IMG/VR virus record: IMGVR_UViG_3300043607_000009
Location: 441-64,440 of that record
Strand: one strand, 5' to 3'
Source: a virus
Length of the DNA stretch: 64,000 nt
This document shows positions 1 to 64,000 of the stretch, piece by piece; position 1 is the stretch's first letter, and each line of letters begins with the position of its first letter. The notes beneath the pieces are model-generated. The model worked only from the letters and a program-made list of their open reading frames with translations, was not told the origin of the DNA and did no database searches. The position numbers were made by a program, and so were the translations under genes.

Positions 1-108
1 TGGGACGCGGCGGTCGGCGCCACTGCTTACGCCCGCGGCGTGCAGTACCAGAACGAGCGCGTGGACCTCGAGCGCGAGGCCGGCAAGATCTTGGATCTCG
101 CCAAGTAA
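1..108 (+). CDS. C-terminal fragment of DUF932-like phage protein (gene begins before the window)
   Basis: Frame 1 reads WDAAVGATAYARGVQYQNERVDLEREAGKILDLAK*, resembling the C-terminus of the family whose N-terminus (ASRQWATRPSDERF) starts at 63536. Confidence 0.55.
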   Translation, partial: WDAAVGATAYARGVQYQNERVDLEREAGKILDLAK

Positions 109-119
109 CTTCGGAGCAC

Positions 120-150
120 GGCGCGGGGGACTTACACCCCGCGCCTTTTT
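120..150 (+). terminator. Rho-independent terminator
   Basis: GGCGCGGGG / CCCCGCGCC 9-bp stem followed by TTTTT, just after the stop at 106-108. Confidence 0.7.
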
Positions 151-169
151 CCGCAACCGGAGAACACCC

Positions 170-655
170 ATGAGCAAGAACAAATACCACATGTCCAAGG
201 CCGCCGCGCTGCGCGTCGCGTGCGAGATCGCCACGAGCGGCGAGACCTCGAGTACGCGAGCGCCGTGGACGAGCTCCGCGCCAAGATCCGCGAGGCATAC
301 AACGCTTGCCGCGACGCGGGCCTCAAGTGCATTCGTGCGATCGGCGCCGAGCTCCGCGAGAAGCTCCGCGGCTTGGAGCACTAAGATGCCAATCAGTTCC
401 GGAGATCACGGTCCTTCGTACGAAGCTCCGCCGAAGTCGAGAGGCATAGAGCGCGTGAACCCCGACCGCATCCTCAACCACGCAGGCGCAATCGGCTTGC
501 TCTGCGAGTTGAGCACGCGCATCCGCCCGACTCTCGAGAAGCAAGACGACCTCGATTCGATCGAGCGTTGCGTGGCCGACTACTGCAAGGTCACGGGCGG
601 CAGCTACCGTCGCGTGCTCGATCGCATCGAGTACACGCCTCCGAGGCCACGGTAA
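170..655 (+). CDS. hypothetical protein (possibly two genes; second start ATG 386)
   Basis: ORF with GGAG upstream; stop overlaps next start (TAATG); the more protein-like reading between about 230 and 384 is in another frame. Confidence 0.35.
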   Translation: MSKNKYHMSKAAALRVACEIATSGETSSTRAPWTSSAPRSARHTTLAATRASSAFVRSAPSSARSSAAWSTKMPISSGDHGPSYEAPPKSRGIERVNPDRILNHAGAIGLLCELSTRIRPTLEKQDDLDSIERCVADYCKVTGGSYRRVLDRIEYTPPRPR

Positions 656-1107
656 TGGTCCGCGCACGCTACAAGGTCGATGCGAGTCCGCTCTTCCGCG
701 CGATGAAGCGCGCGATCCGCAACGAAGTTGCCGAGCCCTTCTTCCGGATCGGGCCGTTCCAATTCACGTGGTGGGAATCGGCGCGCATGCGCGAGGGCGG
801 GCGCATCCGCAAGGTGCCGATGATCCACGTCGCGTATCAAGGCAAGTACGTAGGCCGCATCGAAGCCGATCGCTACCTCGCCGGTCCGAACGTATTCGAC
901 ACCAAGGAGGCACGGCGCGAAGTCGCCGAGCAGATCAAGTTGATTGTCACGCACCCGCGGAAAGCGGCGGCAGCGGAAGCCGCAGTTACGCTCAAGGCGA
1001 GCGGCTCTCCGCGGTGTGCGTGTTGTGGCCGGCCGCTCGCTGGCGTCGAGGATCGACGCAGCGGCGTCGGCATGATGTGCTCGCGCAAGTGGGGTTTCGC
1101 AAGATGA
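655..1107 (+). CDS. DUF6011-like zinc-finger protein
   Basis: ATG 655 coupled to upstream TAA; C-terminal CACCGRPL...GVGMMCSRKWG. Confidence 0.6.
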   Translation: MVRARYKVDASPLFRAMKRAIRNEVAEPFFRIGPFQFTWWESARMREGGRIRKVPMIHVAYQGKYVGRIEADRYLAGPNVFDTKEARREVAEQIKLIVTHPRKAAAAEAAVTLKASGSPRCACCGRPLAGVEDRRSGVGMMCSRKWGFAR

Positions 1108-1256
1108 CCGAGCGTTGGCGCGTAATCCGAGGTTACGACTATGAGGTATCTGATCTCGGGCGCATTCGACATCATGTTACGAAACATGTCATATCCGATT
1201 TCGAGGGCATGTGCTCATGCTTGTTCAGTGGGCACAACTGCGAAGAATTAGCGTAG
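1104..1256 (+). pseudogene. NUMOD4 motif fragment (truncated homing endonuclease)
   Basis: MTERWRVIRGYDYEVSDLGRIR matches NUMOD4; only 50 aa, no nuclease domain follows. Confidence 0.5.
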
Positions 1257-1513
1257 GCACGCTACTTACTCGTTTTCGACGAGGCTGGAATACCAGACGC
1301 GCTTTGACGCAATCTGTCCAGAAGAAATCGCGCCGCGGTGGTGGAAACCGGAAGACACACCCCATTTAACCAAGCGTGGGGCGAGGAGTGGGCGACCCCC
1401 TCGAATTGCACGTTCGAATCGTGCACGCGGCACCATTTTTCTAGGAACGATTTACTCGGGAACGGTTTTGCTATAACGTACCCCTCCCATACAAGAACAA
1501 CGGGGAAGGGTTC

Positions 1514-4500
1514 GTGGGGAGCCTCAACCCGCACTGCCAGAAGTGCCCGCTACACGAGACTAGCGACATCGTATGCCTTGCTGGCGAAGGTCGGCGCGGC
1601 GCCGAGGTCATGTTCGTTGGCGAAGCGCCCGGTGCGGAAGAAGAACGCGAAGAGCGACCGTTCGTCGGGCCGTCCGGCCGGCTGCTCCGTGATCAACTCA
1701 AACGCGCCGGCATCAAAGACGTGTTCATCACGAACACGGTCCGTTGCGTCGTGGGATCAACGGCGGTAAGTTTTCCATCGCCCCCCACGGTAGGGTACAA
1801 ACGCTATTACCAGGGCCTTCTCTTGACGATCAAGACGGCCTCGGGCAACGAGCTGGCCGTCACACCGAATCACCCGATACTCACGGCGCGTGGATGGGTT
1901 CGCGCTGAGGAGTTGCGCGGTCGAGATGACTACGTTCACTGCTTCGGGCGTAACTCTGGTACAACGATTCAGCCACAAGTAGACGACCGCCCACTTCTCG
2001 CGGAGCAAGTATTCAGTACGCTTGCGCTTAGAAGCAGCTCGTGCCGGGTTGTTGGTCATCAAATGGATTTCCACGGCGACGGAACCGATCGCGAAGTCGA
2101 GATTGTAAGGGCCGACAGCGCATTGTTCTCGGAACACGACTTTTCTCTTGCGCAGTTCAGAAGCGAACCAACGATCAGTAGCTCCTTGTTTGCCCCTCGT
2201 CTGTTCGGCCGTTATTGCGCTAGTCTGCGCTCGTTTTTTGATCGCCTCAGGGCTCCACAGCCGTCGATTAGCATAGGCAGCTTGGCGCGCTGGCTCCGAG
2301 AGGGCCACACGTTCTTCAGTCGTGAGCTTGCTCCAATATTTTTTCAGAGTGCGCCCTGTATCTGCGACCAAAGCAGCATCATGGTAGCTGCGGGCGTTGT
2401 AGCCGGCAGCCTTCAATCTAGCGGCAACAGTTCCATCACTAACCCCGAGAGCAACGGCGATCTGGCAGAAAGATTCTCCGCGCTTAAAGCGCCCGACCAA
2501 ATCATCGAGATCCAATCGCAGTTTTGGGCGGGCCATGTCTACAACTTCTCAACGCCGGGGGGGTGGTACATCTCGAACGGTATTATAACGCACAACTGCC
2601 GGCCACCGAGCAACCGACAACCGACTGCGACCGAGATCTCCGCGTGTCGTGGCTACCTCGCGGATGAGATCAAGCGTGTCAAGCCCAAGTATGTTGTGGC
2701 GCTTGGCGCAGTAGCCGCGAAGACGCTCTTCGTTGGCAAGTCCAAGGTCACGCAACACCACGGCGCCTTCGTGGAGCCCACTGACAAGCACCCCTACCGC
2801 GGCTACGTCGCTTACCATCCTGCCTTCACGCTGCGCGACCCTAGCAAGTTGCCGGCGTTCACTCAGGATCTAAAGCGATTGGCCCGTGCGGTCCACGGTG
2901 AAGAGCGAGCTCCCGAGGCGCCGTGGTCCCTACTGCGGCGCGGCAACCTGCGGAAGTTTCTGCGCGAGTTCATCGAAGCCCCGGAGTTCTCGTTCGACCT
3001 CGAGACCTCGGGCTACTTCATGCACGGGCCAGGCGGCTACATCAACGCGATGTCGATCGACCTCCCGCACCGCACGTGGGTCGTGCCGTGCATGGACTAC
3101 GATCCAATCAACAAGCGGCACAAGCACACTCCGTGGCGCCGCGGGAACGCCTTCCTCGAGCTCGTGAAGCTGTTGGTCAAGATCCAACGTGAGACTGCAA
3201 AGCGCTGCGTTGGCCACAACGGCAAGTTCGACAACCTCTGGCTCCGCCGTCTGACTGGCTTCTGGTTCAAGCTCACGTTCGACACGATGCTTGCGAGTCA
3301 CACGCTGGACGAGAATCGCGAGCACGATCTCAAAACGCTCGCGCGCACCATCCTCGACGCGCCCGAGTACGACCTCACGCCAAAAGAGAAGAAGGGAATA
3401 GTTGTACCGCGCAAGCTCTACCGCTACGGCGCTTACGACGCCTATTACACGCGCAAGCTCAAGGAGATCTTCTACCGCGAGCTCCAAGACGAACCGGAGC
3501 TCCACCGGCTGTATCACAAGCTGATCATCCGCGTCGCGCGCTCGATGGAGAACCTCGAGATGGTCGGCAAGACCGTGAATCTCGAGAAGTGGGACGCCAC
3601 CACGATCGACGTGCAGTCCGAAGTCATCTTGCTCGAGATCGAGCTCAACAAGATGGTAGGAAAGACCATTAACTGGAATTCGCCGCCGCAGATCGGCCGG
3701 CTCTTGTTCGATGAGCTCGGACTCGAGGTCACGCAGTGGACCGACGGAGGGGCTCCGTCCACGAGCGAAGAAGCGCTCTTCGATCTGCGCGACGAACACC
3801 CCGTCGTGAACAAGCTGCTCGAGTACCGCGAGCGCACCAAGTTCTTGGGCACATACCTGCACGGTCTGCGCGAGTATATGGTGGGGCAAACGCTCTACAT
3901 CCCCTACAAGATCCACGGCACGGTCGGCGGCCGCTACAGTTCGCCAATTCATTCGATTCCACGCGACGGCACCATTCGCAACCTCGTCGAAGCACCGGAC
4001 GGTTGGGATCTCTTCGTGGCCGACATCTCACAGGCGGAGCTCCGCTTCGCTGCACACTTGTCCGGCGATCTCGAGATGCGTCGCTGCTTCAAGAACAATA
4101 TCGACATCCACTGGCGCACGCTCATGTACACGCTCGGCCAAGGCTACATCGGCACCGAAGAGTACGTGGATAACGTGTGGGGCACGGTGAAAGCTCTCGG
4201 CAAGCGTGTCAACTCTATCGGCGATGCGTGCGAGGTCTTGCTGCTCGCCGGCCACGATCGCTGCACCGAGATTTGGAAGGGCTGGAAGGAAGGTCGCTAC
4301 CGCGCCAAGGCGCTGAACTTTGGGTTTTGCATCGCAGAAGGGCAACGTGTACTGACTCACGTTGGTCTAGTACCAATCGAACAAGTGCAGGACTGGCACC
4401 TTGTATGGGATGGCGTAGAGTGGGTATCCCATAAAGGAGTTCAATTTAATGGCTACCAAGAAGTCATCGAATATCAAGGGCTCAAAGCAACCCCAGAACA

Positions 4501-5662
4501 CGAAGTCTGGACGATGGGGGGGCAGAGGCTTCCCCTTTGGAGAGCGGCATCCGAAGGCCATAGACTTGAGAAAACGGGAGCGGGACTTACAGCGTTTCCC
4601 TCTAGGGACACTAGTCGTTTTAGTGGGAACGATTCGTCGCGTCGAGAGATCGCGGTTAGTGATCGACGTTACTTGCACAGCATGCGAGAAACGACAGACG
4701 CTTCTCGTAGACAATTTATGGGCGAAGAAGACAACCAACTGTCGCTGTCAAAGAGCCAAGAAATACTTCGATCCTCGATCCGAAACTCTTGGAATGCGCT
4801 ACGACACCATGATTCAGCGCTGCGAACGCGATACGCACGTTTCATCGAATCGCTACAAAGGGCGCGGAATCCAAGTGCTCTTCAAATCGCGAGAGGAGTT
4901 TATCCGTTGGGCGTTGAAGAAGTACCCCAACAGCGATTTCAAAGAATTGGTTTTCGATCGACGGAACAACGACGGGAATTACTCCAAGGGCAATCTTCGC
5001 CTGACAACCTACAGCGTCAACAATCGAAACAGATTAAGGTCTACGATCTAATCGACGCGGGGCCACGTCACCGTTTCACAGTAGAAGACTGTCTCGTACA
5101 CAACTGCTACGGGATGTTTGAAGACAAGTTCATCGAGCTTGCCAAGACCGACTACGAGTGGGAGCCCTCATGGGACGAAGCGCACTCGATGCGCCAAGGC
5201 TTCTTCGATCTCTACAGCGGACTCCCCAAGTGGCACGACAAAGAGAAGAAGATCGTGCGCAATAACGGCTTCGCACGGATCTTGTCGGGGCGTCGGCGCC
5301 GGCTGCCGGCGATCTACTCCAAGGAGAAGTGGATACGCGCAGAAGCCGAGCGCCAAGCGGTCAACATCCGCGTGCAGGGATTCATCGGCGACTACAAGTC
5401 CATGGCGCTCGTCGAAGCGGACGATCGGCTGAATCCGCACGAAGCGAAGCTCGTCGGCGAACACCACGACGCGCTCCTCGGGATCGTGCGCAAGGACTGC
5501 CACGATGTGGTGCTGCCAGTGGTGCGCCAGATCATGAAGGCCCCCGCGCTGCTCCGCGCGTTCAACATCAAGCTCGACATCCCCATGAATTCGGACATCG
5601 AGCTCGGACGATGGGGCGCAGGCGTCAAATATCAAGACCCAGAACAAAGGAGAGCTGCGTGA
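1514..5662 (+). CDS. polA: Family A DNA polymerase with N-terminal family-4 uracil-DNA glycosylase domain and two inteins (SPO1-like architecture; about 839 aa after splicing)
   Basis: UDG motifs CxxC, GEAPG..E...RPFVGPSG, TNTVR^CRPP; exonuclease motifs FDLETSG, GHNGKFD, YGAYD; polymerase motifs ADISQAELR, KALNFGF^CYG, HHDA. Confidence 0.95.
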   Translation: MGSLNPHCQKCPLHETSDIVCLAGEGRRGAEVMFVGEAPGAEEEREERPFVGPSGRLLRDQLKRAGIKDVFITNTVRCVVGSTAVSFPSPPTVGYKRYYQGLLLTIKTASGNELAVTPNHPILTARGWVRAEELRGRDDYVHCFGRNSGTTIQPQVDDRPLLAEQVFSTLALRSSSCRVVGHQMDFHGDGTDREVEIVRADSALFSEHDFSLAQFRSEPTISSSLFAPRLFGRYCASLRSFFDRLRAPQPSISIGSLARWLREGHTFFSRELAPIFFQSAPCICDQSSIMVAAGVVAGSLQSSGNSSITNPESNGDLAERFSALKAPDQIIEIQSQFWAGHVYNFSTPGGWYISNGIITHNCRPPSNRQPTATEISACRGYLADEIKRVKPKYVVALGAVAAKTLFVGKSKVTQHHGAFVEPTDKHPYRGYVAYHPAFTLRDPSKLPAFTQDLKRLARAVHGEERAPEAPWSLLRRGNLRKFLREFIEAPEFSFDLETSGYFMHGPGGYINAMSIDLPHRTWVVPCMDYDPINKRHKHTPWRRGNAFLELVKLLVKIQRETAKRCVGHNGKFDNLWLRRLTGFWFKLTFDTMLASHTLDENREHDLKTLARTILDAPEYDLTPKEKKGIVVPRKLYRYGAYDAYYTRKLKEIFYRELQDEPELHRLYHKLIIRVARSMENLEMVGKTVNLEKWDATTIDVQSEVILLEIELNKMVGKTINWNSPPQIGRLLFDELGLEVTQWTDGGAPSTSEEALFDLRDEHPVVNKLLEYRERTKFLGTYLHGLREYMVGQTLYIPYKIHGTVGGRYSSPIHSIPRDGTIRNLVEAPDGWDLFVADISQAELRFAAHLSGDLEMRRCFKNNIDIHWRTLMYTLGQGYIGTEEYVDNVWGTVKALGKRVNSIGDACEVLLLAGHDRCTEIWKGWKEGRYRAKALNFGFCIAEGQRVLTHVGLVPIEQVQDWHLVWDGVEWVSHKGVQFNGYQEVIEYQGLKATPEHEVWTMGGQRLPLWRAASEGHRLEKTGAGLTAFPSRDTSRFSGNDSSRREIAVSDRRYLHSMRETTDASRRQFMGEEDNQLSLSKSQEILRSSIRNSWNALRHHDSALRTRYARFIESLQRARNPSALQIARGVYPLGVEEVPQQRFQRIGFRSTEQRRELLQGQSSPDNLQRQQSKQIKVYDLIDAGPRHRFTVEDCLVHNCYGMFEDKFIELAKTDYEWEPSWDEAHSMRQGFFDLYSGLPKWHDKEKKIVRNNGFARILSGRRRRLPAIYSKEKWIRAEAERQAVNIRVQGFIGDYKSMALVEADDRLNPHEAKLVGEHHDALLGIVRKDCHDVVLPVVRQIMKAPALLRAFNIKLDIPMNSDIELGRWGAGVKYQDPEQRRAA
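1757..2536 (-). CDS. HTH + DUF559/Vsr-like endonuclease nested antisense within intein 1
   Basis: 259-aa ORF wholly inside the intein; N-terminal HTH (SFCQIAVALGVSDGTVAARL); EQCAVGPYNLDFAIGSVAVEIH matches the DUF559 core; TATAAT upstream. Confidence 0.8.
   Translation of the reverse strand: MARPKLRLDLDDLVGRFKRGESFCQIAVALGVSDGTVAARLKAAGYNARSYHDAALVADTGRTLKKYWSKLTTEERVALSEPARQAAYANRRLWSPEAIKKRAQTSAITAEQTRGKQGATDRWFASELRKRKVVFREQCAVGPYNLDFAIGSVAVEIHLMTNNPARAASKRKRTEYLLREKWAVVYLWLNRCTRVTPEAVNVVISTAQLLSANPSTRREYRVIRCDGQLVARGRLDRQEKALVIAFVPYRGGRWKTYRR
2582..2587 (-). promoter_or_regulatory. Putative -10 box for the antisense endonuclease
   Basis: Perfect TATAAT on the minus strand 45 nt upstream of ATG 2536; no good -35 at 17 bp spacing. 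Confidence 0.35.
4328..5104 (+). mobile_element. Intein 2 (259 aa) in polymerase motif B
   Basis: Cys1 (CIAEGQRV), block B TPEHEV, block F VYDLIDAG, C-terminal VHN then Cys+1; removal restores KALNFGFCYG. Confidence 0.92.
4449..5051 (+). CDS. HNH homing endonuclease nested in an alternate frame within intein 2
   Basis: 200 aa; CTAC..NCRC, RYDTMIQRC, YKGRGI, FDRRNNDGNYSKGNLR; SD AAGGAG at 4434-4439, 9 nt before ATG. Confidence 0.88.
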   Translation: MATKKSSNIKGSKQPQNTKSGRWGGRGFPFGERHPKAIDLRKRERDLQRFPLGTLVVLVGTIRRVERSRLVIDVTCTACEKRQTLLVDNLWAKKTTNCRCQRAKKYFDPRSETLGMRYDTMIQRCERDTHVSSNRYKGRGIQVLFKSREEFIRWALKKYPNSDFKELVFDRRNNDGNYSKGNLRLTTYSVNNRNRLRSTI

Positions 5663-5940
5663 GAGTCAATCTATACAGAGAAGAAATTACCGACCGCATG
5701 AAGATCGTGCGCAAAAGTACCGAAGCTGGCGACTTCATTGGCGTGCGCCTCTTCATCGAAACCCCCGTGACACTTCACAACAAGCCGCAAGCAACGCAGA
5801 TTGTGCGCGGGCCATACATGCGCACTGACGGGGATGACGATTCAAGCGCCGTGACCTTCTGGGCACTCGCGTCTGATACTCGAAAGCTCCGTGAGATGTT
5901 CTACAAGGCATGGAAGCTCCTCGAAGAAGAAGGCGCGTGA
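5659..5940 (+). CDS. hypothetical protein
   Basis: GTG 5659 overlaps polA stop; AGGAG upstream. Confidence 0.55.
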   Translation: MRVNLYREEITDRMKIVRKSTEAGDFIGVRLFIETPVTLHNKPQATQIVRGPYMRTDGDDDSSAVTFWALASDTRKLREMFYKAWKLLEEEGA

Positions 5941-6418
5941 CTTGGGGTTTCCACGAACCGGAGCATGCGTAGATTGTTCGTCTTCTATACGACAGACATG
6001 CGGACGGCACCTGTACTGCGTCAAGTGCAAGTACAAGCGCCGGCTCAGAGCTCAATGGCGTTGGCGAGTCAGAACTGGTTCTATCAAAGACCCAACGAGG
6101 GGCGAGCCGCGCAAGAATCCGAAGAACTACCGCGGGGCGAAGAACCCCAACTGGCGTGGCGGCGGCATAGACTGGCAGCAACGACAGTTCAGAAAGAAGC
6201 GCTGCGATCGTTGCAAAAGTAAAAAGAAATTAGAGCTTCATCACAAAGACCGAAACCGAAGCAACTGGAAACCGAGTAACTTGGAGACGCTCTGCGAGAG
6301 TTGTCATCGTGACGAGCATCTCCCGTCCCGAGTCAAAGCAATCAAAAGTGCTGCTTCTCGAGGGCGCTACAGGAAAAACCTATGGCTGAACGCAATCACA
6401 CATCTCAAAGCGAGATAA
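5891..6418 (+). CDS. HNH endonuclease (start uncertain, possibly TTG 5942)
   Basis: CDRC...LELHHKDRNRSNWKPSNLETLCESCHRDEH. Confidence 0.8.
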   Translation: MRCSTRHGSSSKKKARDLGFPRTGACVDCSSSIRQTCGRHLYCVKCKYKRRLRAQWRWRVRTGSIKDPTRGEPRKNPKNYRGAKNPNWRGGGIDWQQRQFRKKRCDRCKSKKKLELHHKDRNRSNWKPSNLETLCESCHRDEHLPSRVKAIKSAASRGRYRKNLWLNAITHLKAR

Positions 6419-7395
6419 CTCTAGGGCGACGCTGTAAAAGAGCGTGGAAGTACCGTTATCGCGATCGACTCCGCCGCAAACGGCCGTTCCGTGCGCCACT
6501 GATCGGCACCATCCTGCACGAGATGCTCGATCACTACGTGCGGGCGACGAACGACCCAAAGTTCGAGAGCGACCCGTGGAAGGTGTTCGCCAAGTACGAG
6601 AAGAAATACAGCGAGCTTTTCCGCGAAGAGCGCGAAGAGTACGGCGACATCCCGGCGACCGTGGAGGCCGTGTTCGAAGGCTACCTGCGACGCTGGAAGA
6701 ACGACGATCTCATCTACGAATCGACCGAGGTCGAGATCGAAGCGGAGCTCATGAAGGGCGTCGCGCTGCGCTGCAAGCTGGACAAGATCGTTACGCAGCG
6801 CAAGAGCGGACTTCGGTTCCTCACTGATCACAAGTTCCATGCACGCATCCCCGACGCGCAGGATCGCTTTGCCGACATCCAAACGTTGCTGTATTTCTGG
6901 GCGTGGAATCTTACGCACTCGAAGGAGGATCGGCTCGCCGGCATCATCTGGGATTACGGCCGCATGAAGGCGCCCGCGATACCAGAGCTCTTGAAGGGGG
7001 GGGAGCTCACTCGTCGCTCGAACATCGACACTGATTCGTTCACATACATGCGCACTATCCGCGACAACGGTTTGAACGCACGCGACTACAAGGATATGCT
7101 CGAGTCCCTTCGGGGGAAGGAAAATACATTCTTCGAGCGCGTGACGCTTCCGTCACCGTCCAAAGCGTTGGTCGAGTCCGTCGTTGAAGATGCCAGGATC
7201 ACGGTGCGTGAGCTCCGTGCGCTTCCTGACTACACACCACGCGATGGCATGTCCATGTTCAACTGCCGCGGATGCGAGTTTCGCGCCGTCTGTGAAGCGG
7301 AGCTTCGTGGGCTGGACTTCGAGTTCGTAAAAAAGCGCGACTACGTGATCCGTGACGAAGAGGAGAGGGAATTTGCCAACCAGGGGGCGGATTAG
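6382..7395 (+). CDS. PD-(D/E)xK exonuclease, RecB/Cas4-like
   Basis: N-terminal Cys (RRCKRAW), GTILH, KLDKIV, TDHK, QTLLY, C-terminal CRGCEFRAVC. Confidence 0.85.
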   Translation: MAERNHTSQSEITLGRRCKRAWKYRYRDRLRRKRPFRAPLIGTILHEMLDHYVRATNDPKFESDPWKVFAKYEKKYSELFREEREEYGDIPATVEAVFEGYLRRWKNDDLIYESTEVEIEAELMKGVALRCKLDKIVTQRKSGLRFLTDHKFHARIPDAQDRFADIQTLLYFWAWNLTHSKEDRLAGIIWDYGRMKAPAIPELLKGGELTRRSNIDTDSFTYMRTIRDNGLNARDYKDMLESLRGKENTFFERVTLPSPSKALVESVVEDARITVRELRALPDYTPRDGMSMFNCRGCEFRAVCEAELRGLDFEFVKKRDYVIRDEEEREFANQGAD

Positions 7396-7594
7396 ACGTA
7401 GAGGGCTATTCAAGTGGTACGCGGAAGTTGACGTGTACCACATCGACTACTCGACTAAGCCTCCGCGTCGGACTGACAGGCTTGCTCTCACAGCAATAGA
7501 AGGCCCGTTCTGGCGAAAACGTTTAGCCGAACGTGCTTCAGAGGAACTTGCAAAACATCAAGCTGCCTACGAATGGCGATTGGGAGTCATATGA
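7352..7594 (+). CDS. hypothetical protein
   Basis: Fills the gap between exonuclease and ATPase; stop overlaps ATG 7591. Confidence 0.4.
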   Translation: MTKRRGNLPTRGRIRRRGLFKWYAEVDVYHIDYSTKPPRRTDRLALTAIEGPFWRKRLAERASEELAKHQAAYEWRLGVI

Positions 7595-8418
7595 AAAAAA
7601 TCATCCGCAAAAAAGAAACGACCAAGCTCCCGCGCGTCGTGCGCAACATCTCCGACGTGGACGACTTGAGTGAGAACCACGTGGCGCTCTTCTACGGTAA
7701 AGCCGGCCGCGGTAAGACCAAGACGGCCGCGTCGTATCCGAAGCCACTCTTGCTCCTCGACATCAACAACGAGCGCGGCACCAAGACGGTGAAGACCGTG
7801 AAAGGGCTACGGATCGCACGCATCACGACGTGGGATGACTTCATCGACCTCTACTGGTGGCTGCGCGAGGGCCAGGACTACAAGTCCGTCGTACTTGATC
7901 AGATCACCGGCCTCCAAGATCTCGGCATGACCATGATCCGCGACAAGCACGGCAAGAGCGACGACGACCTATTCACGCAGAAGAATTGGGGTGAGCTCTC
8001 CGGCGAGCTCAAGACGTGGCTCCAAAACTACCGCGAGCTCTCGGACCGCTACAACATCGTGTTCCTCGCGCACGAGCGGATCTTCGACGAAGACCAAGAT
8101 GCCGAAGCTAGTGATCTTTCCCCGTCCGTCGGCGCGCGCGTGATGCCGAGCGTTGGCTCCTTCATCGACGGCGCCTGCGACATCATCGGCCAGAGCTTCG
8201 TGCACATGCGCAAAATCAAAGAGGGCGGCAAGACCGTGCACGATCCGCAATACTGCATGCGCATCGGACCGCACCCGAGTTACATCACCAAGATCAGGCG
8301 CCCGCCCGAAGCGGGGCCGCTCCCGCAATATATCGTCAACCCTTCCTACCAAAAGCTAGTTGCCATCGAGAATGGTGAGGAAGCATCTCAACCCTCGAAG
8401 CTGAAAAGGAGAAAGTAA
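7591..8418 (+). CDS. Sak4-like / AAA_24 ATPase (ssDNA-annealing recombinase)
   Basis: Walker A YGKAGRGKT, PLLLD, Walker B SVVLD; located between exonuclease and SSB. Confidence 0.8.
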   Translation: MKKIIRKKETTKLPRVVRNISDVDDLSENHVALFYGKAGRGKTKTAASYPKPLLLLDINNERGTKTVKTVKGLRIARITTWDDFIDLYWWLREGQDYKSVVLDQITGLQDLGMTMIRDKHGKSDDDLFTQKNWGELSGELKTWLQNYRELSDRYNIVFLAHERIFDEDQDAEASDLSPSVGARVMPSVGSFIDGACDIIGQSFVHMRKIKEGGKTVHDPQYCMRIGPHPSYITKIRRPPEAGPLPQYIVNPSYQKLVAIENGEEASQPSKLKRRK

Positions 8419-9260
8419 TGGCAGTTCAGTCCCGCAGATCTTCAACCAAGAAGACGAGCAAACGCCGCGCGTCTCGATCGGTGGACTTCACCGATGTCGA
8501 GAGCGGTGGTCGAACCATCACCGATGGTTGGGCACGCGGCCGCGTCAAGGCCGCAGTCTGGAAGGAGTCGCAGTCGTCGGACAACGAGATGATCGAAGTC
8601 CAGTGGATGGCAGAGCGTGGCAAGGAGAAGGCGACCGTGTACGACAACATGGTCAACACGCCAAGTGCGCTGTGGAAGATGAAGACCATGCTCGAGGCGT
8701 GTGGCATCGAAGTGCCCGAAGGCGCGATGGATGTCGATGCCGGTGAGCTCGTCGATCTCGAGTGCGACATCGAAATCGTGAACGAAGAGTTCGACAACCG
8801 CGATCGGCCGCGGATCGTCGGCTTTGCCGAGACCGGCACGCACACCGAGGATGGCGGCTCGCCCAAGGAAGGCGCCGAAGACCCCGAGGCTGAGGAAGAG
8901 GAAGAGGCTCCGAAGCGCAAGCGCAAGACCTCCGAGAAGGAGGAGGAAGAGGAGGAGCCGGAAGAAGAGCCCGAAGAAGAGGAAGAAGAGGAGGAGAAAC
9001 CTTCCCGCTCCAAGAAGCGTCGGACCCCCAAGGAAGAGGAGGAAGAAGAGCCGGAAGAAGAGGAAGAGGAGGAAGAAGAGGAGGAGGCGCCCAAAAAGAA
9101 AACCAAGTCCAAGATCCGCGCGGGCGCGAAGGTGAGTTTTCGCGATGGAAAAAAGACGCTCCGCGGCGTCGTCAAGTCGATCGAAGACGATCAAGTGCTC
9201 GTCGTGATGCCGAACAAGGACGAGTACGAGATGTCTTCAGAAGAGGTAACGTTGGCTTAA
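8418..9260 (+). CDS. DUF669-like ssDNA-binding protein with Glu/Lys-rich linker
   Basis: VDFTDVES, ALWKMKTMLEACG, DLVDLECDIEIVNEEF; operon context. Confidence 0.7.
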   Translation: MAVQSRRSSTKKTSKRRASRSVDFTDVESGGRTITDGWARGRVKAAVWKESQSSDNEMIEVQWMAERGKEKATVYDNMVNTPSALWKMKTMLEACGIEVPEGAMDVDAGELVDLECDIEIVNEEFDNRDRPRIVGFAETGTHTEDGGSPKEGAEDPEAEEEEEAPKRKRKTSEKEEEEEEPEEEPEEEEEEEEKPSRSKKRRTPKEEEEEEPEEEEEEEEEEEAPKKKTKSKIRAGAKVSFRDGKKTLRGVVKSIEDDQVLVVMPNKDEYEMSSEEVTLA

Positions 9261-9267
9261 CGGTATT

Positions 9268-9741
9268 ATGGGGCCTAAACCCAGATCCTTAAAAGTTCGG
9301 TTCTGGGCGAAGGTCCGCAAAACGCCAACATGTTGGCTTTGGACGGCGAGTCTGGCTCATGGCTACGGTCAGATCTCGATTCGTCGCTCCAAAGCCGATT
9401 TTGCACATCGAGTCTCTTGGCAACTTCATTACGGGGAAATTCCCGAGGGGCTTTGTGTATTGCACAAGTGCGATACCCCTAAATGCGTTCGACCAGAACA
9501 TTTGTTCTTAGGCACACGAGCCGAGAACGTTTGGGACTGCCAACGCAAGGGTAGAATTCGGAGCGGGGGTGTTCAAGGCGAGAAAAATCACAACGCTAAA
9601 CTAACGTCTATATCCGTTAGATACCTACGAAAAGAAATAGCCAAAGGTAGCACAATTAGCTCTCTTGCGAAGGAATTGCAAGTTGATTGGAACGCAATTA
9701 AAAGCGCAGCAACAAGGCGTACATGGAAGCACGTCGCATGA
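9268..9741 (+). CDS. HNH homing endonuclease (HNH_3 type)
   Basis: RFWAKV..CWLW..AHRVSW..VLHKCDTPKCVRPEHLFLGT..N. Confidence 0.92.
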   Translation: MGPKPRSLKVRFWAKVRKTPTCWLWTASLAHGYGQISIRRSKADFAHRVSWQLHYGEIPEGLCVLHKCDTPKCVRPEHLFLGTRAENVWDCQRKGRIRSGGVQGEKNHNAKLTSISVRYLRKEIAKGSTISSLAKELQVDWNAIKSAATRRTWKHVA

Positions 9742-11108
9742 TCCTAACGAAGCTGCGCAAGAATCAAAAAGAAGCGGTCGCTAAAGCGCTCAAGTACTAC
9801 GGCTTTGCGATTTATTCACAACAGCGTGTGGGGAAATCTTTGGTCGCGCTTGCTATTGCAGACGAACGCAAGCCCGACATTTTATTTGTAATCTGCCCGA
9901 AGAAGGCGATCCAAGTCTGGCGCAAACAGCTAAAGGAACATCTCAAGATAGATTGGAAGTGCTCGGTCATCATCGTGCACTACGAGATGCTCTCCCGCGA
10001 CGCGAAGGATCGCCGATGGTACAGACACAAGTTCCGTCATGAATGGCCCGACAAGACGACCATGATCATCGTGGACGAAGGACATCGCATCAAACGCCGT
10101 GGCTCGATGCAGTCGCGCATGGTTCGTTCGCTCGGAATAATGTCCACGTGGCGTCTCCTACTGAGTGGTACGCCGCTCGGCCAAGGCCGCGAAGACGTGT
10201 GGGCGCAGTTCGATTTCCTCGCGCCGGGGCTGCTCGAGTTCGAGTACGAAGACTTCCAAGACGAATATCTCAAGCTCGGCGGCTACAAGAAGCGAGAGGT
10301 CGTCGGCTACAAGAACGTCGAGAAGTTCGACGCGATCTTTCACTCCCGATCGTTCCGGATCACGCTCCGTGAAGCACAGATCGAGGCCGGCAAGAAGCCT
10401 TACCGTGTGCTGCGGCGGAAAGTCGAATTCGATTTGAAGCCCGAGACGCGCGTGATCTACGACGAGCTCGAGAAGGAGCTTCGTGTCGTGGTGCGCAAGC
10501 GCAAGGTGAGCACGCCCCTCCTCATGACGCTCGTGCAGAAGCTACAACAAATCGCGGGCGGCTTCGTGATCCATACCGAGCAAGTTTACGACGAAGAGAC
10601 CGGTGAGCCCAAGCTCACGCCCAAGGGCCATCCGGTCATGATCGAGGAGATCTTGACGGTCGGCCGCGAGAAGCTCGTGAAGCTTGGCCAACTCTTGGCC
10701 CTCGACGCCGTGTTTCGCACCGAAAAGTTCGTGATCTGCGCACGCTACACCCACGAGCTCGAGCGGATTGGGATACTCCTCGATCGTATGGGCTACACGT
10801 GGAAGCTCGTCTCCGGAGCCGGAGCCTTCGACGGCGAGTTCAACACCGATGCCGTGCTGTTACAGATCCAGATTGCCGAGGCGATCGACCTCGCGTTGGC
10901 GCCGAACTATATCTTCTACTCGTGGAATCATTCCTACATCAACTACGAGCAATCCAAATTCCGCGTGCTGAGCTTCGACACTAAGCTCGTGCGCTACTAC
11001 TACCTGATCGCGCGTGACACCGTGGACGTGGACATCTACCACGTCGTAGCTGAGAAGATGAAGCTCTCGACGTACGTGTGTGACACGTACCGACGAAAAG
11101 CCGCGTGA
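9738..11108 (+). CDS. SNF2-like superfamily 2 helicase
   Basis: QRVGKS (motif I), IIVDEGH (II), LSGTP (III), KLQQIAGGF; C-terminal motifs divergent. Confidence 0.85.
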   Translation: MILTKLRKNQKEAVAKALKYYGFAIYSQQRVGKSLVALAIADERKPDILFVICPKKAIQVWRKQLKEHLKIDWKCSVIIVHYEMLSRDAKDRRWYRHKFRHEWPDKTTMIIVDEGHRIKRRGSMQSRMVRSLGIMSTWRLLLSGTPLGQGREDVWAQFDFLAPGLLEFEYEDFQDEYLKLGGYKKREVVGYKNVEKFDAIFHSRSFRITLREAQIEAGKKPYRVLRRKVEFDLKPETRVIYDELEKELRVVVRKRKVSTPLLMTLVQKLQQIAGGFVIHTEQVYDEETGEPKLTPKGHPVMIEEILTVGREKLVKLGQLLALDAVFRTEKFVICARYTHELERIGILLDRMGYTWKLVSGAGAFDGEFNTDAVLLQIQIAEAIDLALAPNYIFYSWNHSYINYEQSKFRVLSFDTKLVRYYYLIARDTVDVDIYHVVAEKMKLSTYVCDTYRRKAA

Positions 11109-11198
11109 TCACGGTCCAGAAAGCCTTGGTGGCGCTCCGCAAGGAGTTTGAGCAGCCGATGCCACCGCCGAGAATTCCACCAGAGGAGAAAAAACGTC

Positions 11199-11399
11199 GT
11201 GTCAGAAAAAAGCGCAAAACCAAAGGTAAAGCTCATAAGCCTCGCGGATCTCATAAAGAGGTCGGCCCTCGACATCACGCCACACGCCGCAAGATTGCGG
11301 ATGATTAAGCGTGGCATCAAACGCCCCGGCAAACAGTGGCGCTTCAAGCCGGGTTCGTCGGTGCTCGCGGCCGCAGCTAAGGCGATCAAGACTCCGTGA
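11199..11399 (+). CDS. small basic hypothetical protein
   Basis: GAGGAG SD then GTG 11199; stop overlaps next GTG. Confidence 0.5.
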   Translation: MSEKSAKPKVKLISLADLIKRSALDITPHAARLRMIKRGIKRPGKQWRFKPGSSVLAAAAKAIKTP

Positions 11400-11824
11400 G
11401 CGAGAAGACGTTGTGGGGGTATTTGCGTGGGCTCGTGCCGATCGGCAAGTACACCCGCATCGAGACCGGCGAAACAGGCCCCGGAGTCCCGGACGTGTAC
11501 TACCGGCTGCAAGCGAAGAAGAACGGTTGGATGGAGCTCAAGGATTCGCGCACACCGAACGCCGAGATCCCATTCAAGACCGAAGACGACGGCCTCCACA
11601 CCACACAACTCGATTGGATTCGCGATGAAGTGCGAATGGGCGGCACGGTGTGGATCGTCGCGCGTGCCGGCACGCTCGTCTATTGGGTGCCGGGGCGTTT
11701 GGCCCCTCGCTTCAACGGCAATCCCAACCTGAGGCGGATCTCGTCGTGGGTGTTGAACGGTCGCACCATCCGCACCGAAGACACGTCCGCGATCCGTCGC
11801 ATGCTCTGCGGAGAACTACAGTGA
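11396..11824 (+). CDS. VRR-NUC / resolvase-like PD-(D/E)xK nuclease
   Basis: RIE...GVPDVYY...GWMELK...QLDWI...GG.VWIV. Confidence 0.8.
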   Translation: MSEKTLWGYLRGLVPIGKYTRIETGETGPGVPDVYYRLQAKKNGWMELKDSRTPNAEIPFKTEDDGLHTTQLDWIRDEVRMGGTVWIVARAGTLVYWVPGRLAPRFNGNPNLRRISSWVLNGRTIRTEDTSAIRRMLCGELQ

Positions 11825-12222
11825 GTGACATCGCGCTATGCCTCTACCGCCGCCCCAACGGCTCGTACGCCTGCACGGAGTGCGGCGCCGACCAACTCCT
11901 CTGCCAGTGCGCAGAGCCAGGCGACGCCGCGCACAAGCGGCTATGGTCTCGGGAGGGAAAGGTAGCGTCGGGGCTGTGGCGCCAGCTTCAGAACGAGATC
12001 TCGACGCACCCGTTCGCGCATGACTGGATGGCCGAAGCAACGTTGCGCATGGCGATGATATTGCTCAAGCTACGCGAGCACAGCACCGTGCAAGGTACGA
12101 CTTCGACCGACATCCACGAGGCGTGCGTCGCGGCAGCGAGCGCGTGCTTGATGCTCTCGCTCTACGGAGATCCGGCGTATCCGTACGAAGCAACGACCGT
12201 GCACGATCAAGAAGCCGGTTAG
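11821..12222 (+). CDS. hypothetical protein (last gene of + strand module)
   Basis: GTGA overlap with upstream gene; converges on the structural module. Confidence 0.5.
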   Translation: MSDIALCLYRRPNGSYACTECGADQLLCQCAEPGDAAHKRLWSREGKVASGLWRQLQNEISTHPFAHDWMAEATLRMAMILLKLREHSTVQGTTSTDIHEACVAAASACLMLSLYGDPAYPYEATTVHDQEAG

Positions 12223-12749
12223 TCTTCGTCGGCTCCGGACGCGCTCATGAAGCGATTGCGATCGAAGCGCTCGTTCGTGGTCTGCAAGTAGTCGGCCATG
12301 TCCTTGGCGATCTTCTTCGCTACGGGATCTTTCGCACCGGCTGCTTTGCCCGCGTCGATATGGGACTTCATGATGTCGGCGATCGACTTGAAGTGCTTTC
12401 GCGTGAGTCCCCCCTTCGCGAACATCTGCACGCCGCCGCTCGGCCGCTTCGGAATCGCTTGGAGGCGATTCTGTGCATCGGCGAGTGAGCGATCGGCCAC
12501 GTTGAGCGGATTGCCGAAGTTGCCAACGCCGCGCACCGGACGCCCCATTCCCGGACGAGCAGTCTTCGGCGCACGTGCCGTCATGCCGAGCGGTGCTACG
12601 GAACCGCCCATCGCCTTCTTCACTTTCTTTTTGTCGGCGTTCATGAACTCGCGTGCGACGGCGCGCGTCGGACCTTCGACGCGATCGGGCTTGAACCCGT
12701 GAGCAACAGCGCGCATGAACCGCGCCTGCTTCTTCGTCTTACTCGGCAT
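12219..12749 (-). CDS. small basic putative virion protein with xxxGG motifs
   Basis: MPSKTKKQARFMRAVAH...VAREFMNAD N-terminus typical of environmental podovirus proteins; KAMGG, FAKGG. Confidence 0.6.
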   Translation of the reverse strand: MPSKTKKQARFMRAVAHGFKPDRVEGPTRAVAREFMNADKKKVKKAMGGSVAPLGMTARAPKTARPGMGRPVRGVGNFGNPLNVADRSLADAQNRLQAIPKRPSGGVQMFAKGGLTRKHFKSIADIMKSHIDAGKAAGAKDPVAKKIAKDMADYLQTTNERFDRNRFMSASGADED

Positions 12750-15700
12750 CGGACCCCCCTAAAAGGTTGGCAATCATAGCTTGGTCGTCTTCGTCAGGCT
12801 CGGCCGACTCTTCGTCGTCGAGATCCATTGGTTGTTCACGTTGTGCGAGCTCGATCAAGATGTCGGGCGGAAGTAGGTGCCGGCGTTCGCGCTCTTCCGG
12901 TGTCGCGGCCTCCCACGCCTCTACGCCGCGCTTCGCGACGCGCCACGGGTTGTCACGGTCCATGTGCTCGAGCACGGCTTCCGTCGCCTTGGGCAAGCCC
13001 ATGGTGAGCGCGGTGCCCGCCGCGGTGCCGGTGAGGTAGTTGCCGAGCGACGGCTCAATCGTCGGCGAGAACCACTCCACGGCCGCGCCGGGGATCTTGC
13101 CGAGCTTCTTGAGCAATGCCGGCGCCTCCGGCAGCATCCGCGCCAGAGGCCCCAAGGCGCGCTCGGTGACGGCCTTGCCGACACCACCAGGGACGGGCAC
13201 TTGAGCAAACATCGTGCCAAGGGCCTCCGCGGCGTAATCCTCGACGCCGGCAGGGTCGCCAATGCCTTCCTGAGCTCGCAACGCTACGTCCAGCGCTTGG
13301 GAGCGCTCGGAGGCCGCTGCCGAGGCGTCCGGCCCGTGGCCGAAGGTAAGGAGGTCCGGGAGGGCGATCGTCTCGTCCACGATCCCCGGCCGCACGGTGC
13401 GCGCCGGAGGGAGGTATTGCTGCGCCTCGGAGTTGAATTCCCACTGATCCTTCGGGGCATCCCAATCGCTGTAGATCGCACTCTGTGGCTTGCCGGAGGG
13501 GTCGAGGCCCGTCCACTGCGTAGCGAAGCCGTGGCCCAAGTGCTTCACGAGATCTTGGAGGCTCGAGAGCTTCCGACGTGCCACGGGGGGCGGCCGATCG
13601 GGGCCGGCGATGTGCTCGGCGAGCTCGCGGCCGGGGTAGTCCACTTCGCCGCCCTCCGCGAACTTCGGCTCTTCGGCTTGGGCCTCGTCGTCGTGGCCAC
13701 CAAGAAGCATCGCGCCTGCGGCCGCGCTCCACACCGGAACTCCCGTATCCAAGATCTTCTGACGGACTTCGGGCGTGAGCACGAGCGCCGGGAAAGTTTT
13801 CGGTTCGTTTAGCACTTCACTGCGGGAGCCGTTGTCTAGCTGATAACCGATCTCTTCCGACATGTAGTTGATGATGTCGTTCCAACGATCAGTGAGATCT
13901 CCCTTCCCATAAGAGGGCGATCCGTGATCGCGCTTCCAATTAGAAATGGTGTCCCACAAAAACTCGTGATCCATGCCGCCGGGATCTACGAGCTTCGCAG
14001 TGCTCTCTAATGCTTCAATTTGTTCAGTGTCGATGTCGCCGGGATGTACCGGGGTCGTAAACTTCCACGAATTGTAGAAATCAGCGGGAGTTTCGTACTC
14101 GGCCTCGCGCATCCACTCGGGGCGGCGGTCCTTAGACGAACCGACAGGCATTTTGATGTCGCGGACTTCCGTGCCGTACTGACGCGCGAGCGATTCGAGC
14201 TCGCTGCGATAGAGCTTGTCGTAGATGAACTGCATGCCACCGGCACTCTCGTCGTCTTCCCCCATGCCGTAGCGTTCCATCTGATCTTGACCACGCACGA
14301 TCGCGAGGTAGTCTTCGCCATTCTTGGCCGCGTTCACGAGTTGCTTGCGAAGCTCGAGGCGACCGTACTCCTTCGGATCTTTGAACGGTGCATCGGGCGG
14401 CTTCTCTTCCTCGACGCCCATGCGGCGCACGAGGTCTTGCGCTTGAGAGAGCTTCTCGTCGTGCGTTTGGTACTCTCGAGAGTCACCAGACACCGAAGCA
14501 TTCATCTCACCACGCACGGTCTCGTGCTGGCGCTTCAGATCGTCCAGCATTTCTTGCGACCGATAGCCACGACGCGGCCGCGCATCGTACGCCTGGTTGA
14601 CTAGCTCTTGACGCTCTTGCCCCAATTGGATAAGCAACGGCTCGATTTCGTCCCGCTCCTTGTTCGTGGCGCGCTCTTCCTGCGGCGTCAATACGCGATC
14701 GAATAGCTTCGTGCTCAGCGCTCCGCGTTGACGGTATAGATCCGCTTCTTGAAGCTCGATCGAGCGGTATTTTTCCCAGAGGCCGGCGTCCTTCAATCCT
14801 TGACGAAGCCCGTGTTGCGATTTGAAGTCGCCAGTGCGCTCCGCCGCTTTTTCATGTAGATCGGACTGGATCTCTTCGACGAGTCGCACTTTTCCTAGAT
14901 CTGGAACATCATGTTGTGATGTACGGGACCACGACAAGGTGTTTTGAGCGAAGTGACTTGGATGAGCTAGTCCTTTCAGGTTAGTAATTGATTCGGCGTA
15001 CTCCGAGTTAGGGGAGACATGTGACAGTCGTGCGTCTTCGTATTGCGAAGGGCTATACGCAGGGTTGTACGCCTGCACGCGGTTAGTCCCGAGATTGCGA
15101 AGCGTGTACCCTTCCTCGAGCAAGCGCCGATCCCCCGGCGCTAACGTGTTGATGTCGCCGAGAGCCTCGAGCTGCTCGATCGTGCGTGCACCTTTATCAG
15201 AGTCAGTCGCAAAGCCTAAGTGAAACTCCGGCCGCTGCGTTCGGATTGCTTCTAGGAGTTGTTCCTTCGTCAGTGACGCAGGTGGACCGTCAGTGCCAAA
15301 GGTCGTGCGCAGAGGCCCCTCGAGTGCGTATTGGAGCTCCTCCTTCTTCAACGGGAATTGCATACCGTTGCGCTTCAACATACGGCTGGGTTGCAGGAAG
15401 CCGCGCCACTGATCGACGGGAGCTCGCTCGAACGGCGCTTGCTGCACGAGCTCGTCGAGAGTGGAGAACATACCGCGCTGCGGCGCGAGTGCGTTCGCGT
15501 ACTCCTTGAGCTCGTCCATCGCCGTGCGTGCGGCAGACGCTTTAACCTTTCCGCCTTTCGCGTAGCCAGGCTTCTTGCGTTCGTCGATCACGTACACGGG
15601 AACGGCGTCCATATCCTGCTCGAGCCACCACGCGAGACGATGGTTGCCGTCCGCGAGTTCGATCTTGCCCCTCGGATTCACACGCACCTTGAGCGGGGGA

Positions 15701-16095
15701 ACACCACCGCCCCCCCGACTAGCCGCTTGGAGCTCCTCCCAATCGTAGCCGAGCTCGCTCGCGTCGAAGTCTTCGAGCTCCCCTTCATTCGGGGGCGCCG
15801 GCTCAGTGGACGGCCGCCCATGCTGAATGCCAGACCCTTTCGGTTGTGGTAGATCTGAAGGTTTCACCCAACGCATATAAACGGCGCCTTTGCCCCGTCC
15901 GTAGTCCTTCATGATACTTTCGTGCGTCGGTCGCTCCGAGTCTTGTAGGTCTCGGTTGTGCCAATCGACGTTAGGCGTGCGCGCGTCGGGCGGGGGATCG
16001 GCGTCGCCGAGCGGAGTGCCCCTCAAGAGATGCTTCACATCTTCCCGAAGTTGCCCGATATTCGTACCCCATTTTGGTTTGCCGCCCTTTGCCAC
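12739..16095 (-). CDS. large multidomain putative ejection / polyvalent protein with ParB-like domain
   Basis: 1118 aa; LADGNHRL (ParB/Srx-like), LVEEIQSDLH domain, three xxxGG motifs; end of ejection-protein cluster. Confidence 0.6.
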   Translation of the reverse strand: MAKGGKPKWGTNIGQLREDVKHLLRGTPLGDADPPPDARTPNVDWHNRDLQDSERPTHESIMKDYGRGKGAVYMRWVKPSDLPQPKGSGIQHGRPSTEPAPPNEGELEDFDASELGYDWEELQAASRGGGGVPPLKVRVNPRGKIELADGNHRLAWWLEQDMDAVPVYVIDERKKPGYAKGGKVKASAARTAMDELKEYANALAPQRGMFSTLDELVQQAPFERAPVDQWRGFLQPSRMLKRNGMQFPLKKEELQYALEGPLRTTFGTDGPPASLTKEQLLEAIRTQRPEFHLGFATDSDKGARTIEQLEALGDINTLAPGDRRLLEEGYTLRNLGTNRVQAYNPAYSPSQYEDARLSHVSPNSEYAESITNLKGLAHPSHFAQNTLSWSRTSQHDVPDLGKVRLVEEIQSDLHEKAAERTGDFKSQHGLRQGLKDAGLWEKYRSIELQEADLYRQRGALSTKLFDRVLTPQEERATNKERDEIEPLLIQLGQERQELVNQAYDARPRRGYRSQEMLDDLKRQHETVRGEMNASVSGDSREYQTHDEKLSQAQDLVRRMGVEEEKPPDAPFKDPKEYGRLELRKQLVNAAKNGEDYLAIVRGQDQMERYGMGEDDESAGGMQFIYDKLYRSELESLARQYGTEVRDIKMPVGSSKDRRPEWMREAEYETPADFYNSWKFTTPVHPGDIDTEQIEALESTAKLVDPGGMDHEFLWDTISNWKRDHGSPSYGKGDLTDRWNDIINYMSEEIGYQLDNGSRSEVLNEPKTFPALVLTPEVRQKILDTGVPVWSAAAGAMLLGGHDDEAQAEEPKFAEGGEVDYPGRELAEHIAGPDRPPPVARRKLSSLQDLVKHLGHGFATQWTGLDPSGKPQSAIYSDWDAPKDQWEFNSEAQQYLPPARTVRPGIVDETIALPDLLTFGHGPDASAAASERSQALDVALRAQEGIGDPAGVEDYAAEALGTMFAQVPVPGGVGKAVTERALGPLARMLPEAPALLKKLGKIPGAAVEWFSPTIEPSLGNYLTGTAAGTALTMGLPKATEAVLEHMDRDNPWRVAKRGVEAWEAATPEERERRHLLPPDILIELAQREQPMDLDDEESAEPDEDDQAMIANLLGGSDAE

Positions 16096-16098
16096 GGA

Positions 16099-19071
16099 TC
16101 ACTCCTCGTCATCTCCGGCAAGTGCGGCCGCTGCGGCGCCGGCAGCCGCACCCAACGCGGCGGCGCCAGCACGACGGCCCGTGCGGTACTTCATGAATCG
16201 TGCGTGAGTGCCCGCACGGCGTGCGAAGTTCGCAAGCTCCACGGGATCGTTGCGGCGGAGCACTTCGAGCACGCGCTCTGCTTCTTTGTCGCTCATCTTC
16301 GGCCGATCCGCGATCACGCGCAGCGCCCATGCAGTCGGGACGCCCAACGGCGACACGAGCGCACGCACGCCAGATGCCGCCTTGTTCAGCATCTTGGAGC
16401 CCTCGCCCTCGGCCGCACGTGCTTCTATGCCACGCTCGCCGCGGGAGATCGCCACTTTGCTGCGTTCGAAGAGCTCCGCTTCACGCTCGAGCGCGGCCTT
16501 GAACACGCGGAACTCCCCCTTCGAATCGAAGAACGGTTCCAGCCGTGCCACCGTGGCCGGCGAGCCAATGATCTTGCGCGCGGTGTTGGCGTCCGTGGAC
16601 GGTGCGGAGATGAGCTCGTGCAACCGTTGCGCCATGCCCGTGCGAAACGCATTGCGCTCGGCGAACGACATCGCCTTGGCTTGTGAGGCGAGTTCCTCAG
16701 GCTGGAATTGGTGGAACACGCGGCCTTCCTCGAGCGCGTCGCGCACTTCGAGATCTCCGGCGTATTGCTTGCGCGCCGCGCGGTACTCCTCCGGAGCCGC
16801 CGCATCCACCATCTCGACGTAGCGCTTGCGAGCTCGGCGCAGAGCTCGGCCATAGTCGGTAGGGCCGCCTTTCTCTTCGCCTTGAATCTGTTGATCCCAC
16901 CCACGCTTCACGAGATCCAAAAATTGGAGCGACGGACTTGAGACCAATCCGATCGCGTCGGCTTTGCCGATCGGTGTGTTTTCGAGCTTGAGAATGCTCA
17001 TCGCGTGAGCGATGGCCTTCTGGCCCTCGTCCGTCTCGAGGAGTTGCCGCATCTCCGGCGTCTCCTTGATCGCGGAGCCTTTCTCGTACGCAGCGTCGTA
17101 GAGCGGCTTCGCCTGCGTATAGAGGTTGTCGTTCAACTTGTCGAGATGTTCGAAGTAGCTGTAAGGCTTGAGGCCCTTGTTCACGCGCTCTTCGACGCGA
17201 TCACGTCCCGAGTCATGCCGCTTCTGCATCGACTCGAGCTGACGGATCGCTTCTGCCGGCGACGCCGCGAGCAACGCTTCTTGCGAGAGCGCGCGTGTGT
17301 GCGGGCCGCCCATGTCGCCGAGCTCGAGCGGAACACCAGCACGTTGCCCACGTTTCAGATCCGCGACGGCCGCGTTCGGGTCCACCATGTCGTTCTGAAG
17401 CGACCGGAGAACAGTGCGCTCGGACTTGCCCACGCCACTGCCAAGGCGCGCGGCCGCACGACTGCCGAGCTCCTCGGCGCCTACGCCTGCGGCCGCACCG
17501 AGCGTGCCTCCGGAGAGCATCGGTAGCAACTGCATGAGCTGCTCGAGCATGTTGCGCGACTGCGGCGCTTGTATGGCTGGCGCCTCTTCCTCCGGAGCGT
17601 CGGGCGTGACCACGGTGCCATCGCTGAGCACGACGCTGCCACCCGTCTGATAGTGCCGCTTGATGTGTCCGCCACGAGCGCGTTGCTGCGGAGCTCCTTG
17701 CTGTTGAATGAGTTGTTCGTACTCCGCCCGCTGCTCCGGCGAGAGTTGGTCCGGGGTCTTCGGCTTAGGACCGGCGTTGTTGCCTCCCTCGGGGAACAAC
17801 GGATGCGCCGTCGCCCACTTGCCAAGCTCGTCGTAGAAGAACTCGTCGAACGTGCCGTGCGCCTTCTTGTATTCGCGCGCGAGCGCGGCGACCTCCATGT
17901 CCCGCTGCGAGAGCTTGGCAGCGGTCTCGAGGATCATCTTGCGGCCCTCGGGCGTTTGACTGAGCCCCGGCGTCATCTGCGTCAAGAACTTGCGATCTGC
18001 ATCCGACATGGCTCCCGGCATACCGGAGCCGCCCGATGGGTTGCGGTTCTGCAAGGCGAGTGAGCTCGCGATCGTGAGCGCCGCCTGTTTCTTGTCGAGA
18101 TTGGGATCTACCTTGATCCCGAAGTAATCTAGCACGCTCGCGACATCGGTCATGATCGGCGTGAGCCGGCCCGTCTCGATCCCCTCGAGCAAGTCGCCCA
18201 TGCGATCGAGCTGTGTCAATCGTTCCTGCGCCGGCAGCACCTTGTCTTGTAGCTCTACGTATTGCTTACCGATGCCCGTGCCGATCGCCTCGGAACTCTT
18301 CTCGCCTTCCTTTGCGCCAAGCTCTTTGACGAGCGTGGAGAGCGGGATCTGTGCGCCTTCGACTTCTGCGCCTTCACTGTCGATGCCGACAAGCGTTGGC
18401 ACGCCGTTCACCGTGCGTACGGTGTACTGGCCTGCACGGCTCTTGGTGCCCATCTTCACGCGCACCGCGCGGTCAATCTCCTCCGGAGTCATGTGCCCAA
18501 GATCAGCGAGTTTCTTGAACGCTTCGTAGTCCGCAGGGCTTCGCGCCGTCGATCCGGACAAGAGCTTCGCGAGCAGATTCACGCGGCCCGTCTTGTTGAT
18601 CTTCTCGAGGCCGAGCTGCGCCGTCAGATAGTCTTTGTCGGCACCGGCCATTGCCGTATCGAGTTGCGAAAGCGAGTCGTCGCGGTTGCGATCGAACTCG
18701 CCCTTCTCGCCCGCGTACTTCGCGAGCGCCCCGGACATCTGGCCGAACGACTCGCCGATCTGCCCCGTGCGCGTCGGTGAGCCAAGCGCCGCGGATGCTG
18801 CGAGCAACGCCTGGCCGGGGTTGTAGCGCTCCGCCTGCAAGCGCTCCTTCGCCGTGCGCAGCGCCGCGCGGACTTGATCCGCCTGCGAGCGCATCTGGCC
18901 CATGATGGCCTTCTCGTTCTCGGACGGCTGCGAGAACTCGTTGAGAAGCTGTTGCGTAGGCGACGCCGTAGGCCCTGCCACTTCGTCGTCAGTAGTATCG
19001 TCGTCCGCGACGAGCTCCTCATCGTCGAGTCCCGCCAAACCCCCTTCTTGGAACTTACGCCGCACGCGCAT
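16099..19071 (-). CDS. DNA ejection / internal virion protein
   Basis: 990 aa, helical, Ala-rich; GAMSDADRKFL..MTPGL..TPEG segment typical of podovirus DNA-transfer proteins. Confidence 0.65.
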   Translation of the reverse strand: MRVRRKFQEGGLAGLDDEELVADDDTTDDEVAGPTASPTQQLLNEFSQPSENEKAIMGQMRSQADQVRAALRTAKERLQAERYNPGQALLAASAALGSPTRTGQIGESFGQMSGALAKYAGEKGEFDRNRDDSLSQLDTAMAGADKDYLTAQLGLEKINKTGRVNLLAKLLSGSTARSPADYEAFKKLADLGHMTPEEIDRAVRVKMGTKSRAGQYTVRTVNGVPTLVGIDSEGAEVEGAQIPLSTLVKELGAKEGEKSSEAIGTGIGKQYVELQDKVLPAQERLTQLDRMGDLLEGIETGRLTPIMTDVASVLDYFGIKVDPNLDKKQAALTIASSLALQNRNPSGGSGMPGAMSDADRKFLTQMTPGLSQTPEGRKMILETAAKLSQRDMEVAALAREYKKAHGTFDEFFYDELGKWATAHPLFPEGGNNAGPKPKTPDQLSPEQRAEYEQLIQQQGAPQQRARGGHIKRHYQTGGSVVLSDGTVVTPDAPEEEAPAIQAPQSRNMLEQLMQLLPMLSGGTLGAAAGVGAEELGSRAAARLGSGVGKSERTVLRSLQNDMVDPNAAVADLKRGQRAGVPLELGDMGGPHTRALSQEALLAASPAEAIRQLESMQKRHDSGRDRVEERVNKGLKPYSYFEHLDKLNDNLYTQAKPLYDAAYEKGSAIKETPEMRQLLETDEGQKAIAHAMSILKLENTPIGKADAIGLVSSPSLQFLDLVKRGWDQQIQGEEKGGPTDYGRALRRARKRYVEMVDAAAPEEYRAARKQYAGDLEVRDALEEGRVFHQFQPEELASQAKAMSFAERNAFRTGMAQRLHELISAPSTDANTARKIIGSPATVARLEPFFDSKGEFRVFKAALEREAELFERSKVAISRGERGIEARAAEGEGSKMLNKAASGVRALVSPLGVPTAWALRVIADRPKMSDKEAERVLEVLRRNDPVELANFARRAGTHARFMKYRTGRRAGAAALGAAAGAAAAALAGDDEE

Positions 19072-20071
19072 ACGCCAACCTCAGTGGGCCACCACCCGCG
19101 TAGTGGATACGGCCGCCTCGCTTCAAATACCCGTACCCCGGATTCCCTCCGGCAGTCGCATTGCTGCCGGTCTTCTTGCCACCGCCGAACAAGTTCACGA
19201 GGCCGGCGATCCCCGTCGCGAGCGAACCGGCTTGCGCGAGCGGCGACGGCCCCGACACCGTGCTCGGCCCCGTTTGAGAGGTCGTCGTCGTGCGATCGGT
19301 CTGAAGCCCCTGCAACAATTGCGCGAGCGCTCCGGCTTGTTGCATCGGGTAGTCGCGCTGTTGCGTGAAGTCTTGGTACGCGAGATCCGCCGAGCGCTGG
19401 TTCTGGTTTTGCTGCGTGGCGCCGATGTTCTCGAGTGCGGCTGCACCCGTGAGCCCCATCTGTTGCTGGATCTGCGCCAACGGGCCTTGCATGCCGGCGA
19501 GCTGCACGTTGCGCGACGCATCGTTGTTGAAGATGTTCGCCGCGTTGTTGTAGCCGGTGTCGAGAGCGGCCAAATTCTGCGCGTTCAAGCCTTCGGTGAG
19601 ATCTCGCACGCCACGATCGACTTCGCCCCGGTAGGCAGACGAGCGCGTATCGTGGCCCATCGCACCAAACTTCGACTCGACGGCCGGCATGAGCTTCTCG
19701 CGAAGCGCACGCTCGGTGAGCTGCGCGTTGCGATCGGTGACGTTCTGGGTGTATGGACTCATGTACTCCGACGCTGCACCGGGGAACGTCTTGCCCGCCT
19801 GCGCGAGATACGGGGCGGCCATCGCCGTCGGACTCGGAGCGTTGGCGACTTGATCGCGCACTTGGCCGAAGGCGCCCACTTGATCTGGCGTGAGGCCGGC
19901 GATCCTCGGTCCGGTGTACGGCTGGTACGGCTGCATGCCCGCCGCCATTCCTCCGGAGAGCAATTGCTGCACGTAGTCGGAGAGATATTGCGGCAGTCCT
20001 TGGACCGTCGATCCTGTCGTCGTCGATGCCGGAGGTTGGGTGCCCTCGAGCAAGAAATCCATAACGCCCAT
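19055..20071 (-). CDS. DNA ejection protein (Gln/Ala/Gly-rich)
   Basis: TTTGSTVQGLPQY..PYQPYTGPRIAGLTP N-terminus; position after tail genes. Confidence 0.6.
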   Translation of the reverse strand: MGVMDFLLEGTQPPASTTTGSTVQGLPQYLSDYVQQLLSGGMAAGMQPYQPYTGPRIAGLTPDQVGAFGQVRDQVANAPSPTAMAAPYLAQAGKTFPGAASEYMSPYTQNVTDRNAQLTERALREKLMPAVESKFGAMGHDTRSSAYRGEVDRGVRDLTEGLNAQNLAALDTGYNNAANIFNNDASRNVQLAGMQGPLAQIQQQMGLTGAAALENIGATQQNQNQRSADLAYQDFTQQRDYPMQQAGALAQLLQGLQTDRTTTTSQTGPSTVSGPSPLAQAGSLATGIAGLVNLFGGGKKTGSNATAGGNPGYGYLKRGGRIHYAGGGPLRLAYARAA

Positions 20072-22078
20072 TTATTCTCTCTCTAAGAGTTTCAAAGCCT
20101 CTGGATCTCGAAGCAACGGCTTCTTGTTGCGTTGCGCTGATTCGTAGCTTCGTAGCACGTCGGACTGCGGCTTGAGCTTGCGGAGCTCTTCGATGATCGA
20201 CCGCACGCCCTCCGGATCGCCCGCGCGTTGTTTGAAGAAGTCGTCCACGAGCGACGGGATCTTACCGCCCTTGGCGAAGCCTTCGCGAAGAAATTGCGCG
20301 CTTCCCGGTGCCGTCGTATTGAGCTGTTGCTCGAGCTCCGTCACACGAGCCCCACTATTGAGTACCGTCTCGAGTTCGCCTGCGAACTTCGTGAGCGATT
20401 CGACGGCACCGCCTCTCGACTTGACCACCGTGAGCTTCGGCGCACCGTCCGGCTTCTTCATTGCGTCACGGAAACGTTGCACCGCGGCGAGTCGAGCCCG
20501 CTTCTCGACGTCGGTGAGCGGCGAACGAAGACCGCCTTCGCCCGTGACGATGCGTTCGACCCAATCGCCACGGATGCGCCCCCCCTTGGCTTTGTGGATC
20601 GGCTCGCCCACGAGTTCGTCGATCTGTTGCTTCGCTTCCTCGAGCGTGCGCGGCGAAGAGATGTGCGAGCCGTCCTTCGAAATGTAGAACTGCCCGTTCG
20701 GCCCCTGCATCGGCGCGTGCTTGATGAGGTAGCCGCGGTACGCCTGGCTCAAGTCGCCGCTCGGTGGCTTCACCTTACCGCCCTTCGCTTTGCGGAGATA
20801 TTCCTCGGGGCGCTTTGCGTCGGCCGAGAACTTCCCTTTCGCGAGTTGTTGGCCCTTGTGCTTGCGGATGTTCGAACGGAGCTCGTCGAGGCGGCGTGCG
20901 CCTTCCTCCGGAGAGCCATCGCCGAGGAGTGCGACGGTCTCGGCGTCCATCACGTATTCGTCGTTCGAGAGCTTCGCGTCGATGTCGTCCGATCGACCCG
21001 AGCCTATGCCCTTGATGTAGTGTCCCCCGCGGCGCATCGGCGGCAGCGCGTTGTCGCTGAAGAATTGGTGCTCGCCGCCGTTCTGCCCGTACGTGAAGTA
21101 GTCCTCCGGTGACGGGAGCCCCGTCACGGTCCTATTGAGCGGCAGGCGCCGTAGCGGCGGCGACGCGAGAGCGGTAGGCCCTTGCGTCGGCCGCTCGCCG
21201 TGCGAGCCTCCTAGAAGAGCCAAGGCACCCGCCCCGGCGCCGGCAATGCGCCCCCACGCCGGAGCTCCGGTGTCCGGGTTGGTGAAGATGTTCTTGATCC
21301 CACCCCACAGCCCTCCGCCACCGCCGCCTCCACTGCCGCTCGGTGGGCCTCCGCCGCCCCCAGGGATGAACCCGCCGATGTCGCTCGCAGTGCTCAGCAC
21401 GTTTTGCGCGTCGCTGCCTTCGGGCATGAGTTGCGAAAGCGCCCCCGCACCTTTGGCACCCAACGACAACGTGTTCATGAGACTGCTCCCGCCCCCGCCT
21501 CCTCCACCTCCGATGATGCTGCTCAGCCAACCGGGCGTGGACGCTGCGGCCGCGGTAGGAGCTGCCGCTGCGGCAGGAATGCTTCCGGAGACGCTCCCAA
21601 GACTCTGCCATCCTTGCCCAAGGAGATTCCCAACTCCGGTGCCGCCACTGGTGGCGCCGCCGCCTACAGCACTCAACCCGCCACCGCCGCCGCCCGCACC
21701 CGCGCCGAACGCTCCCATCGCGCCGGCTATGGCAAGAGGCGCGAGCAAGATCGCGGGGTGCTCCGCGGTGTAGTTGCCGATGCGACTGATATGTTCCGTG
21801 ATCCACGGCGAAGAGTGCGCCGTCTCGGCGTTCCGTTCATTCATGAACGCGGTCCAATCTTCAGCCGGAATTCCATTCTCGACGGCAAGATCTTGTGCGA
21901 GCTGTGATTGGCCCCCGAAGTTCAAGTTGCTCAAAAAGTCGCCAAGCGGATCGCCCGCTTGTGGGACGCCTTGTGGGAACAAAGACTGACCCATCATGTT
22001 GGCGTTCTGTTCTTGCGCCGCAAGACGATCGGCGAGATCTTGCGAGACCGCGTAGTTGTTGTAGTTACTCGGCATCAC
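20072..22078 (-). CDS. Gly-rich internal virion protein
   Basis: GG..IKGIGSGRSDDIDAKLSNDEYV..A..V..LG domain, resembling tape-measure/ejection C-termini; five xxxGG motifs. Confidence 0.6.
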   Translation of the reverse strand: MMPSNYNNYAVSQDLADRLAAQEQNANMMGQSLFPQGVPQAGDPLGDFLSNLNFGGQSQLAQDLAVENGIPAEDWTAFMNERNAETAHSSPWITEHISRIGNYTAEHPAILLAPLAIAGAMGAFGAGAGGGGGGLSAVGGGATSGGTGVGNLLGQGWQSLGSVSGSIPAAAAAPTAAAASTPGWLSSIIGGGGGGGGSSLMNTLSLGAKGAGALSQLMPEGSDAQNVLSTASDIGGFIPGGGGGPPSGSGGGGGGGLWGGIKNIFTNPDTGAPAWGRIAGAGAGALALLGGSHGERPTQGPTALASPPLRRLPLNRTVTGLPSPEDYFTYGQNGGEHQFFSDNALPPMRRGGHYIKGIGSGRSDDIDAKLSNDEYVMDAETVALLGDGSPEEGARRLDELRSNIRKHKGQQLAKGKFSADAKRPEEYLRKAKGGKVKPPSGDLSQAYRGYLIKHAPMQGPNGQFYISKDGSHISSPRTLEEAKQQIDELVGEPIHKAKGGRIRGDWVERIVTGEGGLRSPLTDVEKRARLAAVQRFRDAMKKPDGAPKLTVVKSRGGAVESLTKFAGELETVLNSGARVTELEQQLNTTAPGSAQFLREGFAKGGKIPSLVDDFFKQRAGDPEGVRSIIEELRKLKPQSDVLRSYESAQRNKKPLLRDPEALKLLERE

Positions 22079-22305
22079 TTCACCATCGACATGACTTGGT
22101 TGAACCGATCAGCCCACACGCGCCAATCGGCGAACTGATACGGATCAGGAACCTCCGGCTGCGCGCGCCGTGCGTTCGCCGCCCAATCGCGCCAAAGGTC
22201 GATGTCTAGCAGCGTGAACGGAGGAATGAGCTCCGCCATGATCTGCGTAGTACGATCGAACCACTCGAGGCCGTCCATCTCTTCCGGAGCGATCGTCGTT
22301 GTCAC
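22075..22305 (-). CDS. small Trp-rich tail-associated protein
   Basis: WRDWA...PDPYQFADWRVWA; coupled to tail hub gene. Confidence 0.55.
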   Translation of the reverse strand: MTTTIAPEEMDGLEWFDRTTQIMAELIPPFTLLDIDLWRDWAANARRAQPEVPDPYQFADWRVWADRFNQVMSMVK

Positions 22306-23819
22306 TGCGTCACTCTCGAGTCGGTGGGCTCAACATGTCCAAACGTCTCACCCATCTGGAAGTTCCCATCTAGTTCGTTAGTAGAGAATTTGAAGCTCAT
22401 GAGCCGACGATTCTCTTTGAGGGGCACCGTTTGTTGACCGGCATTAGCTGCGGTCTCTGGAATCGTAAAGACCTCGCTGTCGTAGACCGTAGAGCGTGAG
22501 TTCGCACGGCCCCGCACGGTGAGTTGTAAGTTTCCCGCTTGTACGAAATCCGGCTCCATGCGCTCGATCCGAAGTTGCTTGTTCTCCGCGCTCTCATCCG
22601 AACCAACCACCGAGAACTCGTGCGTCTCGAAGTGCGCCGGGATCGGCTGAGTGCTCGCCAACCGGACGCGATTGTAGCCGGTCTCGTGTTGCCACAGATC
22701 GAAACCGTCCGGCCCCTCATCGACGCCCGTCATGAACGGCTTGTTGTAGACCTTCGCGTAGATCCCGTCGGTGCGGCCGCCGTCCGGAAGCACGGTGTCG
22801 TACCACGAGTTCTCGCGAACGTTGTAGACGACGGCATGTGTGCACTCGGTGGCGTCGCCGAATGGGAAGCACCACCAAATCTCGCCGTACCGCGGCACCT
22901 TGTAGGCGTAAACCTTCTGTCGCTGTTGGAAGTTGAGGTTGTCGAAGAAGTAGTTGACGTTGAGGTTGTTCGCGATCTCTCGCACGACACCGTTGTACAT
23001 CAAGAACCGATCGACACCGGGCCAGTAGAAGATCCCGTCGTACTCGACCACTCCTCGACTCGAGAGAATCGAAGTGTCGTCAGTGATGGTGTCAAAGTCC
23101 CACAAAGGGAAGTCACCCCCATCCACTCCCTGGAACGTCATCTGCAAGAGCGAATCTAGCGACCACAGAAGCGCTGAAGGTACGCCACTGCCCCTAATTC
23201 TTTTACCGACGATAATTTTCTGTTGCGTGAAGTTGCCCCCCGCCTCGGGGGGGATTACGGCGTTCTCTTTGCCCCATCCGACGAAGCCTCCGTTGCCGAA
23301 GGATACGAGGTAGTTGCCGACGACGATGACTCCACCACTGACTTGATCCCGCCCCGTATCCGCGAGGATACCGCCCCCGGTGATGTCTCCGTACCAGATA
23401 TTGGCGTTCGTTTGATTCGATATATCCACGTTCTCGGCCGCGTGAGCAACCAGAACGGTAGAGCTCGTCGCTGTATTCCAGATTGCATCGAACTGCCAGA
23501 TGTTAGCGGCGCTCGCGACGAGCCCCGCGGGAGTACGATCGTTGTCCGCCGTGACGGCGCCCATCGAGTTGAGAACGCGCTGTGCAAGCTGCGATGCGCT
23601 GCCAAGATGAAAGTATTGTTGCGCGTTCGCCGAGAACGAGTGGATTCCGTACACGAGCTCCGGAAGGTCTCTAGCTACGGAGAGGTAGCCGCCCATCTTG
23701 CGCGGTAGCCCGCGTTGGAAGCGCGTCCACTGCGCATCGACGTAGTAGTCCCCCTCGAGCCGCGTGCCGTCACGCTTCACGCCGGGGAGCGAGCGGATCT
23801 TGATGGGCTTCGCTGCCAT
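22302..23819 (-). CDS. tail hub / nozzle protein (P22 gp10 / tubular protein B-like)
   Basis: 505 aa beta-rich; PGVKRDGT..YVDAQWTRF; WWCFP...YN..ENSWY repeats; position. Confidence 0.7.
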   Translation of the reverse strand: MAAKPIKIRSLPGVKRDGTRLEGDYYVDAQWTRFQRGLPRKMGGYLSVARDLPELVYGIHSFSANAQQYFHLGSASQLAQRVLNSMGAVTADNDRTPAGLVASAANIWQFDAIWNTATSSTVLVAHAAENVDISNQTNANIWYGDITGGGILADTGRDQVSGGVIVVGNYLVSFGNGGFVGWGKENAVIPPEAGGNFTQQKIIVGKRIRGSGVPSALLWSLDSLLQMTFQGVDGGDFPLWDFDTITDDTSILSSRGVVEYDGIFYWPGVDRFLMYNGVVREIANNLNVNYFFDNLNFQQRQKVYAYKVPRYGEIWWCFPFGDATECTHAVVYNVRENSWYDTVLPDGGRTDGIYAKVYNKPFMTGVDEGPDGFDLWQHETGYNRVRLASTQPIPAHFETHEFSVVGSDESAENKQLRIERMEPDFVQAGNLQLTVRGRANSRSTVYDSEVFTIPETAANAGQQTVPLKENRRLMSFKFSTNELDGNFQMGETFGHVEPTDSRVTQ

Positions 23820-26027
23820 TTAGTTCGTCGCCGCAACGAAGGAAAACGCTTGGTCACTCGCCGTGCCGGCGCCCGCATCGGTGATGCCGATGAAGAATTG
23901 GTTGCCGTCGTTAGCCGAAGTCGAGTAGCCCGTTCGATTGCCGGCCGAAGCGAATACCGACATGCCAATCGACAAGCGCGTCCCGTCCGCAAGCCCAAGG
24001 TTGTGTGTGACCGTGTACGCCCCGGTGCCCGTGCGTGCAGCCGACCATCCTGCGTGCGAGAAGCGATTCCCCGTCGTGCCGTCTGCACCGACGTAGCCGC
24101 GATAGAGGATGTTGGAGACGACCGTCGGCGGTGCGTCGGTGACGAGCAACCACAGTTGCGAGAGCACCTTGATCACGTAGCCGCTGTAACCCGGTGGGAT
24201 GACGATGAAGTCGCCCGTACCCGTGGCATTACCGTGTCCGGTTATATTGTCCGGCCCCCCGATCGCGATCGTCAGAGCTCCGGAGGCACTCGGGTTGCAG
24301 AAGCCGATGTACGTACCGATCTCGAACGCCGTCGTGCCGTTTGCCGGAATCGTCAGGCGATGCGGCGTCACGCTGTCGTGGTACGCGATGCGCCAGCTAT
24401 CGCCAAGAACGAGCGTGTAATCTGCGGAGAACTGCACGTTGCCGGTGAACTGCGGCGTGAGCCAATTGGGGTTGTTGACGCCTCCGCCGTTGTTCGCCAA
24501 GAACTTCAAACCCGACGCGCTGTTCTTCGGAAGTCGTGACCACAGATTCGCCGCGGAGCCGTAGAGGAGATCTCCTTGCGCGACTGCACTCTGATCAGTG
24601 CCACCGTTGACGGCGCCAAGCACGCCCGTCACGGCTGCCGACATCGCGAGGTTCACGGCGCCGAACGCAAGTGCGTTGCCGGCGTCGTTGATGCGTAGCA
24701 CTTGGCTTGCAGCCCCCACGATGGAAGCCACGTTGGCAACGGCGGCTCCGGCCACACCGAGCACGGAGAGCGCGGAGCCTTGTGCGAGGTTCGCGTACGG
24801 CAAGCGCCCGGTCACACCATTCGTGAGATCGACTTGCGCCCACGCAGGATTGTTGCTCGCGCCCGTATTGGAGATGTAGCGCGTCGCGTTGGTGTCCTTC
24901 GCAAGGATCGAGTAGACGTTCGCGGCGGAGCCGTACGGGATGCCCCCTTGCGCCACAGCCGTAAGCCCCAAGCCACCAAGCGGCACGGGGATGACGCCGG
25001 TCGTCGGATCTCCTTCCCACGCTACGACGTTGGTGCCGTCGCACGAGAGGATCAGCGCGTAGCCTTGTGGCACGACGACGCCCGTGCCGGCGAGCGTCTT
25101 CACCGTGAGAGCGAACGCGCCGTTCGTCTGGTTGTTGCACCAATACTCTTGCACGCTCGCCGGTACGACGACGTTGCGGGCTCCGCTGAGCGCCCCGGTG
25201 AAGCGATACGACTTCCGATCGAGCTCGGTGCCGGCGAGCACGTAGTTGCCGGTGCCGGCGACGTTGATCGACGTGTAGTCGAACTCGCCCGTGGTGCCAC
25301 TGACGAAGCCGATCGTGTAGTAGTTGGTGCCGTCCGTGATGATGATCGACGAGTCACCGGGGGCATAGACAAGCGACGCGGCGCCGTTGATCAGCCCCGC
25401 GGCCGGCGTAAGCGTGAGATTGCCGGTGCCGCCGTTGCGTACGTAGGTGAACCAATCGGAGCCTACCGTCGCAGGGTTCGGAAGTGACCATGCTCCGACG
25501 CCACCCGTGAAGACGAACGCTTCGGCACGATCAGCATTCAAGATCGCAAGCGGCGTCGTGGGCGTGACGGTCGGTGCGATCTTGACGTTCAACGTGGTCG
25601 TGATCGCCTTCAGACCCGCGCCTGCGAGCGCGGCCGCAACCGCAGACGACGAACCGGCGCCGAACTCGAACGTGCGCCACGTGCCGCCTTGCGTCGTGTT
25701 GTCTTGCAAGTAGAACTGCCAGATTTCGCCCGACGCGACCGAACCGATGTTGTTGCCCTCGTTGTCGAGGATCGAGACGGTCTGTGCGCCGACGTTGTTG
25801 ATCAGTGTCGATTGTCCGTTGCTCGCGTTGCGTGCGTCGGGCATCGTAATCGAGAGCCCCGCCGTCGCCGTGACTTCGATGATGTCGGCGAACACGTCCG
25901 CGTCCGGGAGCGCTTGTTCTACCGGCCATTGGAGCCCCACATTCTCGGCGATGTCGAGAATCAGTAGCGTGAGCTGCGCGGGGAAGATGTTCTGCCCGCC
26001 GAATACGTCGCTGTAGCTCCCCGTCAC
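23820..26027 (-). CDS. tail fibre / spike-like structural protein
   Basis: 735 aa G/A/T/V-rich with repeated QGxLxYGSAAN segments. Confidence 0.65.
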   Translation of the reverse strand: MTGSYSDVFGGQNIFPAQLTLLILDIAENVGLQWPVEQALPDADVFADIIEVTATAGLSITMPDARNASNGQSTLINNVGAQTVSILDNEGNNIGSVASGEIWQFYLQDNTTQGGTWRTFEFGAGSSSAVAAALAGAGLKAITTTLNVKIAPTVTPTTPLAILNADRAEAFVFTGGVGAWSLPNPATVGSDWFTYVRNGGTGNLTLTPAAGLINGAASLVYAPGDSSIIITDGTNYYTIGFVSGTTGEFDYTSINVAGTGNYVLAGTELDRKSYRFTGALSGARNVVVPASVQEYWCNNQTNGAFALTVKTLAGTGVVVPQGYALILSCDGTNVVAWEGDPTTGVIPVPLGGLGLTAVAQGGIPYGSAANVYSILAKDTNATRYISNTGASNNPAWAQVDLTNGVTGRLPYANLAQGSALSVLGVAGAAVANVASIVGAASQVLRINDAGNALAFGAVNLAMSAAVTGVLGAVNGGTDQSAVAQGDLLYGSAANLWSRLPKNSASGLKFLANNGGGVNNPNWLTPQFTGNVQFSADYTLVLGDSWRIAYHDSVTPHRLTIPANGTTAFEIGTYIGFCNPSASGALTIAIGGPDNITGHGNATGTGDFIVIPPGYSGYVIKVLSQLWLLVTDAPPTVVSNILYRGYVGADGTTGNRFSHAGWSAARTGTGAYTVTHNLGLADGTRLSIGMSVFASAGNRTGYSTSANDGNQFFIGITDAGAGTASDQAFSFVAATN

Positions 26028-26029
26028 GC

Positions 26030-26683
26030 TTAGGTCTCCTTACGAGTGTCGGAATTGTCGATCTGCCCTTGCAAGTCCTGAGCTCCGAGCGACTTGAGCT
26101 GATCGCTGTACATCGTGACCCACCGCTGAAACTCAGCGTCGTCCTTTAAGAACGGCGCCGCTTGAATCAGCGCGCCATAGAGCAGCACTTGCGGCGCGTA
26201 GTCGGTCCAGAAGTTCTGTTGGTTCTCGTCGCTGAGCAACGGCAAGAGTTGCCAATACAAGACCTCGAACGAATAGCTTGCGACCGGCGTCGGTACGATG
26301 ATCCAGTGCTGGTAGTCGTAGTCTCCGTAGAAGAGTGGCACGTCGCGCTCGTCGCGGTTTGGCCAATACATGTTGCAGTATTCGTACGAACGCGGATAAA
26401 GCGGCGTGCGATTCTGAAGCGGTGGTGTGCCGACGCCGAAATTGAAAGAGCACGTCTCGCGCCAACGATCGGGCTTTGCGTAGACGGCCGTGCCGGCGAC
26501 CATCGCCGACGTGACGACGTTCTTGTTGCCCAAGATCTTGAGCTTGGTCGCGAGATCCCGCTCCGTGAGGTTGATCAAGCTCGGAAGCTGCTCGTAGACC
26601 TCCGTGTCTTCTACGGAGCCACGCTCGAGGTAACGGCGCATGTCCGTGAGCAGCGAATCGAACGTCATTGCAGTGGCGGGCAC
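26030..26683 (-). CDS. head-tail adaptor (P22 gp4 / tubular protein A-like)
   Basis: MTFDSL..YLER..LINLTE..IIVPTP..YWQ..LLYGAL..AAPFLK. Confidence 0.65.
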   Translation of the reverse strand: MPATAMTFDSLLTDMRRYLERGSVEDTEVYEQLPSLINLTERDLATKLKILGNKNVVTSAMVAGTAVYAKPDRWRETCSFNFGVGTPPLQNRTPLYPRSYEYCNMYWPNRDERDVPLFYGDYDYQHWIIVPTPVASYSFEVLYWQLLPLLSDENQQNFWTDYAPQVLLYGALIQAAPFLKDDAEFQRWVTMYSDQLKSLGAQDLQGQIDNSDTRKET

Positions 26684-26692
26684 GACTAGCTC

Positions 26693-27085
26693 CTACTGCT
26701 TCAGCGTCGTCGATCGAGCGCCAAAGGGATTCAGATCCGATACCGAATTCGCTGCGAACCCTATCAGCGTCGCCGACATGAAGTTGAGCGTGCCGCTGTG
26801 GACGAGCGAGAGGAACGCATAGCTGTTGATCGCGAGCGTGGTCAAGATCTCTTGGCCGTGCGAAAGATACGTTTTGATCGTCGTCTCCGAGCCCTCCATC
26901 TTCGCGACCCCCCACTGCTTCAGCCCCGAAATAATCGAGCCGAGCAGCATGAGCACGAAGAGTACGATCGGGTTGTCGAGCCAGCCTTTCATCTGTTCGT
27001 TCGTCTGCGCCACTGCGGGGACGGCAATCGCGAGTGCGTAGAGCACCAAACACACGAACAGGACCGAAACGAGTCGCTTCTGCAT
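26693..27085 (-). CDS. membrane protein, candidate holin
   Basis: GGGAGG SD, ATG 27085; N-terminal hydrophobic segment plus further TM-like stretches; adjacent to endolysin. Confidence 0.55.
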   Translation of the reverse strand: MQKRLVSVLFVCLVLYALAIAVPAVAQTNEQMKGWLDNPIVLFVLMLLGSIISGLKQWGVAKMEGSETTIKTYLSHGQEILTTLAINSYAFLSLVHSGTLNFMSATLIGFAANSVSDLNPFGARSTTLKQ

Positions 27086-27095
27086 GGCATCCTCC

Positions 27096-27521
27096 CTATC
27101 GAACAATTTCCACATGCGGTGCGTCCAAGAACGTTTCTCCCGGATCTCGGCCGGCGCTTCGGAAGTCGCCGTCCCAATCGAGGCCGAAGCGCAACTTCGT
27201 GCCGCGGTCGAACGCGATAGCCTGTATGATGCCCATGATCCGGCCGAAAGCGATGTAGTCACTCCAATCTATGGCGCGCTTGTTCGCCTCGAAGTACACG
27301 GGGCCTATGTCCACGGCGACGGAAGGCATCTGGTTGTGCTTGCCCTCTGGCCAGTGGAGCTTCGTCTTGCCTTCGACGAACGCCTTCTCTTGCGCCACGC
27401 GACCGCGGAAGCCCTCGATCACCATGAACGGAACGATCCGAATCCCCTGGTGCAGGATGCTCACGAGCTCCGGATCGATCGAGCTGAGCTTCTCAAGATC
27501 GCTTGTAGTGAACTGCGGCAT
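27096..27521 (-). CDS. endolysin, peptidase M15 (L-Ala-D-Glu type)
   Basis: IEGFR...Q..SxH-like GKHN..AVD...GLDW...DAPHVE. Confidence 0.85.
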   Translation of the reverse strand: MPQFTTSDLEKLSSIDPELVSILHQGIRIVPFMVIEGFRGRVAQEKAFVEGKTKLHWPEGKHNQMPSVAVDIGPVYFEANKRAIDWSDYIAFGRIMGIIQAIAFDRGTKLRFGLDWDGDFRSAGRDPGETFLDAPHVEIVR

Positions 27522-27881
27522 TTACTTTTGATTCAGTGCCGCAAGTACCGACTCCGCCGTGCGTAGCTTTCGCTCGGCCGTGTCGAGGTCGAGTTGATCG
27601 CGCTGCTCCCAACACATCGGCCGTGGGGAGCAATTGTCCCGTTTGTAGCGCAGTGCCGAGATGCTAGTGACCAAGCTGTCGATCGTGCTCTCGGTGGAGA
27701 TCTTCAACGCTTCGTTGATGGGCGTGAGCTTCGCTTCCATCTTCTTGTCGATCTCACCGGCCAACGCGCGTTCGGCCAGTGGCGCAGCCATCGCCCACAC
27801 GGCCAGCAACGATCCCGCGACCGATGCGAGCGTCGAGAGCGATACCGTCAAACCCTGGTCCTTCGTCAATCGAACCCCCAC
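27522..27881 (-). CDS. membrane-anchored lysis-associated protein (holin/spanin candidate)
   Basis: N-terminal TM segment then coiled coil; lysis cassette position. Confidence 0.4.
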   Translation of the reverse strand: MGVRLTKDQGLTVSLSTLASVAGSLLAVWAMAAPLAERALAGEIDKKMEAKLTPINEALKISTESTIDSLVTSISALRYKRDNCSPRPMCWEQRDQLDLDTAERKLRTAESVLAALNQK

Positions 27882-27893
27882 GTTCGTATTCCT

Positions 27894-29111
27894 TTAAGGA
27901 ATGGTGTAGTTGAAGCGCCAACCGGCAGTAATGCCGCAGTCCGATCCGGTCATGCCCTCGAACGTGTTGTAGCCACTGCCGGTGTCCGGCAGCGCGCGAC
28001 GCAAAATGATTTGCGTGTTCGCCCGATCCGTAGTCGCGCTGCCGATCGCCTGCGTACCGCCAGTGACGATCGGAACGATCTGGTTGACCACGTTGCCGGT
28101 GTTGGCGGCTGGCAGACACACGGCCGGGATGTTCTTGAGCAAGATCTCATCGAGCGGACTTACGCTGATCGTTGCCGAAGAAGTCTGTCGGTACTGAAGT
28201 GAAACCCACGTTCCAGCGATGACCGTGTAGTTGATCGTGACATCTAAGAACGGAGCCCCGCCGGACTTCGTGATCCGGCACGTGAAGCTGCCAGTCACGA
28301 TGTCGGCAAGCTGCTTCGACACGCCATTGATCCGCGCGAAGACTGCCGCCACGGTGTTCCACAAGTCTCCATCCTCGAAGACGGTCGGTGCGGTCCCCAC
28401 ACCCAAGTTGAACCCGGCTCGTCCCGAAGCCGTGACGTTGGACGATCGCGCGTAGAATTTCGCTCCTTGAGTGGCGACTACGTTCTCGGTTCCGTCGTTG
28501 GCTACCGAGAACGCCGGAATCACGTCGTTCTCGAGATCGTTGGACATGTCGATGCTGTCGCTAACTACGAGCCTCAGCAGATCGTTGAACGAGAACCCAA
28601 GCGCCGAGCCGAACGCGAGCAACATGCCCGCGTTTGGGAGATTCGCGAACGAATAGCTAGGCGCGGTCGGATCACCATCCGGAGCGAGCAACGGGAACGA
28701 AGCCGATCCACCGGCCGGCGCCCACGTTCCATCCGCCCGCAGGAAGTTCGTGGTGCCGCCGCCCGATGCCGGTACGCCACCCCCAAGGATCGACGTGAAG
28801 GCGGTGATCAGTGCTGTGAGCTGCGCCTGCGTGAGATCTTGAGGCTTACCCGTGCCGGCGCCGGCCGCACGGCCCTTTACCGTCGCTTGCGCCATGTCCG
28901 CGAGGTTGGCATTCGTGACTGGCACGATCGCGGCAATCGCTGCGGCCGTCGCAGCGGGAACAATGACACCAGATGCTAACGTAACGAAGGCGCCACTCGT
29001 CGTTTGCTTGACGGCTCCGGCAACGCCTTGTGCGACCGGGACGAGCTCGTCGCCGGTCAGAGCGGTAGCCGCGGGGAGCGCAGCGATCGGGATACCTACT
29101 ACCGTAGCCAC
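27894..29111 (-). CDS. tail fibre-like protein
   Basis: IAALPAATALTGDELVPVAQ N-terminal anchor; TTNFLRADGTWA and PSYSF repeats. Confidence 0.65.
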   Translation of the reverse strand: MATVVGIPIAALPAATALTGDELVPVAQGVAGAVKQTTSGAFVTLASGVIVPAATAAAIAAIVPVTNANLADMAQATVKGRAAGAGTGKPQDLTQAQLTALITAFTSILGGGVPASGGGTTNFLRADGTWAPAGGSASFPLLAPDGDPTAPSYSFANLPNAGMLLAFGSALGFSFNDLLRLVVSDSIDMSNDLENDVIPAFSVANDGTENVVATQGAKFYARSSNVTASGRAGFNLGVGTAPTVFEDGDLWNTVAAVFARINGVSKQLADIVTGSFTCRITKSGGAPFLDVTINYTVIAGTWVSLQYRQTSSATISVSPLDEILLKNIPAVCLPAANTGNVVNQIVPIVTGGTQAIGSATTDRANTQIILRRALPDTGSGYNTFEGMTGSDCGITAGWRFNYTIP

Positions 29112-29112
29112 T

Positions 29113-29436
29113 CTAAACTCCTATCACAGTGAGGCCGACACCGGGTTCGACCTCGAGATACGTGAGCGTGCTCGTGCCAATCAGGAAGAGCACGGCGGTA
29201 TTGGGCGCCACGGTGTCGAGGGGCGTATCGGGGCGAACGAACGGAAGCGTGATGTCTTCCGTCTGCCGCGCCGGCAAACGATATGGATCGAGCTCGTCGA
29301 GATCCGGTCCGCACACCATGAGCCCCGGCGAGTTCGGGTCCGGCTGTAATTCCGCAAGCGGGAACTTCTGCGAACAGCGCGCACAGATGCCGATGCCGAA
29401 GGTTGGCTGGCCGGTGGGGTCGATGAAAATCGGCAT
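29113..29436 (-). CDS. conserved Cys-containing structural-region protein
   Basis: GICARCSQKF...LMVC...DELDPY...LPFVRPD. Confidence 0.6.
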   Translation of the reverse strand: MPIFIDPTGQPTFGIGICARCSQKFPLAELQPDPNSPGLMVCGPDLDELDPYRLPARQTEDITLPFVRPDTPLDTVAPNTAVLFLIGTSTLTYLEVEPGVGLTVIGV

Positions 29437-29437
29437 G

Positions 29438-29932
29438 TTACTTCGTGCTGGCGCGGTGCTTACCGCTCAAAATTTCAGAGACGTAGCCTTGGGTACAGCC
29501 AATCCTCTTCGCGATGTCTTTTTGGAACATTCCTTTCTTTCGTAGTGAACGTGCCTTCCTCACAGCACCATCCGTGATGTAAGTGCCACGATGATCCCCA
29601 ATGTTCTCAGCCTGAGTACCCCACCGAAGGTTAGAGAGTTTGCAGTTCGTCCTAGTTGAATCGGGGAAGTGTCGAGCCTTATACCCCTCCGAGGGCGGCC
29701 CAACGAATGTCCTGAGCACGAGATCATGTACGTAGCGCTTCTCGCTCTCCTTTCCATCCCGCAAAGATACCGCCGGGTAGCCCATGACTAGCGCAGGTTC
29801 CAAAACCTTTCCGGGCCAATGGCGCAGTCCATGAGGCCCTCCGACTGTACGTGGCAGCGATCTGACCCTACCTATGTTGCTTACTTCGTACATACCTTCG
29901 TACTTGAGAATCGCACGCCATTTCTCTGCCAT
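29438..29932 (-). CDS. NUMOD4-HNH-HTH homing endonuclease
   Basis: WRAILKYEGMYEVSNIGRVRS; VHDLVLRTFVGP..RH...NC.LSNL.WGT..EN; C-terminal HTH. Confidence 0.9.
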   Translation of the reverse strand: MAEKWRAILKYEGMYEVSNIGRVRSLPRTVGGPHGLRHWPGKVLEPALVMGYPAVSLRDGKESEKRYVHDLVLRTFVGPPSEGYKARHFPDSTRTNCKLSNLRWGTQAENIGDHRGTYITDGAVRKARSLRKKGMFQKDIAKRIGCTQGYVSEILSGKHRASTK

Positions 29933-29971
29933 GAGCTTCTCCGTTGCTGGATATTGCTCATAGTATACTAA

Positions 29972-31027
29972 CTAGCGAGTGTACATTCCGATTCTAGGCA
30001 TCAACGTAGTGCGCGAGCCATCGGACTGCCCGTCCCATGCTTTGAGCCACTCGCGCTCGCCAACACCATCGAGAGTCGCGGCAAGAGTCGGATCTACATC
30101 TTCGTCCGTGATCGCGAGATCTCCGGCGAGCCGTGCGACCATCGCCATGTACCACGACTGCGGTATCTCGAGCTCTTGAGAGAGTGAACCCACGTCTTGC
30201 ACGTAGCGGTGCACGTAGCAGACGAGTTGCCAGAACGTGTACGCCTCACCCGGCGCCGGCCACAAGCGCATGTAGGGCTGCGGGATCTGTTTGTCGTACC
30301 AATATTGAACGGGTCGGCCGAGGAATGATTTGTTCGGCAGATCCGAATATTGATCACGGTTGAGCGCCGCGCACGGGATCTCGCTCGGCATGTTCGCGAT
30401 CACGAATTCCGTGACATTCAGGATCGTGCCGTCGGTCGCTTGCAGGCGGAAGAACTCCCACGCCTGCATGCCCTCGATGTCCCACCACTGCCACTCACCA
30501 TCGACTACGGCGAGCTCTTCCGCGGTGTAGAAGGTCTCCCACGTTGCGCCGTCGTCAGAGCCTTGGACTTCGAAGCTCCACGTGCCAGTAGCATTTGGCA
30601 TCAAGCCGAAGTTCGTTGCCTGCGTCGCGCTCTCGAGCTCGAGGTCTATGTTGCCGTCCGGCAGCGTTTGGATGCACGCCGTTTGCAGATCGTTGTCGAA
30701 CGCATTTTCCGCGTCGCCTTCCGATGCCGACGCCGTACCGGAGAAGCGTTGGAGCTGCCGAAGGTTGACGTTCAAGAGATCGACGGAGCCTAGCGGCAGT
30801 GGCACCGAGAATGTGCCGGCGTAGAGCGGCAAGATTTCCTTCTGCACGGCCCACAATGCGATGCCGTTGTTCGCCATCGCGGAGAGCCGCAAGAAGAGAA
30901 TATCGAGCGCCGTCTGCACGCGCTCGGGGCCGAGCGCTTGGGGACGAATGCGGCAACGACGATAGGCTTCTTCGACGACCTTCCTAGTCTTGAAGACCGT
31001 CGTCGAAACTGTTCCGCTAGTGGGCAT
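29972..31027 (-). CDS. head-tail connector with inserted discoidin-like domain
   Basis: VVEEAYRRC..L..MAN.G..LW N-terminus; P.LWP.P...Y..Q...E.P..W C-terminus; central AFD...GSDDG.TW segment. Confidence 0.6.
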   Translation of the reverse strand: MPTSGTVSTTVFKTRKVVEEAYRRCRIRPQALGPERVQTALDILFLRLSAMANNGIALWAVQKEILPLYAGTFSVPLPLGSVDLLNVNLRQLQRFSGTASASEGDAENAFDNDLQTACIQTLPDGNIDLELESATQATNFGLMPNATGTWSFEVQGSDDGATWETFYTAEELAVVDGEWQWWDIEGMQAWEFFRLQATDGTILNVTEFVIANMPSEIPCAALNRDQYSDLPNKSFLGRPVQYWYDKQIPQPYMRLWPAPGEAYTFWQLVCYVHRYVQDVGSLSQELEIPQSWYMAMVARLAGDLAITDEDVDPTLAATLDGVGEREWLKAWDGQSDGSRTTLMPRIGMYTR

Positions 31028-31499
31028 CTCTCCTCCAATAAGATTCTAGGGCTACGCGCAATGGCGTATATTTTTTGATTGCCCGATAAACAGTATGACT
31101 ACAAACCCCCCAGCGGTTCGCTAGCTTGTGAATGGACTCAGTGGTATGCAAAGCCTCTGCGATTTGAGGCATTGTAAGACGACTTTTAGTAGCAGATCGC
31201 CCTTTAGCAGAGCGGTCTTTATTGTTTTCTGAGACCGTCCCTATAAAAAGGTGCTCCGGTCTAACGCACTTGGGATTATCACATTTGTGCAATACACACA
31301 TTCCCGCAGGAATGGCACCAAAATGAAGAATCCATGAGAAGCGATGTGCGCGAATATCCTTGCCGTTTAAAGTAGTTTTTCCCTTTCCGCCGTGGCACAA
31401 CGCCGCAGCCCATTCCCAGCAATTTTTTGTTTTGCGGACATGAGTCCAGAAGCGATGCGCTTCAGAAGGGCTTACCACAGCCGCATTCAGGCACAGCAC
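31017..31499 (-). CDS. HNH homing endonuclease (paralogue of 9268-9741)
   Basis: AGGAG SD + GTG 31499; RFW..V.K..CW.W..AHR.SW..VLHKCDNPKCVRPEHLF.GT. Confidence 0.88.
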   Translation of the reverse strand: MLCLNAAVVSPSEAHRFWTHVRKTKNCWEWAAALCHGGKGKTTLNGKDIRAHRFSWILHFGAIPAGMCVLHKCDNPKCVRPEHLFIGTVSENNKDRSAKGRSATKSRLTMPQIAEALHTTESIHKLANRWGVCSHTVYRAIKKYTPLRVALESYWRRDAH

Positions 31500-31584
31500 G
31501 CACCTACTCCTATAAGAAGAAAAGCGCCTACTCTTGCCAGCGGGCCCGACAGGGGGGTGTACTACTTGAAAACCGGACCCGAAC

Positions 31585-32214
31585 TTACTTGCGGCGCATC
31601 TTACCCGAAGGCGCACACATCGTGCCGCCCTTCTTCGCTTTGACCGGGCCGCCGATCGCGCGTTTCGTTTTGCCGCCGCTCTTGAAGCCAGGACGCAGCG
31701 GCGTGCGGCCCCCCGACTCGGCATCAAGCTCGTTGGTCGGCTTCGAGCGACGCTCGAGCGCAGAGCCCTCGTCCAAGTCGTTCGAGTACACGATGCCGCC
31801 TTTCGCGTAGGCACGCCCCTTCGGTTTGGCGACGCCGCCGCGCGCGAGCCCGTTCTCGCGCATGCGCTTCTCGAGCGCGACTTGGCCGACGCCCTTCAAG
31901 CCACTCAGCGGACCTGCGGGTGCCGGTGCCGGTGCCGCCGCAGGCGGCGGCGTGTGATCCTGCATGATCGGGATCGACGCCCTCGTGTCGTTGTAGTCGT
32001 CCACGAGCTTTTGTTCTGCCGGTGTGCGCATGCTCGGACGCTTGTCCAAGATCTTCGCGATCGACGACGGCACGGAGCCTCCTTCGGCGAAGCGAAGCGG
32101 GCGAGCGCGCTCGTGCGATTTGACCGTCGTCGTAGCACGATCGGCGGACGAGCCGGTGAAGCCGAAGTCACTCGGAAACGAGAAGTTATCGACGTACTTT
32201 ACGCCCATGTTCAT
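31585..32214 (-). CDS. basic putative internal head protein with six xxxGG motifs
   Basis: GAGG SD + ATG 32214; FAEGG, LARGG, YAKGG, FKSGG, AIGG, AKKGG. Confidence 0.6.
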   Translation of the reverse strand: MNMGVKYVDNFSFPSDFGFTGSSADRATTTVKSHERARPLRFAEGGSVPSSIAKILDKRPSMRTPAEQKLVDDYNDTRASIPIMQDHTPPPAAAPAPAPAGPLSGLKGVGQVALEKRMRENGLARGGVAKPKGRAYAKGGIVYSNDLDEGSALERRSKPTNELDAESGGRTPLRPGFKSGGKTKRAIGGPVKAKKGGTMCAPSGKMRRK

Positions 32215-32219
32215 TTCCT

Positions 32220-32315
32220 CTAGTTGAGGGTATAAGACCAACTGTTGGCGGAGGCCGCGCCGGTGAACCCCGCGCTGCGCGGAAACTTGAAGTCTTTGAC
32301 GTACTTGACAGCCAT
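32220..32315 (-). CDS. 31-aa peptide paralogous to the N-terminus of the downstream gene
   Basis: MAVKYVKDFKFPRSAGFTG vs MGVKYVDNFSFPSDFGFTG; ATG immediately after tail-fibre stop. Confidence 0.5.
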   Translation of the reverse strand: MAVKYVKDFKFPRSAGFTGAASANSWSYTLN

Positions 32316-32316
32316 T

Positions 32317-34353
32317 TTAGCGTGCCTCCAACTCTTCTACTCGAGCTTTCAGTTCCTTGACACTGTTAACCAATGCCGCGATGATCGCACGATCATCGAC
32401 GGACCGTAGCCCGTCAGCCCCGTGGCCTACGGCTTCCGGAAAAGACTCCTCAAGATCTTGAGCCGAGAATGCCGCGTAGTCATTCTTGGTTTGGTCTAGT
32501 CCTGACTCTTTCGTGTACCCGAAGAGGATGGGATCAATAGTCTCTACCTCCTTAAGACCTTTACGGTACGGGCGGATGTTGCGTTTCACCCGCTCATCTG
32601 AGACCGCCGTAAGATTGCCGCTTGCGTCTGACGTGATAGCGCCTGACCCGTAACCGACGAACTGTACCCCAGTACTAGCTGACTTAGAGCCATCGAGTGC
32701 GATACGTTGCGTACCGCCGGACTGAATTCGAATGATCCCCGTACCCCCGCTCGACGCGATGAGGTCTACCGCGCAGCCCGCCCCCTGACAAGTGACCCCA
32801 ACATTACCTCCATTTCCCCCTCCCGCCCCTTGTCCACTCCGAATGGTGATAGAGCCCCCAGTTCCAGAGGTAGTCGCCGATCCAGCATCAATTAAAATAT
32901 TCTTCCCGTTGCCACTAGATACTGTACCTACGGTGATCGTACCTCCGCCGCCGGTAGTTACCCCATCTGTTCCGAGTTGAAGAGTGCTCGTACCTGCATT
33001 TCCGGCTCCTACTGTTGTTGAAGTATTCACCCCGCTCTCGGCGTACGTGAACCGGGAGCTTCCAGTCAGCGCGTTGGCCCCACTCCCAAACCCGACCTGT
33101 GTAGAAGTGAGCGCCGCTCCGCCGGCACTGTACGGCCCTACAGTCGCGCCGTTGATCCGCGCGAATAGTCCGGCTGTCGTAGTCCAAACATCGCCGTTGA
33201 CGGGAGACGTAGGAGCGGTACCGGCTGGAACGTTGAGCCCTGCCCCGCCGGTGGCTGAGGCTGGTGTCTGAACTAGTCCCGTAGTGGTTAGAGTTCCGTT
33301 GATCGTCAGGGCGTTGGTATCGAACCGACCAAAGATGAGAGGAGTTGTCGTGTTCGAATTGTCAATGTAAAGACGGCTGCTATTCGTCTCCTGATTTCCG
33401 GCCTCAGCCCCGATAAATACTGAACGATCGCCGTTGTAGGTACTAGACCCGTCGACTCCTGATCCGATGATTACGTTACCGTTACCGTCGATGATCGAGG
33501 TTCCTGTGGCCCAACCTACGAGGGTATTGTCTATTCCATGTCGAAGGGCCAGTCCCGACTCCTCACCAAGAGCGATATTCTGCCCGCCGTCTGCATTGGC
33601 AACCTCGGCCAATGAGCCCATGCCGGCCCTTGATCCGATATAGAGTGAATCGTACCCTCTGTTGAATTGCCCCGCCTGCGTTCCAATGAGCACGAGATCG
33701 TTCGAGTCAGTCGTCGCATTACCGGCGAGCGCGCCTATAGCAAGAACGCCATGTCCAGTCGTCTGTGATGTCAGCGCCCCATCGCCGATCCCGACATTCA
33801 GTGTACCCAGCCCTCCGAAAGTGGGGTTGGTCAGGTTGGTCAATGATGGAGGCTTCTCGGTGCCTAGATAAATAGATCCAGAGCGTACGTTCGAAGCCGC
33901 GGTATAGTTCGCGCCGTCAAGCACCGGCGTGAATCCGGCCTGTCCGTTGGCATTAGGGATCTGGAGAGTGCCGTAGGTCGGTGCAGAAGTTCCGGACTTG
34001 AGCCCGAGTTGATATGCCCCGTAGACGTTGAGGGCATCCGTTGAAGAACTGTAGTTGAACGCCGCCTCAGCCCCGAACGCTCCAGCGTTGTTGTACTGGA
34101 CTTGCGTCGTTGACCCGGCTGGAGTTCCGCCCGCCGCCTGGAAAGTCGGCGCCGAGCCTGCGCCGTTCGACGTGAGCACTTGCCCCGACGTGCCAGGTCC
34201 GGCGCCGCCGAACGACGTGCCGTTGAGCTTGAACTGCGTCGAGTTGGTCGCGCCTCCCGGTAATCCGGTGCCGCTCTGTTGCGCCGTGACGTAGGTTACG
34301 GCTGCGGCCGCGATGAGGATCGCCGCAGCGATAACACCGATGTACTTCTTCAT
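32317..34353 (-). CDS. tail-fibre/adhesin-like protein with C-terminal peptidase S74 chaperone and N-terminal signal-peptide-like segment
   Basis: SDERVKRNI...AQDL...P.AV...AALVNSVKEL; N-x-x-IG..AG repeats. Confidence 0.8.
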   Translation of the reverse strand: MKKYIGVIAAAILIAAAAVTYVTAQQSGTGLPGGATNSTQFKLNGTSFGGAGPGTSGQVLTSNGAGSAPTFQAAGGTPAGSTTQVQYNNAGAFGAEAAFNYSSSTDALNVYGAYQLGLKSGTSAPTYGTLQIPNANGQAGFTPVLDGANYTAASNVRSGSIYLGTEKPPSLTNLTNPTFGGLGTLNVGIGDGALTSQTTGHGVLAIGALAGNATTDSNDLVLIGTQAGQFNRGYDSLYIGSRAGMGSLAEVANADGGQNIALGEESGLALRHGIDNTLVGWATGTSIIDGNGNVIIGSGVDGSSTYNGDRSVFIGAEAGNQETNSSRLYIDNSNTTTPLIFGRFDTNALTINGTLTTTGLVQTPASATGGAGLNVPAGTAPTSPVNGDVWTTTAGLFARINGATVGPYSAGGAALTSTQVGFGSGANALTGSSRFTYAESGVNTSTTVGAGNAGTSTLQLGTDGVTTGGGGTITVGTVSSGNGKNILIDAGSATTSGTGGSITIRSGQGAGGGNGGNVGVTCQGAGCAVDLIASSGGTGIIRIQSGGTQRIALDGSKSASTGVQFVGYGSGAITSDASGNLTAVSDERVKRNIRPYRKGLKEVETIDPILFGYTKESGLDQTKNDYAAFSAQDLEESFPEAVGHGADGLRSVDDRAIIAALVNSVKELKARVEELEAR

Positions 34354-34631
34354 TGTTGCCCCTCCGGAGGATCTTGATCGTCGTTTTCACCGCCCTCTTC
34401 CGCGGGGGGCGGAGTCGGGAAAATCTGTTCGCCACACTCGGTGACGGGCTCGAGTTGCCATTCGTCGGTGCGATCGACGGGCATCTGCGTGAGGTACGGA
34501 ACTCCGTTGTCGTCGATGACGGTGGCGCGGAGCTCGTTGTTCACCCACAGGAACGAGAGTGCGAGGTAGCAAGCGTCCTTCGTGACGGAGCCGCCCTCGC
34601 CTCTGCCGACATACTTCAACTTCGTGATCAT
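34350..34631 (-). CDS. hypothetical protein
   Basis: AGGAGG SD, ATGA overlap. Confidence 0.55.
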   Translation of the reverse strand: MITKLKYVGRGEGGSVTKDACYLALSFLWVNNELRATVIDDNGVPYLTQMPVDRTDEWQLEPVTECGEQIFPTPPPAEEGGENDDQDPPEGQQ

Positions 34632-34966
34632 GAAACGGCGCCTCCTTGGACGATGCGCAAGATTGTTTGGTCGGCCGGATCGCCCACGGCGGTCTGGCGT
34701 ATTCGAAATGCTCGCAAGGGCTCGTCGAACGTTGCCGTTGCATCGGCCACTGCGTTCTCCATGCCGGCGACCGCGTTCCACTCGGAGCTCCCGGCGTTGG
34801 GATCATATCCCACGGCCCAGATGTCGTCTTGCGTCCACTCGACGGTGTACGTCGGCGTGCCCGTGATCTTGGTCTGCAAGCTCACCGAGAACGGGTTCAG
34901 ATAGATGTCTACCGGAATGACGGCCGAGTCTGCGACGCCAACGACTGTCTTGGTGATCGGACGCAT
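34628..34966 (-). CDS. small virion protein
   Basis: IPVDIY..FSVSL..G..TYTVE.T.DD; structural cluster. Confidence 0.55.
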   Translation of the reverse strand: MRPITKTVVGVADSAVIPVDIYLNPFSVSLQTKITGTPTYTVEWTQDDIWAVGYDPNAGSSEWNAVAGMENAVADATATFDEPLRAFRIRQTAVGDPADQTILRIVQGGAVS

Positions 34967-35015
34967 GTGCTCTCCTCGAGAAGGAGGGGGAGTGGAAGTC
35001 CTCCCCCGCCGAACG

Positions 35016-35984
35016 TTACGCCGGGTCTGCGGACGTGAAGCCCGCCGAGCTCGCGTTGCCGTACCAGTTGTCGCCGGCCCCGCCCACTCGATACCCGCCC
35101 GCGATCGAGTAGGTGCCCGAGAGATTGTTGCGCGTGACTTGGTTCGTCCCGGTGCCTCCGGTGAGGTCGATACCTCCGGTGTTGCCGCCCGACACGGTGA
35201 ATGCGCCGAAGGAATTTCCCCGGATGAGGAAGTTCAGCGCAGGCATCGTGATCTGGTTGGTGTTCGCCGCGAAGAAGTTGTCGTGGATGAACCATTGGTT
35301 GCACTGGATCGCCGCCAACATTGCGTAGGTCATGTTGTCGAACTGCGAGTAGCCAACCTCGACGTTGAACGGGATCTCCGTGAAGAGCCCCGCGACGCCA
35401 CCGCGAATGCCGATGCCGGCGCCGCTGAACCGCATGCCCAAGAACTGAGCATGCGATGCGTCGCGCTCGAGATCTCCCGCGCCGGCATTCCTCACGATCT
35501 CCACGCACGCGGCGTTCGCATCGACCGCCGTAAACAGGAAGTTAGAGAAGCGCCAACCTTGCTGAAGAACTCGAAGCGAAGCCGTAGCCGCAGTCAGCCC
35601 CGTCGCGCTCCATTGAGATGCGGCGTACTGGCCCCCGACCGGCGTCGCGTCCGCGTGGCGCGGACGATTGCCGAGGCCGTTGATCCATACGTCGAACACG
35701 TTCACCGGGGTCACGAGCTGTTCGTTGATCTTCCCCCGGAAGTTGATCACATCGCCGGAGCTGAGCGTTTGGAACGCTCGAGCCATGGTCGCGAAGGGCG
35801 TCTGCGGCGAGCTTCCGTCGTTGCCGTTGCCGCCGTAGACCGTATCCACGAACCAAGTGTTGCCGATGACGCTGATCGCGCCAACTGACTTGCCTGGTGC
35901 GCCGCTCGCGACCCGACCCGGACCGCCCCCGAAGAGGGGGATACCGAACGACGTTAGTCCGTTCGGAAAGTTGGTCGTAGTCAT
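35016..35984 (-). CDS. beta-helix head spike / decoration protein
   Basis: MTTTNFPNG N-terminus; WFVD...GNDGSS..PFATM..A...GDVI pectin-lyase-like start; directly after MCP. Confidence 0.65.
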   Translation of the reverse strand: MTTTNFPNGLTSFGIPLFGGGPGRVASGAPGKSVGAISVIGNTWFVDTVYGGNGNDGSSPQTPFATMARAFQTLSSGDVINFRGKINEQLVTPVNVFDVWINGLGNRPRHADATPVGGQYAASQWSATGLTAATASLRVLQQGWRFSNFLFTAVDANAACVEIVRNAGAGDLERDASHAQFLGMRFSGAGIGIRGGVAGLFTEIPFNVEVGYSQFDNMTYAMLAAIQCNQWFIHDNFFAANTNQITMPALNFLIRGNSFGAFTVSGGNTGGIDLTGGTGTNQVTRNNLSGTYSIAGGYRVGGAGDNWYGNASSAGFTSADPA

Positions 35985-36035
35985 AGAACCGTATCTCCTC
36001 TGGAAGTTTTAGACGCCGTGCGGGGAACCGAGGTC

Positions 36036-36953
36036 TTACGACCCCGGAGTACCCCACACCGAGCGAGGATCGGTCCAGCCCTCTTTGTAGCGCTCGGTGC
36101 TCTTGTAGCGCATGGAGTCGGTTTCGAAGTCGCCCTCCATGCTCTTCTGGATGCGCCGACGCATCATGAGCTGCAAGCCCTTCGGAGCGTTCGTCTGAAT
36201 CCACCACGCTGTCGTGCTCGTGATGCGAGCCAGGTTCGCTTGCCCCTCCGACAACAGTCCCATCGACTTGACGGGGTTGATGTCGTTGTTCGCCGCGCCC
36301 GTGCGCAAGACGGACTTCAAGATGACCTCCGCCTGGAACACGTTGCTCGGCCCCGTCACGAGCTTCAGCGGGTTGAGCCGGATGCGCTTGCCGTTGTTGT
36401 CTACGGCGTTGCGGATCTGGATCAACATCTGCTCCACGGAGGTCTGCGACATGGCCGCCGACTGCGTGAGCAGATTCGAGAACGTTCCGCCGACGATCGG
36501 ATGCGACGCCGAGTTGAGCGGTTGACCATCGCCGCCGAGATACGAGCCGTTGAACGCGCGGTTCATGACGTTCGCGCACAACGTCTCCTTGGTCTCGATC
36601 ATCGACTGAGCGAGCCCTTCGGAGTAGATCGTACCGATGCGGATGTGGTCACCGTCTTCGACGAGGATCTTCGTCAACGCGAAGGCCAAGCCGTACACGC
36701 GGTACACGTACCGCTGCACGAAGAGCTCGCCGCCCGCGTCGTAGGTGACGGGAGTGCCGTCCGGAATCTCGGGCGCCACGCCGAAGGCGTAGAGCACGGG
36801 CTCCTCGTGGTAAGCGCGCGGAGTGCCGTTGCGCTCCTTGAAGATCTGCTTCCACTCGTCGGCGCGTTGGTCGTAAATGCCGTCGTAGACCTCGTTCAGG
36901 ATCGGTTCGACAACCGACCGGAAGTCGGTACTACGCATGGGTGCCGTAGGCAT
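36036..36953 (-). CDS. major capsid protein
   Basis: 305 aa; YGLAFALT..L.EDG, LN.AF, DFET...Y...ERY..G..DPR..WG.PG; follows scaffold. Confidence 0.9.
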   Translation of the reverse strand: MPTAPMRSTDFRSVVEPILNEVYDGIYDQRADEWKQIFKERNGTPRAYHEEPVLYAFGVAPEIPDGTPVTYDAGGELFVQRYVYRVYGLAFALTKILVEDGDHIRIGTIYSEGLAQSMIETKETLCANVMNRAFNGSYLGGDGQPLNSASHPIVGGTFSNLLTQSAAMSQTSVEQMLIQIRNAVDNNGKRIRLNPLKLVTGPSNVFQAEVILKSVLRTGAANNDINPVKSMGLLSEGQANLARITSTTAWWIQTNAPKGLQLMMRRRIQKSMEGDFETDSMRYKSTERYKEGWTDPRSVWGTPGS

Positions 36954-36980
36954 GTTTGCTTCCTCCTAGTAGGTTGTGGG

Positions 36981-37535
36981 TTACACCGACGCGCGGTCGG
37001 CGACGTACTGGTGCTCGGACGGTTGCACCAGAACGATCGGGAAGAGGTCTCCCCAGTTGTTGTCGGGGCCGGGAGCGAGACCGATGACGCGCATACCGGC
37101 GTTCGCGGCGGCCGAGGCGACGTTGAGACCCATCGTCGCGAGGCCGGTGACGCTGTTTCCGGAAAGCGCTTCCCAGTCGTACTGTTGCCCGATCGCAGCG
37201 ACCGACAGAGTGGCGTTCGCTTGGATCTGGTAGACCATCGCCGGATCGAGCGTGTAGTACGCCTGCACTTCCGTTGCGACGGTGTTCTCGAGCCAACGGT
37301 TGTAGTACGTGGGTTTGTTGAGCGCGTCTCGGTATTCGACTCCCGAGAACGCACCGAGCCAACGATCGCCAGCGGCGGCCGCCACCATGAAGCCAGCGGC
37401 ACTCACGCCGACGGGGTAGCCGTTGTAAACGTTGACTGCGTAGGCCGACTCGATAGCCGGAGTCGGACCCATGGGGCGCAGCGTGCCGGACAAACTGTAT
37501 GCCGGTCGCAGCCCAAAGGGCGCGTACGTCTGCAT
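36981..37535 (-). CDS. capsid decoration / minor capsid protein
   Basis: PFGLRP N-terminus, G.F.GVEY, DP...Y.IQA; precedes MCP. Confidence 0.65.
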   Translation of the reverse strand: MQTYAPFGLRPAYSLSGTLRPMGPTPAIESAYAVNVYNGYPVGVSAAGFMVAAAAGDRWLGAFSGVEYRDALNKPTYYNRWLENTVATEVQAYYTLDPAMVYQIQANATLSVAAIGQQYDWEALSGNSVTGLATMGLNVASAAANAGMRVIGLAPGPDNNWGDLFPIVLVQPSEHQYVADRASV

Positions 37536-37585
37536 GATGCAAGCACTCCTAGTTCAGTAATACTGAACCCGGAGCCTTGCCGTCG

Positions 37586-38152
37586 TTACGCTTCGCCAGT
37601 GGCCTTCGCGAATGACGGGGGCTTCCGGGACTTGCCCAAATCGCCCATGCCTTCCGCCAGTTCGACTTCAATCCCTTCGTTGCCGCTCGAAGCGAGGCCC
37701 GCGGCCTCTGCCTTCATCTGTTCCACGCGCTCACGGATCGCCGCTTCGTCTTCGAGCGGCCGGTCGTGATGGACATGACGCATCATCTCTTCCCAGAGAT
37801 GCAATGGAATCTTGTAGGCGACCATCTCGTTGATCCCGATGACGCCCTCGTTGGCCCCGGTCTTCAGGGAGACGTGTTCCCATCCGGGGTGATCTTCAGC
37901 GCGCATCGGCTCGTAGCCAATCAACATCCGTTTGTGAACGGAGTCTTGGGGATTGTTCGTCGTCAACCAGCAGACATGGTATCCCGGTATCTTGGGCAGA
38001 TCCGGGAGCACGTCTTTCTGTAATTGCTTGCGAAACTCATCCAGCCGTTCGCTGTCACTGAACGTGCGATCTTCCGACACTACTCGGTCTAGTGCCCGAT
38101 CACGACGTGCGGTGCCTGCCAGCTTCGCGCCTCGATTCACTTTGCGTACCAT
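37586..38152 (-). CDS. conserved head-module protein
   Basis: LPDLPKIPGYHVCWL...GYEP; between scaffold and capsid genes. Confidence 0.6.
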   Translation of the reverse strand: MVRKVNRGAKLAGTARRDRALDRVVSEDRTFSDSERLDEFRKQLQKDVLPDLPKIPGYHVCWLTTNNPQDSVHKRMLIGYEPMRAEDHPGWEHVSLKTGANEGVIGINEMVAYKIPLHLWEEMMRHVHHDRPLEDEAAIRERVEQMKAEAAGLASSGNEGIEVELAEGMGDLGKSRKPPSFAKATGEA

Positions 38153-38166
38153 CTAGCCCACTCCCT

Positions 38167-39288
38167 TCAGCGAGCGTTCTTCGGATCGCGATCGTGATCG
38201 CGATACCGCTTCAAAAGTCGTTTGCCCTGCGGCGAGTCGATCTCGATGCCGGCCTCGGCCATGGCCTCGAGTCGATCGCGGCTCAGATAAACCTCGTTGT
38301 TGCCGAGCTCGCGATCTGCTCCGCCTTGGCGAAACCGCGGACCCGTGCCGTTCATGCGACGACCATTGCCGTTGCCTTTCCCGTTGCTGCCGCCCCCCTT
38401 GTCCTTGTCGCCGCGCACGTCGTCGTCCGCTTCGTCGTCTTCGCGGTCGCGTCCGTTCGTCATACGCTTCTTCAAGTGTGAGAGTTTCTTGGCGATGCGG
38501 CGATCGAGCTCGTCCCAGTACGCATCGGTAGAGGGCTCGAGCCTACGTTCGCGCATGAGCGTGTCGTCCAAGGCACCGACAAGAGCGGAGTCTTCGTCGC
38601 TACGCCGCGGATCGAACCACGGGTTGTCGGAGAGCCACTCCTTGGTGCGCGCTACTACGCGCGGGTCTGGCTTGTTCTTGCCGTCGTCGTCGGCCGCTTC
38701 GCCGCGGGCTTCCTGCTCGGCCTTGTAGTTCTCGAGCTGGCCGAGCTTGTCTCGCAAGTCGTCGCGGATGCGTGTGGCCTCGACATTGGCCGTGCCGTCC
38801 TTGTCATCGACCGCAGCAGCCATCGTGGCCTCTGCCTGTCGGATCGCGGCTTTGAACTGGTTGATCCGACCATCAACGGTCGTGACCTCGAGCTGATCGA
38901 CGCGACGCGCGAGCTCGGACGTTGAGCGCTCGAGGGTCTCGTTGCGCGTCGAGAGGAAGCGGTTCTCGCGCTCGAGCTCGATGCGACGCGCCTCGTTGCG
39001 GCGTCGCTTCTCGGAGCGTGACTTCCGTTCCTTGCGACGGTTCTCGCGAATCGCATCGCGATCCTCGTCTTCGCTTTCGCCGGCCCGCGCGTCATCGCGG
39101 TCCGTGTCGTCGCGATCGTCGTCGCTCTCGCGATCGTCGTCGCTTTCCTCCCCGGCCGCTTCCTTGCGCTTGCCCTTCTTGCTGAGACCATCGTCGTCGG
39201 CGTGTTCGTCGAGCATACGCACGTCGTCGGTGACGATCGTGATCTCGTCTTCTTTGTCTTTGCCGTCGTTGTCTTTCTTGTCCGCCAT
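38167..39288 (-). CDS. capsid scaffolding protein
   Basis: Acidic N-terminus, long coiled coil, W...NPWF motif, basic C-terminus. Confidence 0.7.
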   Translation of the reverse strand: MADKKDNDGKDKEDEITIVTDDVRMLDEHADDDGLSKKGKRKEAAGEESDDDRESDDDRDDTDRDDARAGESEDEDRDAIRENRRKERKSRSEKRRRNEARRIELERENRFLSTRNETLERSTSELARRVDQLEVTTVDGRINQFKAAIRQAEATMAAAVDDKDGTANVEATRIRDDLRDKLGQLENYKAEQEARGEAADDDGKNKPDPRVVARTKEWLSDNPWFDPRRSDEDSALVGALDDTLMRERRLEPSTDAYWDELDRRIAKKLSHLKKRMTNGRDREDDEADDDVRGDKDKGGGSNGKGNGNGRRMNGTGPRFRQGGADRELGNNEVYLSRDRLEAMAEAGIEIDSPQGKRLLKRYRDHDRDPKNAR

Positions 39289-39314
39289 TGGTCCGCCCGT
39301 TTACGGGATTGTTT

Positions 39315-39776
39315 TCACTTCAGATAAGCGACGTGTGTGAGGGGGTCGCCTTCGATGAGCCCGGCAAGATCGCTGTCTCGGAACAACACGAAGAGCGCAG
39401 AATCCGGCGAGTTCGGGACGGGGACTTCCCATCGGTCCCCGCCGTACTTGGGGCAACGTACGAAGTCCCCGACATCGCACCAAGCGCCTTCCGGCCAGGG
39501 CTTGTTGGTATCGCGGTCTTTGAAAGCGCCGGGTCCGAGCGCGATGACTTTCGCGACCTGAGTGTTCCAGAGCTCGGTCTCGCGGGTTTCCTCTGGAAGA
39601 TGGATACCCGTTTTCGTCCGCGTCATTGGCGTCCGGATCTGCACAAGCACTCGAAAACCAAACGGTTTGACTCCGGCCGGAGCCACCGGGAAGGCGTGCT
39701 CGATGGAGTCGTATGCCAACGTCGATCTGGGAAGATCCCGGACCGAGAGAGAACGCGGGTTACTTTCTTTCGTCAT
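39315..39776 (-). CDS. groES: co-chaperonin GroES-like protein
   Basis: KPFGFRVLV...TKTGIHLP...KVIALGPG...VGDFV...KYGG...FRDSDL. Confidence 0.85.
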   Translation of the reverse strand: MTKESNPRSLSVRDLPRSTLAYDSIEHAFPVAPAGVKPFGFRVLVQIRTPMTRTKTGIHLPEETRETELWNTQVAKVIALGPGAFKDRDTNKPWPEGAWCDVGDFVRCPKYGGDRWEVPVPNSPDSALFVLFRDSDLAGLIEGDPLTHVAYLK

Positions 39777-40011
39777 TCTCGGTTTTCAGCACTTCCGCCA
39801 ACAACTGCTCGGCGCGTAACAAGCCAGCCTGAACTCCGCATCGCTCGCCGTATTCGAACGCATCGCGCTCTCGCGGCTCTCGCAACGCTTCAAGTGCATG
39901 GTCAGCTTGAATACCCCAAAGCCCTGACAGGTAGCGGTCGAGAACTCTACTCCCCGTCCCAAGTTTTGTAAAAGGGGAACCCTTCGGCGGCTTCGTGATC
40001 GGTGCGGACAC
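39760..40011 (-). CDS. small conserved head-module protein
   Basis: FEYG.RCG..AGL..A; precedes groES. Confidence 0.5.
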   Translation of the reverse strand: MSAPITKPPKGSPFTKLGTGSRVLDRYLSGLWGIQADHALEALREPRERDAFEYGERCGVQAGLLRAEQLLAEVLKTENDERK

Positions 40012-40021
40012 GGGAACGGTT

Positions 40022-40198
40022 TTAGTAGTTCGGCCGTTCCGGAGCGTCGCCGCGACCGCCCTTGTCCTTGATCGCCGGAGGAGCGGATTTCGACTTCTGA
40101 TCCGTGGGCTTACCCGTGGCGCCGGCCTTGCCGTCCGGGATCTCTTGGCCGAGCAAACCCGTCATCGCGAGCTTCTTGTGCTGTGGCAGAAAACCCAT
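40022..40198 (-). CDS. 58-aa hypothetical protein (below track cut-off)
   Basis: GGAG SD, MGFLPQHKKLAMTG... Confidence 0.5.
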   Translation of the reverse strand: MGFLPQHKKLAMTGLLGQEIPDGKAGATGKPTDQKSKSAPPAIKDKGGRGDAPERPNY

Positions 40199-40255
40199 GG
40201 TGATCTCCGTTTAGTGGGGAAGTCGGCGGCGAGTCTACACCCGCCGCCGCGCAGT

Positions 40256-40477
40256 TCACCATCCCTCGGCTCGAGCTTGGATCAGCGCTTGGCGCCCGAG
40301 CTCGGTGGCTTGAATGGGTTGTCCGTTGATGAGGTTCCCCGTGTAGACGGCTAAGCCCTTGCGTACGAGAGCGTCGCCTGCCTGGCCGCAGCGCGCGCCT
40401 TTGTGGTTGTTTACCATCCTCGAGAGGCGTCGAAGTTGCGCGTCGGTGAGTTTGTGCGTAGTGTATTTCGTGCTCAT
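40256..40477 (-). CDS. small hypothetical protein
   Basis: AAGGAG SD; downstream of extended -10. Confidence 0.55.
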   Translation of the reverse strand: MSTKYTTHKLTDAQLRRLSRMVNNHKGARCGQAGDALVRKGLAVYTGNLINGQPIQATELGRQALIQARAEGW

Positions 40478-40568
40478 GGTTTCTCCTTAATCGTTGTTCG
40501 AGAGTGCGGGACCTCCGGGGAGTTGACGCTCCCCGGAGTACCTTTCGAGACTTACCGTCCCGAACAAC

Positions 40569-40577
40569 ATTATACCA
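40569..40577 (-). promoter_or_regulatory. extended -10 promoter (TGGTATAAT)
   Basis: TGnTATAAT in an AT-rich intergenic gap, followed by a 10-bp perfect hairpin at 40513-40538. Confidence 0.55.
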
Positions 40578-40595
40578 CAAACAAGAAAACTTTAT

Positions 40596-41627
40596 TTACG
40601 GCTCGAACTGCGCGAGCTGATCGAACGGCACGCGGAATCCCGCGGCGTTATTGTGACCGCCACCACCATACTCTGCCGCGATCATGCCCACGTCGGCCCC
40701 GCCCTCGCGTGAGCGCAGAGAGAAGTTGCGGCCGTCCGGAGAGTCGTAGAAGCAGCCGGCAAACGCATGCGAGTAGCGCAACGGATTGATGTCGGAGTCC
40801 ACGGTGTTCGGCAGCGGATGCCCCTTCACATTGCGCTCGCAGAGCATGTGCCCCGCGTCCGACGACAAGGTGTATGGCAAGTTCGCAATCGGCACGACCA
40901 TGAACCCTAGATCCGCAGCCGTAGGACCATCGAGCCACGGAGCTCGGAATTTCATTGGCCGAGTGACGACGCGCGCGAGCTCGTCGATGTCCTTGAAGTG
41001 CTTGCGCTCGATCGCCTCACCGTTCGCCGCGAACACGTCGCGGTACGGAGCGCTCGCTTCGAACTCTCGTACGAGATCGCTCCATACCGAGAAGTTGTAT
41101 GGGAACGAGAACAAGTTTGCTTGAATCTCGCGAGTGTACGGCAGCTTGAAGCGCCAAAGATCTCGATCCTCGACGTGATTGAGCAACATCGGCCGCGCGA
41201 CGCCGGGATTGAAGAAATCCCACGCGAGGCCGGCGCCCGAGCGCTCCAAGTCGTAGATCGTGTAGATGCCGCCTGTCGAGTCTTCGTCGAGCGTATCCAA
41301 GAACGTTTCCCATGACACGTCCTTTGGGTTCGGCGCGGCGAAGATCCGATCCGCTTTGTCGGGTGCCAAGTCATCACGCGCCGTCTTGTGGTGATCGAGC
41401 ACAAGCACGATGTTGCGGTTCAACGCGATCGACTTCATCACGTGGCGCTTGTACGCAAAGTCCACGAAGATGACGATCGAGTCGTAGATCTCGGGCGGCG
41501 GCCGCTGATACACGCTGGCATGGAACTCGGGACGACCGCCCTTCCGGTCCTTGAGTGCTTGGTTCACGACCCATGCGGCGCCGAAGCCATCCGCGCACGG
41601 ATAATGAAAAATACAATGCACTTTCAT
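40596..41627 (-). CDS. DHH/DHHA1 family phosphoesterase
   Basis: H..CADG, FVDF, LDHH, DRDLW, SLRS, GGGH..AAGF; AAGGA SD + ATG 41627. Confidence 0.9.
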   Translation of the reverse strand: MKVHCIFHYPCADGFGAAWVVNQALKDRKGGRPEFHASVYQRPPPEIYDSIVIFVDFAYKRHVMKSIALNRNIVLVLDHHKTARDDLAPDKADRIFAAPNPKDVSWETFLDTLDEDSTGGIYTIYDLERSGAGLAWDFFNPGVARPMLLNHVEDRDLWRFKLPYTREIQANLFSFPYNFSVWSDLVREFEASAPYRDVFAANGEAIERKHFKDIDELARVVTRPMKFRAPWLDGPTAADLGFMVVPIANLPYTLSSDAGHMLCERNVKGHPLPNTVDSDINPLRYSHAFAGCFYDSPDGRNFSLRSREGGADVGMIAAEYGGGGHNNAAGFRVPFDQLAQFEP

Positions 41628-42142
41628 TTGTTTTTCCTTTCTTGTTTGTAACCTTTGCGATTCTGAAGAAGATGTTCTACTTGTTGTTCTCGAGTCGCCC
41701 ATCTACAGTTCGTCGGCGTGTAGTTTCCACGACGATTGGGATACCGATCCAACTCGTGCTCCTCTGAAGGGCATTCTCCCATATCCTTCAAAAAAGTTTC
41801 GTAACTGTTCCAGCGGGGGCAGATACGAACGTTCTTGTAGTGTTTGTAGTCACGTCGTTTGGTGTTCTTAGACAGACATCGTGCTCGCATAGAGCGCCAA
41901 ATGCGATAACTCCGAGGAAACTTACCCTTGCGTGCGGCTCCATGAGATCGTGCAGGTCGATTTGAAAAAGCGCATCGACGGCATTGGGTCGAAGCGCCAT
42001 TGCGCAGATGAGTAGCTGACACAACATGCTTCTGCCCACAAGCACATCGACAAAGCCATTGAGTAAAGGGACTAGTTCTAACTAGCTTGATGACTATCCA
42101 CTGGCTGAACGATTGCCCTCTAAGATTCTGGAAAGTAGGCAT
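41624..42142 (-). CDS. HNH homing endonuclease
   Basis: CRCACG...HLRNG...CRRC; IWRSMRARC; C.RW..Y..F..DMG; LDR..N.GNY.P.NCRWAT. Confidence 0.9.
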   Translation of the reverse strand: MPTFQNLRGQSFSQWIVIKLVRTSPFTQWLCRCACGQKHVVSATHLRNGASTQCRRCAFSNRPARSHGAARKGKFPRSYRIWRSMRARCLSKNTKRRDYKHYKNVRICPRWNSYETFLKDMGECPSEEHELDRYPNRRGNYTPTNCRWATREQQVEHLLQNRKGYKQERKNK

Positions 42143-42218
42143 AGTACAAGGGTATCACTACACTTGTGCTGAGAGATAGGGCGAATCGAAGGGAAAAGGG
42201 GTATTCCTACCTTTGCAG

Positions 42219-44990
42219 TCAGCGTTGCCTCGAACCTGACGGGTTGGGGTTATTCCCCGTGCCAGTCGATTGAGGCACCTTATCCCCCGATTCGATCTCG
42301 GCAGCCGCAATCCGGACCGCGGTCACATTGTCGCCAATGTTGCGACGTTCCAGAGAGTCGAGTTCAGCGGCCGCACGCTCATCCTCGCCGCGCTCACGCT
42401 GTGCAAGCTCTTGGAGCCGAGCAGCGATCTCCGCAGTTTGCCGTGCGTCGTCTTGTGCAGCTTTGATAGCAGCCTGCCGCTCCGCTGCCGAAAGTTTTGC
42501 GAAATCGACCTCCGTGATTGCCTGTCGCTCTTCGCGACGAGCTTGGAGGTCGATGACCTTCTCTTGCGTACGCGACTGGATCTTCTTGTCTTCGGTCTGC
42601 GCACGGAGTTGGTCGCCCTCGCGCTTCGCTTGAACCGCAGCCATCTTGTTCGGATCGGACGGCATGCCCATGTTGGGCGGTGCGAGCTGCGAGAGGAATT
42701 GTTGGGCCTTCTGAATGATCGGTGGGAGCTGCTTCCACACTTCTTCGGCGCGCTTCATGATCCGACTCGAAGCAGCCTCGAGCGTTTGATCGAGCTCTCG
42801 ACGGGCGCCCACGTCCTGCTCGGACATGATCGTCTTCATCTGCTCCTCGTCCGCGTCGGCCGCTTGCATTACGAGCTCGTAGAACTCGTTCGCGTACCAG
42901 TAGACCAAGTGCTCCTTCAAGTGCCCGAGCGCGGCGCTCAGGAAGGTCGGTGCGATGATGATGTTCTGCCCAAAGATGGGAGATTCCATAAAGTCCACGA
43001 GCACTTGGATGTGCGCGAGCTGATCTTGATCCGGGAACGCGGCTACCGGCCGACCGAGCGTCATCGCGACGTTCTCGTTGACTTGGTTCATCCGCTGCGG
43101 CTTGGGCACCGGAATGAGCAAGCGGTCGCGGTTCGGGATCTTGGCGCGCTCGAGGAGCATGAGCTCCGCCTCGCGTTGGTCGTAGAGCGCCGGCATGGTC
43201 GCGGCGCGATCGGCCACGATCTGCGCTTGCGCGATCCGCTGCACGTCGGAGAAGACCTCCGGGTCGGCGACGGGGATGCAGTCTAGCGGGCCCTCGAAGT
43301 CTTCGCGGTACGCGAGCACTTCACCGATGTCGTTCAACATCTCCTCTTCGGTGACGTACATGCGGTCGATCCGGTGGAGCACGTTGATGACGTACTCCAT
43401 CGAGTGGTAGAGCCGCAGATGGATCGCCGCTTGGACCCGCATGCCCTCCTCGATCAGCGCGAGCGTAGTGCCCACGGGCATGTCCGCACTGCCCTCGGAG
43501 AGCTTCTCCATTGCGATATGGATCGCGTTCTGGCCGGCGTCGGTGAGGAAGCCGAGCAGCTTGAAGAGCGTCTCCGACGGGCCGGGGAACGGGATGTGCA
43601 TCAAGAGCTCGCGAATGTCCTTCGTGCCCGTGACGCCGCCCTCGATCTCGAGCACTTGCGTCGGGTCGATCGCGGCTTGCTGGCCCGTGAAGTTGGTGCC
43701 CTTGAGCTTGGCGAGCACTTGTGAGTTCTGGATCAGTGCAGCATCGAGCAGCGCGCGTAAAGCTCCGGTCGCGGCTCCTGCCAACGAGCCAATGAGTTGG
43801 CCCAAGCCAATGTGGTAGGCGCCGCGCCACGGGATCATCCCGAACGACACCATCCACTGCATGCGCTCGAAGTCTTCGTCTTCCTGTTCCCAATTGCGGA
43901 CGATCGACACGATCTTGTGCGACGGTCCGTCGATCGAGATCAGGTACGGAGCGGAACCCTTCTGCGACTCGGCGTCTTGCTCGAAGCTCTCGAAGCACGA
44001 GCATTCGTGCACGATCTTGAGCCCGTCCTTGTTGTAGCCAGAATCTTCCTTGCCTTCGATCTTCTCGGTCGCGGCTTGTGGCTTGGTGGGCTCGGGCATC
44101 TGCGACGACGTGTCCGGACCGATGTCGCGGTACATGCCCTCATCGACGCGCTTGCGAAACTCGTAGCGCGTCATCGGCTCGTGGTACGTCTGCCGCTCGG
44201 CCGAGTAGAAGTTCGCGGCCGCAAACGGGATCGACACTTCGTCGATCGGCACGCAGCGCGGCACGGGACGACGACGACGCTTGGCGTAGTCGGGCGTGAG
44301 CCGTAGATACTGCTCGCCGGCCAACGGTAGTTGCGTGAGGAGCTTCTCGAGCTCGGAGCGGAACTCCGGCATCTGCTTCACGAACTGCCAGTTCATGTAT
44401 GCCTTCTTGCGCTCGGCCTTCTTCATCCGATCCGCAGAGGGGTTGTCGCCGGGGACGAACATCCGCACCGGGCCATTGGGCGGCATGAGCTCCTTGATCG
44501 CGCGCGCTTCGAAGTCCACCGACGACTGCGCGATCATCGGGTGCACGGCCTTGCTCGCACCTTCGAACGAGGCGCCGCCCGGTGCTTCTTTCCCGAGTCC
44601 AGTACGTTTGATGGCTTCGGCGTACTGATCGTCGCGCTTTTTGCGTGACTCCTTGTCGAGGTCGATCGACTCGAGCAGCCGCGTCGAGAGGGAGTCCAAG
44701 AACGGCTCGTCGAAGAGATCTACGATGTTGTCGTAGAAGTCTCCGACCTCGGTGGCGGCCTTGTCGTCTTCCTCGAGCCGGATGATCGCGCCACCGTCGT
44801 CGGTGTTCTCGATCTTCATGCCCTTCTTGTCGTCGTCGCCGAGCACTTCCGCGATGAGCGGTTCGGTGTCGGGATCTCCGCCGAGCTTGACGCGCTTCGC
44901 ATCCAATGGGATGCGATGACGATCCTCCGGCAGCGCGAAACGGTTCGGATCTTCTTCGTCTTGTGGGATAAGCGGATCGAAGCCCGTCAT
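42219..44990 (-). CDS. portal protein
   Basis: 923 aa; F..AS...HP.I..S.VDF.AR, LP..G..Y, GA...G.G, P.P.P..TL..LL; directly after terminase. Confidence 0.9.
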   Translation of the reverse strand: MTGFDPLIPQDEEDPNRFALPEDRHRIPLDAKRVKLGGDPDTEPLIAEVLGDDDKKGMKIENTDDGGAIIRLEEDDKAATEVGDFYDNIVDLFDEPFLDSLSTRLLESIDLDKESRKKRDDQYAEAIKRTGLGKEAPGGASFEGASKAVHPMIAQSSVDFEARAIKELMPPNGPVRMFVPGDNPSADRMKKAERKKAYMNWQFVKQMPEFRSELEKLLTQLPLAGEQYLRLTPDYAKRRRRPVPRCVPIDEVSIPFAAANFYSAERQTYHEPMTRYEFRKRVDEGMYRDIGPDTSSQMPEPTKPQAATEKIEGKEDSGYNKDGLKIVHECSCFESFEQDAESQKGSAPYLISIDGPSHKIVSIVRNWEQEDEDFERMQWMVSFGMIPWRGAYHIGLGQLIGSLAGAATGALRALLDAALIQNSQVLAKLKGTNFTGQQAAIDPTQVLEIEGGVTGTKDIRELLMHIPFPGPSETLFKLLGFLTDAGQNAIHIAMEKLSEGSADMPVGTTLALIEEGMRVQAAIHLRLYHSMEYVINVLHRIDRMYVTEEEMLNDIGEVLAYREDFEGPLDCIPVADPEVFSDVQRIAQAQIVADRAATMPALYDQREAELMLLERAKIPNRDRLLIPVPKPQRMNQVNENVAMTLGRPVAAFPDQDQLAHIQVLVDFMESPIFGQNIIIAPTFLSAALGHLKEHLVYWYANEFYELVMQAADADEEQMKTIMSEQDVGARRELDQTLEAASSRIMKRAEEVWKQLPPIIQKAQQFLSQLAPPNMGMPSDPNKMAAVQAKREGDQLRAQTEDKKIQSRTQEKVIDLQARREERQAITEVDFAKLSAAERQAAIKAAQDDARQTAEIAARLQELAQRERGEDERAAAELDSLERRNIGDNVTAVRIAAAEIESGDKVPQSTGTGNNPNPSGSRQR

Positions 44991-44994
44991 AGTG

Positions 44995-47715
44995 TCACCC
45001 GTATGGAGAGTCGCGGCTCTTGAGCTTGAGTTGTTTGGCGCGCTCGATCTGCGCCTTGAGCTTCTCGGCCTCGGGATCTTTGGGGATTGTGAGTGCGCCG
45101 ATGAAGTTATCCATCAACGTTTTGAGACCTTGCGTAGAAGTGTCGAGTAGATCGTCATGCTTGAGCGAACCTTCGCCCGAGTACGTACATACCTGCGAGA
45201 TAACAGGCTCGGCCCAATTGCGGAACTCCCGAGGCTTTTGATCTGACTCGATGGCCCACACCCGGCCATGCGACCACAGCGGCGATACTACGTGAAGACG
45301 AGCGAGCTTGTCCAAATCGCCTGGATCGTAGCCTTCGGCCAAGATCTCTTCGGCGGCCAACGACTGAATCAGCGAGATCCCGGAGCTCTTCGTCTCGATC
45401 AGGATCACGTCGATCTTCTTGCCTTGAGGGCTGCGCTTGTACGGCCCGACGATCATCGGCTTGCCGCGGAACGAGTGCACGTTCACTGGCTCGCCGTAGC
45501 GACGAAGCCGTTCGGTCTTCACGCGCTTGATGAGCTGCGGAAAACCAAGCCATTCTTGCCACGCATCGAGCAGCATCACGTGGTAGACGGGCGGCGTGCC
45601 GTACTTGAAGAGGCCCCACACTGTGCACGCGGACGGATCGTTCTCTTGCGAGCGCTCGCGAACTTCGTTCTTCTGGCGCACCGCGCGTACGCGCCGGCCC
45701 TTGTCGTGCTGCTCCTCGGTGAACGCGGTGTCGAGTGACATGAGCACGAACTGGAACTTCGGCAACGCTCTGTCGTTCGGCCACATGCGCCACTGCGAGC
45801 GCTTCACCCACCCGGACTCTTCCGGATCGAGCACTTCGCCGTGGATCTCTTGTCGGCCGATCTTGGTGCCTTCGTACTTGGCAACGTTCTTAAAGTAGGA
45901 AGCAGTCAAGTTCTCGCGGTTCTCGTACGTGGAACCGACCGTGATGATCACGTCGGTCCGCTTCATGAGATCCCGGATGAAGATCGAGGGCTTCGGCGTG
46001 CCCGTCACGCACAAGCGCGGGTGCGGCCCGAGGCGTAAGCCAAACTGCAAGTTGTCCCACGCATCGTCGGGGTACATCCACGACGCGATCTCGTCGAGCC
46101 AACCGGCTGCGTGCTGCGGACCACGAAGTCGCTCCGGTGCGTCGCCTGCGAAGCCGCGGATGATCGAGCCGTTCCACAGCGTGATCGACGGCAACGCAAG
46201 GTTCTTGTCCACGATCAGTTGCGGCGGCACGACGGCGTAGAGTCCGGTCGGACCTTCGAAGCACGTATAGCGCACGTCGTCTTTGGTGGGTGCCACGACG
46301 CAGTACATCGACGGGTAGGTGGCGCCCTCGATACCCAACCAATTCGCGCCCGCGAGGGTATTGTGCGTAGGGATTAGTCCTTCGCCTAGCAAGTACAACG
46401 AATGGGGCGAATCTACTGAAATGCATCGCATGGGTTTAGATGCGATACGTTCGAAACCCACGATCATTCGATGATGATTCCTACTTCCTTGAGATCCTTC
46501 TTCCAATCGCACTAGGGCTGCTTTTCGTTTCAGTCGAAAACATTGAATAGTAGGGCGCCAAGTTACTCTCCACTTCGGGCCGCAATCCCGACCATAGATA
46601 GTTGCACGCCCCTCGACTGTTTTGGGCTTTTGCCCTAACGAACGGGCGATTTCTACGACTGCGTCAACCAACCGTTTATTAGTATTCGTGAACTCTACGT
46701 AGCCCCTCACAGGGCTGATAAAGCCGTCCGAATCTAAAAGTCCTTGAAGAAGAGCTATGCGTTGCTCTATAGACGTCAGTAGATAAATCGCAGGAACGTG
46801 TTTGTTCTTTATCAGTCCACAGGCTTTGAGCAGCCCCCGCAACCCCACAAAACGGACCAAAATTGCTTGAGATCGTTTGTCATACCCCAAGCTTTTAACT
46901 TCATAGGGGACATACGATGCTTCTTCTTGCCATTCCCTCTTATGACAAGTTATCCCGCCGTGCAAGCTATCCCCGTCGCCCAGCCAGAGGCCCAACGTGT
47001 AGGGGTCGATCGGTAAATCTTTTCGCGGGAAAACTAGTGCCTTACACAGGGGGATGGAATGATTCGTATCTTTTCGGTTTCCGTAAGTAAATGTCCGAAT
47101 CAGAGTATTCGTTGAGATCGTCTGGGGCCCAGCCCCCCTACCCGAGCGCCATACAGGCCAGTCTTCAGAAAACGTTCCTGAGGTCTCAGGAACTGCGCGG
47201 TTATACGCTTGACGTGCAGCATGAGTCCACGTTGTCCACTGATGGTCTCCGCAGCAATCGATATACAACCCGTCCGAAAAATACAATCGATAGGCTTCCG
47301 CAGGATTAGGTACTTCGAATGTACCTGTCACATTGCAGGGACTCCCGGCCGCATCAAAAACCCGATCCCCTATAACTAAGTCCGCAAGACGCTTCCAACC
47401 CTCGGGCGTACAGACGGGAGTTTCAATGTCGGCCGCCTTACCGAACCCTCGGCCGGAACGGATGATCCAGATGTCCTTCAGGAATTGGTCGAATTCCTTC
47501 GGCGGGAGTTGTTTCTGACGCGCGAGCGACTTCCACACCATGCGCCATCGCAGGTATTGGAGTTCCTCGGGCGTGAACGACTCTAGGTCCGAACGGAATT
47601 GCTGAAGCGGCTTGGGGAGTTTCTCTAGATCGAGCTCGTAATTGAACTCGACCTTCCGATGAAGCGAGGAGAAATTCACGCTCACCACTTGATTCGTAAT
47701 CATAAGTGGCGCCAA
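44995..47715 (-). CDS. terL: terminase large subunit with intein (about 547 aa spliced)
   Basis: GRGFGK^T Walker A, LRGPQ, WLDE Walker B, GTP, DTA nuclease Asp, DDLLD. Confidence 0.95.
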   Translation of the reverse strand: MAPLMITNQVVSVNFSSLHRKVEFNYELDLEKLPKPLQQFRSDLESFTPEELQYLRWRMVWKSLARQKQLPPKEFDQFLKDIWIIRSGRGFGKAADIETPVCTPEGWKRLADLVIGDRVFDAAGSPCNVTGTFEVPNPAEAYRLYFSDGLYIDCCGDHQWTTWTHAARQAYNRAVPETSGTFSEDWPVWRSGRGAGPQTISTNTLIRTFTYGNRKDTNHSIPLCKALVFPRKDLPIDPYTLGLWLGDGDSLHGGITCHKREWQEEASYVPYEVKSLGYDKRSQAILVRFVGLRGLLKACGLIKNKHVPAIYLLTSIEQRIALLQGLLDSDGFISPVRGYVEFTNTNKRLVDAVVEIARSLGQKPKTVEGRATIYGRDCGPKWRVTWRPTIQCFRLKRKAALVRLEEGSQGSRNHHRMIVGFERIASKPMRCISVDSPHSLYLLGEGLIPTHNTLAGANWLGIEGATYPSMYCVVAPTKDDVRYTCFEGPTGLYAVVPPQLIVDKNLALPSITLWNGSIIRGFAGDAPERLRGPQHAAGWLDEIASWMYPDDAWDNLQFGLRLGPHPRLCVTGTPKPSIFIRDLMKRTDVIITVGSTYENRENLTASYFKNVAKYEGTKIGRQEIHGEVLDPEESGWVKRSQWRMWPNDRALPKFQFVLMSLDTAFTEEQHDKGRRVRAVRQKNEVRERSQENDPSACTVWGLFKYGTPPVYHVMLLDAWQEWLGFPQLIKRVKTERLRRYGEPVNVHSFRGKPMIVGPYKRSPQGKKIDVILIETKSSGISLIQSLAAEEILAEGYDPGDLDKLARLHVVSPLWSHGRVWAIESDQKPREFRNWAEPVISQVCTYSGEGSLKHDDLLDTSTQGLKTLMDNFIGALTIPKDPEAEKLKAQIERAKQLKLKSRDSPYG
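46360..47436 (-). mobile_element. Class-3-type intein (359 aa) with in-frame LAGLIDADG endonuclease in the TerL P-loop
   Basis: Starts with Ala; block B DHQW, block F MRCISV, block G PTHN, Thr+1; LGLWLGDG and LQGLLDSDG motifs. Confidence 0.88.
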
Positions 47716-47796
47716 TTCTCCCCTGCGTACGAGTACGCTCGCGACTGCATCACAGCCACGGGAGTTTACGCTAGTGCAGGTCGTCTCGGGGTGGCG

Positions 47797-48213
47797 TTAC
47801 TCGGAAGCCTTGTCCACGGTCGCGGGCTCCGGCTCGATACCGAAGAAGGCCCGCACGATCGCGACGAACATGTTCCCTTTGCCCTTGTGATAGGCGCCGA
47901 GCATGTCCCACGGCAGTAATGCCGGATGTCGCTTCGCCTTGGCGTCCAAGATCGGACCGAGCGTGTAGCCGATCTTCGCCATGATCGAGAGCCACTTGTT
48001 GTGGTGTTCCTCGGCCGTGGCTTCGCGGTTCTCGATCACGGCCTTCACGCCCTTGATCGCCGCCTGCTTCGCTTCGTCGGTGAGCGCTGCCCACGGATCG
48101 CGGTGCTCGTTCTGCGCCGCGGAGTAGGCGACGATTGCCTGGTGCGCTATCTTCGCAGCCATTTCGATGTTCTCGTCGGTGATAGCACGTCGGAGTGTCT
48201 TCGCCATGATCAT
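47797..48213 (-). CDS. RyR-domain-like phage protein
   Basis: AKIAHQ...W..L...E.HHNKW......GYTLG...D.KAKRHP.LLPW..L. Confidence 0.6.
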   Translation of the reverse strand: MIMAKTLRRAITDENIEMAAKIAHQAIVAYSAAQNEHRDPWAALTDEAKQAAIKGVKAVIENREATAEEHHNKWLSIMAKIGYTLGPILDAKAKRHPALLPWDMLGAYHKGKGNMFVAIVRAFFGIEPEPATVDKASE

Positions 48214-48443
48214 CCCCCGTAAGGTTGAATCGGTTGATTGGGCGGACTAGTGAACCACTTCTGTTGAGCGCGCGCCACGTGAAGCTGGTAGAGCACGTAC
48301 TCCCGCGGCGGTTGGATCACTTCGTTGGGCGGCGGAAGCTGCGCGCCGTGAAGCGTCGGCACGAGCGACTCCGTGCTGCGCATGCCGATCCACACGCCGA
48401 TCGCGTGCTTGGTCGGCTGCGTGGTGATGCTATCGCGGGGCAC
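48210..48443 (-). CDS. hypothetical protein
   Basis: Overlap-coupled to the RyR-like gene. Confidence 0.4.
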   Translation of the reverse strand: MPRDSITTQPTKHAIGVWIGMRSTESLVPTLHGAQLPPPNEVIQPPREYVLYQLHVARAQQKWFTSPPNQPIQPYGG

Positions 48444-48505
48444 GTTTCGGGACGTTGAGCTCGCGAGTTGAGAACTTCATTGTTGTTATTCCTGAGAGTG
48501 AGAGC

Positions 48506-48525
48506 GAGCGGGCCGAAGCCCGCTC
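48506..48525 (-). terminator. stable hairpin with C(UUCG)G tetraloop
   Basis: GAGCGGGC-TTCG-GCCCGCTC on minus strand; no U-tract. Confidence 0.35.
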
Positions 48526-48580
48526 ACCTAGTGAAACAACCGTCGAAGGAAATCGACGATCGCCTTTACCGCCCTCCTGA

Positions 48581-48895
48581 TTAGTTCCAGGACGGAGCGG
48601 CCGGGGCCACCAGATCCAAAGGGACGCCCGCCTTGACCACGAAGTCGGACTCGTTGCCGGCCGCGTCCAGCGCGGTCAGGTAGAGGTCCGCGACGAAACC
48701 GTCCGGGGGCGTGCCGCCGCCCAAGCCGGCGATCTCGGCCGAGTCCACGACGCCATCGACGCCCACGGCGCTGAACGGCGCCGCGTAGACCTCGTTCGCC
48801 GTCACGACTTGACCGGCCGGGAACGCACGAAGCCGATGCTCCACTGCCCCCGGCGTCGGGTTGAACGATAGATTCGTGAAATTGATCTTTGCCAT
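48581..48895 (-). CDS. single Ig/FN3-like domain protein
   Basis: GGAG SD + ATG 48895; LYLTALDAAGNES motif. Confidence 0.55.
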   Translation of the reverse strand: MAKINFTNLSFNPTPGAVEHRLRAFPAGQVVTANEVYAAPFSAVGVDGVVDSAEIAGLGGGTPPDGFVADLYLTALDAAGNESDFVVKAGVPLDLVAPAAPSWN

Positions 48896-48915
48896 GAGAA
48901 CTCCCTTGTGGTGGT

Positions 48916-49593
48916 TTAGAACGTCGGAGGCTTGATCCAGAAGTGCAGCCAATACCCCTTGTCGATCGACGAGAGCCACGCGCTGCACCCGATCGCGTTG
49001 CACGCACGCACGCGCGGGGTCCAATGCCCGTTGCGTGTCGCAGTGAAGAGTCGCGTCGGCACCGTGGTCGTGGTCGCATCGACGACTTTGTTCTCGTAGT
49101 GGGTGAGCTCCCATTCGTAGCGCGTCGCCGTCGGAACGGCCGGTGTCGCGAGCACCATCGAGTCGCCGAGGTAGCCGATCCGCGTCGAGAGAACGGTCGT
49201 AAACGTCGCCGGGGGCATCGGTGTAGTCGTGATGTCGGTCGGGCGCGCAGGCGCCGTGGGCTCGGCCGAGATCGTCTTCGTCGCGACGTTCGAGAACGCG
49301 CTCTCGACGGCCGCTGCGTTGTATGCCGTGACGACGAAGAACCATACGCCCGCGCACAAGTTGGTCACTTGGTACGAAGCGGCCGCAGGGTTGGTGATCT
49401 GTTGGTTGTTCGGGTAGTTGCCTTGCGCGAGGCCCCAATAGGCTTTGAAGCCCGCGAGGTTCGTAAGCGCCGTGCCATCGGTGTTCTGCGTCGGCGGGTT
49501 CCACGTGAGCAACGCCGAGCCCATGCACGATTGCGCGTGCGCGAGCGACGAGCAGAGCAACGCGAGAGCGAACGCGAAGAGGTAGCGGAACAA
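48916..49593 (-). CDS. secreted fibronectin type III protein
   Basis: Signal peptide ending AHA-Q; LTWNPPTQNTDG..LAGFKAYWG...FVVTAYN...ES..S; second FN3-like domain ending RVRACN. Confidence 0.75.
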   Translation of the reverse strand: MFRYLFAFALALLCSSLAHAQSCMGSALLTWNPPTQNTDGTALTNLAGFKAYWGLAQGNYPNNQQITNPAAASYQVTNLCAGVWFFVVTAYNAAAVESAFSNVATKTISAEPTAPARPTDITTTPMPPATFTTVLSTRIGYLGDSMVLATPAVPTATRYEWELTHYENKVVDATTTTVPTRLFTATRNGHWTPRVRACNAIGCSAWLSSIDKGYWLHFWIKPPTF

Positions 49594-49645
49594 GGAGGGG
49601 GCCTCGTATTTTTCGGCGATGCTACACCCGGCCGCGGGGCGGACG

Positions 49646-49885
49646 CTAGCTTCGGTTGGAGAACGTTACCGTGTAAGCGTCGTACCCCTCGGCGGGGTTG
49701 ATCGTGATCGTGATCGTGTCGTAGCCTTGCTCGTGGACCGGCTCGTGGACGTGCTCGAGCTCCTCGAGCGTGGTGTGCGTGATCAGGAACGTTCGTAGTG
49801 GGGGGCGGATCGACGCCGCTCCCATCACAACCGACGGGACTACCGCGGTCGTTAAAGCGCCGGTTAGGAACGAGCGTCGATCCAT
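49646..49885 (-). CDS. small protein with twin-arginine-like N-terminus
   Basis: MDRRSFLTGALTTAVVP. Confidence 0.45.
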   Translation of the reverse strand: MDRRSFLTGALTTAVVPSVVMGAASIRPPLRTFLITHTTLEELEHVHEPVHEQGYDTITITINPAEGYDAYTVTFSNRS

Positions 49886-49900
49886 GCGCGCAATCTACGC

Positions 49901-50200
49901 CTAGATGTCGAGAATGTGAATGGGGCGGATCTCGAGCCGGCACATCGTAGGGTCGTGGCTCTCGGCGAACCAGCACAAGACCCAACCACGGTACTGCGGC
50001 CGCGGATCGTAGCGCTTCCACGCCTTGCCCTCGTACACGCCTGTCGGGTTGGTACCTGAGTAGTCCATCAACGCGAGGAATTCACGCGGCGAAAGGATCG
50101 CGACTCCGCGCTCGATCATGAGCCGCTTCGGCTGATCCCAACTGCGGCCGAGCGGGTCCGTGATCGGCGGAAGTCGTTCCGGGAGTGAGAAGCCAATCAT
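49901..50200 (-). CDS. hypothetical protein
   Basis: ATGA overlap with ATPase stop. Confidence 0.5.
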   Translation of the reverse strand: MIGFSLPERLPPITDPLGRSWDQPKRLMIERGVAILSPREFLALMDYSGTNPTGVYEGKAWKRYDPRPQYRGWVLCWFAESHDPTMCRLEIRPIHILDI

Positions 50201-51921
50201 TCGAAGAGATACGACGCAGCCATCGCATTCCCGTTGTCGAGAGTGATGAGCTTGCGCGCGCGAAGCTCCTTCAACGTCTGGTACGTGGTCGTAGTCTTGT
50301 AACCGGTCTGCTCTGCGATTGTGCTCTTGTGCACGTACTCGGGGTACGCATCCACGATGACTGAGAAGATCTTGGAGCCGCCCGCCCCGAGTGTGCGATA
50401 CCAATAGTCGATCAGCGCACGTCCGGTCGGAAGCTGCGCGTAGTCGCCGAGCACGTCGAGGCCCTCTTGCGTTGGCAGCCACTTGTCACCATCACGCTTC
50501 GCGTAGCCCGCCGCGCGCAACTCCTTCAACGTTTGGTAGCGCGTGGTGGCCTTGTAGCCGGTGATGATCGCGATCTGCGTCTCGTCTGCGCCGTCGTACT
50601 GCGCGAGCACGGTCAAGACCTTGCGATGGCCCTTGCCGAGCTTCACGTCGATCGCGTCGCGTGCGAGCTTCTTCATCTGCGGACCGAGCACCTTCGCGAA
50701 CTGCGCCGGCCGAGGGGCACCCGTCACGCGCCCCGGTCCACCAGGCTGCAAGATCGGCTTCAGTTCGGTGAGCAGCGCTTCGACGTTGGTCTCGTTGAGC
50801 TCGTCGGGCGTGACGGAGATCTTGTTGATCGACGCGAGGCGCCGACGCAGCAAGTGGTTCTGCGTGCGCAAGCCGCTGCGTTCCTTCGCAACGGCCTTGA
50901 GATTTTCGCGGAGTTTGTTGTGCCTCTCACGCCACGAGGCGTACGTGCGCGTTTCCTTCGCTGCGGCCGGTGCCTTCTTGCCGAGCTCCTTCGTGAGCCG
51001 CTTCACTTCTGCGCGGAGCGACTCGACGGTCTCGGCCACGACTGGCGTCTTCAGTTGCGATTGCAAGCGTTCGACGAACGCACCGACGTTGGCGATCTTG
51101 CCCGCGCGCTTGGCGAGCTCGGGCCGGCGCCGATCCGGATGGTAGGTCTTGATCTTACCCGCCTGCACCCGCTTCACGTCGTTCTCGTCGCCGCGGAACA
51201 CCCACGCTTCGCCGGCATCCATGTTCGGCATGGAGTTGGTGATCTCGGTGCTCATCGCAGGCGTTACGCGGTCGATCCACTTCGAGAGCGCGTCGATCGC
51301 GTGCGAGCCGCGCTGCTTCATGAGCACGAGGTTCTCGCACATCTCAAGCACGGCCTTGTTCACTTCCTGCGAGCGCTGATTGATGAGCGTGATGCCAATC
51401 GACTGGTTGCCGCCCATGCGCACGATCTTCTCGATCTCGGCGTAGGTCTCGCCATCCAAGATCCGCTGCGGCACGAACTCGGCCGCCTCTTCGAGGAAGA
51501 TGTGCCGCACGCCCTTGTTCTCGTAGTGCAGCACGCGGAAGCACTCGCGGACGATCGTCCGCCACGCGGCCTTGGAGAGTTTCTTGTCGTAGAGATCGAA
51601 GACTATTGGGATGTTCTCGGTAATGGCCGAACGCATGATGAGCGGCGCGGTTGCAGGCGTGAGCTCGAGATCTGGCTCTACGCCACCAGCCACCACGATC
51701 GGGTAGCCCTTGCCGCCCTTCGTTGCGGAGCGGCGCAAATGACGCCACACGCCAGTCGGATCGAACACGACGGGTGGGATGCGTGCATCCAAGAGCTGCT
51801 CGGCGATGCCTTTCGCGAGCGTGGTCTTGCCGGTGCCGCGGATGCCTAGAATCGCGTTCGCTTGGATCGCGTAATCCTCGTCGCGGATCTGCGCCGAGCC
51901 AATCTTGATCGTGCTAGCCAT
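50197..51921 (-). CDS. HerA/FtsK-superfamily (DUF87-like) ATPase with C-terminal winged helices
   Basis: GIRGTGKT, FDPTG, FLEEA, INQRS; two repeats G(Y)K.TT.YQTLKELR. Confidence 0.8.
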   Translation of the reverse strand: MASTIKIGSAQIRDEDYAIQANAILGIRGTGKTTLAKGIAEQLLDARIPPVVFDPTGVWRHLRRSATKGGKGYPIVVAGGVEPDLELTPATAPLIMRSAITENIPIVFDLYDKKLSKAAWRTIVRECFRVLHYENKGVRHIFLEEAAEFVPQRILDGETYAEIEKIVRMGGNQSIGITLINQRSQEVNKAVLEMCENLVLMKQRGSHAIDALSKWIDRVTPAMSTEITNSMPNMDAGEAWVFRGDENDVKRVQAGKIKTYHPDRRRPELAKRAGKIANVGAFVERLQSQLKTPVVAETVESLRAEVKRLTKELGKKAPAAAKETRTYASWRERHNKLRENLKAVAKERSGLRTQNHLLRRRLASINKISVTPDELNETNVEALLTELKPILQPGGPGRVTGAPRPAQFAKVLGPQMKKLARDAIDVKLGKGHRKVLTVLAQYDGADETQIAIITGYKATTRYQTLKELRAAGYAKRDGDKWLPTQEGLDVLGDYAQLPTGRALIDYWYRTLGAGGSKIFSVIVDAYPEYVHKSTIAEQTGYKTTTTYQTLKELRARKLITLDNGNAMAASYLFE

Positions 51922-52244
51922 TCAAGGTCTCCAACTTATGCACCTAGCCAAGGAAGATCCCACAACCAGCCGCGTTTTTGTTCCGGCGTGTATGCGCAGC
52001 GTCTACGACGCCGCACGAGCGCAAGGTGCCAACGAATTGAACGGTGACTGCATGCGGCAGAGCCATGCAGGCTTCGTCTTCATCACTACTCCACCGCCAA
52101 TTCGGTTGGGGCTCGCGGAGGCGCGCGGTGTTGCACGATCTCGTAGACGTAGCCCGCGACGTAGAAGCACGTCAACAGCACGATCACGACGACCACGATC
52201 AACGCGACCATGGAGCCGTTGTTCTTGTTAGCCACTGAGGTCTC

Positions 52245-52475
52245 CTAAAACGGAATTTCGTCGTCCCATTCGGGGTCGTAACGCACGGGCTTCGACGAGG
52301 CATCGCCCACAATAGGCTCTAAGAAGTCGAACGCGAACTGTTGCTCGCGTCGCTTGCTCTTGTCGAAGAGCGGCACGTCATGCTTCGTCGAACGCGAACG
52401 CTTGCGGTCGTCAAAGTTTACGCGCCGCTTGTTGCCCCCAGACTTCACCTTGCGCACGGTCATTGGCTGCCCCAA
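52245..52475 (-). CDS. small protein ending in an SSB-like acidic tail
   Basis: C-terminus EWDDEIPF*. Confidence 0.5.
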   Translation of the reverse strand: MGQPMTVRKVKSGGNKRRVNFDDRKRSRSTKHDVPLFDKSKRREQQFAFDFLEPIVGDASSKPVRYDPEWDDEIPF

Positions 52476-52657
52476 TTGCCAAAATTGCCGAGGATCTCGT
52501 CGAAGTCATCCCACTCGCCGTAGGCGCACGTCGAGCCTCGAGGGACGTCTCCGCCCATACGCGATGTCGAACGCCGGTGCGTTGATTCAGCGAAGTTGAC
52601 GCGCCGCTTATCCGATCGGGAGCGCGGGGTCTTCTTCGTCGGCCGCTTCTTCGCCAT
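52460..52657 (-). CDS. small basic hypothetical protein
   Basis: Shares KRRVNF with the neighbouring gene. Confidence 0.4.
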   Translation of the reverse strand: MAKKRPTKKTPRSRSDKRRVNFAESTHRRSTSRMGGDVPRGSTCAYGEWDDFDEILGNFGNWGSQ

Positions 52658-52832
52658 CGTCTGCCTCGTACATCACGCACATGCAGTCATCGGCTTCGCA
52701 CTCGCGCGATTCGTCACGGTGTTCTTCGACCGAGTGCCCGCACATGCACGGACGGAGCTCCGTAGTCACCGCTGCTCCAAGATCTCGACGAGCTCGCCGA
52801 GGAGGAAGAGGGCCGTGAGTGCCAACCAACAC
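52608..52832 (-). CDS. small Cys/His protein
   Basis: CMCGH...H...C....CMC. Confidence 0.4.
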   Translation of the reverse strand: MLVGTHGPLPPRRARRDLGAAVTTELRPCMCGHSVEEHRDESRECEADDCMCVMYEADDGEEAADEEDPALPIG

Positions 52833-52853
52833 GCGATCAAGATGCTCATCGGC

Positions 52854-53201
52854 TTACGACTTCTTCTTCGAGACCGTCTTGGCGCCCGTGACTTTCTTCA
52901 CGGCCGGCTTGCCGGTTGGCGTGCCGTTCAACTTGTGCAGGTTCTTCGCGACCAAGCGTTGCTTGCGCCGGTCGTTCGGGTCGTCCTTGTACGTGAGCCA
53001 ATCGTTGTTGAAGAGATCGAACGCGAGCCGCGAGACGGTCGAGATCGGCATGCCGCAGTCGCGTGCCACGTCGTTGATGGTCGGCGGCGTCGGGCACGAG
53101 GCGACGTAGAAGAGGATCGCCGCGCCGTTCAACGTGTTGATGTTCGACTTCGCGATCTTCGCGAGCAGATCCCGCGACGTGATGATTTCTGACTTGTCCA
53201 T
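52854..53201 (-). CDS. MarR-like winged-helix regulator
   Basis: GGAG SD + ATG 53201; TINDVARDCGMPISTVSRL...DPNDRRKQ. Confidence 0.75.
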   Translation of the reverse strand: MDKSEIITSRDLLAKIAKSNINTLNGAAILFYVASCPTPPTINDVARDCGMPISTVSRLAFDLFNNDWLTYKDDPNDRRKQRLVAKNLHKLNGTPTGKPAVKKVTGAKTVSKKKS

Positions 53202-53651
53202 GATTACTCCGTGAGAATGGATATACCGAGGGCAAGTGTATCGCGTAGCCGAGGCGTTTGCACGCTCTTGTTTCCGTAAATGAGGGCATTTCGCCCACGT
53301 ACACAAGCAATGTCGCGTCTGGCAACGACGACACCACACCTTGCGGCCATAGCACGCAGAGCAGTATTGCGCGTAGGCCGAAGGGCTCACACCGAGGGCT
53401 TACCCTGCTCGTGCGCGAGCTTCGCTTTCGTCCAGCCTTGGTAGTACGCCCATGGCTTGCCTCGTTCGGCTCGGCCGCGGTGTGTAAGGTTACGAGGGGG
53501 CTTGGGCTCGCCGCGATGGTATGCACGCCAGCCCTTAGCCATCATGCCGTTGAACGGGCACTTGGTCTTCGGCCGCGCCTTGTCGCCGCCTCGGTAGCGG
53601 CCCGCACGGAAGCGTTCGTTTAATGCTGCCGTTGACCCCGGCTTCGGCGGA

Positions 53652-53698
53652 GCTCCGCGCCTAGTCATTGCGGCTCCGCGCCTAGTCATTGCGGCTCC
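53652..53698. repeat. 21-bp tandem duplication (2.2 copies)
   Basis: GCTCCGCGCCTAGTCATTGCG x2 + GCTCC. Confidence 0.9.
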
Positions 53699-54269
53699 TA
53701 TCGCGATCGAGCTCGGTGCCGTAGCTAGCGGCCGCTTGTCCTTCGTTGTCGTCCGGATCATCCGGCAGCGTCGGCTTCAAGAAGTTCTCGGCGGTTGTGA
53801 CAAGCTCGTTCACCGAGTCATACGCCTTCACGTAGAGCTCGTAGAGCTTCGGCGCGCAGAGGAACTTGATCGTGCGGGGCCAGTTCCCCCACGGCCGCAC
53901 GTCCAGCTTCTCGTTGCCGGTCGGCACGGCGCTGTGCGCGACTTGCGAGATCACGATGTGCCACTCCGCACCGATGCGCGTGAAGCCTAAGAACGTCTCG
54001 TGAAGGCGCGCATCGACTTGCAGCGACACTTCGAGGTTCACGCGGCGCAGCTCCATCTCCATGTTGCGGTAGCGCTCGTTGATCAAATCGCACAATTGAT
54101 CGAGCCGTTGCACCGCAGTCGGCATGCGCAACAGCATGTCGGAGAGCGGCAGCATCGGCGGAGGCGGAGCAGGGACTTCGACGCGCGCGGGGGCTTTCCT
54201 CCGCTTGTACTTCAACGATGTCATGCGAGCAGGACGAGGCGGCGCTTCGCGGACTTTCTTCACGGCCAT
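53682..54269 (-). CDS. hypothetical protein
   Basis: AAGGAG SD; 195 aa. Confidence 0.55.
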   Translation of the reverse strand: MAVKKVREAPPRPARMTSLKYKRRKAPARVEVPAPPPPMLPLSDMLLRMPTAVQRLDQLCDLINERYRNMEMELRRVNLEVSLQVDARLHETFLGFTRIGAEWHIVISQVAHSAVPTGNEKLDVRPWGNWPRTIKFLCAPKLYELYVKAYDSVNELVTTAENFLKPTLPDDPDDNEGQAAASYGTELDRDRSRND

Positions 54270-54590
54270 GCTAGTTCTCCTTGGTGCCGGCTAGGCACTC
54301 GTTTGTTAGCTGGCCTAACGAGTTACGAGTTCAGAGCCCGCGGAGATGTGTAGGGATGGACCGTGGGGACCGAGAGCACCAACGCCGCAACTCGTAGGCC
54401 AGTCGGTACGCTAGCCGAATGCGCGTACCGAATCAACTAGCTCCGCTGCGCGGGCAAGGTTGTTGGCACCAGTGAGGCGCGAAGATGCTCGTCCGTGATC
54501 GCTTTGAGCTTGACATACAGAGGGTCATCGTGGGCGAGCTCGCGGCCGCGCTTATCCCAGATCCGGCAAAGGCCATAGGTCCGATGCACG

Positions 54591-54812
54591 TTAGCGCTCG
54601 GTCGTAGGGAGCTGAAGCGTAGCGAGATCCACGGCGCCGGACTTGAGCGCTCGAACCACCAGCCCCACACGGTTGCGAGCATAGAAACGTCTCATCAACG
54701 ATTCCAAATGAGCGCGCACTGTGGAGCATGAGATCCCGAGCACGTGTCCGATCTCCTTGTCGATGAGCCCGCGACAGAGCTGCTCGAGAACTTGTGCCTC
54801 GCGGTCCGTCAT
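54591..54812 (-). CDS. LuxR/GerE-type HTH regulator
   Basis: TDREAQVL..LCRGL.DKEIG..LGIS.STV..H...L..R...NR. Confidence 0.85.
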   Translation of the reverse strand: MTDREAQVLEQLCRGLIDKEIGHVLGISCSTVRAHLESLMRRFYARNRVGLVVRALKSGAVDLATLQLPTTER

Positions 54813-54938
54813 CCGCCGCGTTGTTTCCGCCGTGCCTTGCGGGCGGCCTTCGACTTGCTCTTGCTGAGTTGTTTCTTCTTCACGAACCATGGAAGCGGTC
54901 CTGTATAGCCTGCGGGTCTCGGAGCTTTGTTAGCCATG

Positions 54939-55511
54939 CTATTCATCTGGGTCTGGCTTGGGCTTTATCAAGTTCAAGATCGAATTGATCACTTCGAGCT
55001 TGGTCTCATCGCGCATGCCGATCGGCTGCCCACCAGGGATGCCGCCATGCTCGTGCTTCTGCGGTTGATCCCATCCGAGCTCGGGCTGGCGCACCGCGAG
55101 CCATCGAAGTGCTGCCGCGGTGTCGGGCGGGTAGTGACGCTTGGTCCGCACCCGCACGACCTTGCCGTCCGTCCAACGTGTTTCCGGGTGCGAGAAGATC
55201 TTCTCCTCGGTGTGCGTGTAGCCGGTCGCGCGATGGAACAGCGCACCGGCCACTGCACCATCGGCCGCGAGCTTGCCCGCCTCGAGCGCCGCCTTGAACG
55301 CCGGGAACTTGGTGCGCCACATGTGGTACGTGGCTTCGGCGATCCCGAGTGCTTCGCAGATCTGCGCCACCTTGGCGCCGAGCATCGCGAGGTTGCGTGC
55401 GGTCGCGGGCGTGCGCGTCGGCGAATAGATCGGCGGCCGCCCGCCTTTGGAGATCGCGTCGGACTCCGGATCGTGGTCGCCTCGGTGGCGGATTCGTTTG
55501 CGAACGGCCAT
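54939..55511 (-). CDS. terS: terminase small subunit
   Basis: GRPP.Y..., HTH, W....P.F..A...GK..AD..V..ALF.RA.GY...E.K......PPDT.A..WL. Confidence 0.85.
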   Translation of the reverse strand: MAVRKRIRHRGDHDPESDAISKGGRPPIYSPTRTPATARNLAMLGAKVAQICEALGIAEATYHMWRTKFPAFKAALEAGKLAADGAVAGALFHRATGYTHTEEKIFSHPETRWTDGKVVRVRTKRHYPPDTAAALRWLAVRQPELGWDQPQKHEHGGIPGGQPIGMRDETKLEVINSILNLIKPKPDPDE

Positions 55512-55545
55512 GCGCGCGCGAGTCTATCACTTGAGCTCGGGCAAC

Positions 55546-55977
55546 TCACGATGCTGCGTGCGAGGCCCGGCCCACCGAGCGGGCGAGTGCGCTCGGTAGT
55601 AGCATCGGCGTTCCCCAAAACGCGCGCCAAGCGTTGCTTGGCATCGAGCGGATCTTGCCGGCGAGCGCAATCTCTTCGAGCGTCGCGAGTCGCTTGCGGT
55701 AGACCGCGATCACGTAGTCTTCGCTGCGCACGTAGTCTTCGTACTGCACGATCTGCGACACGAGCTCGCACGTGCGCACGCGCCGATCGTACGCGGGGCC
55801 ACGCACGACGTTCGGTCGTTGGCCTTGATCGAACATCGGTACGACTTCGAAGGCGTAGTTGAACCAACAGCACCAACACACTTCGTGCGTATTGGGTGCC
55901 CCGAGCTTGAGGCGGAACTCTGCGATGTGCACGTGCTCGTGCCCGCGGTTCTTGCACAGCGTGCAGTAGCGAATCAA
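55546..55977 (-). CDS. hypothetical protein
   Basis: ORF with CxxC pairs. Confidence 0.45.
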   Translation of the reverse strand: MIRYCTLCKNRGHEHVHIAEFRLKLGAPNTHEVCWCCWFNYAFEVVPMFDQGQRPNVVRGPAYDRRVRTCELVSQIVQYEDYVRSEDYVIAVYRKRLATLEEIALAGKIRSMPSNAWRAFWGTPMLLPSALARSVGRASHAAS

Positions 55978-56161
55978 CGTCGTTTCCTCAAGCGGATTGG
56001 TGACGACCCCACACAGGCGATTGGCCGATCTCGATCTGTAGTGTCTCGAGCGATTCGCTTCGCATCCGCGGGCGAAAGATCCGCTGCCATAAGCTGCGCC
56101 ACCACGGCGTTACTTGCGGATGCTTCGCAGACTTCAGTGCTACGCCGTCGTCGTTCATGTG

Positions 56162-56518
56162 TCATCTCCCTCGTTTCACCAAACGTACCGTCGAAGGAGC
56201 GGCGAATCTCTTCACGAGCTCGCGCTCCATCCAACGCACCAAAGTCTTTGCGCTCGGATCGTAATTGATCAGCGTTCCTTGATCGCGTACACGAGCGAAG
56301 CGCTGCGCCTGACTGTTCCACGCGAGCCAGTAGTTCGCTTTGTGCATGCGCTTGCGCACTGAGATTAACTTCAGCGCGATCCACGGCGGATTGCTGGCGC
56401 GAGAGCGCTCCCACAACTGCCAGTGGTTGAAGCCTGCGGTGCCTTGCGAGAGTTCGAGCTCCGCGATGAGCACACCGTGATCCGGAACATGTCCTTTCCA
56501 TCCAGTCGTGCGTCCCAA
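56162..56518 (-). CDS. hypothetical protein
   Basis: ORF in minus-strand run. Confidence 0.45.
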   Translation of the reverse strand: MGRTTGWKGHVPDHGVLIAELELSQGTAGFNHWQLWERSRASNPPWIALKLISVRKRMHKANYWLAWNSQAQRFARVRDQGTLINYDPSAKTLVRWMERELVKRFAAPSTVRLVKRGR

Positions 56519-56557
56519 ACCGATTTCTCCACATTATGAGCACTCCTTCAGCGCTCT

Positions 56558-56867
56558 CCCTTGTAAGGATATATCAATAACCTCTGCCGCAACTGCCGAT
56601 TTAACCCTTCCAAGCATCTCGAGCGAACGTCCGGCCTAGACGTTCACGACGGGGTGAACGCTGCGAACGCCGGGGTGGTAGATCCCTTGTAAGGATCTAC
56701 CCCCGCCGCCGACGTTCGGTAGCAGCGCTACACACACTCCCCGTCGCGAAGCGTCTACGGCTTGCGCCTCTGGGCCGCCGCCGGACGTACGTTCGCATCT
56801 CGATTGAATGCCGAACGCTCCCCGAACGTTGCGTTCGAAACGTTCGCACAACGTTCACGCGGCGTTC
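56558..56867. repeat. intergenic cluster: 12 RCGTTC hexamers, 13-bp direct repeat and hairpin (candidate origin)
   Basis: Counted RCGTTC/GAACGY at 56625, 56640, 56656, 56665, 56712, 56789, 56813, 56824, 56831, 56840, 56851, 56862; CCCTTGTAAGGAT at 56558 and 56684; hairpin 56677-56701. Confidence 0.55.
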
Positions 56868-58696
56868 GCTCTGCGCACGGTCGATTTGCGCGCCTCGGAG
56901 GGCCTTACAGGGGGTACACGCTTCGCAATCACCTTGCCTTCAGGCGTCAGTGACACGCGGCCTTTGCGAGCGAGCGACACGAGTGCTTGATTCACGCGCT
57001 GGCGCAACATCTTCAACTTCACGCACCGATCGCGGATCTCCGAGCGCGACTTGCCCGAGAGCTTCAAGCACACGTCGTACACCTTCTGCTCGTTCGCGCC
57101 GAGCGGGGCAGATTTCGCGGCATCGTTGCGCGCCACATCGGCCGGCTTCGGCACTTCATCGAGCACCACCGACCACACGGTCTTGCCTTCACGGCGGGTG
57201 CGCGTGGCGACGCGCTTCAACTTGAAGTATTTCGGCGCGCAGAGCTCACCATCCTTCTGCTTCGTGTTCTCCAAACACCGCACGGTCTGCATCGACGGCG
57301 CCGCGCCTTCGGGCACGTCCACCGACAACACGAATTCCGTATCCACTGCCTGCACCCATGCGGACGAACCACGGCCGCGCTTCGCATCCATGTGCCCGGT
57401 GTGATGCAGCACCAACCGCGCGATGCCGCCGCACTGCTCGGCCAACGCGCCGAAGAAGGCATAGAGATCGCCCGAGGCATTTTCGTCCGCGTCGCGCCCC
57501 AAGTAACGCGAGAACGTGTCCACGATGATCAGCGCGGGCAACCCGCCGTAGCGTTCCTCGAATTCGTCGAGCGCTTCACCGATCTCGGGGCCGCCCATAT
57601 CGAACGCCTGCGGCAGCACGGCGAACGGCACGCCAGTCGTCTTGATCCCGCGGGCGAGCGCGAGCGCTTGGAAGCGTCGCCGAATACCTCCGGCGCCCTC
57701 ACCACAGAGGTAGAGCACTGGACCCGCATGCGTCTTGTGCCCGAAGAACCTTCGCCCCACCGACACCGAGAGGCCGAGCTCGAGCACGAGCAGCGACTTT
57801 GCGGCGCCGGCCGGTCCAATCACCGAGGCTTCCGTGTCCTGCTCGAGCAAACCCTCCACCAACTGCGCGGGGAGCTCTTGCCGCTCGAAGAGGAGCTCGG
57901 CCGGGAGCAGCATGCCGTCGATCGACTTCGTGCGCGCGCGCTGCTCGCGTGGCGCGTGCTCTTCGTCGTAATACTTGCGCACCGACTTGAGCACGGTCTT
58001 CTCGAGCTCCTCCTCATCGAACGGCGGCCGGCAGCGGTCGCCCTCGTAGCGGAGCTTCTTCTCGATCTTCTTCCACGACCAATGCTGCGACACCCACGCG
58101 CCACCCATGCGGATGAGCCGATCGGAGCGCTCGCCCTCTTCGGGGTGCGCCTCGTCGAAGCGCACGCGCCGCTTCTCACTCGCCGCACGCAGTGCACGGG
58201 GAACCGGCCCGTACGGACCGAGCGCGGGGGTATCACCGTAGAAGACGACGTAGCCGCCCTCGCCACGCACGTCCACACCGGGCGCGATCATGGACGCCGA
58301 ATTAGCGATCGGCCGGCTCTTGCCGTCGGCTTTGGGTGCGCGGTAGTAAAGATGCTTGCCGCCGCTAGGCGTGTCGATCTCGTACGGTGAGCCGAGGGCA
58401 TCGCCTTGCGCGCGCTGCGCGTCGTACCATGCGCCGCCTCCGTGCCGCGGATCGACATCAATCACGACCAAGCCGGACTCGCCCGTCGCAACACCTATTC
58501 TCGCATCTGGGAACTTGTCGAAGACACGAGCGACGACTGCTACGTCGTCGGATGCGGACCATCGGGCATCGGAGAATTGCCCCCGTTCGGTGACGGGCTT
58601 CTTGCTTTTTGAATTGACCGGGAAAACCCACAGCCCTTGCTTGGCGAGCGCAATGGCCCTTGCACGCGCCGAAGCGCGTGTGTCGGATGACCCCAC
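56855..58696 (-). CDS. bifunctional primase-polymerase fused to AAA_25/RepA-like helicase
   Basis: G..VFP..K.P, IGVATG...VIDVD..GG, TPSGG.HLYY, GVDVRG.GGYVV; GPAGAAKS, IIVDT, HHTG, RGSS. Confidence 0.9.
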   Translation of the reverse strand: MGSSDTRASARARAIALAKQGLWVFPVNSKSKKPVTERGQFSDARWSASDDVAVVARVFDKFPDARIGVATGESGLVVIDVDPRHGGGAWYDAQRAQGDALGSPYEIDTPSGGKHLYYRAPKADGKSRPIANSASMIAPGVDVRGEGGYVVFYGDTPALGPYGPVPRALRAASEKRRVRFDEAHPEEGERSDRLIRMGGAWVSQHWSWKKIEKKLRYEGDRCRPPFDEEELEKTVLKSVRKYYDEEHAPREQRARTKSIDGMLLPAELLFERQELPAQLVEGLLEQDTEASVIGPAGAAKSLLVLELGLSVSVGRRFFGHKTHAGPVLYLCGEGAGGIRRRFQALALARGIKTTGVPFAVLPQAFDMGGPEIGEALDEFEERYGGLPALIIVDTFSRYLGRDADENASGDLYAFFGALAEQCGGIARLVLHHTGHMDAKRGRGSSAWVQAVDTEFVLSVDVPEGAAPSMQTVRCLENTKQKDGELCAPKYFKLKRVATRTRREGKTVWSVVLDEVPKPADVARNDAAKSAPLGANEQKVYDVCLKLSGKSRSEIRDRCVKLKMLRQRVNQALVSLARKGRVSLTPEGKVIAKRVPPVRPSEARKSTVRRANAA

Positions 58697-58859
58697 GATT
58701 ACTACCCCACGGGTCTTTTATCGAACGCGGATGGTCTCGCGAAGAACCCCCCACCGCAAGCGGCTAGGGGACAATTACTTCGAATTACTTCGTGAGAATT
58801 ACACCGTTCACTCCACCGCCTCCGTTACGTCAAATCGAGAGCGATGATTGAAATAGCAC

Positions 58860-58888
58860 TTGACTCCACCGGAGACGTGGAGTAATCT
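58860..58888 (+). promoter_or_regulatory. sigma70-like promoter
   Basis: TTGACT-17 bp-TAATCT at the strand switch; overlapping ACTCCAC/GTGGAGT inverted repeat. Confidence 0.65.
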
Positions 58889-58953
58889 ACATACACGGTC
58901 GAGATACGACCTGACTGGCGCCTCGCAGGAATACAGGGGCGACTGGAGACACC

Positions 58954-59331
58954 ATGACGACGACGACCAAGACCCTCCGTTACGGCAAAGGCTACTCGGG
59001 CAAGCTCGGCAACAAGTGCTGGATTGCCGAAATTACCGGCACCGACGACAAATACGGTCTCAAGCGCGTATTTCTCGAACCTTCCACGGTCGAGCGCGAG
59101 CACTTCAATCGCTCGCGCACGATCGTCAATTTCTCGTATGAGCTGGGGACCAACGGCCTGTACGAGCTGAGCGAAGGAGGCGAGCGCCAGTTCGTCGGCA
59201 TGTTCGCCGACGAGGACTCCGGTGCCGTCAAATGGATGCAGCTGTCTGACGCGCGCGTGAAAGCGTGGGCTGCGGCGCTCGACGAAGGCAAATCCGACAG
59301 TGAGGCTCGCGTTGCGAGCGAGGGGCTCTAG
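58954..59331 (+). CDS. early hypothetical protein
   Basis: GGAG SD; first gene after promoter. Confidence 0.65.
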   Translation: MTTTTKTLRYGKGYSGKLGNKCWIAEITGTDDKYGLKRVFLEPSTVEREHFNRSRTIVNFSYELGTNGLYELSEGGERQFVGMFADEDSGAVKWMQLSDARVKAWAAALDEGKSDSEARVASEGL

Positions 59332-59334
59332 TAC

Positions 59335-59625
59335 ATGACCAATCACCCGCGACGTTCCCGCGCACGCCTGGCTCGATACGGAGCCAGACTGCGCACCGTC
59401 GACGGCGAGCGTGTCGTCGAAATGGTTGACCCGAACGACAACGCACGCCGCCGCTACCAGTACCGCGCGACCGGCGGCGGCACGCTCGAAACACGCATTC
59501 TTCGTGCGGACGGATCGCCGATGCTCGAAGGGTCTGCGTGGGAGGCATACGCAGACAACGAGCTTGCGGCGCTGCGCGGCGTCCGCGGCACGTATCACCC
59601 GATACTTGATCCGCTCGGGCTCTGA
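59335..59625 (+). CDS. early hypothetical protein
   Basis: Contiguous ORF. Confidence 0.55.
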   Translation: MTNHPRRSRARLARYGARLRTVDGERVVEMVDPNDNARRRYQYRATGGGTLETRILRADGSPMLEGSAWEAYADNELAALRGVRGTYHPILDPLGL

Positions 59626-59628
59626 AGC

Positions 59629-60318
59629 ATGAACGACGACATCAGCACGTTTCAGCTCATGGAGCTGTTCCCGGACGAGATCGACGCGCGCGCGTACCTC
59701 GAAAAACGCCGATGGGGTGACGCGCCGTGGTGCCCGCGGTGCAGCGACGAACGGATCACGACGCGCGGCGGAGATCGTGTCGGCTATTACCGCTGCGGCG
59801 CGTGCTCGCTCGAATTCACCGTGCGCAGCGGGACGCTGATGGACCGCAGCCATGTGCCGTTGGCCGGCTGGCTCGCGGCTCTGATGTATCGCGATCAGTC
59901 GATCTCTGACATGGCGCGCGCGCTCGACGTCACTCGCAACTCTGCTGCCAGGCTGCGCGATGTGCTGACTGCCGCTCCCACGGCGCTCGACGCGGCCGTT
60001 GGCAAACTCGTCGAGACCGTGGCGACGCCGCGCGGGACGCCTGCCCCGCCGAAGCGCTACCGTGTAATGCGCGATCCGGTGCTCAGCGTTTGGAGCGGCA
60101 TGCTTTCGCGCTGTACGAATCCGCGCAGCTCCTCGTATCGCAACTACGGCGGCAGGGGGATCACCGTCTGTAAGCGCTGGCGAGTGTTTGCGCATTTCCG
60201 CAGCGATATGAGTCCGCGACCGCCGGGTACGACGCTCGATCGCTACCCGAACAACGACGGTGACTACGAGCCGGGCAACTGCCGCTGGATCAGCGGTGGA
60301 AGTACCGCGGCGTGGTGA
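59629..60318 (+). CDS. chimera: IS1595-transposase N-terminal Zn-ribbon fused to C-terminally truncated HNH
   Basis: ISTFQL.ELFPD...AR.YLE.R.W....CP.C...YRC..C...FTVR.GT; then WSGMLSRC..YGGRGITVCKRW..LDRYPNNDGDYEPGNCRW. Confidence 0.75.
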   Translation: MNDDISTFQLMELFPDEIDARAYLEKRRWGDAPWCPRCSDERITTRGGDRVGYYRCGACSLEFTVRSGTLMDRSHVPLAGWLAALMYRDQSISDMARALDVTRNSAARLRDVLTAAPTALDAAVGKLVETVATPRGTPAPPKRYRVMRDPVLSVWSGMLSRCTNPRSSSYRNYGGRGITVCKRWRVFAHFRSDMSPRPPGTTLDRYPNNDGDYEPGNCRWISGGSTAAW

Positions 60319-60410
60319 CGACTCCGAACGGTCCGCTCTTTGTCTTCGAAGAGCCGGCCGACGCGCAGTCGACGCTCCTCGTTCCCAGCCGCACCGCGCG
60401 AGCGTGACAC

Positions 60411-60671
60411 ATGCCGATGGCACACAACGGCCTCGCGAAGCTCGTTGAAGAGAGCGGCGAGCTCTCGCAAGTCGCGGGCAAGCTCCTTCAGTATCCGCAC
60501 GGCGAGCACCCTGACGGCCAAGGCCCGTTGCTCCACCGCCTCGAGCTCGAGATGGGTGACGTTCTCGCGGCGCTTCGCTTCGTCGCGCAGAAGCACCAGA
60601 TCGACTCCTCGCGCGTGAACTTCTACGCCGCGTCGAAACTCGAACTATTCAACAAGTGGGACAAAGAATGA
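60411..60671 (+). CDS. MazG-like nucleotide pyrophosphohydrolase
   Basis: KLVEESGEL...ELEMGDVLA. Confidence 0.7.
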   Translation: MPMAHNGLAKLVEESGELSQVAGKLLQYPHGEHPDGQGPLLHRLELEMGDVLAALRFVAQKHQIDSSRVNFYAASKLELFNKWDKE

Positions 60672-60870
60672 AAGCCGACTTGCTCGATCACGGTTACGTT
60701 CGCATGGTGTCGTACACGCAGCCGGTGCCAGAGGAAGGCGAGACAACGTTCACGCATGGAATGCTCTATCGCCCCGCGAGATCCGTGTGTACGCCGAAGC
60801 GATGATCGACATGCTCGCGGCGGTCTGCCCGATTGCGGTTAGTGCGTTCAAAGAGCACATGCCGCTATGA
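60668..60870 (+). pseudogene. thyX: collapsed thyX-like remnant (N- and C-termini only, different frames)
   Basis: MKADLLDHGYVRMVSY at 60668 and EIRVYAEAMIDML..VCPIAVSAFKEH ending 60870 in another frame; no central RHR motif. Confidence 0.5.
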
Positions 60871-61082
60871 CGACCGACGCGACACCGCCGCCACCCGTCG
60901 AGATCCTCTATCGCGATTGGCAGAACGCAGAGCAACCAATGGTGCAGATCCAACAAGTCGCGGGGCACTTGGACGTGAAGCAGTTCTTGGCCGTGCAACA
61001 GTGGATCAAGACCGCCTTCGTCGCCGGCTCCGGTCTCACGGCCGAGGCCATCAAGACCCACGCCTTCGATCCGGGGGATTGA
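60867..61082 (+). CDS. hypothetical protein
   Basis: Coupled by ATGA/TGATG overlaps. Confidence 0.5.
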   Translation: MTTDATPPPPVEILYRDWQNAEQPMVQIQQVAGHLDVKQFLAVQQWIKTAFVAGSGLTAEAIKTHAFDPGD

Positions 61083-61231
61083 TGTTGCGCGTTGCGCTCT
61101 CCGTTCAAGACTTCGATACGACGGGCGCGACGCTCTCGGCATGTGGCCTCTATCGCTTCGCACTGTGGCGCCAAGTGCAGCACCCCGGCATCGGGGACGG
61201 CCATCGAAGGGGAATTATATACATGAGTCCC

Positions 61232-61260
61232 TTGACACGGCCGAGGGAGTCAAGTACATT
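61232..61260 (+). promoter_or_regulatory. IS internal sigma70 promoter
   Basis: TTGACA-17 bp-TACATT starting at the inner edge of the left IR. Confidence 0.7.
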
Positions 61261-61294
61261 GGAACCGTCGAAACCACCAACCCCGGAGACTCCA

Positions 61295-61486
61295 ATGAAC
61301 AAAGTAGGCTTCACGATCTACGCCGCAACGCTCAAGGCTGATGGCATCCCCGACGTGCGGGCCACCGTCCCGGACGAGACGAGCGCGCGTCGCCTTGGCC
61401 GCCTACTGCTGGCTGACGGGTTCACGGACGTTCGGGTGCATACCTGGAACGATCGCGCCGAGGAATACAGTGAGCTGGTGCTGTGA
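61295..61486 (+). CDS. IS passenger gene 1
   Basis: GGAG SD + ATG 61295. Confidence 0.6.
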   Translation: MNKVGFTIYAATLKADGIPDVRATVPDETSARRLGRLLLADGFTDVRVHTWNDRAEEYSELVL

Positions 61487-61737
61487 TGCCGCGTCTTAGC
61501 TTCCACCAACTGCACACGCTTGTGCACTATGCCAAGTTCAACCATGGCCGTGGCGCCGAGCTTCGCAAAAGTCGTGGCACCACGATGTTCGCGCTGCGTG
61601 AAAAAGGGCTGATTGAGTTCGTCGATGCGCGCGGTACTTTCGTCCCAACCGCGCGCGGAGAGAAGGCGTTGGATGAGCACGGGTATGAAGCAAACGGCGA
61701 ATGGCGCGGCTCCAATCAGCCGCGGAAGTACGGGTGA
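61483..61737 (+). CDS. IS passenger gene 2
   Basis: Coupled start; possible small winged helix (L.EKGLIE). Confidence 0.55.
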   Translation: MMPRLSFHQLHTLVHYAKFNHGRGAELRKSRGTTMFALREKGLIEFVDARGTFVPTARGEKALDEHGYEANGEWRGSNQPRKYG

Positions 61738-61740
61738 GCT

Positions 61741-62610
61741 ATGGAAGATCACGTCACCATCAGCACGTTCCAACTGTTCCAGTTGTTCCCCGACCAGGAG
61801 TCCGCGCGCGACTACCTCGAAGCGCGCTTGTGGCCGAACGGCGCAACGTGCCCGGTCTGCGCCAAGGGCGACCGGATCACGACGCGCAAGGCTGTCGGCT
61901 TCTACCGTTGCAATCGCTGCAAAGAGGACTTCACCGTTCGCACTGGCACGATCTTCGAGCGGTCCAAGGTGCCGTTGCACAAGTGGCTCTATGCCATGTA
62001 CCTGCTCGTGACGGCTCGCAAAGGCATCAGCAGCCTGCAACTGTCGAAGCAGATCGGCATCACGCAGAAGTCCGCGTGGTTCGTGCTGCACCGGCTGCGC
62101 GAGGCGGTCGGCGGTGAAATGGACAAGCTGCGCGGCATCGTCGAGATCGACGAGACGTACTTCGGCGGCAAGGAGGCGAACAAGCACAGCGGAAAAAAAC
62201 TTCGGGCCGGGCGCGGCGCAGTCGGTAAGGCTGCGGTGCTCGGCCTGCGGGAGCGCGGTGGCCGCACTCGCGCCCTGCCGATCGAGAGCACCGACCGCGA
62301 CACGCTGCACCGGGCGATCCACGCCAACGTCGAAGTCGGCTCGGTCATTCACAGCGACGAGGCTACGGCCTACGACGGCATCGGCGGGCTGTTCTTCGGT
62401 CACAGCATCGAGAGCGTTTTTGCCGTCATGAAGCGCGGCGTGCTCGGCGTCTACCACCACACGAGCAAGAAGCACCTTGGCCGATACGTCGATGAGTTCG
62501 CGTTCCGGCTGAACGAAGGCAACGTCAAGCAGCACACGCTGGCGCGCCTGGATGCGCTGGTAGACGCGACGGTCGGCAAGCGCCTCACCTACGCGGGGTT
62601 GATCTCGTGA
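61741..62610 (+). CDS. tnpA: IS1595-family transposase (apparent internal deletion)
   Basis: CPVC..YRCNRC, EIDETY, HSDE, IES..A..KRG..G.YH..SKKHL.RY..EF. Confidence 0.92.
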   Translation: MEDHVTISTFQLFQLFPDQESARDYLEARLWPNGATCPVCAKGDRITTRKAVGFYRCNRCKEDFTVRTGTIFERSKVPLHKWLYAMYLLVTARKGISSLQLSKQIGITQKSAWFVLHRLREAVGGEMDKLRGIVEIDETYFGGKEANKHSGKKLRAGRGAVGKAAVLGLRERGGRTRALPIESTDRDTLHRAIHANVEVGSVIHSDEATAYDGIGGLFFGHSIESVFAVMKRGVLGVYHHTSKKHLGRYVDEFAFRLNEGNVKQHTLARLDALVDATVGKRLTYAGLIS

Positions 62611-62810
62611 GAAGCCGAGACGAGATCGACTACGACAACCACGTTTCGGTTCCGAAGCAGTGCGGACCAGGCTGCGAGTTCTGCAAGCACGAACGCGAAC
62701 AGGCGAAGGCACTCGACGCCATCGCAGACGTGGTGCTGCGCTACAAGCCGAAGCCAAAGAGCGAGGCCGGGAAGGCCCGCAAGCGGAAAGCCCGGAAGGC
62801 GCGCCGCTAA
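62607..62810 (+). CDS. IS passenger gene 3
   Basis: C-terminal LDAIADVVLRYKPK.K basic tail as often seen after IS1595 transposases. Confidence 0.55.
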   Translation: MRSRDEIDYDNHVSVPKQCGPGCEFCKHEREQAKALDAIADVVLRYKPKPKSEAGKARKRKARKARR

Positions 62811-63257
62811 TGGCTAAGGGACTCATGTATATAATTCCCCATCGAAGCATGCTGTTCTTGATGAACAACCCGAGCACCGCGGACGCGCGCGAAGATGACT
62901 CCACTATTCGGCGCGTGAAGGGCTTCGCGTGGGAGTGGGGCTTCCACCGCGTGTACGTCGGCAACACCAATCCGACGCGCGGCACCGATCCCAAAGCCGT
63001 GAAGCTCGCCGAGGAACCGTGGTTGTTCGAGAACGATCGCCAGCTACGCAGGCTCGCTGCGCGCGTGGAGACCATCATCGCTGCATGGGGCAACGATGCC
63101 GATCGAGAGCTCGCGAAGCGTGCATACCTCGTGGTTCGAGACATCAAGCCCGTGCACGTGCTCGGGCTCACCAAGCTCGGCGCTCCGAAGCATCCGCTAT
63201 ACTTAGCCGCCAACACCAAGCCGAAGGTATGGATACCCAAAGAGGAGCAACTTAGAA

Positions 63258-63431
63258 ATGCCCGTTCCGTCTGAACTGCGCGCGAAGGTCTCGCGCCGCT
63301 ATCGAAAGAACTCCCGTAAACGGGGACTTACCGAGGTTCGCGTGTGGGTGCCCGAGGGGCAAGAGCCCATCATCCGCGACCAGGCGGCCAAAATGCGCCG
63401 CGATTTCGAAGGAGCGCCCAACATTAAGTGA
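63258..63431 (+). CDS. 57-aa MazE/DUF3018-like small DNA-binding protein
   Basis: RYRKNSRKRGLTEVRVWVP. Confidence 0.5.
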   Translation: MPVPSELRAKVSRRYRKNSRKRGLTEVRVWVPEGQEPIIRDQAAKMRRDFEGAPNIK

Positions 63432-63439
63432 AATAGGGC

Positions 63440-63468
63440 TTGCATGTAGGAATGCGCGCATTCATACT
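63440..63468 (+). promoter_or_regulatory. sigma70-like promoter with 14-bp palindrome
   Basis: TTGCAT-17 bp-CATACT; GAATGCGCGCATTC at 63450-63463. Confidence 0.55.
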
Positions 63469-63535
63469 CTCTTCCACGGGCAAGGCCCGTAACGCGCGGG
63501 GACTGCGGAACGTCCTCACCGGAAGGAGTACGAAA

Positions 63536-64000
63536 ATGTCGAACATCATGACCGCCTCGCGCCAGTGGGCCACTCGTCCGTCGGACGAGCGCTTCTTGGA
63601 TCTCAACGAGCTTCACAGCGCGACTCACGAGTCCCGTAGGCTCTCCGCCGCGAAGGTTCTCTCGAACCGCGCTCGCCGCGGACTGCCTGAACTACGGCAT
63701 CCGCCATGGGCGCGACGTGGAAGAGCTTGGCATCCTGCTCCGCAAGCCGCGCACCGTCGAGGGCGTGCAGGCGGCCGTCGCGAAGGAGCTCAATCCCGAG
63801 CACACCTTCGCCGAGCTCCTCAAGAAGCCGGTGATCACGCCCGCGAACGCGCCGAGCCCGACGCTCGCGGCGGTCACGGGTCCGAACTACGGCCGCGTCT
63901 GGAACCACGAGGTCGTCAACGCGCTGATCAAGCACTTCGGCGACGGCGTGACGGGTTCCTTCCGCGTGCCGGGGATCTTCGGCAAGGCCCTCACCGAGAT
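63536..64000 (+). pseudogene. DUF932-like gene, 5' part, frameshifted near 63669
   Basis: AAGGAG SD; MSNIMTASRQWATRPSDERF...; the family-like continuation LAADCLNYG...GPNYGRVW...FGDG is in the +1 frame. Confidence 0.6.

Follow-up and report, generated by a model that had tools for sequence, protein, structure and literature searches.

A Vsr-like nuclease gene lies antisense to an intein in the UDG domain of a soil phage UDG-polymerase fusion

The DNA analysed here, a window of 64,000 nucleotides from an uncultured soil phage, contains a UDG-polymerase gene interrupted by two inteins, and on the strand opposite the first of them lies a second, uninterrupted reading frame. This arrangement raises the question of whether the opposite-strand frame is a gene in its own right and whether it encodes the homing endonuclease of the intein. 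A preliminary description of the sequence had answered both in the affirmative, and the intein blocks, the minus-strand ORF and the nuclease motif quoted from it were all found where that description had placed them (Table 1).

Table 1. Positions in the window of the host gene, intein 1, the antisense gene and the candidate signals
Feature	Coordinates	Strand	Remarks
Host gene ORF	1514..5662	+	1382 aa precursor with two inteins; ORF list and Pfam/PHROG matches
N-extein half of candidate homing site	1727..1744	+	ITNTVR
Intein 1, class 1	1745..2596	+	284 aa; Cys1, block B TPNH, block F GHVYNF, block G ITHN, then Cys+1
Hint N-terminal part	1745..2050	+	Blocks A, B and following strands; intein residues 1 to ~102
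Sense read-through linker	2051..2482	+	S/R/F-rich, stop-free
Hint C-terminal part	2483..2596	+	Blocks F, G; intein residues 247-284
C-extein half of candidate homing site	2597-2614	+	CRPPSN
Antisense gene	2536..1757	-	259 aa, HTH and Vsr-like (EDxHD/DUF559-type) putative homing endonuclease; stop 1759-1757
N-terminal helix-turn-helix (HTH)	2402..2530	-	Residues 3-45; weak Pfam HTH_38/HTH_23
Vsr-like nuclease domain	1838..2194	-	Residues 115-233; structure, profile, conserved columns
TATAAT, -10-like, perfect	2582..2587	-	51 nt before antisense ATG; block G Ile-Ile codons ATT ATA
Weak Shine-Dalgarno-like GAGAAG	2545..2550	-	Opposite block F
Antisense start ATG	2534..2536	-	Reverse complement of block F His codon CAT

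The host gene and its first intein

The product of the host ORF matched the Pfam families UDG, 3'-5' exonuclease and DNA_pol_A, together with a weak match to Intein_splicing, and is a fusion of a UDG of the family-4 type, a 3'-5' exonuclease and a family A DNA polymerase. No phage record matched the whole gene by megablast. The preliminary description had assigned the intein to the polymerase, but it lies in the UDG domain of the fusion and not in the polymerase domain.

All residues of a class 1 intein are present in the precursor (C78, T117-P-N-H120, H360-N361 and C362), and the boundary codons are TGC for Cys1 (1745-1747), AAC for the last Asn (2594-2596) and TGC for Cys+1 (2597-2599). In the intein alignment, H43 is invariant and C1 and N284 are near-invariant (at least 90%). 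The predicted model of the intein builds a Hint fold from its N- and C-terminal segments, with pLDDT values of 91-97 for residues 1-60 and 83-89 for residues 81-100 in the N-terminal part, and of 94-97 for residues 251-284 in the C-terminal part. When this model was searched with Foldseek, the top 47 of the 50 listed matches were inteins or Hint-domain proteins, and the RadA, GyrA, RecA and DnaB inteins were matched at a probability of 1.00. Intein 1 is a contiguous, putatively splicing-competent class 1 intein that probably invaded the conserved TVR/CRPP site of the UDG domain. Protein splicing itself is suggested by the intact motifs and by the presumed essential role of the UDG-polymerase fusion.

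The antisense nuclease gene and the sense frame opposite it

The protein encoded by the antisense ORF, whose codon position 1 lies opposite sense position 3, was modelled with a pLDDT of 87.5 and a pTM of 0.70. In structural alignments the model matched Vsr (1cw0_A, Z 10.8, rmsd 2.6 over 109 residues; 1vsr, Z 9.9), I-Bth0305I (3r3p_A, Z 9.5) and the DUF559 structure 3hrl (Z 8.9); Foldseek alone was marginal for the nuclease (best E 1.3e-3), and the clear Z-scores came from the structural aligner. A profile of the family matched 3hrl at an E-value of 1.5e-5, whereas the gathering score of Pfam DUF559 (PF04480) was not reached (18.7 bits against a cut-off of 20.6, E 1.6e-3), so that the protein is a relative of DUF559 rather than a member as Pfam defines it. 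The HTH gave structural matches to resolvase HTH domains at Z ~6 and a profile match to 2lvs, and members of the family carry either two copies of it or one. The proposal that the endonuclease of the intein is encoded apart, by an antisense gene of the DUF559/Vsr type that includes an HTH, is supported.

Within the nuclease domain, N145, D147 and E156 are invariant in the family and present in the window copy, and E121, Q138 and Y144 are near-invariant. The composite EDxHD motif consists of an Mg-binding Asp, a general-base His and a neighbouring Asp. Candidates for its residues are the conserved E121, D147 and E156 and, as a majority residue only, H158. The C-terminal strands of the nuclease (residues 219-234) are the mirror of intein block B.

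We then asked how far the ORF recurs. A tblastn search with it found 94 phage records, several of them from Gordonia phages that also appear in the preprint discussed below, and every match lay beneath a long CDS of the 'head morphogenesis/MuF/intein-containing' kind; in the six records inspected, the ORF was antisense to the CDS in 6/6 and the nuclease gene was unannotated in 5/6. In IMG/VR, 221 loci encode a relative. Among the viral loci fetched, all 80 of 80 have the ORF inside a long opposite-strand ORF, in the same type of intein and in one fixed codon register, and loci found through the sense Hint N-terminal segment alone contain the antisense nuclease in 28 of 28 informative cases. 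The antisense ORF terminates within the intein in 34 of 36 inteins. An exhaustive phmmer search with the nuclease returned 1338 cluster representatives at E<=1e-3, as against 3 relatives from a word-indexed search, a scarcity that probably arises because gene callers usually choose the long sense ORF. The nearest relative by phmmer (42% identity) resides in a MuF gene; the host genes of the module are MuF, terminase-like and UDG genes, and beyond actinophages the family extends to phages of Salmonella, Escherichia, Pseudomonas, Vibrio and Haemophilus. In every locus examined, the family lies antisense inside this intein type.

The position of substitutions shows which frame is under constraint. 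Across 8 independent close pairs, differences at sense positions 3, 2 and 1 numbered 97/25/57 in the Hint N-terminal zone and 78/24/30 in the N-extein zone, and 233/154/441 in the nuclease zone, so that among close relatives substitutions switch in mid-intein from the sense wobble position to the antisense wobble position (Fisher p 4.7e-19). Purifying selection acts on the antisense ORF, which is a protein-coding gene with an HTH and a Vsr-like nuclease fold. The opposing view, on which GC-rich DNA left the frame open by chance or a conserved sense domain produced it as a mirror artefact, draws on the window itself, in which two open frames are only mildly unlikely given the phage's own codon usage (P ~0.07 and 0.02) and the antisense register concerned is the one most often open by chance. 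For this reason, the case for more than chance rests on the comparative evidence. The frame is also conserved in the AT-richer phages of enterobacteria, and the antisense-frame substitutions, the confident Vsr fold with its profile matches, and a sense middle that folds without confidence led us to reject a chance origin as practically negligible.

That sense middle, described in the preliminary account as S/R/F-rich and devoid of a nuclease motif, does have the composition claimed (S 15%, F 7.6% and K 0.5%, against 5.6%, 3.2% and 5.3% in the phage's other genes), and no confident fold was found for it in the predicted model, where pLDDT falls below 50 at residues 126-158, 166-176 and 187-230. 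Its conserved stretches 'DFHGDG' and 'EVEIVRAD' mirror, codon by codon, the nuclease motifs VAVEIH and GPYNLD. Codons that would mirror a sense stop were expected 123.6 times in the nuclease ORFs of 32 unique inteins and were seen 0 times (ln P = -135); the sense frame is thus kept stop-free across the antisense gene. The same continuity decides against a fractured gene, in which a split intein would replace the single read-through precursor. Vsr-like nucleases are known in such split-intein arrangements (PMC2677866), but the sense frame is continuous here and in 80/80 loci despite the ~124 stop-mirroring codons expected, and we rejected this reading as highly improbable.

The preliminary claim that about 780 nt are dual-coded stands in part. 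The sense/antisense overlap is real dual coding, but constraint in both frames covers only part of the 780 nt: folded domains are encoded on both strands at ~1838-2050, or ~70 codons, and at 2483-2536 the C-terminal Hint part lies opposite the codons for the beginning of the antisense protein, whereas over ~2051-2482 the sense frame is merely kept open opposite the nuclease gene.

Candidate expression signals and homing

Candidate signals for separate expression of the antisense gene lie in the codons of blocks F and G. The preliminary description suggested that the nuclease could be timed separately and that antisense RNA would be made against the polymerase gene; no RNA run was found to contain this phage. 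A simple sigma-70 scan of positions 1400-3000 found no full promoter, and the -10 element emerged from comparative analysis only. A TATAAT at exactly -51 occurs in 17 of 61 unique homologous cassettes, in 12 of these 17 as TGnTATAAT, and a perfect TATAAT within 90 nt upstream of the antisense start occurs in 26/61, against ~0.7 expected; the window copy has no TG extension. TATAAT is absent from the actinophage members, and the promoter reading accordingly does not hold for the whole family. For these comparisons, antisense starts were located from the sense block F motif, since MAFFT had misaligned the N-termini of members with one and two HTH copies. In 67 of 76 homologous loci a start codon faces the His codon of block F, and 64 of the 76 have a Shine-Dalgarno-like sequence, with the family consensus TGGAGGT; this is the mirror of block F Asn-Leu-Gln, and the window copy has Phe for Leu. 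A terminator-like hairpin with a weak T-run lies in the extein on the minus strand (1738-1720), just past the antisense stop; terminator-like sites numbered 2, against 1.5 expected.

From these sequence patterns we propose, with confidence evenly divided, that the last 20 codons of this intein family (blocks F and G) double as a complete antisense expression cassette. The intein would then be a self-contained two-strand mobile element whose nuclease the host RNA polymerase could express independently of the invaded gene, and the codon choice of the splicing motifs, and partly their residues, would be fixed by signals on the opposite strand. On the opposite strand, ATT ATA reads TATAAT, CTC CAR (Leu-Gln) reads GGAG and CAT reads ATG. 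The preceding Thr/Ala codon often makes this TGnTATAAT, which may serve as an extended -10 with no requirement for a -35.

Close relatives either have or lack the intein, and the difference falls precisely at its two ends. An independent soil metagenome contig joins position 1743 to 2596, skipping exactly 852 nt, and represents an intein-less allele; among related UDG-polymerase genes, the intein is absent at VR/CRPP in 14/14. Such a pattern would also fit precise loss. The TNTVR/CRPP junction of the intein-less allele, which exists in soil, is the natural candidate target, as the preliminary description had taken it to be.

Taken as a whole, the most probable explanation is an intein in UDG with an independent homing endonuclease gene on its opposite strand, and we hold it with good though not complete confidence. 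In such a cycle, host RNA polymerase would transcribe the antisense gene from the -10 element in the block G codons, and translation of the nuclease, starting from the ribosome-binding site and ATG that the block F codons contain, would not depend on the polymerase mRNA. During mixed infection, it would bind the intein-less allele through its HTH region and cut it near the TVR/CRPP junction; repair of the cut allele by recombination would then transfer the complete intein to it, together with the nuclease gene, and protein splicing would keep the fusion protein functional.

It is also conceivable, though unlikely, that the antisense gene is real but spent in this phage, as in a late homing cycle, with the intein fixed and vertically inherited and the nuclease weakly expressed or no longer homing. 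The weakened Shine-Dalgarno sequence and the lack of an extended -10 in the window copy would fit such a state, as would the absence of any close relative with a UDG intein among 14 polymerases and the vertical-looking inheritance of most VSR-like cases reported in a recent preprint (bioRxiv 10.1101/2025.01.02.630785). However, all 259 codons of the ORF are uninterrupted, none of the invariant residues is missing, and soil also contains the intein-less allele, which is the condition for ongoing homing. A mainly regulatory role, in which antisense RNA or the HTH protein would control the UDG-polymerase gene, we consider very unlikely. In its favour, ~800 nt of the polymerase mRNA would be covered by an antisense transcript, and the protein does have an HTH. 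Yet the columns of the nuclease active site are invariant, and a module that turns up in genes as unrelated as the MuF, terminase-like and UDG genes behaves as would be expected of a selfish mobile unit, not of the regulator of a single gene. Homing by an opposite-strand nuclease remains the reading that we prefer.

Relation to known elements and significance

The preliminary description had suggested that an antisense endonuclease of the DUF559 type might be undescribed. This novelty does not hold: Gosselin, Arsenault and Gogarten (bioRxiv 10.1101/2025.01.02.630785) describe anti-sense VSR-like endonucleases in full actinobacteriophage inteins. Those inteins likewise have an opposite-strand Vsr-like nuclease after helical DNA-binding repeats and a sense middle with no recognisable fold, and the match to Vsr 1CW0 is nearly the same (Z 10.6 there, 10.8 here). 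As in their intein type, a complete Vsr-like ORF lies here opposite a contiguous intein, between the splicing blocks, and it additionally overlaps block B and block F. The hosts listed there are DNA polymerase (Pol III alpha), minor capsid, terminase and thymidylate synthase genes, and the UDG insertion site described here is not among them. The preprint nowhere uses the words 'glycosylase', 'promoter' or 'start codon', and its consulted portions contain neither a codon-position test nor phages of Gram-negative hosts.

Other arrangements are related in part. Anti-sense LAGLIDADG intein endonucleases were reported earlier (Gorbalenya 1998; Gogarten et al. 2002), as cited in the preprint; compared by description only, they too place a homing endonuclease on the opposite strand, with another nuclease fold. 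I-Bth0305I, the prototype of the EDxHD/Vsr-like enzymes (Taylor et al. 2011, PMC3239194), shares with the antisense protein an N-terminal HTH/NUMOD-type region, a C-terminal Vsr-like domain and residence in a self-splicing element of a phage gene. It is, however, borne by a group I intron, in an RNA loop with no protein-coding overlap, whereas the coding sequences overlap here, and identity is only 12-16%. In the 'fractured genes' of Dassa et al. (2009, PMC2677866), the two halves of a split intein flank a free-standing endonuclease gene of the Vsr-like or GIY-YIG type. They resemble our case in that a phage replication or repair gene with an intein harbours a Vsr-like nuclease as a separate gene, which brings expression signals of its own; short coding overlaps also occur. 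Here, by contrast, the precursor is read in one continuous frame that covers the whole of the nuclease gene on the opposite strand. Genuine and widespread as it is, the layout has already been described. What the present locus contributes is one more well-supported case, with a host gene that is new, so that a UDG site joins the known targets.

Compact HTH-Vsr nucleases could supply new sequence-specific enzymes, and annotation pipelines miss such genes because they are hidden under a longer ORF. Our findings provide a natural case of long sense/antisense dual coding, with the control signals of one gene, on the cassette reading, written in the catalytic motifs of the other, and they support the 'splicing first' view, on which inteins take up endonuclease genes that were once free-standing.

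Intein 1 and the recurrence of its antisense ORF

The virus record, which derives from a soil metagenome, has a length of 64,682 nt and is rated 100% complete, and the window covers nearly all of it. The intein with complete splicing blocks and the uninterrupted antisense ORF that had been claimed in the preliminary description are both present, and the nuclease ORF and the sense frame are aligned codon for codon: position 2 faces position 2, and antisense position 1 faces sense position 3.

Coordinates of the two inteins, their ORFs and flanking features
Feature	Position	Strand	Description
UDG/exonuclease/PolA precursor	1514..5662	+	1382 aa; Pfam UDG, 3'-5' exonuclease, family A DNA polymerase; intein-splicing match weak
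Intein 1	1745-2596	+	284 aa, inserted after ...TNTVR
Cys1 of intein 1	1745-1747	+	codon TGC
Splicing blocks of intein 1	within 1745-2596	+	block B TPNH; block F GHVYNF; block G ITHN, last base 2596
Cys+1 of intein 1	directly 3' of 2596	+	first residue of CRPP
Nuclease ORF	2536 to 1757	-	259 aa, uninterrupted
Hairpin	1720-1738	-	8 bp, GTGTTC..GAACAC, weak T-run
Intein 2	4328-5104		polymerase motif B, KALNFGF|C...LVHN|CYG
HNH-type endonuclease ORF in intein 2	4449-5051	+ (same strand, +1 frame)	200 aa; preceded by AAAGGAG; PHROG 374, E 8.5e-20

For the window alone and with the phage's own codon usage, the probability that all three codons mirroring sense stops are absent from the nuclease ORF is ~0.07, and the reverse probability is ~0.02; by itself, the window supports a non-chance double open frame only weakly. 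Comparative evidence is decisive in showing that the antisense ORF exceeds chance. A tblastn search with the nuclease ORF matched 94 phage records (24-34% identity over ~90% of the ORF), with hosts including Gordonia, Mycobacterium, Rhodococcus, Pseudomonas, Salmonella, Escherichia, Klebsiella, Vibrio, Haemophilus/Aggregatibacter, and Cronobacter. These matches fall under long CDSs named head morphogenesis, MuF-like minor capsid, or intein-containing protein, and in all six records inspected the homologue was on the opposite strand, annotated in only one of them, as 'hypothetical protein'. Relatives are encoded at 221 IMG/VR loci; at 80 of 80 that were fetched, the ORF lies entirely within a long opposite-strand ORF in one constant register. 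The sense proteins of these loci carry the same intein (C..TPNHP(I/V)LT..GHVYNLQT..HN|C), inserted mostly at the MuF-protein motif HPN|CRC and in some cases in other genes. In a less biased test, in which the sense Hint-N segment (the N-terminal splicing half) alone was the query, 28 of 30 recovered loci carried the nuclease homologue antisense, one ended at a contig edge, and one was a different intein. At E<=1e-3, an exhaustive phmmer search yielded 1338 cluster representatives, of which 553 also passed E<=1e-10.

The family is split into two intein size classes, ~267-282 aa and ~309-336 aa (loci L007-L086). Among the aligned phage homologues, those of Vivi2 and Malisha have a second N-terminal HTH, which may explain the larger class. 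At locus L117 (IMG/VR 3300034080_000016), the homologue appears as two tblastn pieces joining at query residue 151 and the sense ORF terminates early, which points to a decaying copy or else to faulty assembly.

Selection on both frames and predicted products

Codon-position differences were counted between close relatives, in eight independent pairs that share 71-95% DNA identity. Sense positions 3, 2, and 1 accumulated 233, 154, and 441 differences across nuclease residues 1-200 (sense positions 3 and 1 being antisense 1 and 3), 97, 25, and 57 in the Hint-N part, and 78, 24, and 30 in the N-extein (host-protein flank), a contrast between zones with a Fisher p of 4.7e-19. Because the counts flip between zones, the wobble position changes strand within the intein. 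The sense frame across the nuclease ORF is also kept open: in 32 unique inteins, 123.6 TTA/CTA/TCA codons were expected from local codon usage and none was seen (ln P = -135). The intein is therefore contiguous rather than split.

The nuclease was modelled from an 84-sequence alignment (pLDDT 87.5, pTM 0.70; structured across residues 1-239). Residues 115-233 align structurally with E. coli Vsr (1cw0; Z 10.8, rmsd 2.6 Å, 109 residues). The same segment also fits the I-Bth0305I homing-endonuclease catalytic domain (3r3p; Z 9.5) and a DUF559 protein (3hrl; Z 8.9), and the N-terminal residues 3-45 are similar to HTH domains of the resolvase type (Z ~6). The family profile matches 3hrl (E 1.5e-5), and in a single-sequence search the match of the ORF to Pfam DUF559 was under threshold. 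N145, D147, and E156 are invariant across the family and all present in the window copy. In the sense model, the Hint halves (residues 1-60 and 251-284) are confident, with pLDDT 91-97, and the best 47 of the 50 structural matches listed are inteins or Hint-domain proteins. Hint in the sense frame and a Vsr/DUF559-like fold in the antisense frame agree with the expectation of the preliminary description.

The middle of the sense intein was predicted without a confident fold, and its conserved-looking motifs DFHGDG and EVEIVRAD mirror, codon by codon, VAVEIH and GPYNLD of the nuclease. Antisense EYRVIRC, in turn, mirrors block B TPNHPILT and forms strands included in the Vsr superposition, so both strands encode folded domains at ~1838-2050. 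Dual coding, which had been proposed for about 780 nt, thus holds at the level of predicted folds for ~1838-2050, but not for the sense middle.

The HNH-type ORF of intein 2

Against the closest relative (L091), substitutions in intein 2 at sense positions 1/2/3 were 3/1/17 in Hint-N, 93/41/37 in the ORF, and 3/2/12 after it, a pattern that places selection on the +1 frame. Two phages with homologous ORFs, Salmonella phage S532 (offset 2) and Caulobacter phage GB2A (offset 1), likewise have them in a different frame from the annotated polymerase CDS, and in all three ORFs the expected first HNH His is Arg (DR[IR][DN]xDGNY). Intein 2 contigs from three other metagenomes nearly match window 4327-5127, with 0 differences in X3 and 1-2 in X5 and X6, while their polymerase exteins differ by ~3-8% and the contigs break at the intein border, the signature of recent horizontal spread.

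Putative embedded expression signals, mobility, and relation to known systems

Read on the antisense strand, the His codon of block F becomes the start codon, and a start codon occupies this position in 67 of 76 loci (ATG 55, GTG 9, TTG 3). A candidate ribosome-binding site of the TGGAGGT type, 7-8 nt upstream, mirrors Asn-Leu-Gln, and SD-like sequences occur in 64 of 76 loci; in the window copy, Phe replaces Leu, giving a weaker GAGAAG, and the signals of this copy fall short of the family consensus. A candidate -10 element, TATAAT, mirrors the Ile-Ile codons of block G. Perfect copies within 90 nt upstream were found in 26 of 61 unique cassettes (~0.7 expected), at exactly -51 in 17, 12 of which read TGnTATAAT, and ATT ATA is used in 17 of 21 Ile-Ile pairs at this position. 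Actinophage members are without TATAAT, and the putative promoter reading fails for them. In 27 of 36 inteins a constant 20 codons separate the antisense start from the terminal Asn, and in 34 of 36 the ORF terminates within the intein, so that the element contains the nuclease gene and apparently the signals of that gene within its borders. We infer that the embedded start, SD-like, and TATAAT signals function in expression.

A 221-nt contig from an independent soil metagenome (X3) joins 1743 straight to 2596, skipping 852 nt, the exact intein length; the one-base offset is consistent with synonymous CGC for CGT at Arg77. None of the 14 related UDG-PolA genes in IMG/VR (31-69% identity) contains the intein, and each reads through ...V(R/K)|CRPP... 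without a break. Presence and absence at exact boundaries could reflect precise loss and not only gain. The closest nuclease relative (phmmer, 42% identity) is located in a MuF gene, and TGCCG at the C-extein start is common to MuF sites and the UDG site. The pattern as a whole points to a switch of extein between MuF and UDG, perhaps in the direction of UDG.

A related UDG-PolA at locus L097 (IMG/VR 3300011445_000192) has ~125 additional residues downstream of the matched region, with no recognisable motif B match, and may have an intein or other insert elsewhere. Just beyond the antisense stop, a hairpin lies within the UDG 'VFITNTV' codons; with 2 terminator-like sites present where 1.5 would be expected, the palindrome may have arisen by chance.

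Vsr-like (EDxHD) homing endonucleases form a recognised family (Dassa et al. 2009, PMC2677866; Taylor et al. 2011, PMC3239194). It had been thought that an antisense Vsr-like intein endonuclease may be undescribed; this arrangement has been anticipated for actinobacteriophages, in which full inteins with anti-sense VSR-like endonucleases were reported (Gosselin, Arsenault and Gogarten, bioRxiv 10.1101/2025.01.02.630785). In that preprint, the host genes listed include no glycosylase, whereas intein 1 resides in a UDG domain, and the words 'promoter' and 'start codon' are absent. Relative to that preprint, the UDG insertion site, the empty allele seen directly, and the family-wide support for embedded signals are new.

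Follow-up and report, generated by a model that had tools for sequence, protein, structure and literature searches.

A DNA polymerase intein with a putative homing nuclease gene overprinted in its +1 frame

Inteins are usually pictured as a single polypeptide that carries out both splicing and DNA cutting. [quoted passage not shown] The intein lies in a 64,000-nucleotide window (positions 441 to 64,440 of IMG/VR record IMGVR_UViG_3300043607_000009), to which all coordinates refer. A first, sequence-only reading had proposed that it nests a complete HNH gene in a shifted sense frame, and that this gene is an overprinted, separately translated homing endonuclease.

Intein 2 and its host polymerase

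The host gene encodes a polymerase precursor in which we detected the Pfam domains DNA_pol_A (4.3e-53), UDG (3e-26), and DNA_pol_A_exo1 (3e-12), as well as the NCBIfam family TIGR00758 UDG_fam4 (2.9e-40). It carries two inteins (Table 1), the first of which was missing from all 17 related polymerases.

Table 1. Features of the polymerase gene, its inteins, and the nuclease family in the window
Feature	Position	Strand	Basis or remark
Host gene, polymerase precursor: family-4 uracil-DNA glycosylase, 3'-5' exonuclease, family A DNA polymerase	1514..5662	+	1382 open codons, two inteins
Intein 1, same polymerase gene	1745..2596	+	Pfam Intein_splicing 5.5e-6, TIGR01445
Antisense ORF over middle of intein 1, 259 aa, DUF559/Vsr-like	2536-1757	-	DUF559 NF007294 at 4.1e-6
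Intein 2, class 1, 259 codons, PolA motif B	4328..5104	+	Boundaries from sequence and alignment with 20 homologous inteins
N-terminal splicing region, intein 2 aa 1-92, blocks A and B	4328..4603	+	pLDDT 96-98
Shine-Dalgarno-like AAGGAG, from intein codons K36-G37-V38	4434..4439	+	9 nt before ATG 4449
Overprinted gene, 200-aa HNH-like putative homing endonuclease (His-Me finger, PacI-like)	4449..5051	+	+1 frame relative to polymerase
In-frame linker, intein 2 aa 93-234, -1 reading of nuclease gene	4604..5029	+	Open, unconserved, predicted unstructured, pLDDT 34-65
Predicted beta-beta-alpha-metal motif, nuclease aa 165-195	4941..5033	+	Model secondary structure, invariant columns, PacI comparison
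C-terminal splicing region, intein 2 aa 235-259, blocks F and G, His-Asn	5030..5104	+	pLDDT 85-97
Cys+1 codon TGC, C-extein	5105..5107	+	Ile, Val, or Leu here in intein-less relatives
Free-standing paralogue of nuclease family, same phage, 229 aa, Zn ribbon and nuclease module	59629..60318	+	Own-genome search E 4.5e-5

The limits of intein 2 coincide with those first drawn from the sequence. The Cys1 codon TGC lies at 4328 and the terminal His-Asn at 5099-5104, directly before the Cys+1 codon, so that the junctions in PolA motif B read KALNFGF/C...VHN/CYGM. Deleting the intein yields KALNFGF-CYGM, which in a junction alignment is colinear with the KAINFG[FY]-[IVL]YGM of 14 intein-less alleles. 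The GC content is 0.50 within the intein and ~0.60 in its flanks. Block B corresponds to T55-P-E-H58 (T-x-x-H), block F to VYDLIDAGPRHRF, and block G to H258-N259, and the whole catalytic set (C1, T55, H58, D240, H258, N259, and C+1) is present. C1 is invariant across 21 homologous inteins, as are T55, H58, and N259 in the intein alignment. As judged from the AF2 model, the HINT (intein splicing) fold is complete. The model aligned with the Mtu RecA mini-intein over 117 residues (Z 16.1, rmsd 2.4), and 76 chains scored Z >= 8; all listed matches were inteins or HINT relatives of the Hedgehog, BIL, or Vint type. Because the catalytic residues are intact and no second polymerase was seen in the genome, which is rated 100% complete, we infer that intein 2 splices; by sequence and model, it looks splicing-competent.

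An overprinted gene maintained in a second frame

The +1 ORF runs in the shifted sense frame as originally described, and its stop falls inside block F, where the TAA at 5049-5051 spans the Leu241 and Ile242 codons. Its frame is also open for 10 codons upstream of ATG 4449 (from intein nt 92). The AAGGAG before the ATG was correctly placed by the sequence-only reading, although the codons that form it are K36-G37-V38 rather than H-K-G. Among 23 nested loci, 21 have an ATG or GTG preceded by an SD-like motif at a distance of 6-12 nt. In 12 of these loci, the ATG is at intein nt 146 and the SD, 9-10 nt before it, takes the form AAGGAGG, AAGGAG, GAGG, or AAGG, derived from K/R-E/K-V/I codons. The start at intein nt 122 is common to the window and to a related locus, L092, which has AGGAG at the equivalent position. 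Many nested loci carry a +1-frame stop just upstream of the start codon. The apparent start signals of the nuclease are thus made of intein codons. A scan of 4000-5300 found no sigma-70-like promoter inside, so the expression of the +1 ORF must rely on the polymerase mRNA. A search for RNA runs containing this stretch returned none.

We compared the constraints on the two frames. Synonymous-codon permutation of the +1 ORF never left the polymerase frame free of stops (0 of 20,000 permutations; mean 9.8 stops versus 0 observed), and when the codons of the +1 ORF were sampled with extein codon usage, the probability of a stop-free polymerase frame was P = 0.0011. The host frame is likewise stop-free in 22 related nested loci, while free-standing homologues mostly have 5-30 stops there. 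Over intein aa 1-60, 20 loci share a mean pairwise identity of 56-58%, and variability is highest at intein codon position 3 (0.65-0.67 versus 0.26-0.35). Over aa 101-235, the peak of variability moves to intein position 1, which is position 3 of the HNH frame; identity of the linker in the intein frame among homologous loci is 14-25%. Over aa 236-259, the mean identity is 64% and intein position 3 is again the most variable. The comparison of the window with L092 gave the same picture: in the central region, identity is 71.6% when read in the HNH frame but 38.7% when read in the intein frame, and it is 74-76% over the splicing parts. These patterns indicate that selection maintains both frames, the +1 frame in the middle and the intein frame at the splicing blocks. 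Over aa 101-235, the substitutions point to purifying selection in the +1 frame and to its absence in the intein frame.

The product of the +1 ORF appears to be a protein of the HNH superfamily (His-Me finger) without the canonical histidine, and it looks PacI-like. A profile search, proposed at the outset as a check, gave a divided result. The +1 ORF matched PHROG 374 'HNH endonuclease' (E 8.5e-20), PHROG 3377 (8.4e-15), PHROG 8790 (2.3e-9), and PHROG 2081, all annotated as HNH or restriction endonucleases, and no other families; against Pfam and NCBIfam, curated HNH models (PF01844, PF13392, and the like) included, it had no match at E <= 0.1. The intein frame gave no Pfam, NCBIfam, or nuclease match, in line with the original description. 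All 13 residues that are invariant in 39-42 homologues are kept in the +1 ORF. The AF2 model (pLDDT 86 overall and >90 for aa 31-195) starts with 30 poorly modelled, unconserved residues, and the N-terminal part holds a Zn ribbon (C76, C79, C98, and C100). The predicted beta-beta-alpha-metal elements comprise a strand (167-171) ending in D170-R171, a connecting loop with the invariant Y178, the invariant N182, a second strand (183-187), and a helix (188-195) carrying N191 (>= 90% conserved) and the invariant N194. The label 'complete HNH' does not fit the motif, as the position of the first, canonical histidine is occupied by an invariant arginine, R171.

PacI is a zinc-bound enzyme without a catalytic histidine, in which a loop tyrosine takes over its role (PMC5714182). 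PacI (PDB 3m7k/3ldy, His-Me finger group 20) was also the best solved match of the nuclease model in VIA-align (3m7k, aa 105-198, rmsd 2.5), although a Z of 6.5 over 80 residues is within the range reachable by chance folds. The candidate nuclease resembles it in having Y178 in the loop and R171 at the place of the histidine, and we presume that Y178 is equivalent to the PacI tyrosine. In contrast, the two share only 16% identity and no sequence-level match, and PacI is a restriction enzyme rather than a homing endonuclease. The model scored Z 3.5 against Gme HNH, and Foldseek returned no PDB match at E <= 0.001. Neither phmmer nor a 39-homologue profile gave a significant hit among PDB sequences (GATA zinc finger, E 0.033; I-HmuI, E 2.9). 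The Atlas search returned unnamed viral clusters only, the nearest named ones (NUMOD, AP2, and DUF723) scoring <0.9 and serving as leads only. Because the canonical catalytic histidine is missing, nuclease activity is not assured. The same phage encodes a free-standing paralogue (Table 1), which matched PHROG 8790 (3.5e-31), PHROG 374 (7.3e-31), and Pfam Zn_ribbon_IS1595 (3.4e-8).

Mobility and history of the composite intein

Motif B has no insertion in 15 of the 17 related polymerases. In three other metagenome studies, contigs spanning 4297-4856 differ from intein 2 at 0 of 309, 0 of 225, 2 of 318, and 1 of 248 positions, with no indels, and their extein pieces are 8-13% different from the window. 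Since the intein is near-identical in diverged polymerases and motif B is mostly uninterrupted in relatives, the sequences point to intein 2 as a recently mobile element. Intein-less alleles are seen only in more distant relatives; among the contigs of four runs we found no intein-skipping joint, a type of data that cannot show absence. Intein-less motif-B DNA would be the putative target of the nuclease.

The identical nesting layout was found in 21 IMG/VR loci, in a closer relative of the polymerase, and in cultured Caulobacter and Salmonella (Jerseyvirus) phages, with the intein-plus-ORF unit at no fewer than six kinds of insertion site. The nested ORF is in the +1 frame in the Caulobacter phage GB2A and in the +2 frame in L037 and Jerseyvirus. 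The GenBank records of the Jerseyvirus and Caulobacter phages are annotated as 'DNA polymerase' only. The sequence-only reading had looked to reads and homologues for a disruption of the HNH frame. We found no indels in the contigs, and the ORF is intact in another 22 nested loci diverged to ~30% identity, of which 20 are from IMG/VR and the other two are L092 and the Caulobacter phage.

From two different nuclease families nested out of frame in one gene, the sequence-only reading had also deduced that mini-inteins were repeatedly re-invaded by free-standing endonucleases. A quick tree that set the Caulobacter-type group apart likewise suggested several independent nestings. We rejected this reading because the AU test does not reject a single clade of all nested HNH genes (p 0.91), the constrained tree having the higher likelihood. 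Since the nested genes can form a single clade and the inteins around them are homologous to one another, a single old capture of the nuclease gene, after which the composite intein reached many genes, appears the simpler history and fits the sequences better. This history suggests that the polymerase gene was the recipient of two ready-made composite inteins.

Three members of the nested clade have no intein and lie in bacterial assemblies. The loci L001, L002, and L004 were considered as decayed inteins; they show no remnants of flanking splicing blocks and were taken to be true free-standing copies. They adjoin PolA fragments.

A proposed two-frame element, its rivals, and its relatives

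We consider it quite probable that intein 2 is a composite mobile element in two frames, consisting of a splicing intein and an internally started homing nuclease. Ribosomes translating the polymerase would pass straight through 4328-5104 and produce a class-1 intein, whose N-terminal (~92-aa) and C-terminal (~25-aa) parts would form the HINT fold, linked by an unstructured spacer of ~140 aa. With this spacer in place, intein 2 would excise itself, so that motif B reads F-C-Y-G. Internal initiation on the polymerase mRNA at ATG 4449, guided by AAGGAG, would start a +1-frame reading that ends at the TAA in block F and yields a 200-aa Zn-ribbon/His-Me-finger nuclease, with Arg and Tyr where the canonical histidine acts. 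This nuclease would most likely cut intein-less motif-B alleles of co-infecting phages, and repair would then copy both the intein and its nuclease gene, along with ~25-30 nt of adjoining sequence that contains the Cys+1 codon. The early proposal of an overprinted, separately translated homing endonuclease is in agreement with the two-frame selection, the conserved SD and start, the predicted complete HINT fold, and the sporadic, near-identical intein; its separate translation and its homing are probable on these grounds.

Several other readings of the locus were weighed. Because the window comes from a metagenome-assembled virus record, the two-frame layout might reflect an assembly or sequencing artefact, in which two compensating indels mask an in-frame HNH domain; this is refuted by the indel-free contigs of the three other studies (0-2 substitutions) and by the same relative frame in 20 IMG/VR loci and finished GenBank phage genomes, and as a stop-free polymerase frame across the ORF is not expected of an artefact, its probability is practically nil. 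Endonuclease loss is common among inteins, and the +1 ORF could be an unexpressed, decaying relic that is open by chance or through constraint on the intein frame. This was rejected as extremely unlikely, since the wobble pattern of purifying selection over aa 101-235 contradicts it and the ORF, with all its invariant residues, is intact in the diverged loci. It is also very unlikely that the nuclease is made by +1 ribosomal frameshifting as a fusion that begins with the N-extein and continues through the initial ~40 residues of the intein. The ORF does share the polymerase strand, and its +1 frame is open ahead of the ATG, with no internal promoter detected. However, a start codon with a suitably spaced SD-like motif recurs in nearly all nested loci, start and SD shift position as a pair (nt 146 in the twelve loci, compared with nt 122 in L092 and the window), many loci have a stop just before it, the first 30 residues of the product are neither conserved nor well modelled, and no slippery site was noted; thus, we rejected frameshift fusion as well.

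A role other than homing is unlikely, though by no means negligible. The +1 ORF could be translated and selected for the degradation of host or competitor DNA, for exclusion of related phages, for aiding the polymerase or intein, or as a DNA-binding protein without nuclease activity. The arginine that replaces the canonical histidine in every family member, the intein-free members of the nested clade in bacterial assemblies, and the free-standing paralogue in the same phage would agree with such a role. On the other hand, PacI works via a tyrosine of the same loop, in which Y178 is invariant, and the ORF occupies the exact slot where inteins carry homing endonucleases. Moreover, a patchy intein that is near-identical across polymerases diverged by 8-13% is a signature of active homing, which needs a nuclease. 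We therefore favor the reading of intein 2 as a composite homing element.

Inteins with an out-of-frame endonuclease were first described in 2025-26 by the Gogarten laboratory. Gosselin, Arsenault and Gogarten (bioRxiv 10.1101/2025.01.02.630785) reported actinobacteriophage inteins of a non-canonical kind, whose endonuclease lies in another frame or on the antisense strand. As in intein 2, their intein frame is open and structureless in the endonuclease slot, where a separate ORF encodes the nuclease, and the origin that they proposed, an intein invaded by a free-standing homing endonuclease gene (HEG), would apply equally to intein 2. The features that mark these inteins are also found in intein 2, namely, an open, foldless slot, an intact nuclease-like ORF in another frame, and signs of continuing transfer. 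Intein 1 of the window polymerase corresponds to their antisense, VSR-like type. In contrast, their out-of-frame type is endonuclease VII-like and in 'frame 3', with HNH in frame only, while intein 2 carries a Zn-ribbon, PacI-like His-Me nuclease in the +1 frame. Intein 2 comes from a phage of a soil metagenome, in which UDG and PolA are fused and whose relatives infect the Gram-negative Caulobacter and Salmonella. Furthermore, the SD and ATG are hard-wired in intein codons, and two different non-canonical inteins reside in one gene.

The other known systems resemble intein 2 in part. A dnaX intein with an overlapping-frame homing endonuclease likewise has a sporadic distribution, and secondary invasion of a mini-intein was proposed for it; its host gene is cellular, with no phage context. 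Phage DNA methylases with the ShiLan-type insertion (Arsenault et al., Genes 2025, PMC11855218) also hide an out-of-frame HNH-type ORF over an in-frame, stop-free stretch, but this insertion has no splicing domain and no detectable ribosome-binding site, and leaderless GTG initiation was proposed for it; in intein 2, the ORF is flanked by a complete HINT domain and its ATG follows a strong SD. The fractured genes with split inteins (Dassa et al., NAR 2009, PMC2677866) similarly hold a free-standing-type HEG in the endonuclease slot and led to the model of a HEG invading an intein. There, the host gene and the intein are split into two ORFs, while in intein 2 a host frame kept clear of stops preserves a single uninterrupted ORF.

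Our contribution is an extension and detailing of a phenomenon present in preprints since 2025, not its first discovery. In intein 2, two jobs appear to be assigned to two reading frames, a case of natural, long dual coding (~600 nt) with a readable division of labor. The layout supports the view of intein origins in which splicing came first and the endonuclease was captured later, and it accounts for the failure of gene callers and annotators to notice such nucleases. The His-less, PacI-like family could supply new rare-cutting enzymes, and since relatives occur in cultured phages, splicing, internal initiation, and homing are directly testable. Tentatively, and with slightly less than even confidence, we suggest that these loci represent a large, old, and undescribed two-frame lineage, in which one intein family and one Zn-ribbon, PacI-like, His-less Tyr-type nuclease have co-evolved since a single capture. 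The nuclease would draw its ribosome-binding site and start from conserved intein residues (K-E-V...Y-D), and the unit, carried by phages that infect Gram-negative bacteria (the cultured Jerseyvirus and Caulobacter phages among them), would have hopped among at least six sites, such as variants of PolA motif B and a helicase-like gene. If so, the nuclease of this lineage would be a new homing-endonuclease family with a tyrosine-based mechanism.

An open reading frame overprinted on intein 2

The window, almost the whole of a 64,682-bp IMG/VR virus record with a completeness rating of 100%, carries a gene whose product joins a family-4 uracil-DNA glycosylase (UDG), a 3'-5' exonuclease, and a family A DNA polymerase (Pfam DNA_pol_A, 4.3e-53; UDG, 3e-26; exonuclease, 3e-12; TIGR00758, 2.9e-40). 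The sequence-only reading had located an out-of-frame gene in the second intein of this polymerase; its coordinates for both were exact, and the stop codon indeed falls inside block F. The AAGGAG was also found where described, but its codons encode K-G-V rather than the proposed H-K-G.

Coordinates of the features analyzed (window, unless another locus is named)
Feature	Position	Strand or frame	Details
UDG-exonuclease-PolA gene	1514-5662	+	1382 codons without a stop
Intein 1	1745-2596	+	interrupts the UDG part
Antisense ORF in intein 1	2536-1757	-	259 aa; HTH and DUF559/Vsr-like domain; NF007294 4.1e-6, Pfam DUF559 0.0016
Intein 2	4328-5104	+	259 codons; polymerase motif B, KALNFGF/CIAEGQRV...CLVHN/CYGM
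AAGGAG (SD-like)	4434-4439	+	9 nt upstream of ATG 4449; from K36-G37-V38 codons
Nuclease-like ORF (+1 ORF)	4449-5051	+ (+1 relative to polymerase)	200 aa; family-invariant residues C76, C79, C98, C100, R117, R124, C125, G140, R171, G176, Y178, N182, N194
TAA stop of +1 ORF	5049-5051	+	spans Leu241/Ile242 codons of block F
NUMOD4 piece	within 1107-1369	+	just upstream of polymerase; 49 aa; Pfam 3e-7, above cut-off
Second short ORF	1211-1369	+	after NUMOD4 piece, different frame; HTH-like
Canonical HNH gene	5891-6418	+	PF01844, 21.5 bits (cut-off 21.4); ~230 nt downstream of polymerase stop
Free-standing nuclease paralogue	59629-60318	+	229 aa; Zn_ribbon_IS1595 3.4e-8, PHROG 8790 3.5e-31, PHROG 374 7.3e-31
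L001, region with free-standing clade member beside a DNA_pol_A fragment	4318-5540		bacterial assembly
L004, region with free-standing clade member beside a DNA_pol_A fragment	4675-5570		bacterial assembly
L002, region with free-standing clade member beside a DNA_pol_A fragment	5001-6274		bacterial assembly
L087, Caulobacter phage GB2A	CDS 1017-3968; open stretch 2995-3651	+1 frame	219 aa, nuclease homologue, unannotated
L088, Salmonella phage vB_SenS-EnJE6	CDS 1550-4654; open stretch 2980-3723	+2 frame	248 aa, nuclease homologue, unannotated

The presence of the overprinted gene was confirmed. The +1 ORF had no match in Pfam or NCBIfam, and matched phage families labelled HNH or restriction endonuclease (PHROG 374, 8.5e-20; PHROG 3377, 8.4e-15; PHROG 8790, 2.3e-9), the first of them HNH-annotated. 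A search of 5.8 billion proteins returned 42 homologues (34-70% identity), and all 13 residues invariant in their alignment are kept in the window. The AlphaFold model built on this alignment had a mean pLDDT of 86, with residues 31-195 above 90, while residues 1-30, which overlap intein block B, were poorly modelled. Upon permutation of synonymous codons of the +1 ORF, the polymerase frame was stop-free in 0/20,000 cases (mean, 9.8 stops); the third frame contains 12 stops.

We screened 80 IMG/VR loci encoding a nuclease relative for a host-frame ORF. In 20 of them, a stop-free ORF of 2-4 kb spans the entire nuclease match, without exception in the same relative frame as in the window; one further nested locus (L037) has its host ORF in the other relative frame. 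Non-nested homologues mostly had 5-30 stops in the corresponding frame. Among 20 +1-frame sequences, the most variable codon position was intein position 3 at intein aa 1-60 and 236-259 (0.65-0.67 as compared to 0.26-0.35) and intein position 1, which is nuclease-frame position 3, at aa 101-235. The window and L092, the closest pair, share 71.6% identity in the nuclease frame as compared to 38.7% in the intein frame over the central stretch, and 74-76% in the intein frame over the splicing parts. On this evidence, purifying selection acts on the intein frame at its ends only, and the middle is just held stop-free.

The model of intein 2 reached a pLDDT of 85-98 at aa 1-92 and 235-259 and of 34-65 in between, and its confidently modelled ends form a complete HINT domain in the predicted structure. 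It matched the Mtu RecA mini-intein (Z 16.1, 117 residues), with 76 intein/HINT chains at Z of at least 8. The 21 in-frame inteins compared all keep C1, T55, H58 (block B), V238, D240 (block F), and N259, and have Cys, Ser, or Thr at position +1. The GC content is ~0.50 within intein 2 versus ~0.60 in its flanks.

Nuclease type and probable internal initiation

The C-terminal module of the +1 ORF consists of a strand (167-171) ending in D170-R171, a loop with Y178, N182, a second strand (183-187), and a helix with N191 and N194. In the model, this looks like a His-Me finger minus its His. The missing His revises the complete HNH read earlier. The best solved structural match was a modest one to PacI (3m7k; Z 6.5, rmsd 2.5, 80 residues); neither sequence searches of the PDB with the nuclease nor a structure search with its model gave a significant match, and in the Atlas it neighbours only viral clusters without a name. 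The catalytic role of histidine is taken in PacI by a tyrosine of the loop (PMC5714182), and here the invariant Y178 lies in the loop of the His-less module. As the match is modest, we treat "PacI-like" as a lead, not a membership.

An ATG or GTG with an SD-like motif 6-12 nt upstream was present in 21/23 nested loci. In 12 nested loci, the ATG lies at intein nt 146, formed from Tyr-Asp, Tyr-Gly, Tyr-Glu, or His-Asp codons, and AAGGAGG, AAGGAG, GAGG, or AAGG, formed from K/R-E/K-V/I codons, lies 9-10 nt upstream. In the window and L092, this ATG is lost, and another ATG, 24 nt further upstream and preceded by a separate (A)AGGAG, would serve as the start. The nuclease might alternatively be made by ribosomal frameshifting; the joint shift of start codon and SD among nested loci argues against this and for internal initiation. 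A promoter scan found no sigma-70-like promoter inside the intein region. The nuclease stops fall at two sites: one, used in the window, is in block F at a distance of 50-53 nt from the end of the intein, and the other, only 8 nt from that end, is the cTAGta within the codons for L-V-H-N.

Probable origin and spread of the composite element

The nested genes group together in a tree built from 86 members of the family. Forcing all nested and six free genes into one clade gave a tree that outperformed the unconstrained quick tree and that the AU test did not reject (p 0.91). Combined with the homology among the inteins around these genes, this result favours a single old capture of the nuclease gene, after which the composite element spread. 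It does not point to the repeated re-invasion of mini-inteins proposed in the sequence-only reading from the two different nuclease families in one gene. Two different non-canonical inteins are indeed present: the antisense Vsr-like ORF of intein 1 fits what Gosselin et al. call the "antisense VSR-like HEN" type, and intein 2 holds the +1 nuclease.

We found no intein remnants at the three free-standing clade members. In L001, L004, and L002, the nuclease gene adjoins a DNA_pol_A fragment of 215, 82, and 286 aa, respectively, which corresponds to polymerase aa ~750-895, a part immediately before motif B; in L002, the fragment is on the opposite strand, overlapping the 3' end. All three loci are islands carrying integrase, resolvase, Vsr, or type I restriction-modification genes. 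The paralogue in the same phage lies entirely within a 532-codon antisense ORF (58825-60423) that matched no family and is likely to be spurious. The NUMOD4 piece and the short ORF after it look like a broken free-standing homing-endonuclease gene. Counting the HNH gene and the two intein ORFs, four nuclease genes or remnants surround and interrupt the polymerase.

Motif B is uninterrupted (KAINFG[FY]/[IVL]YGM) in 15/17 related UDG-PolA genes (31-68% identical). L092 carries intein 2 with its +1 ORF, and intein 1 is absent from all 17, L092 included. The related L098 has an in-frame insertion of ~125 aa (3508-3884) just upstream of motif B that resembles neither intein. The first C-extein residue (5105-5107) is Cys in intein-bearing alleles (F-C-Y-G) and Ile, Val, or Leu in 14/14 intein-less alleles examined (junctions from L093-L108); thus, splicing would leave a polymerase that, at a conserved position of motif B, is unlike its relatives.

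Contigs of three other metagenome studies differed from intein 2 at 0/309, 0/225, 2/318, and 1/248 positions without indels, which excludes an assembly artefact. Their extein pieces differed from the window at 33/398 and 20/155 positions, the first downstream difference among those listed being at 5128. At the sequence level, a near-identical intein within diverged exteins shows that it recently passed from one diverged polymerase to another, short flanks being co-converted. The intein-plus-ORF unit is present in several motif-B variants, a helicase-like gene, and other genes. Outside PolA motif B, it was seen in L016, L027, and L066 (flanks W..GW.PDVV/CIDYAD) and in the helicase-like L031 (flank ..PSPGKT/C). 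Its presence in non-PolA host genes indicates extein switching.

Among finished GenBank genomes, the nuclease ORF is in the +1 frame in Caulobacter phages GB2A (inspected directly), RW, RLK, and KcrB (placed by near-identical tblastn matches) and in the +2 frame in Jerseyvirus polymerases; these records annotate the polymerase alone. In L087 and L088, the annotation is limited to the labels "DNA polymerase" or "intein-containing DNA polymerase precursor".

The principle of an out-of-frame endonuclease in an intein is not new. In inteins of actinophages, Gosselin, Arsenault and Gogarten described LAGLIDADG and VSR-like genes on the antisense strand and endonuclease VII-like genes out of frame ("frame 3"), and reported HNH in frame only (bioRxiv 10.1101/2025.01.02.630785). 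Arsenault et al. found a methylase insertion that lacks an intein but holds an HNH out of frame (PMC11855218), and Phillips et al. describe an out-of-frame endonuclease in a cyanobacterial dnaX intein (bioRxiv 10.64898/2026.09.14.751524). Compared with these cases, the nuclease family and the frame are different, and the hard-wired start signals and the hosts outside actinophages set the present case apart; in addition, one gene holds two different non-canonical inteins. The earlier interpretation is supported in part: its core holds, with nuclease type and history revised, and we consider it quite probable that intein 2 operates as a two-frame composite element.
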